In this document: one piece after another, positions 1 to 64,000 of the stretch
How the letters are laid out: each line of letters starts with the position of its first letter
Position numbering within the stretch: position 1 is the first letter of the stretch
Source of the DNA: Flaccisagitta enflata
Lineage: Eukaryota
Reading direction: 5' to 3'
Assembly: GCA_965153355.1 (NCBI GenBank)
Contig: OZ231126.1
Location: forward strand, 43,276,001-43,340,000
Length of the DNA stretch: 64,000 bases
Program-made: the position numbers and the translations under genes
Notes under the pieces: generated by a model
The model's database searches: none
What the model was told of the DNA's origin: nothing
Seen by the model: only the letters and a program-made list of their open reading frames with translations

Positions 1-404
1 TTTGAATTCTTAACAAAACTATGAAAGAAAGTTGTACAGAATTGAATCCTCCAACCTAAATAATTCAATCAGTTACTTTCTCATTTACATTGTTTTTAAA
101 TTCTATGATTTGCAAAGATAAAATTTTATATGGACCAAGAATAAAAAATATCTTTTTCATTTAATTAAATAACAAGCAACTTTGATAAAGAATTTTCAAT
201 GGTACAAAAATAAGACTAGGTTAAGAACGTTTAAGCCTTAAAATTAGCTTAGAATAAGAACGCTGAGCCCCACTTCAAAAAACTGTGTTCTTATAAAAAA
301 TACGGCGTGTAATCTTCAATGTTATGTACAGTGGTAAAGCACTCGGAACTGCACTGCGCAATCTCTCATTCACTCATTCTGTGTGTCTGTAGGTCTTTAC
401 CCAT

Positions 405-466
<62 letters not shown>

Positions 467-491
467 GTCTCTCTCTCTCTCTGTCTCTCTC

Positions 492-559
<68 letters not shown>

Positions 560-1245
560 CCCCGCGCGCCTGCCTGAACCGCAGACATGAACACGTTTCA
601 AAACGGAAAACACGAGTATTGATTTTCCAAGCTGGTTACTGTTACATATTAGCGCTTATTATTCTATGGAATCATGAGAATATAAAAAGTGACGGAGTGT
701 CACAATATTGTTGCGGATGGGTGAGCAGTGGCATACAACCTCATCCATACCCTCCCCCATATCCATCCAATGCAAGGTTTGCTCACACACACAGACTTTT
801 TGTACATAATACAATAAAAAAATGTACAAACGTGTCAATGGTATTTATGGTCTTTTATTTACTGCTACAGTGAACCATTTTGGACGCCTACATCAAATGA
901 GACTTCATTTGTCACTACTCAATCTCATTTGTAGCAACTTCATCTCCTTCGAATGATCTTTCCTTACAATTACAATCTTGACGAACTAATCTCGATTAGC
1001 CATTTGGGAGTAAGAAGCTGTGTTTTTTTTTCTCGTTGCTTCCATCGACATTTTGATTTTGACTTTCTTGTACACCTTTGTGTATGGCTCCCTTCCGTTT
1101 ACATCTTCGGTTCTTCGTTTTACTCATCTAGCCCGGTAAGTGTATATATTTTATATCTTATTTGTTGTTTTTTCTCTTTCACGCTTACAGAAAAAGGGAA
1201 CAAGAAAGAAAAAGCGCATATGGACTTATGGTATACGGCGTTCTA

Positions 1246-1797
1246 CACCGTCTTCGGATCGGACTGTGAAATGCAAAACCTTATAGCTCCTAAACCACTA
1301 GGAAAAGTCAGAAATTTTTCAGTGAATATTGATAACATAAAAAAGACGTTGTGTCGGTCTGCATCATGTAATATAGAAAAAGGTGAGGGGAAAACAAAAT
1401 ATTGAGTGAACATCCATTTTTTAAGCAAAATGGTTTTTTTTACCCGTTTTTTTAGAAGGTGCTGTTTTTCTCTCAGAATATGCAGCAAATCGATAATACA
1501 TAAGTTAACATCTTTCAACAAAAATAAATCCTAGAGTTTTTTGTTGAAATGCAAAGCAATTTCAAGCAGATAGAGACAATTCCTTTTTAAGGAAATGGGG
1601 AAAAATTGATCTTAATTAAAAATGGGTTTGCTTTCAATATTTTGTTTTCCCCTCACCTTTTTTATATTATGATCTGAGCTTTGACATGCAAAAACCGTCA
1701 CATGTTACAAATATTCATTGAAAATTTCATGATTTTTTTCCTAGTGGTCTAGGAGCTACAAAGGTTTTGCATTTCACAGTCCGATCCGAAGACGGTG
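1246..1797. mobile_element. MITE with long TIRs and TA TSD (Tc1/mariner-type)
   Basis: TA|CACCGTCTTCGGATCGGACTGTGAAATGCAAAACC ... GGTTTTGCATTTCACAGTCCGATCCGAAGACGGTG|TA. Inverted similarity continues well beyond 100 bp. Confidence 0.9.
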
Positions 1798-2245
1798 TAT
1801 GAAGAAATGTAAACAAAAGTATCTTAAAGCGGGTACCCAGTTGCACGAATAGAACCTTTTCAGGCATCAATTCGATTCCATTGCATTGGCTAGGAAAACG
1901 CATGAATATTTGCGCAACAAATTTAGGGAATCTAATGGCGGCTCAGTTATGCTCTTATTGCTAAAACTTTTAAAAGCGCAACATTTTTAGTGTTACAGTG
2001 CTTTAGCATATCGGAACGCGTAGTCCTTTTAAGCCTATATGGCTGTGTTGCTTGCAATTGCACATGAGCACGCATGTCTGTTGCAGGTGTATCAGAGCTC
2101 AACTTGTCCATCAATCGGTCCCTCTGTCATGTCATGTCATGTTTGAATATTCACACAGTTTCAGTTCAATCCATGAACTCAAACGTTATTTGGTACTTGA
2201 CATCTGGCCTTTGTTACGGGTTTTGCGTTGTGGATACGCAACTCT

Positions 2246-2497
2246 TTTTAGTTGCGGACACGCAACTCTATAAGAGGCTTTGTCCGTCCATCTGTTGGTC
2301 CGTCCGTCCGTTGGTCCGTCCGTCACGCTCGAGTTGGAAAGTGTGAAAACGCGCATTTCCGCCCCTGCCCACCCGTCCGCAACTGGTATTGGCCGTGTAT
2401 GTGGCAGGGGTGGTTGGGGGTGGGGTTGGGGTGAGGCTGGGGGTTGGTGCCCCTGACCACCCGTCCGCAACGATATTGTGACCCCGCGTCACTTGTT
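2246..2497 (+). mobile_element. Non-autonomous Helentron-associated element (HINE-like)
   Basis: T-run, then a 5' hairpin (AGTTGCGGACACGCAACT) and a (GTCC)n tract. 3' subTIR GTCCGCAAC, then a hairpin (GTGACCCCGCGTCAC) and TTGTT. Confidence 0.75.
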
Positions 2498-2646
2498 AAG
2501 GGCTTCTGTCCATTTGTCCGTCGCTCACGCTCGAGTTGAAAATGCAAAAATGCTCCTTTTTGATGCTGATTGTGTGTATGAACGTTGAAACAACGTTGCC
2601 CTTTAAAAAAGGAGGCCAGAATTCTCCGATTTACAAAGGATGAAAG

Positions 2647-2876
2647 CCATTCGCACCCAACACACACCCTCACAGTTTTGTCAGGTAAGTTCTGTCAGGT
2701 TGTTTGTCAAAAGTAAAAGAAAGTTGTGAGCAATCTGGAGTAAACACTGAAAGCCTTGCAAGCTTTCAATGAACAGTGTTTACTCCGGATTACTCACAAC
2801 TATTTTCTACTTTTGACAAACAACCTGACAAAACTTACCTGACAAAAGTATGTGAGTGTGTGTTGGGAGCAAATGG
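2647..2876. repeat. ~230-bp near-palindromic foldback element
   Basis: The left arm CCATTCGCACCCAACACAC...TTTTGTCAGGTAAGTT...GGAGTAAACACTG pairs with the right arm CAGTGTTTACTCC...AACTTACCTGACAAAA...GTGTGTTGGGAGCAAATGG. Confidence 0.85.
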
Positions 2877-3523
2877 GGGTTGTGCGCCCCTGCCCCCTTA
2901 ATTGTTGGCAAGGAATTTTGACTATAGATACAACAGAAGCAGCCAAATAGCAACTCTCGTTTGCGCGAACAATTCTATTTATTTCTGTTTTAATCCCTTG
3001 AGCCCTTTAGAATTAAGTTAAATTAACATTTTATTTCCTCTTATTGCGTTGGCATCTAAAGGGAAATGATATAAATGGGCAACGAAGAGTGAAGAACTTA
3101 AAGATAGAAACGAAGGAAAACGCGGCAAAGAAACGAGGAGAAAAAAAAAGAGAAAAATCAATTCCGGAATTAACACTTCTTAAGTGAGTCCTCGCAATAT
3201 GTAGCTTAAGAGACACACACCGAGAAACAAGTTGATGTGGATAAAGTTGCGTGTGATAGAATTAGAAGTACCATAGATAGAGATAGATCACACAATTACT
3301 AAAAAAAGAAAAAGCCAAAAAAGAAAAAAGAAAAATAAAAGAAAAAGCCAATAGACAGTGGAAGAACGAATTAACAGTTCGACGGATGGACAGAAAGATG
3401 GATGGATGGATGGACCGAATGGTGGATGAAAGCAGACGGATGAACACAGTGATTTATTGAGTCACATTGTATACTCACTGAATACTGCGCCACTAGAAAT
3501 CAACCAAGAAAAGCTAAACCCGT

Positions 3524-3562
<39 letters not shown>

Positions 3563-3578
3563 TCCTCCAGGAGCCCCG

Positions 3579-3795
3579 ATGTCGACACCGACGGGGTTAC
3601 CGCCCTCTTACGGGGCTTCGGGTGCGACAAACGGCGGTGCTGCGGCTGCAAGTGATGCTGCTGCGAGCGGTGCTTCAGCTGAGGACGGCGGCGGCGGCGG
3701 CGGCAAAGTGGCGGCGTTGAGATCTCAGGTCAACGAAGTCAAAGACGTCATGTCCAAAAATATCGAGAAAGTCATGGAAAGAGGCGACAACCTTG
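3579..3795 (+). CDS. Synaptobrevin/VAMP-family R-SNARE (VAMP8/VAMP7-like), coding exon 1
   Basis: ATG at 3579 after a (CT)n...CCAG acceptor at 3570. Encodes KVAALRSQVNEVKDVMSKNIEKVMERGDNL, an R-SNARE coil with the zero-layer Arg in ERG. GTAAGT donor at 3796, phase 1. Confidence 0.92.
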
Positions 3796-3961
3796 GTAAG
3801 TGCCATCGGTAACGACAACCTTGGTAAGTGCTCTCAGTAACGATCCAGGAAAAAGAAAAAAAAAGATTCAGATTGAATTTTGCGCTAGTGTTTGCACGCG
3901 GATGCAACTCAGTGGTTATGTGCGTGTGCTCGAGCGTGTTTGTGTGTGCTTGTCAGTGCGC

Positions 3962-4025
<64 letters not shown>

Positions 4026-5253
4026 GCAAAAATGTAATGACGGGAGAAGTCGTAATGACGTGCCTTACAATCTATTACCAACTAATGCGGGCCGACACAT
4101 GGTTTTTTTTCTCTAATTTCTATCCAATTTTGACGAATGAGTTCTCCCAGTTGGGAGTCGTGAGCACCAAATGGAATTTGAATTGAGACTTTTCTTTTGT
4201 AATCTTTGAAAAAAAATCTCGTTCCTTTCACATCTGCTTGACTTTTTTAGTCTAAGATGTAGGACATCAAAGGGCGTATTATTATTGATAATTTGTTATC
4301 ATATGGTTTGGGTGCGCCAAATCTAGCAAAAGTTGAGAAGATATCAAGATTATTCTTATTTTATGAAAAATCATCTATTTTTCGTTTTGGTTGCATAATA
4401 CAGTGGGATATATCAGAAGACTAATGTTTTTGTTTAAATTGTTCATCCACTTGATAATTAAGCTTTTGTTTTGACATCATATCATCTGGCTTTTTCTGTT
4501 GCCACTATTTAGCTAAATTTAAAGTTATTGTCTAGGTGGTATTTTTTTAGTCGCGTGCGCGTGCTACGCGACTTCATCCCGCTTTGTCGATCCATCAGTT
4601 GGTTGGTCGGTTGGTCAGTCCCCTTTTTACTTTTTTGGTGTTTTTAAGCTTTATGGGTTCACAGCTTCATATCAATTGCCATTTTAAGTCATTTTAAGTC
4701 ACGCTAAGTTATTCTAAGTCAACTTAAGTCAAGGAAGGAAAGAAAGAAGGGGAAAGGGAGGAGGGGAAGAAGGGAGGAAGGAAGAAAAAGAGGAATAAAT
4801 ATGTATGGAGAAGTAGTGTACAAATATAGCGACTGAATAGGAAAATGATGATCTTCATGACTTCCATGTCTTTAATTTATGGCAACGCGATACTTTCAAA
4901 TTAATCTACAGTGACGGAAATCTGTCTGTAATGGACATAGAATCCTGGTCCCTTCATGACATTTCTTTTCATTCCTATATCGGCAATAATAGAAATCCGC
5001 TTATTACAGATAGAATTTGTAGGTCCCTTGTCATCCGTTATTGCGGGGGTACTTTAAACTGTGTATGACTAGCAAACCACGGTTGAGTAAAACCATTCTA
5101 CTTTATTCTCAATTAAGACAATTTGGTAACCAAGACTACTGATTTGGAAGCAAGGATCAAATGAATCTACGGTATCCTCAGTTCAGACAATTTAGTAACC
5201 AAGACTTGGGAGCGAGGGTCAAAAAGATCTACACTTTTGTATCCTTAATCCAG

Positions 5254-5370
5254 ACAATTTGGTAACCAAGACAACCGATTTGGAAGCTGGTGCTGCCGTC
5301 TTTCGAGATCGCACGAAAGTCGTTCGCCGAAAAATGTGGTGGAAAAACGCCAAAATGAACATTGTCTTAG
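5254..5370 (+). CDS. VAMP-family R-SNARE, coding exon 2
   Basis: CAG acceptor at 5251-5253 and GTATGA donor at 5371. 117 nt, in frame: (D)NLVTKTTDLEAGAAVFRDRTKVVRRKMWWKNAKMNIVL, including the WWKN juxtamembrane motif. Confidence 0.92.
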
Positions 5371-5479
5371 GTATGAATTTGGATAGGATATAGGACGCAG
5401 TATTACTGTGCATCAATGCTGTCTTAGCTACGAAAATTTACTATATTTTAGGTCTAATAGGACAAAACATTACTGTGAG

Positions 5480-5553
<74 letters not shown>

Positions 5554-5772
5554 AGCTGTTGTTGTCTATAGTGAATATTTATCGAGTACCCTGGGAGAAA
5601 TTTTACTTAAAATGTTGTTGTCCTATACTCAAGCAACATTGTCCTGAGTCTGATAGGACAAAGTTTTTGGTGTGCAATAATGTTGCCATCTGAGTAACAA
5701 ATATGAGCATGATTCTAAGTAACTATGAAAGGACATACAGAATTTTAAAACAATCATTACTTTCCACTGTAG

Positions 5773-5879
5773 GCGTGGTTGCTGTTGCTGTCATTCTGAT
5801 CATTATCCTGAGCACAGTAGATTGGAGTCCCTCCTCATCATCGTCAGCCTCCAGCGCGACAACCATCACTCCCACATGA
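5773..5879 (+). CDS. VAMP-family R-SNARE, coding exon 3 (transmembrane anchor and S/T-rich luminal tail)
   Basis: TAG acceptor at 5770-5772. Reads (G)VVAVAVILIIILSTVDWSPSSSSSASSATTITPT, TGA at 5877-5879. Joined CDS is 441 nt = 146 aa. Confidence 0.88.
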
Positions 5880-8229
5880 TGTCGATTAGCTTTATCGTCC
5901 TTTTCTTTTCATAACTTACTAACTAGGAAATGGAAATCTTTTCATTTGAGAAATAACATCCACATGGAAAGTGGGCCACTATATACTCTAAGATAAATTA
6001 AATCAAGCTTCATATCGTCGATGTTTTCTCTCTCTGATGGAAAGATTTCTTAGATGGTACATTTGTTTCCTGTCTGCTGTCTTTCAAGATCTGTTTTTAA
6101 ATTCGTCGTTAAGGCTGTTTCTATAATCTCTTTTTTGCGAGATAGCGAAAAAGGTCAATTTCAAAATTAAGAAAATTTGACAAAAACATTCATAATAAGA
6201 TAGCTGATGTCAATATGAACATGGTTCAAAAACTGAATTTTGTTACTGATCCTCAATTTTCATGTAAATTAGGCTGAAAAGCAACAAATAATGATCCAAA
6301 ATAAGCAAAAATTGAGTTGTTATAGCCAGCAAAATTCAAAAAATGTGAATATTTTACTAAATCACAGTTCAAGGATTCAATCACACCCGATTCTGCTGAA
6401 AAAAATTCATGTTTCAATTTTTTTTGAAAATTCTCTATTAGCAGCTTTTTTGGCTGGTTGGTCCAGGTGGCAAAAATTTAGTGAATCTTTCGGGAACAAT
6501 CAATTTAAGTAGGCATTTCTGAAAGAACCACTGTGCAAAATTTCAGTCAAATCGGACAAATACTTTAGAAGTTATGCCGTTTTTTAAATTTTTTAGGTGG
6601 TATATTACGATGAAAGTTGGATGGTTGGGCTGGTTGGGTTGGTTAGATGTGTCCGAGATGCACCAAAAGCTCTGTTTGTAATTGTTTCAGTACAGTACTG
6701 ATCCATCCAAAAAATCTTTAGTCTTTCTCAAAGGGTTTCCAAGATATGAGCATTTCATTTTTTTTTTGTATTACCATTTTGCTAGGAGTGCTTACATGCG
6801 CTGATAACAAAGAATTGACTACGAAGATTCATTGTGAAGCGTGATTATTCTGCAACAATTTACTGACCAATCACATTGAAAATTTCATTATGGCTGAATG
6901 CCCAGGAGTTAAGACCTGAAATTTTCAGTGTAGAGGCAAAATTTCATGCTCTTTTTCATCGTGTCATTCAAATTTCCATCATCAGTTTCAAAATGATGTG
7001 ACAGTGACAGACTTAAAGCGTGACATGAGCGTGACAGAAGAGCGGGGGGGTGTGCGGAATAATCACGCTTGAAGAAAAGTGTCATTACGCGGGATTGGGG
7101 TGTCACAGTGGCATGAAATTTGGAGCATATGTCCTTCAAGTAGTCCTCTATTAGATTGAAACCTGAAAAGAGATTAGCTTTGAGAATTAATAGTGTTTTA
7201 AAAAAAGATAATCAGCATACTCAGATTTTGCCATGAAAAGGCGAAAAAGTTAGAAGGATCAAAATTTGATGATAATACAATATTTGAACAACTTAGCATT
7301 TGCTCAGTGGGATGAATTTTTTTCTACATCACATTGGATTGATGATAACTGATTAAAAGCTGAGAAATGATCAGATAATCTATTTTTTGATAGGGTTTGC
7401 TTGTTATTTGCTTGTCCGGACAAAATCCAGACATGCCAATATGGCCATTTTGACCTTATTTTTAGGTCCCCTAGGGGTAGGGGTGGTCACAAAAAATGGT
7501 TTGGCAAGGTAATCCAGGTAGTTAGGTAGGTCATGAAACTATAAAAACTTGTCACAATGCAATAGACATTGCGGTAACACTGATAACGTGGTGGTAAGTC
7601 GAGTTCTCGCGTCGAAAAGAGATTGTGACATTAGCCTTAAATGCCTGATATTGGAGGAAGATCTGATTATGATGCTTTGTCTCAAATGATTCCAGAGCCT
7701 TGGGGCTGGGCGCATATTATTAATTATTCTCACAACAAATGGACTTATGTTCTTTTTAGCACAACCAAGATTTGGGGATCTTATTAGAGACGGGTGGTCA
7801 GAAAATATGAATCTCCCTATCGCACAAGAATGTGGTGAATCGCGGCTAGCTCTAATCGTCCGTCCATCCATCACGCTCGAGTTGTTCAGTGTGAAAACGC
7901 GCATTTTAAATGCCGCGGTTGTGACTGTGTTATGCGTCTGTGGTGGGGGCGACGTGGTTACCCTGCAAATCATGAGGATATGCAGGGATCGTACATATCA
8001 TACAAAATTAAAAATGATTTAGGGCATATATAATTGTGATTAGATGAATCATGATAAAAGATAGACTTAGACACGAAAATTTTCCTAGGTCAGTCAGTAG
8101 CTCAATCTTTTGCATAAAAGGGCCTTTTGGGTGTGTGTGAGAGAAAGAGAGGCGGGAGAAAGAGAGGTGGGAGAGGAGAAAGAGGAGGGTGAGATGCCTA
8201 GTGATAACTTCTTTCTTTCTCTATCTCTC

Positions 8230-8311
<82 letters not shown>

Positions 8312-8493
8312 AAAAGTAATTTTTTTTTTCTTATTTATCTTGAATATTTTTAGAGCAGTTCTGGGATGTGATCTCTAGGATGACTTCACCAGAACTGAAG
8401 GCTGAAAGAAAATTAACCCCTTTTATACTAGCTGGAGAGGAGGAGAGAGAGGAGGAAGAGCAAGTTTGGGTTGGGCCTGCCCAAACTTGCTTG

Positions 8494-8569
<76 letters not shown>

Positions 8570-8949
8570 GGTCAGGATGAGAATGAGAAATGAAAATAAT
8601 TCTGAGGATAATATTTCTGATAATATTTCAGAAAGACTTCTTCAGAACTGAAGACTGAAGAAAAATTTCCCCTTTTATACTACCTGGCAAGGAGGAGGAT
8701 GAGGAGGAAGAGCAGGTTTGAGCACAATTTGCCTAAACTAGTTCCCTAACTTTTGCCCAAACTTGTGCCCAAACATGTGCCCAAACTTGTGCAATATCCC
8801 CCTCCTCCTTTCCTCCTCCTCCTCCCTGGTGGGTATAAAAGGGAGAGATTTTGTGCAGTCTTCAGTTCTGGTGATGTGTTCCTCAGAACTTTTTTTTCAA
8901 TTTTTCTCTCTCTCTTTCTCTTTTTCTCTCTATCTCTCTTTCTTTCTGA

Positions 8950-9490
<541 letters not shown>

Positions 9491-9969
9491 CTATCATCTA
9501 TGTGGTCTCTTTCTTCGTCGTTGTCATCGCAATCGGGAGGGAACAAAGTATCACTGAACCACTGCAAAGCATTGGTACTCACCCTTGTAACACATGCGGG
9601 AAAGAGCAACATGTCCATGTTAGTGAGTTTTTGCGCTTATTATCTTTCTTTGTGAATGATTTCAGAATTGATGATAAGCAATGTCTCTTATTGATTTATG
9701 CAATCATAAATGGAAAATTAGATATCAGTATCGATGGTTTACTAACTTGCAGATAGTTTAAAACATAGGATCAACTTTTTCTTTCATGTTAAGAAAAGCA
9801 TTTAAATTGACATGAATTTTTATTGATACCACAATATGCAAATGAGGTCTTTTAGTGTCACTGTGCATTGTAACACTCCAAAATCTTGACGAGGACAATG
9901 AAGATGACGACAAAGACGACGACGATGACGATGACGAAGATGACAACGACAATGAAAACGATTAAGTAA

Positions 9970-10043
<74 letters not shown>

Positions 10044-10360
10044 TTATACTTCCGTCGAGACTCTAAGACAAGTCTATAGGAGTGAATTTTTCATTTCATC
10101 ATTTCATATCAATTTGAATCGGGTGTCTTGAGTTTTAAGTATGCTGTATAAAGAAGAAGGACAGACAGACAGACAGAGAGACGGACAGACAAACAAACAG
10201 TCGTTTCGTTTCGTCTTTGGATTCTTTGACCTTTGAAGGAATTGTCGTTGTAGCTTCCACGATCATGTTGCAGCTTGTGGTTGTGCGGGGGGGGGGGGGC
10301 GGCAGACGATCATACAAGCAGACATTCAGACACACTTTGGATTCAGATATATGACGGGAC

Positions 10361-10445
<85 letters not shown>

Positions 10446-11124
10446 AAGAATAGTATATGTGAGTGTAAGAAATATAACTTGATGGAAAAAAGAGCGACAC
10501 TGTGACCTCAACTAAATTTAACACTAGGAAAGGTTTTGAACGTGACGGCTCGACTGAATGAGCGTTTTTGCGACTATGATCTTTCCTTGAGAAACTTTCA
10601 AGCCTCAATGATGAGCAATGTCTTTTACTGATTTATTCTATCCTTATGGGATATTTAGATATAATCAACGATGATTTACAATCTTGTAAGTAGTAAAAAA
10701 CATAGGATCAATTTTTTTTCTCAGGTTAGGACATGTATTAAGACTAACATAAATTCTGATTAATACCACAATATGCAAATGAGATTCATAGATCCCTGTG
10801 TATCATAACACTTTTTTTTTTTTAAGAACCTAGTTTATAAGAACATCAAGGCTTGAAATTGCTCTAAAATTAAGAACATCGTAGTTATTTTATTAGTAGC
10901 TATCTCTATCTCTTTTGAAGGCTTCGGCCAAAAAATGACGTTATTATAAAAATTTAAAAGTGCACTCCATAAAGATGACGATGACATCAAAGATGACAAG
11001 GGAGTTGACGACGACGACGACGACGACAACAACGATGACGACAACCACGACGACGACAACCACGACGACGATGACGATGACCACAACGACGACGACGACG
11101 AGATTGATCGAAAGACAAAGAAAT

Positions 11125-11193
<69 letters not shown>

Positions 11194-11346
11194 TCAAAAT
11201 GCATGCTCTCAAAACAATTCAAAAAATGCTTGGTTTAGTATGTGACATCACCATGGTTGCATACCTGTGTTGTTCTATGTCTGTATTTCTTGCTATCATT
11301 GCTGAAGAAAACTTTTATCGTTTATCATTGATATTTGCATAAAGCG

Positions 11347-11433
<87 letters not shown>

Positions 11434-11838
11434 CAGACAGAGCGAGGAACAGAGGTATGGACAGACAGAGAGAGAAATGAAGAGAGAGAAACACAGAAAG
11501 ACAGACCGACAGAAAACGAGAGAAGGACAGACAGACAGACGGATGTCTGTTGCAATGCTCACTTTTGCATAAAGCCGTTTATCTCACTCAATTAAACAAG
11601 ACAACTTATGTCATCTAAAAAAACAAATTTAGTGAAAGGGTTGAAAATCTGTATCTCCAAAAAAACACCGCTAATCATCCAAGTAAGATTTGAAAGCAGA
11701 ATCTTGAAAGAGAATCGCCACAATATGCAAAATTCTTAATCATTGGAAAGTTTGAAAATCTTATTATAATAAAAATCGAAATCTGGTGGTGGGAGGGACG
11801 GGGGCAAAATCCAAGTAAAATCTGAAACGATATCTCAA

Positions 11839-14800
11839 GAGATGCGAGGACGCATCTAAAAATGATCAGGGGTGGTTGGTGAGTGATTGGAGATGGATAA
11901 GCGGGATTTTTGAGGTAGGGTTAACGGACAACATACGGACATACATACGGACGGACAGACCCTCTTATAGAGATGCGAGGACGCATCTAAAAATGATCAG
12001 GGGTGGTTGGTGAGTGATTGGAGATGGATAAGCGGGATTTTTGAGGTAGGGTTAACGGACATACGGACATACATACGGACGGACAGACCCTCTTATAGAG
12101 ATGCGAGGACGCATCTAAAAATGATCAGGGGTGGTTGGTGAGTGATTGGAGATGGATAAGCGGGATTTTTGAGGTAGGGTTAACGGACATACATACGGAC
12201 ATACATACGGACGGACAGACCCTCTTATAGAGATGCGAGGACGCATCTAAAAATGATCAGGGGTGGTTGGTGAGTGATTGGAGATGGATAAGCGGGATTT
12301 TTGAGGTAGGGTTAACGGACATACATACATACATACGGACGGACAGACCCTCTTATAGAGATGCGAGGACGCATCTAAAAATGATCAGGGGTGGTTGGTG
12401 AGTGATTGGAGATGGATAAGCGGGATTTTTGAGGTAGGGTTAACGGACATACATACGGACATACATACGGACGGACAGACCCTCTTATAGAGATGCGAGG
12501 ACGCATCTAAAAATGATCAGGGGTGGTTGGTGAGTGATTGGAGATGGATAAGCGGGATTTTTGAGGTAGGGTTAACGGACATACATACGGACATACATAC
12601 GGACGGACAGACCCTCTTATAGAGATGCGAGGACGCATCTAAAAATGATCAGGGGTGGTTGGTGAGTGATTGGAGATGGATAAGCGGGATTTTTGAGGTA
12701 GGGTTAACGGACATACATACGGACATACATACATACGGACGGACAGACCCTCTTATAGAGATGCGAGAAATCTAAAAATGATCATTGGTGAGTGGATTAG
12801 TGATTGGAGCTGAGAATTTTTGAAGGTAACTGACCGACATACGGACGGACCACATACGGACGACGGACAGACCCTCTTATAGAGATGCGAGGACATCTAA
12901 AAGAAATCAGGTTTGTTTTTTGAAGGATTGGAATGGCGGCGGGATTTTGAGGTAGGGTTAACGGACATACATACGGACATACATACGGACGGACAGACCC
13001 TCTTATAGAGATGCGAGGACGCATCTAAAAATGATCAGGGGTGGTTGGTGAGTGATTGGAGATGGATAAGCGGGATTTTAGAGGTAGGGTTAACTGACAT
13101 ACGGACATACGGACGGATGGACAGACCCTCTTATAGAGATGCGAGGACGCATCTAAAAATGATCAGGGTTGGTTGGTGAGTGATTGGAGATGGATAAGCG
13201 GGATTTTTGAGGTAGGGTTAACGGACGGACATACATACATACATACGGACGGACAGACCCTCTTATAGAGATGCGAGGACGCATCTAAAAATGATCAGGG
13301 GTGGTTGGTGAGTGATTGGAGATGGATAAGCGGGATTTTTGAGGTAGGGTTAACGGACATACATACGGACATACATACGGACGGACAGACCCTCTTATAG
13401 AGATGCGAGGACGCATCTAAAAATGATCAGGGTGGTTGGTGAGTGATTGGAGATGGATAAGAGGATTTTTTAGGTTAACGGACACTACATACATACATAC
13501 AGATGGCGCTCTTATAGAGATGCGAGGACGCATCTAAAAATGATCAGGGGTGGTTGGTGAGTGATTGGAGATGGATAGCGTTTTGAGGTAGGGTTAACGG
13601 ACATACATACATACATACGGACGGACAGACCCTCTTATAGAGATCAAGGCCGCATCTAAAAATCCAGGTGGTTGGTGAGTGATTGGAGATGGATAAGCGG
13701 GATTTTGAGGTAGGGTTAACGGACATACATACGGACAACATACGGACGGACAGACAGACCCTCTTATAGAGATGGGGACACCTCTAAAAATGATCAGGAA
13801 TTGGTTGGTGAGTGATTGGAGATGGATAAGCGGGATTTTGAGGTAGGGTTAACGGACATACATACGGACATACATACGGACGGACAGACCCTCTTATAGA
13901 GATGCGAGGACGCATCTAAAAATGATCAGGGGTGGTTGGTGAGTGATTGGAGATGGATAAGCGGGATTTTTGAGGTAGGGTTAACGGACATACATACGGA
14001 CATACATACATACGGACGGACAGACCCTCTTATAGAGATGCGAGGACGCATCTAAAAATGATCAGGGGTGGTTGGTGAGTGATTGGAGATGGATAAGCGG
14101 GATTTTTGAGGTAGGGTTAACGGACATACATACGGACATACATACGGACGGACAGACCCTCTTATAGAGATGCGAGGACGCATCTAAAAATGATCAGGGG
14201 TGGTTGGTGAGTGATTGGAGATGGATAAGCGGGATTTTTGAGGTAGGGTTAACGGACATACATACGGACATACATACGGACGGACAGACCCTCTTATAGA
14301 GATGCGAGGACGCATCTAAAAATGATCAGGGGTGGTTGGTGAGTGATTGGAGATGGATAAGCGGGATTTTTGAGGTAGGGTTAACGGACATACATACGGA
14401 CATACATACGGACGGACAGACCCTCTTATAGAGATGCGAGGACGCATCTAAAAATGATCAGGGGTGGTTGGTGAGTGATTGGAGATGGATAAGCGGGATT
14501 TTTGAGGTAGGGTTAACGGACATACATACGGACATACATACGGACGGACAGACCCTCTTATAGAGATGCGAGGACGCATCTAAAAATGATCAGGGGTGGT
14601 TGGTGAGTGATTGGAGATGGATAAGCGGGATTTTTGAGGTAGGGTTAACGGACATACATACGGACATACATACGGACGGACAGACCCTCTTATAGAGATG
14701 CGAGGACGCATCTAAAAATGATCAGGGGTGGTTGGTGAGTGATTGGAGATGGATAAGCGGGATTTTTGAGGTAGGGTTAACGGACATACATACGGACATA

Positions 14801-16972
14801 CATACATACGGACGGACAGACCCTCTTATAGAGATGCGAGGACGCATCTAAAAATGATCAGGGGTGGTTGGTGAGTGATTGGAGATGGATAAGCGGGATT
14901 TTTGAGGTAGGGTTAACGGACATACATACGGACACATACATACGGACGGACAGACCCTCTTATAGAGATGCGAGGACGCATCTAAAAATGATCAGGGGTG
15001 GTTGGTGAGTGATTGGAGATGGATAAGCGGGATTTTTGAGGTAGGGTTAACGGACATACATACGGACATACATACGGACGGACAGACCCTCTTATAGAGA
15101 TGCGAGGACGCATCTAAAAATGATCAGGGGTGGTTGGTGAGTGATTGGAGATGGATAAGCGGGATTTTTGAGGTAGGGTTAACGGACATACATACGGACA
15201 TACATACGGACGGACAGACCCTCTTATAGAGATGCGAGGACGCATCTAAAAATGATCAGGGGTGGTTGGTGAGTGATTGGAGATGGATAAGCGGGATTTT
15301 TGAGGTAGGGTTAACGGACATACATACGGACATACATACGGACGGACAGACCCTCTTATAGAGATGCGAGGACGCATCTAAAAATGATCAGGGGTGGTTG
15401 GTGAGTGATTGGAGATGGATAAGCGGGATTTTTGAGGTAGGGTTAACGGACATACATACGGACATACATACGGACGGACAGACCCTCTTATAGAGATGCG
15501 AGGACGCATCTAAAAATGATCAGGGGTGGTTGGTGAGTGATTGGAGATGGATAAGCGGGATTTTTGAGGTAGGGTTAACGGACATACATACGGACATACA
15601 TACGGACGGACAGACCCTCTTATAGAGATGCGAGGACGCATCTAAAAATGATCAGGGGTGGTTGGTGAGTGATTGGAGATGGATAAGCGGGATTTTTGAG
15701 GTAGGGTTAACGGACATACATACGGACATACATACGGACGGACAGACCCTCTTATAGAGATGCGAGGACGCATCTAAAAATGATCAGGGGTGGTTGGTGA
15801 GTGATTGGAGATGGATAAGCGGGATTTTTGAGGTAGGGTTAACGGACATACATACGGACATACATACGGACGGACAGACCCTCTTATAGAGATGCGAGGA
15901 CGCATCTAAAAATGATCAGGGGTGGTTGGTGAGTGATTGGAGATGGATAAGCGGGATTTTTGAGGTAGGGTTAACGGACATACATACGGACATACATACG
16001 GACGGACAGACCCTCTTATAGAGATGCGAGGACGCATCTAAAAATGATCAGGGGTGGTTGGTGAGTGATTGGAGATGGATAAGCGGGATTTTTGAGGTAG
16101 GGTTAACGGACATACATACGGACATACATACGGACGGACAGACCCTCTTATAGAGATGCGAGGACGCATCTAAAAATGATCAGGGGTGGTTGGTGAGTGA
16201 TTGGAGATGGATAAGCGGGATTTTTGAGGTAGGGTTAACGGACATACATACGGACATACATACGGACGGACAGACCCTCTTATAGAGATGCGAGGACGCA
16301 TCTAAAAATGATCAGGGGTGGTTGGTGAGTGATTGGAGATGGATAAGCGGGATTTTTGAGGTAGGGTTAACGGACATACATACGGACATACATACGGACG
16401 GACAGACCCTCTTATAGAGATGCGAGGACGCATCTAAAAATGATCAGGGGTGGTTGGTGAGTGATTGGAGATGGATAAGCGGGATTTTGGAGGTAGGGTT
16501 AACGGACATACATACGGACATACATACGGACGGACAGACCCTCTTATAGAGATGCGAGGACGCATCTAAAAATGATCAGGGGTGGTTGGTGAGTGATTGG
16601 AGATGGATAAGCGGGATTTTTGAGGTAGGGTTAACGGACATACATACGGACATACATACATACGGACGGACAGACCCTCTTATAGAGATGCGAGGACGCA
16701 TCTAAAAATGATCAGGGGTGGTTGGTGAGTGATTGGAGATGGATAAGCGGGATTGTGGAGGTAGGGTTAACGGACATACATACGGACATACATACGGACG
16801 GACAGACCCTCTTATAGAGATGCGAGGACGCATCTAAAAATGATCAGGGGTGGTTGGTGAGTGATTGGAGATGGATAAGCGGGATTTTTGAGGTAGGGTT
16901 AACGGACATACATACGGACATACATACGGACGGACAGACCCTCTTATAGAGATGCGAGGACGCATCTAAAAA
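11839..16972 (-). repeat. Tandem satellite, ~39 copies of a 132-bp unit derived from a Helentron-type 5' terminus
   Basis: Unit GAGATGCGAGGACGCATCTAAAAATGATCAGGGG...GGACAGACCCTCTTATA counted as 132 bp; five units = 660 bp, seen in line periodicity. Each unit has an AGATGCG-agga-CGCATCT hairpin, an A5 run and a GGAC/ATAC microsatellite. Confidence 0.95.
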
Positions 16973-17378
16973 GTGCGGACCTTTTTTGGGATGATTTTTT
17001 TCTCGACTTTTTTTCTCCTTGCACTGTATCGTCCATATACCATATGAATTAATTATGAATTGGTATTTACCCATGCAAAATCTGGCATGTTACAAGCGTG
17101 AACCTCGCTGAATGAGGACAAAAAAATTTCAACAGGCCCCGTGGTCCATTTTTCCCATACTGATATATAGTTTCCACATTTTGTGATGAACATCGCCATT
17201 TTTCAATAAATAACAGCATTTTTGCCTAACACTTTTTGTCATCAAAAAAAATTGTTTTTATAAGATGCTGACGGCTAGAATTCTTGCGTGAAATTATCAG
17301 AAAAACATAAAAATGATAAAATTGCACATACTGTAGCAAATGACCATTCTTGAACAAAAAATGGTCAAAAAAACTCCG

Positions 17379-17993
17379 CACTGCTGTCTCACAAAAGGTT
17401 TGAGACAAGAATGATATTACTATGCGGTTTTTTGCATTTTTGCAGAGTTTACGAGTATACAAACCAAGAACCATTGAGTAAAAAATCTTTTCCAAGGCGC
17501 TTTTTAAAAAAAATGAAAAATTCAAAATTTTTAACTTCATTTTGTATAGACCACTTTTCAGGTTGGCTTGACTTTTTTTTTGACAACCTAATGTTAATCC
17601 TGATAAAATTCCCTTTCATTTGATAGGTCGCACTATGTAGTTTTTGTAAAAAATGAAATTTTCCTCTTTTAAAGCCACCGTTACAAAATTACAACAGTGG
17701 CCTAAAATTAGAATATTTCATTTCTTATCAAACCATACAGTGTGACCTACCAAATAAATTGGATTTTTATTGGGATTAACATTATGCTGTCAAAAAATGG
17801 GTCAAACCAACCTAAAAAATTATTTATGCAAAATAATGCTAAAAATCTTTAAGTTTTCAATTTTTTAAAAAGCGCCTTGGAAAAGATTTTCAACTTGATG
17901 GATCTTGGTTTGTGTACTCATGAGCTATGCAAAAATGCAAAAAACTGCATAGTAATATCATTCTTGTCTTAAACCTTATGTGAGACACCAGTG
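17379..17993. mobile_element. Foldback MITE with CACTG...CAGTG ends and an apparent 4-bp TSD (TCCG)
   Basis: CACTGCTGTCTCACAAAAGGTTTGAGACAAGAATGATATTACTATGC pairs with GCATAGTAATATCATTCTTGTCTTAAACCTTATGTGAGACACCAGTG. TCCG flanks both sides. Confidence 0.8.
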
Positions 17994-18970
17994 TCCGGGA
18001 ACATGGTAAACCGGCGCTTAAGACCTCCCTGTACACTACTCTATTGAAATATTTTCAAAATTCGAGAAAAATTTTTTTACCATTTTTTGGGTCTCCGGGA
18101 TGGTTCTGAGCTGGGCAGTGGGTGGTTATTTTGGAGGGATTAATGATGGAAATTGAAAAATTGCTATGGTGGCGCCAAATGTATTGGCTTAATGTATCCA
18201 TAGCTGCTCCAAGCGTCCAAATCGGTTAAGGCGTCTAGGCTCTGAAAGAAAAAAAGAAATTTTACGCATGCTTGAAAATGGCCAAAATGCAAATTTTGTT
18301 GATTTTACCCTGAAACTTTGAATGTTTATATCTCCGCAGCCGTTTGTCGCAGTGAGCTCAAATTTCAGGTGAAGTAAGGGTAGATAACAGGTAACAATTC
18401 CACCAAAAATGAAATAATAGGTCATTTCTGCAATTTTAGACAAAAAATTTTTTTTCTAATAGGGCTTGTTCAAATTTTTTTTTGAAACTCTTAACTTGTG
18501 ATTAATTTTATCAGAAAATAACAATTGGCGGAATTCTTTATTTGAAAAAAAAAATTAAGAAAAAAAAATTTAAGAGCTGAAATTTTGCACACCTATTATT
18601 GAGTCTTAAAACTACTACCACACCAAAAATTAGGCAATTTTATCAAAATCTTGAAAAACTATTCCACTTTTTGTGTTTTTTTAGTTTTAGGTTGCATAGC
18701 CACAAACATAAGCGGAAAATCCCCAACAAAAAAGAAATTTGTGTAAACGTGTCTAACATACATTTAAAAAAAAAAATTGTTTCATATTTTAAGTCAAAAT
18801 TAGCAAAAAAAAAAAAAAAATTTTAGCTAAAAAAAAAAATGATTGGAATGGCTCTATAACCTAATTTAAACAACATAGTAGACCTATAGGTGCGTTATGT
18901 GGTAAAAAATTTGATTATGAATCCTTGCCATTTGGCAGATATGGCTTCCCAAAGTTATACAGGTCTTTGA

Positions 18971-19591
18971 TACTATCAGAAATATATAAAAATCATTATT
19001 TCCTCTTGTTCATTTTAAACTAGACCAATATTGACTTGAGGAATCAACTCAGACTGTTAAAAATGCTCTCAGGTCAATTTTTCGATCCACATGGCCTAAG
19101 GTTCTTTGGTCAAAAACCATATAAGGTCAAATATTCAAAATTTGAAATGTGCATATCTGATTGCAGATTCAGAATCTTTGTAAAAAACTGTATGTTGAAA
19201 GTGCCTTCCTTTTTCTAAAATTCTGACCAGAACACTGTCAAAATTGACGTTTTAGGTCAAAATTAGCAAAATTTTAAACAAAAGCGCAACTCTTACTCTA
19301 TTCATACCTTTAACGTCAAATTTGACAATGTTCTAGTTAGAATTTTGTAAAAGGAAGACACTTTTAACAGGCAGTTCTTTAGAGAGGATTCTGAATCTGC
19401 AATCAAATATGTATATTTCCCATTTTGAAAATTTGACTTTATATGGTTTTTGACCTGAGAACCTTAGGCCATGGGGATCGAAAAATTGCCCTGAGAACAT
19501 TTCTGATAGTCTGATTGGATTCCCCACCTGAATATTGGTCTAGTCTCAAATGGACGATAGCAAGTCATGATTTTTGATATTTTCTGAGAGT
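18971..19591. mobile_element. Degenerate foldback/MITE
   Basis: Inverted arms produce near-identical spurious ORFs on opposite strands (19036-19218 + and 19333-19527 -). Ends are approximate. Confidence 0.7.
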
Positions 19592-19655
19592 ATTACTCAT
19601 ACTGTAAGAATAAAGTAACAGAATGCCTAGGCTGAGATTCAGTTTTGACCATTTT

Positions 19656-19690
<35 letters not shown>

Positions 19691-20377
19691 AGTTTCTTAT
19701 CTATAAAGAATAGTAATTAATTTGTTTAGAAATGTAGGTTGTTAATCTTTTTAAATATTTTTTTTAAAGTTTGCTTATGAAATCAGGCAATATATAAAAA
19801 AAAACATGATAATTATCAAGTTTAAGATACAACTGTTCTAAATAAGGTATTTACGTACAATCTATACATTTATGAACATCGAAGAAATTAAGAACAGGCT
19901 GAAAACGACTGAAAATTTAAGAACACCTAGGCCAGAGGTCGAGGTGACCTGTTGATAATTTCCGCTCATTATCACTATTTTTTAACCATATGTCCGCCAC
20001 AGGGGCCCACAGAGGCCCACAGAAGAATTTCGGGCCCCTATACAATCCAAAAATCCGGGCCCCCCCCCCAACTCTCCCCCCCCCCCCTCCGCTTTGGCGC
20101 AACTGCCAGCGCAAATGGTAGCACATGGTTGTTGTATAGATTTTTTTTCAGTCTTTATACACTCAATCTGGAGAAGAAAATCCGAACACTTTTGTTATGT
20201 TGAAGTAAGCGTTTTGATCATTAATGAAAATTTAAAAATATAACAGCAGAAAGTTTCGCAAAATTTAAGTTATCAGCTAAGGGCCCGGTTTTGCATACCA
20301 TTCCTTCAGGGACATTGGTTTAGATCAGGCCCTCACAGCCCAATCTATAGTAGAAAACCATGACATTACTTTCCCAG

Positions 20378-20816
20378 GGAAAAGCCCGGATATCCCCGGT
20401 AAGAAATAATTAAAGTATGAAAATCCCCGATTATATACCCTATTAAATTTATGAAAAAAACGTTTTTGGGAATATAAAGGGGTGTCCCCCAGGGATGTCC
20501 CCTGGGAATGTCCCCTGTTGAGTAAGTTGAGTTATGCTGAATCACAAATTTTTCATGTAAAAGTAAAAATTAAGTTTGAATGGGGAATTCCCCAGGGATT
20601 TCCCTGAGGATTCCCCAAGAGGACTCCTTGTTGAAACTAACTGAGTTCTAGTTTTGCACAAAAAATCTGTGAATGAAAAAAACTTAACTCAACCGGGGAT
20701 ATCCCCAGGGGACATCCCCTGTTAGTCCCAAATCATTTCTTTCACAAACTTAAAGGGGGATATAACTGGGGATTTCCAGACTAATTATTTTCTATCGGGG
20801 ACATGGGGCTTTTTCC
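20378..20816. mobile_element. Degenerate foldback element rich in GGGGAT/ATCCCC motifs
   Basis: Arms such as GAAAAGCCC...AGAAATAATTA...AAATCCCCGATTATATACCC pair with GGGATATAACTGGGGATTT...TAATTATTTTCT...GGGCTTTTTC. Ends are approximate. Confidence 0.6.
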
Positions 20817-20886
20817 TCAAGCTGTGCCGTGTTACCGTGTTGCGTCAACAGTAAATGATTTTCTTCTCCATAAAACTATACTATAC

Positions 20887-20960
<74 letters not shown>

Positions 20961-22074
20961 AACGCGTGCGACGCGACTCTGCACCCCGATTCGTCCGTCT
21001 GCTAGTCGGTCGGTCAGTCCCCATTTTTTTGTTTTCATGTTTTTGCGGTCTTTGGCCTCACAGCTCCTGCCCAAATTCCCCAGTAACTCAAATACTGCCC
21101 CTGCCCATCCGCATGTTTTTTTTGTCTCCCCAACTCTCTTTCGCTACCTCTAATCCAAGTGACCTCAACACCTATTTGTGAAAATGAGTTCGGTAATATT
21201 GATTGGGAGTCGTTTATGGAAACAATTTTCAATTGGCATGAGTAAACATATGAATACGATAAAAAATGGAATAATAATTATTGAACCTACCCAAATCCCC
21301 TAGGTAAGAAAAGGTAAAAAAAGGTAAAAAAAGGTAAAAGGTAAAAAAGGTAAAAGGTAAAAAAGGTAAAAGGTAAAAAAAGGTAAAAAAAGTCAAGGTG
21401 CAAAAAAGGGCAAACAATTTGAGTATATATATCTTTTTCCAATAATACATTTAAAACTTGGTTTCTTAATTCTTTTCATATAATTCTCATTCCTTGGTGG
21501 AAGAGAAGCTGACGTTATATGTATATTTGCTTTGGTCTCTTCACAAAAGAATAAAAATATCAAATAGTATTTCTGTAAGCACCATTAAAAACTTATAATA
21601 TCGATAGGCGCGGATAGAGGGGCAGGTACAAAGTGCGCGCGCTCTTTCTCGAGCACAGACGGATGAACCAAAGGTAATCGCTGATTATGAACACTGGAAA
21701 TGAAGCATTGACGTTCTTCTTCTCAAACAATAAACAGCAACAGAAACAAAACTCCTTGGTCCTGTTGAGTCTAAGCAACTGAAGCAGAGTAGCTGGAGAT
21801 ATGCTGAATGTCTTCCTCCTCAGAGTTTAAGATACGGAAAACGCCAATGAATTTGTTGAAGCGCCTGTAGAGGAAGATGATTTTATTCCTTTTCAGATTT
21901 TCAGTCGCGTGCTCCGCAACTCTATACCCCACTTTGATTGTCCGTGGGTCTGTAGGTCCATCCGTCACATTTTACTAATTAATACATAAACATAAAAATC
22001 TAAATTTAACACTTACGAACAAATGCAACAAACAAAGCGGTGTCTCTGTGTCTGCGTGTCTGTGTGTCTGTTCG

Positions 22075-22159
<85 letters not shown>

Positions 22160-22241
22160 CAATTACGCAGATATAAATGTACATACGGCCATATATGCAC
22201 ATATGCGCGCGCGCGCACACACACACACACAGACACACACA

Positions 22242-22326
<85 letters not shown>

Positions 22327-22547
22327 TGCTTTAACTGTATCTTTGATTCCATCAAGCGAACGGTCGCTGTATTCTTTGGAAGGGGGTCGTCTATTCGCCT
22401 GTTGTCCCACTTAACTCGAAAGAGCGATTTGGAAGGGCGACTCCAGGAAACACCACATGGCTGCATTCAAAATTAAAAATGGCATGATTTAAAAACAAGG
22501 CTGGAAACACGGCTTCCCCAGTTGCGTGTGGGTGGGCAGGGACAGTA

Positions 22548-22850
22548 CAGACGGATCAATAATTTAGCGTGTGAAGGCGCCAAAATTTTTAGCAGCCCCC
22601 CCTACAGCCCAAATGGCTTGACTAATTTTCACTTTGAGGGCATCTCTGGACACCTTGGGAAAATTAACATGGCGCCACCGAGGCGATTTTTCAAATTCAA
22701 CCGTTAACCCCCCTAAATGACCACCCCTTGCCCACCCTGGAACCACCCCCAGAGATGCCTCAAGAGTGAAAATTGGTTAAGCCGTTTGGGCTGTAGGGGG
22801 GGCTGCTAAAACTTTTGGCGCCTGCACACGCTAAATTATTGCTCCGTCTG
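22548..22850. mobile_element. MITE with TA TSD inserted into a HINE remnant
   Basis: TA|CAGACGGATCAATAATTTAGCGTGTG ... CACACGCTAAATTATTGCTCCGTCTG|TA, TIR ~100 bp. The left flank (22494-22545) is a HINE terminus. Confidence 0.88.
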
Positions 22851-22983
22851 TAATCAAGGTCACTGGTGCATGTTGGCAGAAAGGCCAAAGACTGCAAAAG
22901 GAAAAAAATCTGAAAAGAGTATGGGTCCACGTTTGGGGTCAAACGGCAATAGTTTAAATGGCGTAGTCAAATGGCATAGACAA

Positions 22984-23286
22984 ACGGCGCTGTCAAACGG
23001 CGTTGTCCAACGGCGTTGTCCAACGGCGTTGTCCAACGGCGTTGTCCAACGGCGTTGTCCAACGGCGTTGTCCAACGGCGTTGTCCAATGGCGTTGTCCA
23101 ACGGCGTTGTCCAACGGCGTTGTCCAACGGCGTTGTCCATCGGCGTTGTCCAACGGCGTTGTCCAACGGCGTTGTCCAACGGCGTTGTCCAACGGCGTTG
23201 TCCAACGGCGTTGTCCAACGGCGTTGTCCAACGGCGTTGTCCAACGGCGTTGTCCAACGGCGTTGTCCAACGGCGTTGTCCAACGT
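22984..23286. repeat. 13-bp minisatellite (AACGGCGTTGTCC)n, ~22 copies
   Basis: Read directly. Near-perfect copies generate repetitive ORFs in all frames. Confidence 0.97.
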
Positions 23287-24564
23287 TTTTGGGCTTGATC
23301 GACGCAGAATTGAATTCTCAGGGCGTCCTCTTAATAGGCATCCAATATGGCGAGAATCCCAGGATTTAGGGCACTTCAGGGGGCCATAAGCTGTCTTAAC
23401 TTTCGGTTTAGACGCCAATTTCACCTTGTTATATCGAAAATCATAAAGCGCCTGTGCCTTTGTCATCATCTACAAAGAAATTACTAGCAAAAGTTGTTCT
23501 TCTGCCTTCCTCCTGATCTCTGTTTTAGCGGCCCTCTAGGGACACAAGGCAGAAAACGCAAAAAACATATGAACAATGCTGCGGCAGCATCAGGAGCAGC
23601 GGCAGAGGATTCAAAACAATGCGGCGGTCTCTTGATCGTTGAGGAATTTATGATAATAGTACACATTTAAAACTCAAAAGCGCAGTATGTTTTACTTTGA
23701 ACCAAGCATTGTCCACTTACACACAGCAAGTTAAGACAGCCCCTCATTCACTTATCCGAATCTTTCACTGGCGCTATGCGTTTTTAGCTTAAAATTCCAT
23801 GCCTACTCTTAACGTCTATCTAGCAACAGCTTGTCTGTATTAAATGATATCCACAAACATAAACACGTTTACTGTACCTTTAAACACTTGGTCGCTCAGA
23901 GTTAGGGTCCAGGGACTGAAAGGTCAACTTCAGAGCAACCAATCGACATTTTTTAAAAGAAAAAGCATTTTGTCTATATTATGGTCAAAACAATTTTTGT
24001 TGCTCAGAACCTTCAGCTTTTGACGTTATTTCATTTTTCATACACTTTTTTTATTTCATAAGCACCTTGTTTATAAGCACGACCAGCCTCAGATATTGGA
24101 AAAATTTAAGCACATTGCTAAGCACGCTCCAGGCTGAAATTTCCAAATAAAAAATTTTTTTAATGAATTTCTATTAATTTGCTAATTTTTAAAGATTTTT
24201 GGTTGGAAATTCATAAAAACAGATGGAATTTAATTTAAAATACTATATAAACTACGGGAAACCTTATAAAATATTATAATTTATTTTTATCAAATATATT
24301 TCTATTAAATGTTGTTAAAACAAATGCTAAACATTAAAGTCTAAAGATATTTTTATGATATTTATATCAAAAATTATATAATATTATTCAAATTATACTG
24401 AAATTCAAGTGTTTTTTTAAAATTCTATGAATATTACCTTTAGCGAAAATTTTTTTCAAGATTTGAAGCCTTTGTATGTTCTTAACATGCTTTTAATTTT
24501 GGGGTCATTCAAACTAGGTTCTTATAAAAAAAAAGTGTAGTTTATATGAAAGTAGGACAACATA

Positions 24565-25113
24565 CAGTAGATCTCGTCTAGACTTGAGATAACGGGGGCA
24601 AGCATTGTAGAAAAACAAATGAAGCCAGGGGAATGATATTTTAAACATAGATTAATAAGGGGATGCTTTATTGCCCATGATAGCTGGTTGCCATGGAAAC
24701 ACATTTCCATGTATTCTCGCTAAAGTATCAATATTTTGAGAGATTTTTTTAGGGAACATTGCTTAAAATGAAATTTGCTACAACTTTCCCACAGTATATT
24801 CTGTAAGAATGTCGCTCATTTAGCAGTTGCTAGGGGTTGTCACACATGGATACGCTCCCTAGCAACGGCCAAACGAGCGACATTCTTACAGAACATACTG
24901 TGGAAAAGTTGTAGCAAATTTTATTTTAAGCAATGTTCCCTAAAAAAATCTCTCAAAATATTGACACTGGGAAATGTGTTTCCATGGCAACCAGCTATCA
25001 TGGGGAATTAAGCATCCTTTGATTTTTCTATGATCCAAATATCGCTCCCCTGCTTTCATTCGTCTTTCCACAATGCTTGCCCCCGTTATCTCAAGTCTAG
25101 ATGAGATCTACTG
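24565..25113. mobile_element. 549-bp foldback MITE with TA TSD
   Basis: TA|CAGTAGATCTCGTCTAGACTTGAGATAACGGGGGCAAGCATTGT ... ACAATGCTTGCCCCCGTTATCTCAAGTCTAGATGAGATCTACTG|TA. Arms pair almost to the centre. Confidence 0.92.
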
Positions 25114-25167
25114 TACTTTTTTTTTACAAAATACATTCACTACTGTATTTTATATTATACTTTATTC

Positions 25168-25483
25168 CAGGCCTGTATATTCTTGAGTTTTCCCCCCCCC
25201 CAGTGGGGGGGGAGGAAAATCAAAGGGTCTGGAGATGGGGAAGGAAATGCAAGGGGGAAAAAAGAGAAAAAAAGAAATTTGGGGAAAATATAACTTTTTA
25301 CAGTACCAAATCATAAAACTCAATTAGTAAAACACATAATTAAACCTTAACTACATAGTTTTATTGCTATACGGGGAAGAAAATCATGGATATAAAAATG
25401 CGACGCGACGCGTCGCGGGGAAGAAAATCAAAGGCAGGGGGGGGGGGGAAAAATCAAAAGTGACTCAAGAATATACACCCCTG
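25168..25483 (+). mobile_element. hAT-type MITE, 8-bp TSD CTTTATTC (family copy 1)
   Basis: CAGGCCTGTATATTCTTGAG ... CTCAAGAATATACACCCCTG, flanked by CTTTATTC on both sides. Confidence 0.9.
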
Positions 25484-26372
25484 CTTTATTCTATGATATA
25501 CAATACTATACTATACTGTATTCTACACCCTACTGTGTACTTTCTATACTGAATAGGATAATTATTTAGCGATAAATAATAAGCACGCATTTAAGCCCAT
25601 TTCAGCCTAAAAATGAGATTTTGCTAAGCACGCTCAGCCTCAGCTAAAAACATTGCGTGCTTATAAAATAAAAAAAGTGTACTCAACCTACTTTGTAATG
25701 ACTAATGAGGATGAATACTTAATGTAGCACGGTTTTTTAAGAAGCGTTTTCTGCGTCACACTGCGTGTCTCTCTATGCTTTGGTAAGTTGCGCACGTGTA
25801 TGACAAAGAAACGAGGAGGATTGTTATCTCAAATAAATCGCACTTGTTCTACGGTTGCATGCAGCCACACTCGAACTATGGCGTGCTCTACTATCGGACA
25901 ATCTCCAAAAAATGTTTTTGCTATGGTTTTATACGTTTTATGAAAGAAAGATGACGCGCAATGATACATGTGAACTGAGACTCGGACTCTGAAAAAAAAG
26001 TGTTGGGGCGAGTTCTAGAAAATACGCATGCAATTCATTGACCATATTTTTTTGTCAATTTTGTTAATGAAAAATCATTTAACTTGAAAACGATACAAGC
26101 TGAAGATATATGGACCCCCTTGTTTTTTTTTTCGCGGCTTTATGTTTCCTAGGCGGGAAAAAATCCATGTTTGGAATCATAAGGAAGCAACTCTTACATC
26201 TTTACCTACCTGGGGGAATGGACGGATGGACGGAATGACAAACGGAAGTCCCGTGTTCTAAAGGACTTGGTCCCCTTCGGGTCCGCTGCCTGTTAAGCAA
26301 CTTTGTGACCTACGGAGGGACAGATGGACGGCAGACGGACGGACCGATGGACCAAAAAGAGGCTTATAGACT

Positions 26373-27398
26373 AATAGTCGCAGAAGCGTTAGATGGTCAG
26401 CAGTGCCCCTTGCCCTGCTTAAGTAGGTTGTGGTTGAAGTTGAGGGGGGAGCAGGGCAGCGGCCCCGAAAGGGTCGATGACCTAAGCTTTAACATATATG
26501 GGGAATTTTCTTCTCCTCCTCCTCCTTTTGGGCAGCGGCCCTGAAGTGGTCGATGACCTATACTTTCACACATATGGAGAGTTTTCTCCTCCTTCGTATC
26601 CCCCCTCAAATCCCAGTCTCAAGGCCCAAATTTCAGTCTCGAAGTCCAAATCCCAGTCTCAAGGCCCAAATCCAAGCCCCAAGGCCCAAATCCTAGCCTC
26701 TAGGCCCAAATTCTAGCCTGGAGGCCCAGATTCCAGCCTGAGGCCAAAATCTCAGTCTCAAGGTCATTCCCAGCTAAGAGACCCAGTTCCCAGCCTCGAG
26801 GCCCAAATCTCAGTCTCCAGGCTAGGATTTGGGCCTGGAGGCTAGGATTTGGGTCTTGGGGCTTGGATTTGGGCCTCAAGACTGGGATTTGGGCCTCAAG
26901 ACTGGAATTTGGGCCTTGAGACTGGGATTTGAGGGGGGGTATGGAGGAGGAGGAGAAAACTTCCCATATGTGTGAAAGCATAGGTCATTGACCTCTTGAT
27001 GGCCGCTGCCCTGCTCCCCCTTCAACTTTAACCACAACCAACTTAGGCAGGGCATGGGTACCAGTGACCATCTAACGCTTTTGCGACTATTTCTCCTCCT
27101 CCGCACCCCCCCTCCCCCAGCCTCCAGGCCCATATCTCAGCCTTGAAGCTATTCCAGCCTGAGGCAAATCCCTCTTGAGGCCCAAATCCCTTGAGGCTGG
27201 AATTTGGGCCTGGATTTGGGATTGGCCTCCAAGACCGGGATTTGGGCCTTGAGGCTGGGATCATGGGCCTAGGCTGAGATATGGGCCTGGAGGCTGGGAG
27301 AGGGTTTGAAGAGGAGAAGGAAGAAGAAGAAGGAGAGAGAAAATTCCCCATATGTGTGAAACCATAGTCATTCGAGTCTTGGGGCCGCTGCCCAAAAA
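26373..27398 (-). mobile_element. HINE-like family B copy (long subTIRs) with a second copy (26526-27091) nested in opposite orientation
   Basis: Termini AATAGTCGCA..AAGCGTTAGATGGTCA and GGGGCCGCTGCCCAAAAA, internal IR with GGGCAGCGGCCCC..ATGACCTA..TTTCACACATATGG, and degenerate ~21-bp internal repeats. Same family at 46688-47139, 47177-47683 and 57263-58040; a related subfamily at 59471-60160 and 62150-62791. Confidence 0.75.
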
Positions 27399-27445
27399 TT
27401 GTACATGACACAAGAAAACATAAAAATGTGACCCAAACAAATGAA

Positions 27446-27548
<103 letters not shown>

Positions 27549-27735
27549 GCAGACACACACGCCGACACACACTGACACACATACATAACAAATTCGAAAA
27601 CATAACTTGTAAACGTACCTTGTCACAGCATCTTTTGATACGTCGAAATCATTGTCTTCTTCGGGTTCTCGGGGGTGTGCTCGTCCTCGTCCTCGACGCC
27701 GACCTCGGCAAAAAATCGCTTGGGCAATCATCAAG

Positions 27736-27745
27736 NNNNNNNNNN
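27736..27745. other. Assembly gap (10 N)
   Basis: NNNNNNNNNN, 53 bp upstream of the Helentron ORF start. Confidence 1.
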
Positions 27746-27798
27746 AAGGCCCTTTTAAGGGCCAAAAATTGCTTCAATTCATTTTGAAATATTGAGCT

Positions 27799-30700
27799 AT
27801 GTCTGCCATGGCTCTTCCAAACTTACTTTTAAAAAACGGAGGACAGAGTGACAGAAATATGTGTTCCCTGAACAGCAATATTCAGCTATTGCGACACATA
27901 CCTGAATTCACTTCAGTTATTCACAGCATGCAGAATGAATCTGCTCTCCTCAGTGTCATAAGCAGTATATTCTCTCAATGTGGGAGCAATATTCCTATAA
28001 GCGCTTCACTGTTTAGGCATCTTGTGGCAACTCAAGTTGGAAGACCACTTGATTCTGGGGCACAGTATGACACTGTCGAGATTTTGAATTATTTGTTGGA
28101 TGTTTTTCCCAATGAACTTTTTCATTTTGATACATCAACACAGTACAGATTCATGATAAATGGAAAAGCGACATCATGCCCAATCTGCAAACAGTTTCCT
28201 GGTGAAATTCCGGGTTCGGATAAAATTTTGAAAATAATATTGCCCAATTCACATGTTAGGTTGTCATTGCAGGCATTGGTAAATAAAGCATTTTTACCTG
28301 TAAATCAACAAGATGGACGTAGGTGCAATTACTGTGTACAGAATGATCCAGCTTCCCCTATGATTCCTTCAATTGAGAAGACTAATCTTTTAGGTCATCC
28401 TCCTTATCTTTTCATGCAAATTCTTAGAATGGAATTCATCCACGGGAAAACCGTAAAAAACTGCACTCCTATAGAGATTCAAAAGGAGATTATAGTGGAT
28501 CGACAAAATTATGAAATTATAGGGATGATCACTCATATGGGTACAGCAGATGCTGGCCACAATAGGGCTTATCTTAGAGTGGGTTCTGAATGGTATCTAT
28601 GTGAGGATGACAAACCATCAAGAGTAAAGATACCTATAGATAACCAAAATGAACAAAGCTATGCTTTACTGTGGAAAAAAAAGGTGTTGGAAAACATACC
28701 AGAAGTTCAACAGTGTCACATAGCTGTTAACAGACTCCCAGATTCTGCTATGTCTGCCACATATGCCAATGTTGCTTCCACTTCAACTAAACATAGAGAA
28801 CCAAACCAAAAAAATATTGGTAGACAAGAGAAAAATAATGCACCTTTTTTTGGTATTCCAGACAAAGATATAAAGCATGAGACCAAATGCAAAGTATGTG
28901 GAAAAAGTTTTATTAGTATTAATCATCATCTGAGTATGAGTAAATGTGGCACACCAGAAGACCGGGAAAGAATAAAAAGTGATAATAAAATCAGAAAGAG
29001 AGAGAGAAGCAAAGAGTCAATGAGAGAACTACGCGGGAGAGAAAAAGAGGAAAAAGATCCTGAGGAGTATGCAAAAAAGGAAGCAGAAGGACGTCAAACA
29101 AGGAGAATGGAAGAAAAACAGGTAAATCCGGAGAAGTATGCTGAAAAGCATGCAGCAGGTATTCAGAAAACAAGAATGAAAACAAAGGAAGTCAATCCTG
29201 AAGAGTATGCTGCAAAGCATGCAGCCAGTATTCAGCAAACAAGAATGAAAACAAAGGAAGTAAATCCTGAAGAGTATGCAGAAAAGGAGGCAGAAGGACG
29301 CCAAACAAGGAGAATGAATGAAAAAGATGTAAATCCGGAGAAGTATGCTGAAAAGCATGCAGCTGGTATTCAAAAAACAAGAATGAAAACAAAGGAAGTC
29401 AATCCTGAAGAGTATGCTGCAAAGCATGCAGCCAGTATTCAGCAAACAAGAATGAAAACAAAGGAAGTAAATCCTGAAGAGTATGCAGAAAAGGAGGCAG
29501 AAGGACGCCAAACAAGGAGAATGAAAGAAAGAGAAAAAAATCCTATGGAATTCAGGCTAAAGGAAAAAACAAAGAAACAACAGTATCGACTAAACAAGGT
29601 TGATACACCTTTTAAAAGAAAGAAAGCTTTCTCTGCCTCGATTCGTGATGGTAGGATCTACTTCTGTATTTGTTGCCATCGAAGGCTCCATAGTTCTCAA
29701 GTCATAGAGCTTGAAGACAACTGGAAAGATTCAATGGAAGAGGAGTTTCCAGGTTCAATCTCTAAACTAGTTGGCCCAATTCCTGAAAGATTTTTTTACC
29801 CCCCAGTAAATTTAGGGGAAGATTCATACAAACTGGAGAGTGATCATATTTGCCATACCTGTAAAAAATACCTAGAAAAAAACAAAATGGCCCCCATGTC
29901 AAACATGAACAACCTCCAGCTCATTGATTTCACTGAGCATCCTGAACTGAGACTTAGTGAACTAGAACAACAGCTGATAGCTCTTAACATAATTTTTCAA
30001 AAAATTGTTCTACTCCCAAAAAGCAGGATGAATGCTATGAAAGATAAGACAGTCAGTGTTCCTATTCAACACTCTGATGTTGTTGAAACATTAACAAAAT
30101 TGCCTAGAACACCCAATGATGCTAGTTTGGCAGTGGTGCAATTAAAAAGGAGGTTAGGATATTCTGGGGTTCATAATCAACAACTCATTGATATAAAAAA
30201 AGTTCTTAAAGCTTTAAGAACATTCACAGAAATGAAAAATCCTTTCTATAAAAATATTCTTGAAGATCATGACTTTCAACAAAGATGTTTTGAATCTGAT
30301 CCGACTGGTTACAAAATTTTGTTCCCTGATAATGAACAAAATTTTGATGAACCAAACTCAAATTCACAAAACATAGATCTGTCTGCTTTAGAAATAGACT
30401 CCCAAAAACACATTGAACAACCTCAAAGTGTAGATGCCACTGAAGAATGTGACAATGTTAAAGAGGTTGAAGATGAGGACCAAGAATACAGAGAGAAAGA
30501 TCCAATAGGCAAGAACCAATTCAATTATAACCGTTCCACTTGTTTTGGGGACAACCACCCTGAAATAAGTGTAACAGAAAACACTACTGAACCCACTCAA
30601 GTAGCACCGGGTCAGGGTAAAATCCCAAGAAGTATAATACAAGATGAAAACTTTGAAGTAAAATCCTTCCCATGCTTTTTTCCTGATGGCAGAAATGGTT

Positions 30701-30930
30701 TAGATGAGGAAAGAAAAGTAAGACTTAATTCCCAGGATTACTGGGGACAACGAATTCTGAATGTAGATGATAGGTTCTCTGGATGTCCTCCATATGTTTT
30801 TGCAGCAGCAGCCCATACTGAGTTGAAACAAATGAATCGAAACATAAATCTTTCATTTCAAAGAGGATTAGAAAAAGTCAACCCTGATGGATCTTCCATC
30901 TATACTTTGGAAGATCCATACATGGTTTAA
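27799..30930 (+). pseudogene. Helentron polyprotein segment 1: USP (peptidase C19) domain, Zn finger, 23-aa repeats, Cys-rich pre-Rep region
   Basis: Cys box KNGGQSDRNMCSLNSNIQLL, QYDTVEILNYLLD, CPIC/CNYC, PPYLFMQILRMEF and His box YEIIGMITHMGTADAGHNRAYLRVGSEWYLCEDD. Further motifs: CKVC..HH...C, CICCHRRL, ICHTCKKYL, LPRTPND and FPCFFPDG. Ends at TAA 30928-30930, but the frame continues. Confidence 0.88.
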
Positions 30931-33051
30931 GACAATATAAAAAATACCCCAAGGTATTGGAAAAAAGCTAGACAAGAATTATTTGCAAAGTTAGAAAACC
31001 TTGGACCCTTTACTTTCTTTTTTACCCTCTCATGTGCTGACATGAGATGGGCTGAAAATTTTACCTCTCTACTGGAGGGGCACAAGGTTGTCTTTGCTAG
31101 TGTGGATGGTAATGAGGAGTTTTTTATTGATGATGAACCTTTGGACGAATTCCTAAAAGCATATCCCAGTAAACATGAACTGATTAAGAACAATCTTCTT
31201 AATGCTACTCTAAACTTCCAACATCGACTGAAAATGTTCCTTAAGCATATAGTTTTGTCAAATGGCTCTTCCTTGCCCCTGAGCCATTACAACTACAGGA
31301 TAGAGTTCCAATTTCGTGGGGCACCTCATGCCCATGGAACTTTATGGCCAGACTGGAAAAGGTTTAGAAATCTTCCGAGTGAAGATGTAAAAAGAATCCA
31401 AGATGGCTTCAATAGAATAAAATCTGGTGACACTCTTTCAATAGAACACAAAAATTCTCTTGTAAAATTTGCTGACCAATTCATCTCTGTATCATTGAAT
31501 GACCCCGCAACTTCAAAAGTTGTGAAAGAGGTGAACATTCATAATCATACGAAGAAAGCATGCCAAAAGTATGATACACATTGTAGATTTCATTTCCCTC
31601 GATTTCCTACCTATGAAACTATCATCAGTGCCCCATCAAACATAGTTTTTCCTGATGAAAATGAACGGAAAACTATGATGAAGCGGTACACAACATTTCT
31701 AGAAGCTGTTAAAGAAGTGTTGGAAGATGAAAATGTCATGAAACAAATTGTAGCTTACAAACAGGAAGCAATGCAACAAATTTTTGTAGAAAGAAGTCTT
31801 AAATGGAGGTTGAAGCAGATGATTTGTGAGGCAGAGTATGACAAAGATGAATCTCTCTTGATTATTCCTGAAGATTTGAAACAGGAAGTCAAAGAGTTCA
31901 TGGATGACAATGGCAGACTTAAAATGGATGCAATAATAGCAGCAGAGTCGAGACTGAATGACCATGATGAGAAAATGAATGATATCATGAAGGAGAGGGT
32001 GATAAAAATGCTTGAATATGTTGACATTGAAAAAATTGACACCAAGGTTACTTTGCGCCTAGAGGAATACCTCAATGCCCTCTCTGTTAACAAAAAAGGT
32101 TACAGCATTCATTACAAAAGGGATGTGATGGAAACAATGGTAAATACATATAATCCTGAATGGATATCAGCATGGAATGGAAATATGGATATGCAGCTAT
32201 GTCTTGATTATTTTGCAGTAATCACTTATATAAGTGACTATTACTGTAAAGATGATACTGGCACTATGCAAGTGCTGCAAGAAGCACTCAAAGAGTCAAG
32301 AAATGAAAATCTGAGAAATCAATTACAAAAAATGGTTTCAGTTTTTTTAACTCATAGACATATGGGAGAAAGTGAGGCATACTACAGAATCTTGCCTAGT
32401 ATGCATATGAAAGATTCAAATATTACAACAGTTTTTGCTCAAACAGGTTTCTTTCCGAGTAGATTTTTGGAAAGAATAGAGGAAAATCAGGAAAAGTACT
32501 GTGAAAAAGTGGTTGAAGTTGAAGGTAGATCGGGAAAATATCAAGAAAAACCTTCTCTTTATGATAAGTACTTGAGAAGAGATTGTACAAATCAACCATA
32601 TTTACAAAAGTTGACTCACGCCCAATTTGTAAAATGCTATCAATCATCTAGTGTGATTGACAAAGAGTATGACTTCAAAGTTTCTACAATCACAAAAGAC
32701 CCTGATAATGAAGGTACCCAAGTATTAGGAAGTCAAATCATCTCTCCTAATTATGATGATGAGGATACAGCTGTTGAGCTGCCCCCATTCATCACTATTT
32801 GTAATTTAAAACCAGGTGAATTACCCTTCATGAAACGGCGTTCACCACAGGTATTGAGATATCATAAAGATATCATAAATTCAACAAAGAAAACAACCCT
32901 CATGAATACTACTATTCTGAATTACAACTTTATCATCCTCATGGACTCATATCAGACAAAAAAAGTTTTAACCTTGAGAGAGAAAGAGATGATTTTGACA
33001 GATGCAAAAAAACATTTTTTGAATCTGCCATATCCAATGTCAAGAAAATAA
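30931..33051 (+). pseudogene. Helentron polyprotein segment 2: HUH Rep (rolling-circle initiator)
   Basis: In-frame continuation DNIKNTPRYWKKARQELFAKLENLGPFTFFFTLSCAD (motif 1), YRIEFQFRGAPHAHGTLW (HUH motif 2), CRFHFPR, NTYNP..WNGNMDMQ and YISDYYCK (YxxxY motif 3). An 11-bp duplication at 32857-32878 shifts the frame. Confidence 0.92.
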
Positions 33052-33099
33052 TCATGCCTTTCATAGAATCAGTCGAATATGGTCTTGAACAGGCAAGGG

Positions 33100-35416
33100 A
33101 ACAGAAATCATTGGTGATGAACTAGATCCACAAAATGAACAAGACAGGGCAGAATGTGAAGCAGAGGGATTTCAGGATCATCCAGATTTTGCTCTGTCTG
33201 ACCCAGACAACCTAGATGTGGAGAGAGAATCATCAAGCACTGGCTTATTTAAAACAGTAACCATTGACTCAGACGAAAACCTGCACAAACTAACACAAAA
33301 GCTTGATCATGATCAGCAAATTGTATTCAGCAAAATTTTGAATTTTGCTTACCAAATCAAGTTATTGCGAAAAATTCCAGTGGAAGTGACACCTCCATTA
33401 ATAATTGTACAAGGGGGTGCAGGTTCCGGAAAAAGTCTCTTGATTAAGACAATGGCACAATGGTTTGAAAAAATACTAAGACAATCAGGAGATGATCCTG
33501 ACAAACCTTATGTCCTTGTCACTGCTTTTACTGGAACAGCAGCTGCAAATGTTGATGGCATGACTTTGCATTCCGCCTTTAATTTCAATTTTGGGAATGA
33601 CTTTCTTTCTCTTGGTGACAAAACAAGGGACCAAAAAAGAGAGTATTTAAAAAATCTTAAATTGGTCATCATAGATGAATACAGTATGTTAAAAGCCGAT
33701 ATGTTCTATCAGTTAGATCTAAGATTAAGAGAGTTGATGCAGAATGCTGATAAGGTCTTTGGAGGATGCTCCATCATTTTGCTTGGGGATGCTCATCAAC
33801 TAAGACCTGTAATGGGCAGGTATGTTTTTGAAGAGCCTATCTCAGAAGGGTATCGTCTACCCCATCTAATAGATCCCTTGTGGAAGAAGTTTCATGTGAT
33901 ACTACTGACTAAAAATCATCGGCAGGGAGAAGATTATGCATATGCAGAAATCCTGAATAGAATAAGAACAGGCAATCTTTCAGAGGATGATTGCCAAGTT
34001 CTTAGAGAAAGAGTTCGAAATAAGAATTCAACAGACCTACCAGAAAAGGCCCTTTACATCATTTGTGTTAATGCTGGTGTCAATAAGATGAATGAAGAAA
34101 GGCTTGAAAAATTGCCAGGATCCCAATACGAGTTTCTTGCTGATGTACGACGATCTGGGAAGCCATCTAAAAAACCCAGACTGAATAATGATGGTGCAAT
34201 TTTCAACACTCCATTACAGTATCAACTGAATTTGAAAATTGGCGCCAAAGTGATATTAACCTACAATGTCAATGTTATAGATTCACTCACCAATGGCGCC
34301 ATTGGAATTGTACTTGGTTTTGAAAAGACAAATGATTCAATCAAGAGTGTTCTTGTTCATTTCAATGATGAAAAAGTTGGAAGGGAAAAAAGAAAAAAAA
34401 ATTCTAGGTACTTACAACATAAGTACCCTGGCATCCCGGTAACTCCCATATCAAGAATAGAATTTCGCTTCAATCTTTCCAAAAATCCAACATCTCAAAA
34501 TGACTTAATGACAGCGACACAATTTCCTCTGAAGCTGGCATTTGCTTGTACGGCCCATAAGATGCAGGGCAGTACAATCCCAAAACCTGAACCATTAGTC
34601 ATTGATTTGAAATCCGTAAAAGAGGCTGCTCAAGCCTATGTCATGATGAGCCGTGTTCAATCTCTTCAACAACTCTTCATCCTTAATGAATTCCCAAAAG
34701 ATAAAATTTTCCCTTCTAATGTTGCAACATTAGAACTTGACAGACTAAAGACAATCGCTTGCAATGAAGAGGTAAAAAGTAAGATAAGTAAAACAATCAT
34801 TTTCAGTCTGAATATCCGATCATTACCAAAACATCACATGGATCTTCTATCTGACACAATGGTAAATGCAGAGGTGATAGCTCTTCAAGAGACATGGTGT
34901 GACTCAGATCAAGAAAATCAGCATTTGGCATTACCAGGTTACCAAATGCATTTTGCAAGCCAAGGAAATGGAAAAGGAGTTGTAACCTACATTAAAGGAA
35001 CTTACAGGGTTTCTGCCACAATCAATAAACAGTCATATCAAATGATCAAAGTCACAGGAAACAAATTTTCTGTTATCAATCTTTACTGCTCAAAGGGGGC
35101 AAACAAGCAACAGTTCTTTAGTGATTTGATGACATTGTTAAGAGGAACGTTGTGTTGCATAATAGTAGGAGATTTCAATGATAATTTCTTAAAAGAGCCA
35201 AAATCAAATTTTGTGCAACAAATGATTGCACAAAAATTGACCCAATTGGTAGAGACACCAACACATGCAGAAGGTGGACTGCTGGACCATGTTTATGTAA
35301 CAAATACAAAATGGCTATTAAACACAGAGGTCAACTTTCGGTACTACTCAGATCATGCTGCCATTACTGTCATGAAGGCAAATGACATTGAGGTTGATGA
35401 GGCAATGTCATCATGA
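33100..35416 (+). pseudogene. Helentron polyprotein segment 3: Pif1-family SF1 helicase and APE/EEP endonuclease
   Basis: Helicase motifs: GGAGSGKS, TAFTGTAA, IIDEYSML, FGG..IILLGDAHQLRPV, LTKNHRQ, QFPLKLAFACTAHKMQGST, AYVMMSRV. EEP motifs: SLNIRSL, LQETW, IVGDFN, LLDHVYV, YSDHAAI. TGA at 35414-35416. Confidence 0.93.
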
Positions 35417-35605
35417 CACAACAAATGACATTTCCTTTCATTAAGAAAATTGAATCATATCAAGAAATCAAGACATAGCTTCATATTCCTTCACAAAATG
35501 TTTTTAATATACAATGAAAAAAGCAACAAAACAATAAGTGTAAAAGAAATATAAAAAAAAAATACAAATATACAAAACATGAAATTCTGAAATTACAAAA
35601 CATAG

Positions 35606-35777
35606 AATTCTAAAATTCTAAAATTCTAAAATTCTAAAATTCTAAAATTCTAAAATTCTGAAATTAAAAAACTAAAAAATTACAAAACCTAAAATTCTAA
35701 AATTCTAAAATTCTAAAATTCTAAAATTCTAAAATTCTAAAATTCTAAAATTCTAAAATTCTAAAATTCTAAAATTC
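35606..35777. repeat. (CTAAAATT)n octamer tandem repeat in the Helentron 3' non-coding region
   Basis: Read directly from the sequence. Confidence 0.9.
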
Positions 35778-37159
35778 AGTAAAACACCGATGCCAGGTTG
35801 CAAGTCCTGGAGGCAGAAGTTTGAGCACTGAATTTTAGAAAATTTCCATTTGGATAGAAAGTGTGCATTGCTCTTTATCAAAAGTGAGATTCTCACTAGG
35901 TATTTTTTCCCAATGGCTTGATATGTGTTACAAATGTTTCAAGCTATTTGTTGATCATTCTAAATGCTACAATTGATTTGTGCAACATAAAACATATTAA
36001 AGGCTCATCTTTCTGTCCATCAATAACCCCAGAATTCCCTCCGCTTAGAGCTTACCAGAGGACGCATCGTTGCCCGATCGGGCTTGTTTCCTGGCTAAGT
36101 GTAAACACACGAAAAACAAGCTTAACGCGTTTTGGCGCTTACCGTCTCCTGACTCAACAAGGCCGGATACACGGCCAATAAGCAGTCGCTGACGAGTGGG
36201 CAGGAGCAGTTTGCAGATGGGCAGGAGCAGTCATTTGGTGGGCAGGGGCTGCATTTTGGGTCTTGTGACCTACGTACGTGCGTACGTACGCACGTACGTA
36301 CGTAGGGACACACCCTCTTATAGAGTCGCTTAGTCAGCGACTAAAAAGTTGAAAGTAATGACAACTTCTGTCGCTTTATGTCCGTTTCACTCAGTAACAG
36401 TTCAGAAACCAATTAGCAGAGACTTGTCACATTATTATTGTTATAATAAACCCGTAAACACAAAATTGTCATGATAAATTCATGAACTCAGGATTTCCAA
36501 GTATCTGAATGAGAAAAAGAAACATAAGGTCAAATTACGCTTTTGATGCGCAACATATGTTAGACTTTGACCAAGAATCCGCTCTGTTTGTTCTATGAAC
36601 TTGTTTTTTTTCATTTTTTTCAATCTCATGATCCTATTGTTTACAGTTTATTAGTTATTTATATGTTAATTAAATCAGTACTTAAAAAAACATCCGGGAG
36701 GATGGTGCGTCTTTTTCTTATGACGTGGCCGAATGTTATTTCAGCCAAAGTGTTTGTCTCGTGTCCATCGCATTTAAGCTCAGCAAACAAAATTACGTAC
36801 TGCGCGAGGACGAAGATTGCCGCGCGGTTTCTACGTTTATGTTCATTTGAAATATTTATTTCTCTTGAGCGGTTTGAGATATCTGCATGAAATTTTGAAC
36901 ATATTATATTCATGCGTAAGACCGCTCACTGTGTAGTTAGGGTGTGTCTATATGCAAAAGGACTTTTGATGAGACCATCAACATCAGACAGCATAAGATA
37001 TTAAATTCTAAGACCTTTAACATTTTTATTTTATCAAATTTCATTCATTTTTTTCAAAACCTCTTTTGTATATTGCTGTGTTGATGATTTTCTATCAGTA
37101 TCATTGTTACTGAACTTAATCAGATTAACCACATTAATATCTTGGTGCTAATTCAAATT

Positions 37160-37482
37160 CAGGGGTGTATATTCTTGAGTCGCTTTTGATTTTTTTCCCC
37201 CCCCCTGCCTTTGATTTTCTTCCCCGCGACGCGTCGCATCGCGTTTTTACATCCATGATTTTCTTCCCCATATAGCAATAAAACTATGTAGTTAAGGTTT
37301 AAATAGTGTTAAATTGTGTTCTACTAATTGAGTTTTATGATTTGGTACTGTAATAAGTTATATTTTCCCCAAATTTCCTTTTTTTCTCTTTTTTCCCCCT
37401 TAGATTTCCTTCCCCATCTCCAGAGCCTTTGATTTTTTTCCCCCCCCACCGGGGGGGGAAAACTCAAGAATATACAGGCCTG
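37160..37482 (-). mobile_element. hAT-type MITE, 8-bp TSD TTCAAATT (family copy 2)
   Basis: Reverse-complement copy of 25168-25483, with TTCAAATT on both sides. Confidence 0.9.
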
Positions 37483-38117
37483 TTCAAATTGCAACAAAGT
37501 GATGGTTGTTTATTTTTCATCAAAGTTGTATAAAGAGAGCATAACCAACTTTTCTGTAGATGTTTAGGTCTTATTTTCACCAAAACTCTGTGCAGATGCT
37601 GGAAGTATATATATTTTTAACAATCTTTTGTTTTTTAAAAAAATGGAAGATGATGGAAATTTTAAGAAATACAAATTCTTTTATTTATATTCCCTATTGT
37701 CGATGATTTATTCAAACATACTTTTGCATATTGTGTAGTCATGACAGGCAAACATATTTAAAAATTTCGATGAATTTCATGTCTTTGACAACATGAAAAA
37801 AATGTTTCATGTGATTACGGCCAAAGTAATTACGTGATCGCGGTACAACTTACCCAGGATTTGTCCAGGGATTGGATGGTTGTTCAGGCATAATTTCAGA
37901 GAATTTCATGGAATATTTTTTTGGCTACGCTAATTTGAAATTTTTAGATAGGTAGGCTGGTTTGGGTGGTTGCACTATCTGAAATTTCTTGAAACTTCAC
38001 ACATTGGTAGACAAGGTCAGATGATGTTGCCATACAAAAAATCAAGTCAATCGGTCAATCTGGAGGACGTTTACATGGAAGCCTTAAGCACCCTTTTCAA
38101 GCACCTTCTCATTATGA

Positions 38118-38484
38118 AACAAGGCCAACACCTATAAGTCGCGTGCGGGACTTACAGACTTAAAATGCTTTAGAATGACTTAGAATGGCTTAGAATGACT
38201 TAGTACGGCTTATAATGACTTAAAATGACCAAAAGGACTTAAACTGACTAAATGACCTAATGACCAAAAATAACTTAAAATGACTTAAAATGACTTAAAA
38301 TGACTTAAAATGACTTAGAATGACTAGGCATGACTTACAATGACTTAGAATTACTTAACACACCCTACAATGACTTAAAAAATGACATAACGGACAAAAA
38401 AGTAAAAAGGGGACCGACCGACCGACCGACCGACCGACGGACCGACAAAGCGGGGTGTAGAGTCGCGTAACACGCGACTAAAAA
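38118..38484 (-). mobile_element. HINE-like family A copy with internal (GACTTAAAAT)n repeats
   Basis: Ends AAACAAGGCC...AGTCGCGTGC and TAGAGTCGCGTAACACGCGACTAAAAA. It lies between ~47-bp inverted arms (38060-38107 and 38483-38529). Confidence 0.75.
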
Positions 38485-39386
38485 GGTGCTTGAGAAGGTG
38501 CTTAAGGCGTCCATGTGAACGTCCTCCAGTTCAAGAGATTCGGGTAAAAAAGGTCACGGGGATTTCCGCCACTTATAGAAACAAGGTCGGATACACGGCT
38601 AGCGAAGTCGCGTGCGGGTGGGCAGGGGCCATATTTGAGGTCACTAGACCATTTGGGCAGGTGCAGTGAGGTCCAAAAATAAAAATCATAAATGAAGTAA
38701 AGTGTGACGGACCGACGAACAAAACAGGGTGTAGAGTCGCTCGCACACGACTAAAAAATCAAGATCCCGTTTTGTTCTCAGACTAGGCGTATTTTACGCT
38801 TGAACGCTCATAAAATCATGAACGAGGTTTGTTCTTTTGATCACTACACTTGAAATATTAGGAGTATTGGAAAAATAAGAAGAACAGCGAATAGCTTTAA
38901 AGCTAGGCTTTCTAATGATGTAAAATTTGATAGTAATATTTTTAAAAATATAGCAACGCGTTCACTCCCTCCGGACCGGCCACCTTAAAAAGCTGAATCG
39001 GTAAATCCTAGATCCCTCTAGACAGGCGAAGACGATCGAAGGTTTAAATCTACGTTTGTGTATGAAAGTAATACAATGGATTCAATCAACTACATATGAC
39101 GCTGTATCGCCACTGCAACTGGCGCGGTGCAATGATTGTGGTTCTTAACAGCCCGTCAAAAAAAAAAAACAAGGCCGGATACATGACTACCTCATCGCGT
39201 GCGGTTGGGCAGGGGCCATATTTGAAGTCACCAGAGCATTTGGGCAGGATCAGTACGGTCAAACAGCATAGTGTGACTGACTGACTAACCAACCAACCAA
39301 CGGACAAAGCGGAGTGTAGGGTCGCATAGCACGCGACTAAAAATGACGCAGTAAAGCTATGTCCCCACAAAAATGTTTATCATCTA

Positions 39387-39770
39387 CAGAGAAAAGGTTA
39401 ATATAAGGTGTGAACCCCCTGAAAACTGTAGCACCCCCACCTACAGCTTTCACCGATTAAATTATACACACTCTAAAGGTAAAGGTAGAATGTTTATATT
39501 AATTTAAATGGTGTCACCAGAGCAATTTTGCTTTGTAAGTCAAGATATAGCTAAATAAAGCATTAAAATTAACTATTATTTAAGTTTATATGATTTTATA
39601 TGATAATTTGAGATTAAACTGGAAATTACAAAATTACTCTGGTGGCGCCATTGGTACAGTCATAACTTTTAATTTGCAATATTGAATTTACTATATATCG
39701 CTATAATTTGATTTGTAAGGGGGATGTTACAGTTTTAGGGGGTTCACATCTTACATTTCTCCTTCCTCTG
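39387..39770. mobile_element. MITE with TA TSD
   Basis: TA|CAGAGAAAAGG..TAAGGTGTGAACCCCCTGAAAACTGTA pairs with TACAGTTTTAGGGGGTTCACATCTTA..CCTTCCTCTG|TA. Confidence 0.8.
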
Positions 39771-40000
39771 TAGTTGCTTAGACAACCCTATGGTTCAGTA
39801 ATCGAGTACAGCTTCTTTGAATTTATCAAATTCTGGAACATCATCTCATTCGTCCAAAGATTAGGCTTCAAGCCCCGCATCTAGAGCTTCGCGCAATTGA
39901 TCTTCTGCATCTGAAGTATGAAATTGAAAGGATGCAGCTATTGAGTCATGAATACTAGAAATATTGAAGTTCCTAGTTTATCTCTACATGATTTGAAATC

Positions 40001-40076
<76 letters not shown>

Positions 40077-43000
40077 GTCATTTGTCATTTGTCATTTGTC
40101 ATTCGCGTTTCCAAACGCTTGCTTTGGCCTGTATGGTCTCGATATCAAACAACCTCACCACCGATAAATGTGGATATGAAGACTGTCTTGCTAGTGTCCA
40201 GTGTCCAGTGGCCTTCAATCGCGAGATCACGTAGTTCCCCCATCATCTCTTTTGACATCGAGCGAGTCGCCTTATGTAAATTAAGTTCAAACGACTCAGG
40301 AACCGTGAAACATCAGCGCGCAACTAGTTTGGTCACCATGTTACATGACAATAAAGAGTCAGGACGGAAATACAGACAGACAGATAACAATGTGCAAGAG
40401 TTTTGGTTCTTAAAGTTGTGGTGCACACGAACAGCAAATTTGGAAAGTCATTTTGCGTGAAATTCTTAATCTCTTTTGGTATGCAAAAAATTGTATTTCT
40501 AAAAATCTGACCGTTTTCTTATATGTTTTTAGAGTAGGACCATGTTTTTAATAATGCAGATTTTTGCATCAAAAGATAGATTAAGAATTTTGAGTAAGAC
40601 AAGTCAAAGAATAGGGGCTAATTTTATTTTATTTTTCTCAAGTTTTCCAACTGGTTTTGTACACATAAATGATTCTTAATGCAAATAAGTCAATCATATA
40701 TACTGAAAATATGATTTTTGTCCGCGACGGAATATTATAGCAAACTTACAGGGTTAGCGTCTTTTGGTTATAGCGATCTTATGGAATTGGTGATCTTTAA
40801 CCCCCCTCCGCCGCGGACCCAGATACTGTTCAGATTTTTTAAAAAGAATTGTAAACTTATCATTTTGACTTTTTTTTTTTTAATATAATTTGACCGTGGA
40901 AATTAAATTGGCCCTTCGTGTGCACCTTGACTTAAAGCACATCATTGCACCTGCCCAACCGTACTCATTCACTTCCATTTCCAATTACCTTATAACTATG
41001 AAAATTCATAAATGCTCCTAAACTTAGCACTCGCGTTTCATTTGACAACGTGATTGTGGCGGCGATTGCAGCTTTTTCTTCTTGATTGTTGAACTTGAGT
41101 TGATGAGAACTCAGTATCTTTTCTCCTTCCCCCACATAGACGCCACATGCGTGCGTCTTTCCCGTAACCTAGGGGGCCGGGAGGGGAGGGGGAATAGTAA
41201 ATATTATCATAAATTGAAAAAAAAAAAAAAAGACAGACAGACAGACAGAAAAATGGAAAAGGCAATGTCATATTGCAAAACAAAAGCAGTCAGAAACAAG
41301 GTAAACAATGCATTGAACACTAACCTTGCGAATACGGGCACATTCCTTATTCAACTATTTCTTGTAAGCTTTGACGCGAAATGCCGCCAAAGATTTCCCC
41401 ACTTTGTTCAATACCAAATAGCAATTGTCAGAAATTCTCAGTTTATCCATCATGTCTGTAGTGTTCGGGTGTGTCAATATGCAACAGGTTTTTTGATCAG
41501 ATGGTCATCATCAGGAATTATTGAAACATTGATTCTAAGATGCCTACCATTTTTCTTTTTTCAAATTTTATTCATCTTCCGTTTTTTTCTAAATCCCCAT
41601 TTAGCCCCTAATTTGTACATTGTAGTGCAGCTGGTTTTGCAGCTGGACTATTTATGACAAGGAAAAGAATCAAAACACATTGGTTTTTTTATTCTTTATA
41701 CTATAAAAAATTAGTCAAAATCTTCTGCCTTTATACAAGATGATTTAAAAATAGAAAAAACAATTTTTAAAATGATTTATTAATCTCATTTTCAACAAAA
41801 CTGGGTGCAGTCTCTAAAAATATATATATTTTTTACAATCTTTACATGCGCTAAAAAAACGGAAGATAATTAAAATTAGAAAAAATAAAAACGGTAAGTT
41901 TTTGTAATTAGTGTCTGTATACTCCCTGATGATGATGAGCTGATCAAAAGACCTTTTGCATATTGACACACCCGACTGTAGTGTCTTTGCGAGGGGAAAA
42001 TGTCTGCAGTTTTGGGTACCTTAGGCCAATATATTTGGCGCCACCGTAGCGATTTTTTTTATTTTCAGCTTCTCCCGTCGCCGTCGCGGCGTCGATTTGT
42101 TAGTGTCTTTGCGAGGGGTCTGCAGCGTAGTCGATGTGGCGCGGTGTTTTCCGCGCCGTGCACACAACGCTTTGTGTCCATGCCTTACATGTTATGCGAC
42201 ATAGGGAACAGTGAACTTGCTCTTTTCTTTGTTGCGATTTTCATGTTCCTGCCGTGCTCCAACGCTCGCGTATCGACTTCCACCAGCGAAGAGTTTTTAA
42301 AAGGCGTAAAAATTCCGTATATATCTGCCGATCACGCGGATGCCATAAATCATCATTGTCGCGTATTTGGTCCCCCGCGACGGCGCCCCTCTCCTTCTCC
42401 GCTGAATATCGACAAATGAGGACACAGCATTGCTTCGAACCCATGACTATATTCTTAAGAAAGGACCGCGCATGAAATGACAAAAACAAAGTTAACCGTT
42501 GACAAACTTGTGACATTCCTATGACATACCGATTTATTGGAGTGACATAATCGTATTCATTAAGAGAGAAAGAAACTAATGAAATAAAAGACAAAGACTC
42601 AGGTACTCAGAAATAAACTTGGGATCCTATATCGACTAAGCTATAAATGTAGAGCTGTCTTCTACAAGTGTATCTTCTCAACAGTATCAGTGAATCGTCT
42701 TTGCTGCCAATGATCATATGCTATTTGTACGGCTACACTTCATGTGTGAATACAAATCTTTACAATATCTCTTTCGCTGCGTACCTCCCGTTTCAATTTC
42801 GTATGCTTCCTCAAGATGAGACTTTAGGTGTATTTGATGGTTACTTTTATTTTTGCTGCAGCATCGGTTTTCCCCGCCGTGTTCTAACACCCCTGACTAG
42901 ATTCCGTTGATGCATGATGGTGAATGTTTTCAGGTCGGCGGTCGTAAGAAGCCACTCGCTGTGCGCGATTTCCAATATTTGTTACTGTCGCATAATTGTG

Positions 43001-43383
43001 TCACCCCTGAGGGGGCATCTTGACTTGGACTGGCTCAAATCACATTTATTTTTTTTTAAGAACACTGTTTACAAGAATAACAGCCTCCATTTTAGCAAAG
43101 TGATAAAAAACAAGGCCTGATACACAGCTACCCCAGTCGCATGCGGGTGGGCAGGGGCTATAATTGGGGTCAGAGGAACATTTGGGCAGGAGAAATAAGG
43201 CCAATACCCCAATTAACGCCAGAAAAATAATGTGACAGACGGACCAACCGACAAAGCATGGCGCAGTCGCATAGTACGTGACTAAAAACATTGAGCCTCA
43301 ATTCAAGAATCCATATTCATATATAAAAAAATGCGTGTACGAAAACTCCTCATTTGGTGTACAAATTTGTAAAAGCCTCATAG

Positions 43384-43447
<64 letters not shown>

Positions 43448-44768
43448 AGAATAGATTCATATATGCATCATTTGGGTGCTTCACATAGCAAAACTTGATT
43501 ATTTCTTTTTACCCTTTTTAGCTAATATAGGGTGGTTAATCTCAAGATTTTTATCATTTTTCTTTTATCAAAAATTGTTCATCTTCCGTTTTTTAGCAAT
43601 TTTATCTTGAGGACTTTATTTGTATAATGCAGTGAGATAAATCAATAAGCTGACAATCTTTGAATTAGCTACTACGTGTATTTCTTTTGATAGGAACGTC
43701 ACTTTTTGGGCAAGCCTTCAATATTCTTAAATTTTGAGCAGTTTCAAGGCTTAAATGTTCTTAAAATGTTCTTTAAATGTTCTTAATGTAAACACAGTTT
43801 GTAGTCTTTAATTAAAAATGCTCTTAATAAGTTTGAGTTTGTCATCAAAGAAAAAATATGGGAAAATGTCAATGAAACAATAAAGCAGCAGGTTTAAAAT
43901 TTTTAGTGAAACCACTTGTAAAAACAAAAAAAAATTACATGATTTTATCCTTGTTTATCATTTTCAATGGAAAAAGGAAGCTTTCGAGTATTTTTAGCAT
44001 GTTCTTAAATTTTAAAAGATATTGTTCTAAAATTTTTAAAGAAAAGAAGGCTTTGAATGTTCCTAGCATGTTTTAAAATTTTTGAGGATTTTAAGCCTAA
44101 CATTCTTATAAACTTGGTTCTTGTAAAAAAGAAATAAGTGTACTAATTTCTTCTCTCTAAAAAATTGTTAATCAGCTTTTCAAGTAAGCTCTGTTACAGT
44201 TTATATTCTGATATTTTAGTCTATTCTCACAAATACCATGATTTTTTAAAACAGATAATTGTCTTTTTAGTGACAAAACTACACAGGATTTTGCTGATTT
44301 CTGGGATCTTTGAGGAAACTTTAAAGCTAAAATAAAAACAGAAGATGAAGGAATTTTTAAAAAAAAAATTGATCATCATCATGATTTTTCTCCTCCTTAT
44401 TACCTAAATAGGGTGAAGGTCTACTCCAAACTTTTGCTATGTGAAGCACGCAAATGCATCATTTATATGAAATAATCCTGTCATTTTTTGTATGATTTAT
44501 CATTAAATTATCATTATTTTGACAAATTTCGGTCTGTTGAATCTTTCTCTGACGCGTAACGATCAAACCTAGAACTGCCACTTCAAATAGAGAGACGCCT
44601 AGCCGCTTACGTATTCAACGATGGCGCAGCTGTCAGGTTGCCGTGTGTTCTGAGTGTACTAGCTTTCTAACAATCGCGTACTAGTGGACCTCTATAATCT
44701 TTTGTCTTGTCACTGTTTGCATAGGCAACGTGCAACAAAGGCACCATATGTCAATTATGTCATGTAGT

Positions 44769-44840
<72 letters not shown>

Positions 44841-44991
44841 CTTCCTATATGATTGCTAATGACGCGATTCCCTATCGTGAACATTGAGGTTTTGGCCGAT
44901 CTAGGATTTTGTGGCTGATCAGGCAGGGTTCGAACTCATGAAGATTTTCGTGCAAGGTGCTTATGATGGTTCTTCGCTTGTTACGTTGAAA

Positions 44992-45025
<34 letters not shown>

Positions 45026-45035
45026 CTCGCTCTCG

Positions 45036-45080
<45 letters not shown>

Positions 45081-45797
45081 ACTGCTGAGCGTCCGAAAAG
45101 AAAAGAGCTTTGAGCGTTTGAAATGTAACAGTTTCGTACGTTCTAAACATGCAGGTTTCGAACGTGCGAAACGTTCAGGTTCAAGTGTAGAGCGACCAAG
45201 CGTGTTTGCTCAAGCGCCTACTTGTGACTAACTCTACTTGTCGATGGTGTTGGTGAAACTGAGTTGAAGAAAAACTTCGTAGCGTAATCGTTGAAGAAAA
45301 TCAGGCATAGGCGGAAAGTTGAGGAAGTAGTAAATTTCAAAACGTTCCCTAGAGTAAACGCTACGACATAATCGAATGAAATTTTCAGGAGTGGTAGAGA
45401 ACGACCATGAGAGGAAAATTAAGCTTCAACATTACAAGAAAAAAAACCTTATCTCACCTTTTTACTAATTTTAATACTACTTCCACTACATTTAGTGTTT
45501 AGTATGAAGGATGATAAAAGTGGCCAATGTCGCAGCTTAAAATTTCTGTCAAGAGTCTAGGCTACCAAAAACCGTCTTTGCTTTTTCACTCTCTTTTATA
45601 GTTTAGCCTAGAGAACATCTAGAAAATTACATATTTTTTACTTTTTCAAACTTAGTTCAGATTATGCAATAGGGGGTATCGGGTCCGTCAGGCACTATTC
45701 ATTACTTTTAATTAAGTAGAAGTTTTGAGCACATGTTACCCTTAATCTTCCTCCATTTCTTTTTCTTCTTGTTATTCTTCTCCTTCTTCTTCTAATT

Positions 45798-45981
45798 CTT
45801 TGTCGCGTGCACGAGACTCTACACCCCGCTTTGTCCGTCGGTAGGTCGGTTGGTCACACTTTAATTTTTTATGAATTTTATTTTTGGACCTCACTGCTCC
45901 TGCCCAAATGGTCAAGTGACCTCAAATATGGCCCCTGCCCACCCGCACGCGACTTCGGTAGCCGTGTATCCGGCCTTGTTC
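45798..45981 (+). mobile_element. HINE-like family A, complete short copy
   Basis: 5' TTT-GTCGCGTGC-ACGAGAC hairpin; 3' subTIR GCACGCGAC, then GCCGTGTATCCGGC hairpin and CTTGTT. Related copies at ~36156-36347, 38579-38758, 39168-39343, 43108-43288, 58090-58245 and 60551-60698. Confidence 0.8.
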
Positions 45982-48833
45982 TTTTTCCTTTTCTTCTTCT
46001 ATTTTTTCTTTTTCTTTTTCTTCTTTATCATCATCTACCATCATCAACGTTGTTCCTCTTTATTCCCGCTTCTTTTACTCCCTTACTTTTCCCGACGGCG
46101 AACAAAGTGAATAGAATTGATTACGTAGGAATCTCTCATTTATCATTAATCAATCAAATACCAGATATCGGTGACAGATATTGCTAATGAGTTGATAAAG
46201 AGATATCAAAGACTTGAAAACAATATGCAAGGATTGATTGACACCAAGTATAAGCAGATGCAAATTTATATTTTTAATCTAAACGTTTGAAAGCTTTCTT
46301 TATGTGAGTGAGAGAAGGAAAAAAAACATTTTAGCGGTATTTTGAACAGAAATCATTTTTAAACCTAACTAAGTGGAATATTGTGGAATTTTAAAATCAG
46401 TAACAAAGAAAAGAAAATGAAAACAAGGTCATGTAGGCCAATGAGGTGCGCCGTGTGGATCGTCGGACGAATGCGTTACCAACAGACAGACAGACCGACC
46501 AACGGACACAGCCAGTTTTAGAGGTGCTTTGGCGCACCTAAAAAATAGATAATTGGTCGCTTGGTCGGTTGGCGGTCACGTAAACGTTTGAAATGCACAA
46601 ATTCTTAATCAGCGAGGCGCACTCATTGGCCATAGCTTGGCCTTGTTAATCTAAACGTTGGAGGTCCTACTTTCTGTGAAAGGGAGAAATAGTCGCAAAA
46701 GCGTTAGATGGTCAGCGGTACCCGTGCCCTGCCTAAGTAGGTTGTGGTTGAAGTTGAGGGGGGAGCAGGGCAGCGGCCCCGAAGGGGTCAATGACCTATG
46801 CTTTCACACATATGGGGGATTTTCTCCTTCTCCTCCTGAGTTTTGGGCCTCAAAGCCAGGATGTGGGCCTCTTGGCTGAGATTTTGACATTGAGGCTGAG
46901 ATTTGGGCCTCAAGACTGAAATCTGGGCCTCCAGGCTAGGATTTAGGCCTTGAGGCTAGGATTTGGGCCTTGAGGCTGGGATGTGGGCCTCAAAACTGGG
47001 ATTTGAGCCTCGAGACCGGAATTTGGTCCTCGAGACTGGGATTCGAGGGGGGGGACGTAGGAGAAGAAGGAGAAGGAGAAAATTCCCCATAGGTGTGAAA
47101 GCATAGGTCATCGACCCCTTCGGGGCCGCTGCCCAAAAAGACTATTAAGCGATATTTTCTAACAGTAAAGTAAAAAAAGTCGCAAAAGCGTTAAGTGGTC
47201 AGCGGTACCCGTGCCCTGCTTAGGTAAGTCATGATTAAATATGAGGGTGGGAGCAGGGCAACGGCCCCAAAGGGGTCAATGACCTATGCTTTCACACAAA
47301 AAAATTTTCTCCTTCTTCTCCTCCTTCTTCTCCTTCTCCTTCTCCTTCTCCTCCGTCCCCCCTCCCCCAACCTCCAGGCCCATATCTCAGCCTCGAGGCC
47401 CATATCACAGCCTCAAGGCCCAAATCCCAGTCTTTAGGCCCAAATCCCTTGACGCTGGGATTGGGGCCTCAAATATGGGATTTAGGCCTTAAGATGGGAT
47501 TTGTGCCTTGAGGTTGGGATTCGGACCTCAAGACTAGGATTTGGGCCTTGAGGCTTGGATATGGGCCTCAAGGCTGAAATATGGGCCTGGAGGTTAGGGG
47601 GGGGACAAAGAAGAAGGAGAAGAAGGAGAAAATTCCCCTGTGTGAAAGTATAGGTCATCCACCCCTTCGGGGCCGCTGCCCAACAAGGGATAAACACAGG
47701 TATGTGAAATAATGCGAAATAGTTGGGGTGGGTCTGTTCACCCAGAAACAATGATAAGGCAGTAAACACGGCAACCTTTGTTGTGTACGGATGGGCAGGG
47801 GTGGTGAAGCAACAGGCTGGTGAGGCACTATGGCGACGGCGGCGACGAACCCGCTCTAACGGATTTTAGGAGACAAACAGATTTGGTTATAGCCAATGCA
47901 AAAGTAAAAAGAAAACTGATTGAAGAGACCAAAAATTGTTTTCTGTTGTAGGCGGAATTCCATTAGAAACGGGTCCAATAGAGCGGGGTTTAACTGTACG
48001 CGACTTTAGAAAATAGGCAAAGGAATGCTCATTTTATCACTCAGGGACCAACATTTAGACCGGCCGGTCTACTCCAGACCGAAGATTGATTCGTGCTCAC
48101 ATTAGGCTATGAAGGTAAAGTAGTAAATACCCTGCCATCAATTACAACTGTAACGAAAGAAACCTTTATTTCGCGTAGAGTATTTATATTGAAGAATTCT
48201 GCTTTGTATCTTCTGACAGTATATGATCTACCATTTTTTCATGCAAAATTTCAATACTCCAGCTCAAATGGTTTGGCCACAATACCCATTTGAATGAAAA
48301 AGTTGTTAGGCTAGTTTGAACAAATTTTGATTTTGAAAATATTTGAATGTTTGCTCAAATTTTTTACATTGTGAACAAATTCTGCAAAATGCAAAAAATT
48401 GATGTATCAACAAGTATTCTTGACTAATCTGGCCATTCTTATTCAATTTGCTTAAATTTCGAACAGTTTTTGCATGAAAAATTGCTTAAAAATGATGTTT
48501 TTTAGGAAAATCTTGTCAAATTTGAAAATCATGTAAAAACCAAACCGCTCAAACCGTGATATGTCATCTCTCAAAACACTTCCGCGATCCAGGGCTAGAT
48601 CTTGATGCAGCATCTGGCCATATTCTCCATACTCTCTTTAAAGTAAGAAGCCAGATCTGGCCCTCTTAACAACATCACAATCTGGAGCAAGAAAGCAATC
48701 CAATATAGCATGTGTTGGTCGACTTCAGGATCCTGATTCTCTTTCTTTCCTTTTCACTCTACTATTATTCACTTATTCACTCTTTCACTCTCTCTCTTTT
48801 TCTTTCTTTCTTTCTTTCTTTCTTTCTCTCTCT

Positions 48834-48917
<84 letters not shown>

Positions 48918-49304
48918 GTTTTATGAAGAAATACAATTTTCATGTGTTTAACTACCAGTACTTTTTATAACTTGTAACATCCTTCCTCATCATATGATAG
49001 CTTTAAAGGCATCAACAAGACCAAGCGACGTTCAATAGGTGCATCGTGCTGAGACACAATATAGCCTAAGGAATAATAGATGAAGGAACAACGAGCATTT
49101 GAAAAAAAAATGAAAGTATATTTAGATCTGACTTCAGTGACAGAGTTCTGTTGAATCAAAAAAAATGCCCAAATTTTAGTCAATTTTAACAATAACTCCC
49201 ATGAACCCCAAGGTGTCTCTAAACTTTTTTCCTAGATAGTATCATCAGTAAAATCGGGTGATTTTGTGATTTCATGTTACCTCTCATCATTCATCTGAAA
49301 AAAG

Positions 49305-49431
49305 GTTGCTGCAAAAAAGCTGATTGCTCTGATTACCGAGGTCACTTATCAAGAACCAGATCTGGCAAAACCTGTCAAGCTTGGAATGTGGAAACACCTC
49401 ATAAAAAATATTGGCCGGATATGCTAACCAA
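49305..49431 (+). CDS. Kringle domain, exon A (upstream exons not identified)
   Basis: CCKKADCSDYRGHLSRTRSGKTCQAWNVETPHKK matches the kringle pattern YRG...T.SG.TCQ.W....PH. GTAAGT donor at 49432. The acceptor (AAAG) is weak, so the start is approximate. Confidence 0.85.
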
Positions 49432-49541
49432 GTAAGTTGTTTGATGATTGTGTGTACAATCCAGGTTTTATTTCAAGAATTTGTTTTGAAACTTTTAATA
49501 ATAGTATTTTGGCAAAATCGGAAATTTGTTTTTTTTTTCAG

Positions 49542-49665
49542 GTTTCCACAGGCTGGTTTGGATTCTAATTACTGCAGGAATCCCAATGAACACGATGAGG
49601 CTTGGTGTTACACTATGGATCCCAATACAAGATGGGAGGCTTGTGATGTGCCAAAATGTGTGTGA
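49542..49665 (+). CDS. Kringle domain, terminal exon B
   Basis: Poly-T CAG acceptor in matching phase (AA+G = Lys). Reads FPQAGLDSNYCRNPNEHDEAWCYTMDPNTRWEACDVPKCV*. AATAAA at 49698-49703. Confidence 0.92.
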
Positions 49666-49884
49666 AATGCACGGCAGGCATATCGACGAAGTAGAATAAT
49701 AAAAATGTCTTCTTACATGGTATACGTTGTTTAAACCGATCTCTACGATTGCCTTGTACAGTAAGTAATAATAGATTAAAAAGTTTGAACAGATTTTGAT
49801 TTCTTTCTTACTTTTTTTTAGAATTTCTCTTTTTTGTTTCAGACACTTGTTCTGCAATGAAAGTCTGTTGAGGTTGAACGTAAC

Positions 49885-50260
49885 TGACGACGACGACAAT
49901 AACAACAACAACAAGAACAGCGACGACGACGACAACGACGACGACGACAACGACGACACACCGACGACGACACACCGACGACGAAACACCGACAACGACA
50001 ACGACAACGACAGCGACAACAACGACAACGACAACGACAACGACAATGACAACGACAGCAACGACAACGACAACGACAACAAAAACAATGACGACGACAA
50101 CAAAAACAACAACAACGACAACAAAAACAACGACAATGACAAAAAAAACAACGACAACGACAACAAAAACGACAACAACGACAACAACAACATCGACAAC
50201 AAAAACAATGACAACGACAACGACAACGACAACAACGACAACGACAACAACGACAACGAC
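49885..50260. repeat. Compound (GAC/AAC)n trinucleotide tract
   Basis: Read directly from the sequence. Confidence 0.95.
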
Positions 50261-50657
50261 TAAAATGACGAGGGCGATCTCGAAGAAAATGATGAAACCG
50301 ATCGATCAAAGAGCTAGAAATTGAATGAACTAGTTGTAAGATGAATGAAAGAGTGAACCAATGATAGTGAATAATGAACGAGTAAGCGCAATGTTGAAAG
50401 ATCTCTGTGCACTAACTGTATCTATTTCCTTGATACTATCGGTCTCTTCTGCACTACTTGAATGATGTTTTCATCTTTCAAGAGTGCTCGTGCTAGAAAT
50501 TGAGCAAAGAATCATCGACTAAGTTGACATCGGTGGTAAAAACATAAATTTGATCACATTTCGTAAAAGACATATGAATATGGCTGCCGTGAATGTGAAA
50601 TGTGTGTGTATGTGTGAGTGAGTGAGTGAGTGGATAAGTGCGTGAATGTGTGTGTGT

Positions 50658-50711
<54 letters not shown>

Positions 50712-50741
50712 GTGTGCGTGTGGGTGTGTATGTGTGTGTTT

Positions 50742-50833
<92 letters not shown>

Positions 50834-51172
50834 CTGTGCTTTAAAATAAATCTGAGTGAAAAATCACATGGAAGAGGGCTTCTCTACATTTTTGTGTAGC
50901 ATTGGGCTGATATACATGTAACTAGTAAAAATGAATTCAAGTGTTTTTTGAGAAATCTTCAAAATAGAACAAAATGAAACCCAGTCAATAAAAAATAGCT
51001 ATTTGTTGGAACCTATTAAGCTTGTTTGCAAGTTTGTATAACAACAGAATGAATATTCGATGACTTGTTACCACTACCTGCAATATGCTAATGAGATATA
51101 TATCAGTTTGGGTATAGTGAGGGATATTGTTCCACCTATCATGCTAATGAAATATGAATCGCTGTATGCAAT

Positions 51173-51205
<33 letters not shown>

Positions 51206-51654
51206 ATCAAAGAGCACGCTATCTGGACAGAATTTTTGTTCCTGGAACTTGTAGTGTTGTCTTCGATCAAGAATCAGTATATTTAGAGCAATCAAGATCT
51301 GGCTAACCTTTTCCCTTCCTGATAGCGATTCCCAGATCCAGCATCAAGATATGGGGTCGGATTTGGGGCCCCTTCTGAGAAACGACATACCAGCTCAAAC
51401 CAGTGCTTTGAAATTTTGCATGAACAAATGGTAGCTTATGTGCTTTTAGATGAAACAAAACAGAATTCCTCAATATTCATACTATAAGCGTAATAAAGAT
51501 TTTTTTTGTTACAGTTGTATTTGATGACAGGGTAGGTATTCAGCCGCCTATGACAAGAGAGTTTGGAAACTTGAAATGAGGAGATATAAACACATTTGGA
51601 AAAATGTGGAAATGGGAATATGTTACAACAAAAACGTGAGAGCGGAATACGAAG

Positions 51655-51705
<51 letters not shown>

Positions 51706-52544
51706 CTAGCCATCCAAGGTTCGCACATGATCTGCGGTACCCGATGTCTGGATCGAGAGCAGGCCAACGGCCTCAAAGAGGCACTGTAGAACACAGGCGT
51801 GAATTTCCAGACTTCCTTAGGGGGTTTATTTCAGGCCTCAGATGACTGGATTTGAGGATTATAGGAGTGATTTGAGGCCTGGAGAGCTGATTTGAGGTCC
51901 TTAGGGCAGATTTGAGGTCTGGAGGGCAGGCATGAGCACTGGAGGGTAGAGGGTAGACTTGTGGCACAGAGGGCTTATTTGAGGCCTGGAGGGCTGATGT
52001 GAGGCTTAAAGTGCTAAATTTAGGCTTTGGAAGGCCTATATTAGGGCTTGAAGGGCAAAAGTCAGGCCTGAATGTTGATTTGGGGTTATCTTAGTGGGGG
52101 GACAGACAAACGGATCGACAAATGGAAGGACAGATGTATGTCCCGAAATTCACCCCTATGTCTTACAGGACATCGGCCCTACCGCTGCCCAAAGAGGACA
52201 AAAGGGCAGAAGAAAGGATATTAAGAACCCAGTTCTTATCAATGCAGCAAATGGAATCGCTAACAAACAACCGAGCACCTTATCAGACGCGCGCAAATAC
52301 AAACACACACTTCCACCACCTGATACAAACTAGAAAGAACATTGAGAGAAAGAGGTAAGTTAGGTAACGATAACAAAACGAGAGAGAGAGAGAGAGAGAC
52401 GATAGGCAGATCTGGAGACAGGAGGAAGAAAATAATGTGAAGAAGATAAAGGAGAGCCATGAAGAAGAAAAATAGGACATGTGAGGCGATGAGTTCAAAG
52501 TTCGGAAAGAAATGTGAGAGAAGTATATAAAGAAAAAAAGAATA

Positions 52545-52617
<73 letters not shown>

Positions 52618-53133
52618 CAGTACGTTAGGAGCAATGAGGTCCTCAAAACGAGGGTCACTTTCTTCTTCACTGTTTTGATTAAGTAGTGTAGATTTTAGGT
52701 CTTTTTTTAAAGCTGTTGGGCGAGAGCTTTAAGCGAATTTAGTTTTATACCATTAGCTGTAACGTTTGACAAAAAAAAAAGTAAGTGTGCAACACCTCTT
52801 TGGATTCTAACCTGTGACTCTGAAAGGGAAAGTTGTTTTACATAAGTTTAGCACTCTACCAAAAAAAGTTATTGCGCCAAAGGGAATTAATTCATGAGTT
52901 ATTTCAAGACGGGGTTAACTCAATAATTGTCAGTTTTGTTTTGACCATCAGCTTTCAAAAAAAAGTATGAGGTTTTTCATTCAATCAAAGAAACTGTACA
53001 GGGCCCCCTTTGTACTGGCCATATAGCTCCTAATGTGCTGTACTCAGACTGAACGACACAAGCAGACAGACCGGCAAACAGATAAACCGAAAGACAAACA
53101 GAAAGACAATAAATAATACAGACAGACAGACAT

Positions 53134-53164
<31 letters not shown>

Positions 53165-53894
53165 TACAGACAGACAGACAGACAGACAGGAAAACAGACA
53201 GACAGAGCAGAATTCGTCCGCCGCAAGGAAGCAAAGAGCGCGAGGTAGATGATAAAGAAAACGGTGAAGGTAAAATAACGTCATAATCGTCTATTTCTCA
53301 GAGGCCCATTGCCTTCAAAGATGGTGAGATGGCACCACTGAGCAAGAGAGAGAGAGAGAAACTTCCAAGCTTCGTGCTCGGGACTTTTTCCCGGGGCTAA
53401 AAAAAAGTTTGTAGTCCTGTTCAAATGATGGATGAATAGGAAAGGGGAGAAAAAACAGTGAGTAGTAAGTAAGGTAGAGCTGGTGTAAGCTGGTGGTTTT
53501 GATTTACAGTGGAACCCCGCGATAACGGATTTCAAGGGACTAGTTGTTTTTTTTTTTCGGTTGTGCTGAATTCCGCTGTTGTCAATTTGACTATTCTTGA
53601 TCATGATTTAGCAAAAAATAACAAAAGCTTTGACGCAGCAAGACAGAACACGCCTTGTAACAAAAAGATAACGTGAAAAGCGATAATGAAAATAAAAAGG
53701 TACTGATAAGTATTGGGTAAAAAGAATGTCACAATGACAGACTGGCAGACAGACAGACAGGAAGAAAGGCAATTAGGAAGACAGAAAGATTGACATTTGA
53801 ACGAATCCCAATTGACAGAAAGAGATAATCAGACCAAAAGAGAAACAAGGTCTGATACACGGCAATCCAGTCGCGGACGGTTGGGCAGGAGCAG

Positions 53895-56305
53895 GTACAT
53901 TGTCCCACTTACACTCAAGTGTCTTGAGATTCACTGTTAAGATGAAAAAGCCATCACACATTATGAGATAGACGCATATGAATTGTCTGAGGACTGAGAA
54001 TGAGTTACAACCTTCACTAACAGAACTACTAGTATTGTAGGAAAGGTTAATAAGAAAATAGCTATTGAGATGTTTCAAATCAAAGCTATTGTCTCTGAGT
54101 AGGTCCATTGAACAGTTAAAGAAGATGTATGAGTGGGTAAACCCCATTGGTATTATAGATGGCCCCTTAGGTGCTCCATAGGGTACCTTGGTCCCAATAT
54201 AGATGGCAAAAATAGCAAAGAATAAAAAAAATGCTTAAATTTATAAAAAACGTTTATTTGCATAAGTAAACCAAATCTTTTGTTCTGGTTCACTCAATAG
54301 TAATGATTAAATGGGGGCAAGGCTGTAAAATGGCCAGTGCATGCTAAAAAGGACTTGAAAAGAAAATCAAATGGCTTAAAAAATGGCCCATCTCATGGAA
54401 TTTAAAAAAAATATTTCAAATGAATTTTCTTGTTGGGACTACACCCCCCTTTGTCCATCCTTTGGTCAGTTAACATTTGGTTGGTTGGTCAGTCGGTTGG
54501 TCAGTTGGTCAGTCGGTTGGTTGGTTGATCAGTTGGTCCCCTTTCAACTTTTTTGCCATTTTTGATCATTTTGAGCTCATTGCATCTGCCCAAATACTCC
54601 AGTGACCTTCTCAATCACAGCCCCTGCCGCCCCGTAAGCAACTAATGTAGCTGTGTATCTGGCTTTGTTTATTCCAGCAACAATTTATCTAATAAGTGAC
54701 ACGGGATCACAATATTTTTGCGGATTGGTGGGTAGGGGCATCCAACCCCTATCAGCACCCCAGTCCCCACCCCAGACGCAAACATACATAAGTATCTATA
54801 ACGCTTGTTTTTTAACTCAATCACCACAGACCAACAGACCAATGGACAGACACAGCCTCTTATAGAGTTGCGTGTAAGCAACAAAAAATGTATCATCAGT
54901 GAAGTACAAAAAACCAGAAACCACAAAAATGGTTAACATTTAAAACTAAATCAGCTTGAAACTTTAATTGGCTAAAAATTGACCAAAATTAACAAAATTT
55001 GCCTCTAAGTTCAAAAATGTATGGATAGCTAACTATGGTGTACTTTCATGCTAATTTTGTACATGGGGTAGAATTTTTTGCAGTTTTCAGTTGGTTGCTC
55101 TTCACTTCACTATTTGTTTATACAAAAATGTTATCATTTTTTATTATTGTCAATTGTGTGCAATGTAACTCTACACCCCACTTTGTTTGTCTGAGTGGGT
55201 CATGCATATTTTACTTTTTTTGCTATTTTCATTCATGGACCTCGCAGCTCCTGCTCGAATACGATTCCTGCTTAAATGCTTGTGACTGGGGTAGCCGTGT
55301 ATCCAGCCTTATTGAAGATGCATGAAATTTTTCCTATTCTAGTTGCAGACATGTTATTCATTAAGTCTTTGTCCGCTGGTTCGTCTGTTGATTTGTCCTT
55401 TGATCTGTCCCTAATCCATCCCTGATAATCGAGATGAAAAGTACAGAACAGCAGTTTTAAGTACTTTTCTGTGTGTGGTTGTGTTAGGGGTCAGGGATGA
55501 GGTGTGTATGGGGGTTGGATGTCCCATGCCCACTTGTCCACAACAATATTGTGACCCTGTGTCAATTGCTTTTGGTTTGAGTGGCCTCCTTCAGTATCAC
55601 ATCTGAACATTAAAACCAAGTAAACTTCAAAGAAAGTTTGGATTCAAAAGAAAAAAAAGTTTGGTGAATTTTGCTGGTTAATTGTCATTTTTTGCTATTT
55701 AATGATAACTTATGCTTGTTTTAAGCAAATTTAGTCGTCAATGCCAAATCTTTTATAGTCTCTGGTCTCTTACACTTTACTGAAGCTATTTAGTTACAGC
55801 CCACAAGAGAAATGGGGACTTGGGGTGTGGATGGGGGTTGGATGCTCCTGCCTACCTGTCCGCAACAATATTGTGACCCCGCGTCACTTGTTTAGTTCAA
55901 TGAGCATCTATACATTATAAATGAACAAGCAAGTTTAAACATTTGGTTTAAATATATAAATCAACCATTTTCTTAAATTTTTACAAATTTTTGATAGTTT
56001 TTGCTGTTTATGCCAACTATAGGGAGAACCAGACACTTTAAGGGGCACCTGGGTGGCCTCTTACTACAATTTTTCAAGCCACCTTCTTGGAGTCTCCAAG
56101 TTGGAGAACATAGCCTTGATTTGAGACACCCCAGTGGCTGGTTTCTCCTTACCACTTCTTTCAAATCCTTGTAGTTGGTGTTAGTGAAGGTTGTAGCTCA
56201 TTATCATTCCTCAGACACCTAATATGTGTTTATCTCATGATGTGTAATGGCTTTCTTATCTTAACAGTGAATAATAAGGCACTTGAGTGTAAATGGGACA
56301 GCGTA
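53895..56305. mobile_element. Long-TIR DNA element (MULE- or hAT-like, 8-bp TSD AGGAGCAG) splitting a HINE
   Basis: TGTCCCACTTACACTCAAGTG...ATTCACTGTTAAGAT...ACAACCTTCACTAACA pairs with 56178-56300. AGGAGCAG occurs at 53887-53894 and 56306-56313. The flanks rejoin into one HINE (53843-56424). Confidence 0.8.
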
Positions 56306-57368
56306 AGGAGCAGTAATGCAAAAACCGCTCGGAGTTCAAAAATGTGACGGACGGACCGACATACCGACCTACCAACCGACCGACCGACACGGCAAGTTGT
56401 AGAGTCGCGTGTCCGCGACTAAAAAGAATTTAAAAAAAAACAAAAAAGAGAAAAAGGAAAAATCGAGAGACAGACAAACTAAGAAATAAACAAGTTCGCG
56501 AATAGTTGGGCAGGGGCTGCTTGCAATTCAAAAATATTTGTGCCGGACCGACAGATCAACTGCAAGGTGTAGAGTCGCGTGTCCGCGTCTAAAAAGAAGC
56601 GATAAACCTCGCTTATGTTACAAAACATACAAAGTGTGCGTGCCTTGAAGTCGACAATTGTCTGCACGCGGGTTTCCTCTTCATAAAAAAATGAGTATCT
56701 TCACTTTTTGGAGATGAAAAAAATGAATCTAATCCAATACTGAAGATATCATGAGCTTTTTGTAATCTTAACAGATAATCCAAAAAATTCATTGATTTTT
56801 CTTGAAATTTGGAATTTTTCATAGATACGTCCATTTAGGTCGCCTTTTTTCACTTGAAATTGCCATAAACCCTGGCCCGGATCAACCTTACGCGAGGCCC
56901 GAGGCTACTGTTGCCGCGAGGCCCCTGAAAAAGACTTACAGTTTTAATAAGGCCTACATGGCGACTGAGTAGTTGTTTATAGGTGGGCAGGGGCAGTGAT
57001 GGAGGTGGGCAGGTCAGTATGAGTGGGCTTGGGCTGTACTGTGGCAGGGCAGGGACAGTTATGCTCAGAAATGGCTTTTCCAGCCTATTCACGTCATCTT
57101 AAGTTGTGCGTTCCAGATAGATAGACAGACCTGCTAAGGGACACTCTCTTATATAGTCGCTTAGCAAGCAACTTAAAAACTATAAAATCAGTGACTATTT
57201 GAAAGATATTCAAACAAATCTTCAAGACAAGATCAGGGAGGAAATCATAATTCTATTGGTATAATAGTCGCAAAAGCTTTAGATTGTCAGCGGTACCTGT
57301 GCCCTGCCTACATTGTTTGGGCTTGAAGTTGAAGGGGGAGCAGGGCAGAGGCCCTGAAGGGGTCAATG

Positions 57369-57683
57369 CAGGCCTGTATATTGTTCTACATTCCCCCCCC
57401 CCGGTGGGGAAATAAAGGGTTTGGAGATGGGGGAAAAAATAGAAGGGGGAAAACAGAGAAAAAAAGAAAATTTGGGGAAAATAAAACTTTTGACAGTACC
57501 AAATCATAAAAAATGATTAGTAAAACACAATTTAACACTATTTAAACCTTAAAAACACTGTTTTGTTGCTATATGGGGAAGAAAATCATAGATTTTCTAT
57601 AGCGACGTGACGCGTTGCGGGGAAGAGAATAAAAGGCAGGGGGGAGAAACTAATCAAAGATCATAGAACTATATACATCCCTG
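57369..57683 (+). mobile_element. hAT-type MITE, 8-bp TSD GGTCAATG (family copy 3), nested in a family B HINE
   Basis: CAGGCCTGTATATTGTTC ... GAACTATATACATCCCTG, flanked by GGTCAATG. Confidence 0.88.
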
Positions 57684-58477
57684 GGTCAATGACTTATAAT
57701 TTCACACATATGGAATTTTCTCCTCCTCCTCCTCCTCCTTCTCCTCCTCCTCCTCCTCCTCCATCCCCCTCAAATCTCAGTCTCGAGGCTTGAATTCCAT
57801 TCTTGAGGCCCAGATCCCAGTTTCAAGGGCCAAATTCCAGTTTTGATGTCCAAATCCTAGCCTCAAGGCCCAAATCCTAGCCTGGAGGCTGGGTCCTTGC
57901 CCTCTAAGCTGGAATTTGGGCCATGAAACGGGGATTTGAGGGGGGACGAAGAAGGAGGGGAAGGAGGAGGAGGAGGAGAAAATTCCCCACATGTGTGAAA
58001 GCACAGGTCATCGACTCCTTCGGAGCTGCTGCCCAAAAAAGACATCTCAACAAGGTTGATATCCCTTCTTCCTCCCTAGTTAAATGGTATTTTTAGGCGC
58101 GGACACGCGACTCTACACCTTGCTGAGTCGGTTGGTAGGTCGGCAGGTTGTTTGGTAGGTCACATTTTTGAATTCCAAGCGGTTTTTGCATTACCGCTCC
58201 TGCCCAACCGTCCGCGACTGGATTGCCGTGTATCCGGCCTAGTTTTAAGATCCCAAAAAATCCATGAAAAAAAAATGATTTTTTTTTGCTTAATTAGGCT
58301 GTTGTTAAAAAAACACATCATGATAACTAAAATTACTTTTTCCTGCAACTGGGTTTTTGTATGTAAACCAATAAACTTTCAGGCCAACTAGGGATATGTA
58401 AGTGGTCAATTTTCATGCTGCTTCCACTTCTTCTGTTTCCACTTCAGCTTCTGTTTTTATTTTTCTACAAGTAGCTA

Positions 58478-59240
58478 CCCTGTGTTCAAAAGCAAGTGAT
58501 ACCAGCAAAACCTTTATTGCGCCTTAAGTATTTATTTTGAGAATTTCGGATTGGTTCTGCCTGAAAGCACATTACCTACCATTTATACATACAAAATTTC
58601 ATAGCAGTGGCTCTAGGGGTTGAGCTTCCACACAGTTAGGAATGAAATTGTGGATAAACCATTAGAAGATTCCTAAGATAACGATGGACTGACTTATGTA
58701 GCTTAGAATCAATGGCATTCTTTAATGAATCATGCAAAAATGGCCAGATTGGTCCAGAAAGCAGGATATGAGTTTCAGTTTACATATTTCAAGCCATAAA
58801 TACCAAATCGTGGAAATTCAGGTGCAAAATCTTAATTTTACTTTGATTTTTTGAATTTTGAATAGGTTTTGAATCACATTGCTAGTCATAAGGTTTCTAG
58901 TTTTCTCCAAAATATTGACAAATCAAATCATATGAAAAAGAAGGGTGAAAAACTAACAATTCACGACCAATCTGGTGATTTTAGCTCAATATATGCAAAA
59001 ATTACAAGAGTTCATTGATGTAAAACAGTTTTACAATGCAGTTTTTGAGCTAAATTCCTGGAAATTTCATGAATTTTCAAAATTTTATGGAAGCTGAACT
59101 GCTAGACCCGGCGCTATGAAATTTTGCATGAATAAATGGTAGGTTATATGCTTTCAGATGAAACCAATCTGAATTTCTCAAAATGACTACTTTAGTCACA
59201 ATAAAGGTTTTGCTGGTATCACTTGCTTTTGAACACAGGG
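58478..59240. mobile_element. MITE with TA TSD and CCCTG ends
   Basis: TA|CCCTGTGTTCAAAAGCAAGTGATACCAGCAAAACCTTTATTG perfectly pairs with CAATAAAGGTTTTGCTGGTATCACTTGCTTTTGAACACAGGG|TA. Confidence 0.92.
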
Positions 59241-61205
59241 TATCCCACCCATCAAAACAGAAGCATTTAATCACTTCTTCATCCCTAATCTAACTGCTGT
59301 AAGACACCACTAAAAAGTCATGTATCTTTTTTTAATGTTCCCAACTGCAAATTTTCCCCTATTTCTTTCATCAGTTTATATTCATAACCTAATGATGGGG
59401 GAGCTTTTCTTCCTCTTTTTCATCTCCCTCCTCCTTCTTCTTCTTCTTCTTCTTCTTCTTCTTCTTCTTCTTTTTGGGCAGCGGCCCCAAAGGGGACAAA
59501 GTCCTGTAGAACACAGGGGGACTTTCGTTCGTCCGTCCGTCCGTCCGTCCGTTCGTTCGTCCGTGCGTCCCCCCCCTCAGGCCCCTCAGGCCTCAAATCT
59601 GCCCTCTCAGGCCTCAAATCTGGCCTCTCAGGCTTCAAATCTCGCCTTTCAGGCCTCAAATTTTGCCTCTCAGGCCTCAAATTCAACCTCTCAGGCCTCA
59701 AATCTGGCCTCTCAAGGCTCAAATTAGGCCTCTTAGACCTCAAATCTAAATTCTCAGGCCTCAAACCTGGCCTCTCAGGCCTCAAATTAGGCCTCTCAGG
59801 CTTCAAGTCAGCAATCTAACCCTCAATTTATTGCTCTCAGGCTTCAAATCAGTCCTCTGATTTCAAGCTTTGATCCAGCTCTCCCAAGCCTCAAGTCAGC
59901 CCTCTCAAGCTTCCAATTGGCATTCTTAGGCCTTAAATCAACCTTCTTAGACCTCAGTTTAGGCTCTTGAAGGCCTTTGGTCAGCCCTCTATAGCATCTC
60001 ATCCCCTTTCTCAGGCAGGACGAACGAAAGCCCCCCTGTGTTCTACAGGACTTCGTCCCCTTCGGGGCCGCTGCCCTGCTTCCCCCTCCCTCCAATTCAC
60101 AATCACTCAAAGCAGGGCAACGGGTATCGTTGACCACATATTGCCCTTGGGCGACCTGTTCTTCTTCTTTTTCTTCTTCCTTTCGTTCTTCTCCTTCTTG
60201 CTCTCTCTTCCCCCCTTCTTTTTTTCCCTTTTTTTTTCTCTACCCTTTTCCCCTCAAAGCGCGAGGCCCCCTGAAGCGCGAGGCCTAAGGCTAAGCCTTT
60301 TTAGCCTATTGGTTGATCCAGGCCAGCATAAACCCTGTCATGTGGACCGGTAATATATACTCAAATGCTACTATGACCATTCTACTTAGTTTGAGCCATA
60401 TAGCAGGGATGAAAATTTTCACCCAAATACCCAAGGAGCCATCTAGCGCAATCCGTGGCCCTTAGTGCAGAGGCTAGAATTCAGGCAACAGATGGCCGAT
60501 TTCAGGTCTGAATGGGTTGATTTCATGTTGATTCCGGCCTGAAAGACAAGAACAAGGCCGTATACACTCCCCCTCAGTCGCGGACGGGTGGGCAGGAGCG
60601 AAATAGCGAAAAAACGCTAACATTTTGTTTTGGTTACCGACGGACAGACTGAACGACGGACACAGCAAGGCCTAAAGTCGCGAGTCCGCGACTAAAAATC
60701 GCACCATGAAAATTACCTTTACGTACATCCTCATCCGAGTAAGGAAGTAGATCTAGTAAAACAAGGCCGGATACATGGCCACCCCAGTAGCGTGCGGGTG
60801 GGCAGGGGCGATAAGCGGTTTTACTCTAAGCTCTGGATAGGAGTTATCTTTGGCATAGTCTAAAGAGCTCAAACTGCACTGTTTGAGAAGTGGAAATGGC
60901 GATAGGTAACTCGCTCTCATCGTTCAGCCACACATAGGAGAATTCTCAGAACACTCGTTGCTTAGGTGAAGCTTATATTGTCTTAGTCTTAGCCAGATTT
61001 AATTTTTTTTCAAGATCATTTTTTTCTTGATTGAAAACTAGAAAAGTCTGTCACTCCTTAGGCTGAGAAGAGAAAAAAATACTCTACTGGAATCCTTATT
61101 GGATAACCCATTCAGACAAGTATTTTGACCAGCCAAAGCAGGAAAAGAAATTAATCAAAGGTAAATAAAACAATTAAAAGAGTGAGGTTCATTATTTCAG
61201 ATGAT

Positions 61206-62138
61206 TCATGCGGCAAAGTCAAAGATGGCGTAGCGATCGGGATGTCGCTGAAAGTTTTCATCGACAAAACCTCCAATGCATACCACCGAAACTCCGTCAT
61301 CAATACGCTTCAACGTGAATGCCTGATGTTGTTTCAGCCCTCCTCTTTTCCCGCCAAATTCATGCGAAAGCGATGGAAGCTCTTTCCATTCGGACTTATC
61401 AACGTCAAAGATCGAGGCCTGGTTTGAGACTCCTTTAGTGTCGATGCCTTGGTCCCCGCCAACTAGGAACAGCTGAGATAAAGAGACTCGCGTGAGCGAG
61501 TGATAGTGTAAACCATTTATAATCCCCGAGTTTTCGATCCTGGTCCACTCCATGATTTTCATATCAATCATGAAAAAGTCGATCAAGCTCCTACCATCGC
61601 ATAAACCACCGTGAATGAAAACGCGATGATCGAGTTGGGCGACAGCAAAACTAGAACGCGGCGTCGGTTTCCTTCCGGTGGTTTGGAGACGTCTGAAGGT
61701 GCTGGCGCGAGGATCGAATTGGTAGAATTCGTTGGTATAGTAGACACAGTTTTTCACCGAGTTGAAAAACTCGTCTTGTCTCAACCCGTCCGTTTGTCTG
61801 AGGTTACCGCCAAAAAAGAAGATTTTGCCGTCGTAAGACCAGCCGCCATGATTCCGTCGCTCGAAAGGAATGTCACCGTTGGGATAGAGACGCGTGAATT
61901 TCCCGTCGACTGTTAGAGAGGAAATGTCTTTGACCCAACTATGATTGTTGCCGTCTTCCCCTCCAAAGATGTAAAGTGTGTCGTCCTGGATTGCGGAAGC
62001 CGCAAATATAGATCCAGGATGAACCTCACCAGTTGCGGGAATCCGTTGCCATACTGCCCTGTCTCCAAGTTTGAGTGGAGGCGAGAATAAGTAAAGGAAG
62101 CCGGTAGGAGTGACGAGATAGCGTCCATCTTTTTGTAC
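61206..62138 (-). CDS. Kelch-repeat beta-propeller protein (KLHDC1/KLHDC2-like), terminal exon
   Basis: Acceptor TTTCAG then 933 nt in frame. Kelch motifs: LYIFGG, GDIP..R..HGGWSYDGKIFFFGG, TTGRKPTPRSSFAVAQLDHRVFIHGG, HSLTRVSLSQLFLVGG, VVCIGG. Confidence 0.88.
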   Translation of the reverse strand, partial: VQKDGRYLVTPTGFLYLFSPPLKLGDRAVWQRIPATGEVHPGSIFAASAIQDDTLYIFGGEDGNNHSWVKDISSLTVDGKFTRLYPNGDIPFERRNHGGWSYDGKIFFFGGNLRQTDGLRQDEFFNSVKNCVYYTNEFYQFDPRASTFRRLQTTGRKPTPRSSFAVAQLDHRVFIHGGLCDGRSLIDFFMIDMKIMEWTRIENSGIINGLHYHSLTRVSLSQLFLVGGDQGIDTKGVSNQASIFDVDKSEWKELPSLSHEFGGKRGGLKQHQAFTLKRIDDGVSVVCIGGFVDENFQRHPDRYAIFDFAA

Positions 62139-63113
62139 CTGAAAGTTTGAATAGCAGCCCAAAGGCAGTAAGTGGTCAGCGGTACCAGTGCCCTGCTTGG
62201 GAAATGTTTGATTTAGTCTGAGGGGGAGCAGGGCAGCGGCCCCAAAGGGTACAAAGTTCTGTAGAATACAGGGGGAATCTGTCCGTCCATCCACCCATCC
62301 GTTTGTCCCCCCTACCTCATCCTCAGGGCTTTGTCTCCATTGAGGCCTATTCTGACCCAAATTCTGCCAAATAGCTCAAATCCAAGCAATGTGGCCCAAA
62401 TCTAAGCAAAATGGCCCAAATCCAAGCAAAATGGCCAAAGTCTGGTCAGAATTTGGGCATCAGAGGCCACAATATAAGTCAGATAAGGGGTCAAAATAGT
62501 GGACCTCAGGCTTGAATTTGGGTTTTCTAGCCAGATTTTGGCCATTTTGCTTGGATTTGAGCCATTATGTTTAGATTTGGGCCATTTTGCTTAGATTTGG
62601 GCCATAGTGCTTGGATTTGGGCCACTTGGCAGAATTTGGGTCAGAATAGGCTCCAAAGGAGACAAAGCTCTGAGGATGGGGCGGGGGGGGGGGGGGAGAC
62701 GGATGTATGGACAGACGGACGTACATATGGACGGACAGATTCTCCCTGTGTTCTACAGGACTTCGTCCCCTTCGGGGCCGCTGCCCAAAAATGGCGCCGT
62801 CTTGGATACATGATAATATCAGGATTATCGCCCTATCACGATCAGCCCAATTACTTTTTTCCTCAAGACCTCGACATTTTTTATCGCACGTACGCGACTC
62901 TGGATGTTACTAGGAAAGATGGTAACACAACCGAACCCCCAACCCATTAAAGGATGAGAGCCTTTGAAGCTCTCTATGGTGTTTAATCCGAACCCATCAC
63001 AACTATCCTTCAATTTTCCTAAAAGAAAATTACACTGAGAATTATCAAAGGATCCTACAAAAATTATTTCACATTTAAAACAGCATTGCCCTCAGTCCTC
63101 AGTATATTTGTAC

Positions 63114-63262
63114 CTGACCACCGCCCCAGAGGACGAGTCGATTGCCAATGACTCCGCCGACGAAACCACTTCCGACTGGAAAGCTATGACATGCGCTATA
63201 CCAGTTATCCGCAAGTCTTGGCCGTAAATTGAAGAGTTGCTGACGTGGCGGGGCTGATTTGC
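63114..63262 (-). CDS. Kelch protein, upstream exon
   Basis: (CT)n..CTAG acceptor and open frame [49 protein letters not shown] (first kelch blade, LWGG). CAG|GTAC donor is phase 0, matching the next exon. The acceptor position is less certain. Confidence 0.72.
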
Positions 63263-63266
63263 CTAG

Positions 63267-63380
<114 letters not shown>

Positions 63381-64000
63381 TTACTCTATGGATGGAGTGT
63401 GGATGGGGATATCTTGTCTTTTGGATGGAATCCATGGATACTTATGTATTTCGGTCTAGTCACTAAATTGCGAATCCTTCTTTGAAAAATGAGCTAGTCA
63501 AATTTCATTTCATTGAAGTGCTACTTCCCAATTCAGTGCAATCCAAAGCTACTGGTATTCCTACATAATAAGAATCTAAAATAACTCATAGTTTCTTTTT
63601 GGTCTGTAACAATCAAATCCTTTCCCTTTTAAAGTATTGTAAAAATGTATATTGATTTCCAAGATCCTCATGATATACATGATCATAGTGTAGATTTTAT
63701 TGATTCCACTATTTTACAAAAATATTTCCACAATGTTCCAAAGATGTTTTGATTTTGATACTAAATAATACAGTTGAATCCCGCTCTAACAGATTTCAGG
63801 CAACCAACAAATTGTATTTGTTATCGGAGGAATTTTATTACAAAAAACTGATGTTTTGGGACAGTTTCTGAGGGTAAGATATGCTATCAGTATGATTTTC
63901 ATTGATGTACTCAAAAAAACATGCATTAGAGGCGAAAAACGAGAAACCGCAATATGCAAACAAGATCAAGTGCAAACTTTCTAAAATAGCGCAAAAATTG

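Follow-up and report, generated by a model that had tools for sequence, protein, structure and literature searches.

Positions 27799–35416 (plus strand) of the 64-kb stretch of DNA analyzed here, which we call the window, are occupied by a Helentron copy that was inactivated recently. The element belongs to the HLE2 group of rolling-circle DNA transposons and is of an autonomous kind with an endonuclease. A single transposase frame carries, in order, a USP domain, a zinc knuckle, 23-aa repeats, DUF6570, Rep (HUH), a PIF1 helicase and an AP-endonuclease, and the predicted product of copies lacking the three lesions listed below is ~2535 aa long. Only one copy lies within the window (tblastn of the element's proteins). 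The features of the locus are as follows.

27736–27745, no strand: assembly gap, 10 N (sequence reading)
27746–27798, plus: leader with a hairpin at 27748–27763 (stem GGCCCT/AGGGCC) and an in-frame TGA at 27793–27795 (sequence reading)
27799–28684, plus: USP domain (peptidase C19/Pfam UCH; Pfam, fold model and alignments)
28885–28947, plus: Cys-x2-Cys ... His-His ... Cys knuckle, aa 363–383 (pairwise alignments)
29057–29534, plus: ~6.8 tandem copies of a 69-nt (23-aa) unit, in frame (TRF)
29884–30270, plus: DUF6570 (PF20209; Pfam E 4.5e-8, 34.1 bits against a cut-off of 24.3)
30928–30930, plus: premature TAA within the Rep domain; contigs of two DNA runs have T at 30929, giving TTA (Leu)
30937–31338, plus: Rep (Helitron_like_N) core (Pfam, profile positions 88–131 and 137–189, the latter from P0002 aa 46–99)
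32857–32878, plus: 11-nt unit present twice in tandem, shifting the frame; the unit stands singly in one contig from DNA run X1 and in one X10 RNA contig
33106–33107, plus: one base fewer than in contigs of X1, X2 and X10
33413–34321, plus: PIF1-type helicase (Pfam, 83.6 bits)
34805–35356, plus: C-terminal AP-type endonuclease (Exo_endo_phos PF03372; E 3.4e-12, 47 bits against 24.5)
35606–35777, plus: (AATTCTAA)n microsatellite in the 3' non-coding part (repeat annotation)

The open reading frame that starts at the ATG at 27799 runs unbroken for 1043 codons, from the USP domain through the pre-Rep region into Rep, and the same frame resumes after the single TAA at 30928–30930, directly past which the Helitron_like_N match is taken up again. 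The His-Ala-His motif of Rep (31327–31335) is presumably the HUH motif. Within the helicase, the Walker A sequence GGAGSGKS (33413–33436) is followed by the 2B domain, and the transposase stop codon is at 35414–35416. Rep and a PIF1-type helicase thus share one protein, as in Helentrons (one frame bar the three lesions), and the two other Helentron hallmarks, an AP-type endonuclease at the C-terminus and DUF6570 upstream of Rep, are both present; DUF6570 is a reported marker of Helentron-type HLE2 elements in the available text of the HELIANO study (PMC11417382). The 1043-aa product had no homologue among longer proteins and, at similar length, one distant RepHel protein; no locus-level relatives were found in JGI metagenome contigs or in viral contigs.

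Helentrons insert between T and T, and their termini carry hairpins and inverted repeats. Here the 10-N gap, 53 nt upstream of the ATG, cuts the 5' side, and a comparison of 27747–27830 with 35417–36700 gave no inverted match of at least 11 nt. A search for terminal hairpins at the element's ends returned nothing convincing. The leader folds at −11.5 kcal/mol (RNA parameters), and the (AATTCTAA)n microsatellite is probably inside the element.

P0005, P0007 and the distant P0051 all keep the zinc knuckle that lies between the USP domain and DUF6570. The 23-aa unit is rich in NPEEY and basic residues, and its number differs among copies of the element (contig joints going back 269/275 nt). STPRs are a 23-aa DNA-binding repeat listed for Helitrons; the repeats here were rejected as Pfam STPRs (no match up to E 10), and no Pfam family scored above threshold in the region.

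The 11-nt duplication and the 1-nt loss together switch the reading frame from frame 1 to frame 2, and between them the third frame is open. All three lesions are private to the window copy, with contigs of other copies lacking them, and the window copy cannot itself make a full transposase. The element is repeated in the genome as several diverged copies: X1 has 299 contigs that match it and X2 has 308 (these are contig counts, not copy numbers), and they fall into three identity classes (≥99%, 95–99% and 90–95%). All 30 of 30 bins along the element are covered, and depths in the USP bins resemble those in the Rep and helicase bins in both runs. Copy-to-copy differences numbered 388; among the 40 listed, 27 were synonymous and 28 fell at third codon positions, and the listed differences within the USP part comprised 8 of 10 synonymous and 2 of 10 non-synonymous. 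The USP domain is an inherited and selected part of the transposon lineage, neither a passenger nor an assembly artefact. No contig of the runs compared bridges USP to Rep, Logan contigs being short (longest listed piece, 1277 nt). RNA contigs, which may include DNA carried over into the libraries, cover Rep-Hel-EN in both runs (X10 and X15); over the USP part there is one diverged X15 contig (28111–28280, 15 differences) and zero depth in X10, such gaps in X10/X15 cover not being evidence of silence.

That the N-terminus is a USP/C19 domain was the central claim of an earlier sequence-only reading, and both profile and model bear it out. Pfam UCH (PF00443) matches aa 18–292 over profile positions 6–254 of 254 (E 2.3e-18; 67.1 bits against a curated cut-off of 23.9), which as a sequence match is far beyond chance. 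The AlphaFold2 model of the domain is confident (mean pLDDT, 93.6; pTM, 0.88), and Foldseek returned 459 PDB matches at E ≤ 0.001, the top ones all USPs, led by USP30, USP18, USP35, USP21, USP46 and USP12 (E about 1e-20; TM, 0.72 to 0.76). The overlay proposed in that reading also holds, in that the prediction superposes on solved USPs including USP2. Sequence identity to solved USP chains is 14–20%; a single-sequence PDB search gave one weak match (Ubp8, E 0.007), and a family profile spans USP15 (E 5.1e-39), USP2, USP8 and USP21 end to end. The modelled domain has the USP fold. The landmarks first read from the letters were likewise recovered: the ATG at 27799–27801, the in-frame TGA at 27793–27795, Cys22 (TGT, 27862–27864), His254 (CAC, 28558–28560), the QxD box (Q89, D91) and two CxxC pairs (C127/C130 and C176/C179), whose four cysteines are those of the zinc ribbon. 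The uninterrupted 1043-codon frame confirms that the domain is in frame with the pre-Rep region.

The counterpart of Cys22 in canonical USPs is the Cys of the Asn-Thr-Cys box, and that of His254 lies in the Gly-His box. The triad acid had been placed at D270/D271; both aspartates are there, but alignment to canonical USPs assigns the third triad position to Glu269 and has the conserved Asp270 next to it as the fourth critical residue, so that the triad is aligned, with Glu as its third member. That position in USPs is usually Asp or Asn, and Glu is chemically similar to the usual residue. Among relatives it is Glu in P0007, Asp in P0005, P0051, P0203, P0204, P0237 and P0087, and Asn in P0279. 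An alignment of seven full-length USP domains (P0005, P0007, P0203, P0204, P0237, P0051 and the window copy; 25–59% identical) shows Cys, Gly-His and [D/E/N]-Asp kept in 7/7. The closest subfamily has Gly-His-Asn where USPs usually have Gly-His-Tyr. Compared with the cellular enzymes (USP15, USP2, USP8, USP21, USP30 and USP46/12), the transposon domain shares the fold, Cys box, QxD, four-Cys zinc ribbon and His box; it differs in the Glu, in the Gly-His-Asn, in a 2–4 residue insertion before the Cys box, in its minimal length (~295 aa) and in lying within a transposase.

USP is joined to the transposase in other proteins as well. In four distant protein clusters a single protein carries both USP and Rep-Hel-EN; the USP is full in three of them, and the fourth has its C-terminal end only. 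P0203, P0204 and P0237 (2405–2652 aa) each combine a full UCH, Helitron_like_N, PIF1 and an EN-like C-terminus, with DUF6570 also matched in P0203 and P0237; in P0279, EN comes together with the end of UCH. A fifth cluster, P0051 (3191 aa), has UCH, DUF6570, Rep and PIF1, and P0087 has the C-terminal half of USP with DUF6570 and Rep. The endonuclease falls below the Pfam cut-off in P0203 and P0204 and is missed by Pfam altogether in P0237. The nearest Hel-EN relatives (P0181–P0186; 52–64% identical) begin inside the middle region and are therefore uninformative on USP, and the closest USP relatives (P0005–P0009 and others) lie on 1–2 kb contigs, which cannot show what follows USP. Other related elements have OTU or tegument-like (VTD) domains at the N-terminus in place of USP, which makes USP a deubiquitinase (DUB) module alternative to these. 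The idea that nearest relatives swapped USP directly for OTU was considered and is unsupported; the OTU-like region of P0198 is weak and has no relatives among the N-termini, and the N-terminal parts of P0205, P0207, P0189 and others fell into none of the classes.

Four other accounts of the domain were weighed. Were it a captured fragment of a host gene, riding as a passenger with no role in the transposon life cycle, this would fit the known propensity of Helitron-like elements for gene capture, the description of extra domains as captures in the available HELIANO text (PMC11417382) and the variability of the N-terminal module among related elements. Yet USP is always N-terminal and in frame with the transposase, even in clusters 25–31% identical to the window USP, its catalytic residues are kept throughout, and the differences listed in the USP part run 8 synonymous to 2 non-synonymous, so we regard a mere passenger as quite unlikely; an original capture from a host may well be real, the domain having been maintained since. 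The Glu at the third triad position and the Asn in place of the usual Tyr after the catalytic His could instead point to a pseudo-enzyme, which would bind ubiquitin but not cleave, and so bring the transposase to chromatin or replication factors that are ubiquitinated. This is an unlikely reading given that the nucleophile Cys and general-base His are kept in all seven full-length domains aligned, that sisters P0005, P0051, P0203, P0204 and P0237 have Asp at the third position, and that the fourth-residue Asp is present: in the available text of PMC10867860, the third residue is dispensable and the fourth essential in four USPs (USP1, USP15, USP40 and USP48).

The very long (about 2535 codons), multi-domain frame would suit a self-processing protease that cuts the polyprotein, as the papain-like proteases of some viruses do, a possibility raised in the sequence-only reading. 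USPs, however, are isopeptidases specific for the ubiquitin C-terminus, and Pfam finds no ubiquitin-like domain in the polyprotein, leaving self-processing with very little probability. Finally, the 10-N gap at 27736–27745 lies close enough for a host USP gene to have been joined to a Helentron during assembly, and the sequence-only reading had itself named a one-off chimera or misassembly at the gap as a danger. The gap, however, is upstream of the ATG and so does not lie between USP and Rep, USP and pre-Rep share one uninterrupted 1043-codon ORF, this architecture is also encoded in independent assemblies, and in two runs depth over the USP bins is as high as elsewhere in the element; the artefact reading is refuted, with virtually no chance of being right.

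Instead, we infer that the USP domain, produced as a segment of the transposase, is active as a ubiquitin isopeptidase. It would most likely strip degradative ubiquitin chains off the transposase itself or off proteins brought to the site of transposition, and this deubiquitination would raise their lifetime during rolling-circle transposition. By analogy, the domain probably shields the transposase or its partners from ubiquitin-dependent degradation, although which protein it targets we purely infer; PCNA, H2A and silencing factors are candidates put forward in the sequence-only reading. The combined reading, an inactivated Helentron copy with a lineage-selected USP-fold domain that would act as an isopeptidase shielding the transposase or recruited proteins, is one we hold with high confidence.

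The sequence-only reading had suggested a different DUB fold independently recruited by a Helentron lineage. An N-terminal USP does stand where relatives have OTU or VTD, but the suggestion of novelty is unsupported: in its available text, HELIANO (Nucleic Acids Res 2024, PMC11417382) already catalogs UCH as one of 20 domains that Helitron-like elements stably include, and places it almost exclusively in HLE2, the Helentron-type group. The same text reports UCH as enriched in HLE2 subgroups c and d, the endonuclease as almost confined to subgroup b, and domains other than four named ones as lying in ORFs separate from RepHel. Our element resembles those UCH-bearing HLE2 elements in combining UCH with DUF6570, Helitron_like_N and PIF1. 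It departs from that picture in that USP, RepHel and endonuclease share one frame, here and in P0203, P0204 and P0237, and in having an endonuclease, assigned there mainly to subgroup b. The divergent endonucleases that Pfam scores below cut-off or misses in P0203, P0204 and P0237 may explain the published UCH/endonuclease pattern. What is new here is the in-frame USP fusion in endonuclease-bearing elements and the conservation of its active site.

The closest functional parallel is with VTD and OTU Helentrons (Nat Commun 2022, PMC9741609), likewise endonuclease-bearing elements with a papain-fold DUB in their ORF and a likely protective role. According to the available text, the VTD domains of Helentrons react with Ub-PA and, in vitro, cut ubiquitin chains, and for the zebrafish tegument-like DUBs the authors suggest protection of proteins needed for transposition. 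In vitro DUB activity there concerns VTD domains only, whereas the USP activity here is predicted, and the USP fold with its zinc-ribbon finger is a different DUB class, one that the available portions of that paper mention only as cellular and never in transposons.

We lean, somewhat better than evenly, toward USP as a third DUB class beside OTU and VTD at the N-terminus of the transposase in endonuclease-bearing Helentrons; it would be catalytically intact and under purifying selection, with a patchy distribution across relatives that have OTU or other N-terminal modules. What the finding itself contributes to an already catalogued phenomenon is a marine family and an architecture that is in frame and linked to the endonuclease; it opens no new category. 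If the third-class reading is true, the published picture of UCH in separate ORFs and endonuclease-less subgroups would partly reflect broken copies and divergent endonucleases. Because it is small (~295 aa) and its prediction is of high confidence, the USP version should be easy to express, making it a convenient reagent for asking which ubiquitin chains and proteins are targeted. Animal rolling-circle transposition would, on the same premise, repeatedly select an on-board deubiquitinase. Three unrelated DUB folds (OTU, VTD and USP) are now seen at the same place in the Helentron transposase, which is good comparative evidence that escape from ubiquitin-dependent control is a general need of Helentrons.

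A single long coding region occupies the plus strand of the window at 27799-35416, and its domain set is, on the matches listed here, that of an endonuclease-bearing Helentron headed by a USP (Pfam UCH) domain. Residues are numbered from the ATG at 27799.

Features of the element
27799-30930, plus strand: ORF 1, 1043 codons, closed by TAA
Past the TAA up to 33051, plus strand: ORF 1 frame resumed, open
33089-35416, plus strand: third coding piece, shifted by one frame
aa 18-292 of ORF 1, plus strand: UCH/USP domain (Pfam, E 2.3e-18, 67.1 bits, profile positions 6-254 of 254)
aa 363-383, plus strand: Cys/His knuckle between USP and DUF6570 (sequence)
Between USP and DUF6570, plus strand: about seven 23-aa tandem repeats (repeat analysis)
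About aa 696-824, plus strand: DUF6570 (Pfam, 34.1 bits)
Either side of the TAA, plus strand: Helitron_like_N (Pfam)
Third-piece/downstream part of the element, plus strand: PIF1 helicase (Pfam, 83.6 bits)
C-terminal, plus strand: Exo_endo_phos endonuclease (Pfam, 47 bits)

Breaks in the reading frame were compared with contigs of other copies from sequencing runs (X1 and X2, DNA; X10, RNA). These contigs carry T at 30929, changing TAA to TTA; an 11-nt unit doubled in the window at 32857-32878 is single in a contig of X1 and in an RNA contig of X10 (the contig from X2 stops at this site); and contigs of all three runs have one extra base after 33106 relative to the window. The third frame of the window is open from the duplication to the 33106 lesion, and lesion-free copies would thus have a single 2535-codon frame. 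Read against these contigs, the family has intact members and the copy in the window is a dead one.

The USP assignment made by the sequence-only reading was borne out by the Pfam match and by structural and profile comparisons. With the single sequence, a PDB search gave one weak match only (yeast Ubp8, E 0.007). Among 1.84 billion representative proteins scanned, 477 were relatives of the domain at E <= 0.001 (19 at E <= 1e-30), and an alignment of 32 of them was used for AlphaFold2 (mean pLDDT 93.6, pTM 0.88). Foldseek matched the model to PDB entries 459 times at E <= 0.001, the best matches all being USP catalytic domains (USP30, USP18, USP35, USP21, USP46, USP12, and USP2; E about 1e-20, TM 0.72-0.76). 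The family profile matched 106 distinct chains at E <= 1e-5, with end-to-end matches to USP15, USP2, USP8, and USP21 (E 5e-39 and weaker). The initial ATG with its preceding in-frame TGA (27793-27795), the two CxxC pairs, and the proposed codons of Cys22 (TGT, 27862-27864) and His254 (CAC, 28558-28560) are as first reported, and both residues align on the catalytic Cys and His of USPs.

The helicase-endonuclease query, searched against longer proteins, had 151 relatives at E <= 1e-10; among the 120 listed, precomputed Pfam lists place UCH in 4, OTU (another Helentron deubiquitinase class) in 7, and a tegument-like domain in 2. Protein clusters P0203, P0204, and P0237 (2405-2652 aa) combine a full N-terminal UCH with Rep and PIF1, DUF6570 also being matched in P0203 and P0237; their C-termini match the window endonuclease (E 1e-25, 1e-31, and 2e-19, respectively). 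P0279, whose sequence begins within the USP domain, likewise has the endonuclease. Pfam scores the P0203 and P0204 endonucleases under its cut-off and gives none for P0237 at E <= 0.01; this pattern may explain why a Pfam-based survey would miss the pairing. P0051 (3191 aa, 11-kb contig) carries UCH, DUF6570, Helitron_like_N, and PIF1 and is colinear with the window ORF, knuckle included; P0087 carries the C-terminal half of USP, DUF6570, and Rep. P0051 gave no match to the endonuclease, and at its C-terminus (aa 3084-3166) the USP profile matches weakly a second time, with its His-box half (E 0.007). Elsewhere, UCH is paired with a weak Mutator-like transposase match (P0131) or STPR repeats (P0084), and other transposon types may also carry USP domains. 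Two metagenome proteins have an unusual architecture of 7 (P0017, 2009 aa) and 6 (P0020, 1918 aa) tandem USP domains per chain (E 9e-203 and 1.7e-218).

A FastTree phylogeny of the helicase-endonuclease part (113 rows; 14 of 126 available sequences omitted for poor coverage) placed the window with P0203 and P0204 in a starred 33-row clade, and P0237 and P0279 in the sister 57-row clade, adjoining OTU-bearing elements. Single-linkage clustering of 39 N-terminal regions (each at least 300 aa) put 6 with USP, 2 with VTD (the herpes-tegument-like deubiquitinase domain), and 28 in a group with OTU-bearing proteins; an iterated search assigned 15 of these 39 regions a clear OTU-like module and gave no class for the rest. 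One Helentron protein, P0263, has three OTU-like modules within its N-terminal 700 aa. From these sequence groupings, USP is thus a minority, patchy alternative to OTU and VTD at one shared position. Because the tree is unrooted and most rows are N-terminally cut, it does not give the order of gains and losses.

Part of the element was present in 20 of 24 listed runs (marine metagenomes and organism A). Contigs of four runs (X1, X2, and the RNA runs X10 and X15) were mapped on the element in 30 bins. X1 and X2 covered 30/30 bins; X1 depth, which is not copy number, was alike over USP (about 1250-2330) and Rep/Hel (about 1480-3290). X1 contigs fell into three identity classes (131, 81, and 87 contigs), and no contig of the four runs spans USP to Rep. 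Among 40 listed copy differences (348 further ones lie beyond these), 28 were at third codon positions and 27 were synonymous, including 8 of the 10 in the USP part. RNA contigs of two metatranscriptome runs covered Rep-Hel-EN, and the USP part was reached by just one RNA contig, a diverged one; such coverage gives weak evidence of expression. Some X1 contigs link about 29538/29540 straight to about 34380/34384 (depth 53-64), which suggests internally deleted derivatives in which both the USP portion and the endonuclease end survive.

An artefactual join in the assembly is a less likely source of the fusion. The 10-N gap (27736-27745) lies 5' of the ATG and so could not have created the USP-Rep junction, and the window ORF is unbroken from USP up to the Rep start. 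Capture of USP as a passenger is also less likely: the ORF, the relatives, the run copies, and selection are four lines of evidence that the domain is part of the transposon. Around the gap, bases 27700-27735 (GGCAAAAAATCGCTT...) resemble 27760-27790 (GGCCAAAAATTGCTT...), and two similar copies of the element leader may be joined at the gap. Directly 5' of it, inverted repeats, nested in a large set (26370-27400; arms up to 154 nt, 88% complementary, composed of tandem units of about 20 nt), are followed by a (TC)49 microsatellite (27448-27546); the set may be another mobile element or satellite. About 850 nt 3' of the stop codon, a near-perfect 39-nt (TACG)n-based palindrome (36268-36308; region 36255-36320 folds at -34 kcal/mol) could be the element's 3' hairpin or unrelated. 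A 389-codon minus-strand frame with Kelch repeats (61206-62375; PF24681, E 1.5e-46) is presumably a host gene exon.

In the active site, the acidic residue had been proposed as D270/D271. Asp270 does align, but as the conserved fourth residue, and the third position is Glu269. Since relatives have Asp, Glu, or Asn there, and headings in PMC10867860 state that USP1, USP15, USP40, and USP48 require the fourth residue and can dispense with the third, Glu269 is no strong argument against activity, and a pseudo-enzyme is the less likely reading. At the level of sequence, the comparisons show a USP domain that is conserved and under selection, has its active-site Cys, His, and acidic residues in place, and is encoded as part of the transposase. 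By analogy with the VTD domains of zebrafish Helentrons, we infer that it is a predicted active deubiquitinase that would act on the transposase or nearby proteins and shield them from ubiquitin-dependent removal; a protease processing the polyprotein is less likely. According to excerpts of PMC9741609, VTD domains from zebrafish Helentrons both react with Ub-PA and hydrolyse Ub-AMC, their suggested role is to keep proteins that transposition needs from being degraded, and helitrons apparently gain from deubiquitination via differing encoded classes of deubiquitinase.

The suggestion that the architecture might be undescribed was not supported. A full-text literature search found one work linking USP/UCH to Helitrons/Helentrons, HELIANO (PMC11417382 and preprint), excerpts of which count UCH as one of 20 domains that Helitron-like elements stably carry, nearly confined to the Helentron-type group HLE2 and enriched in its subgroups c and d, with the endonuclease mainly in subgroup b and separate ORFs for all domains except four named ones. 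Elements of this kind may already be present in its supplementary tables. In contrast to the description in those excerpts, the window and its relatives have USP and an endonuclease-bearing Helentron fused in a single ORF. They add this single-ORF USP/endonuclease fusion, active-site conservation, and a marine host range.
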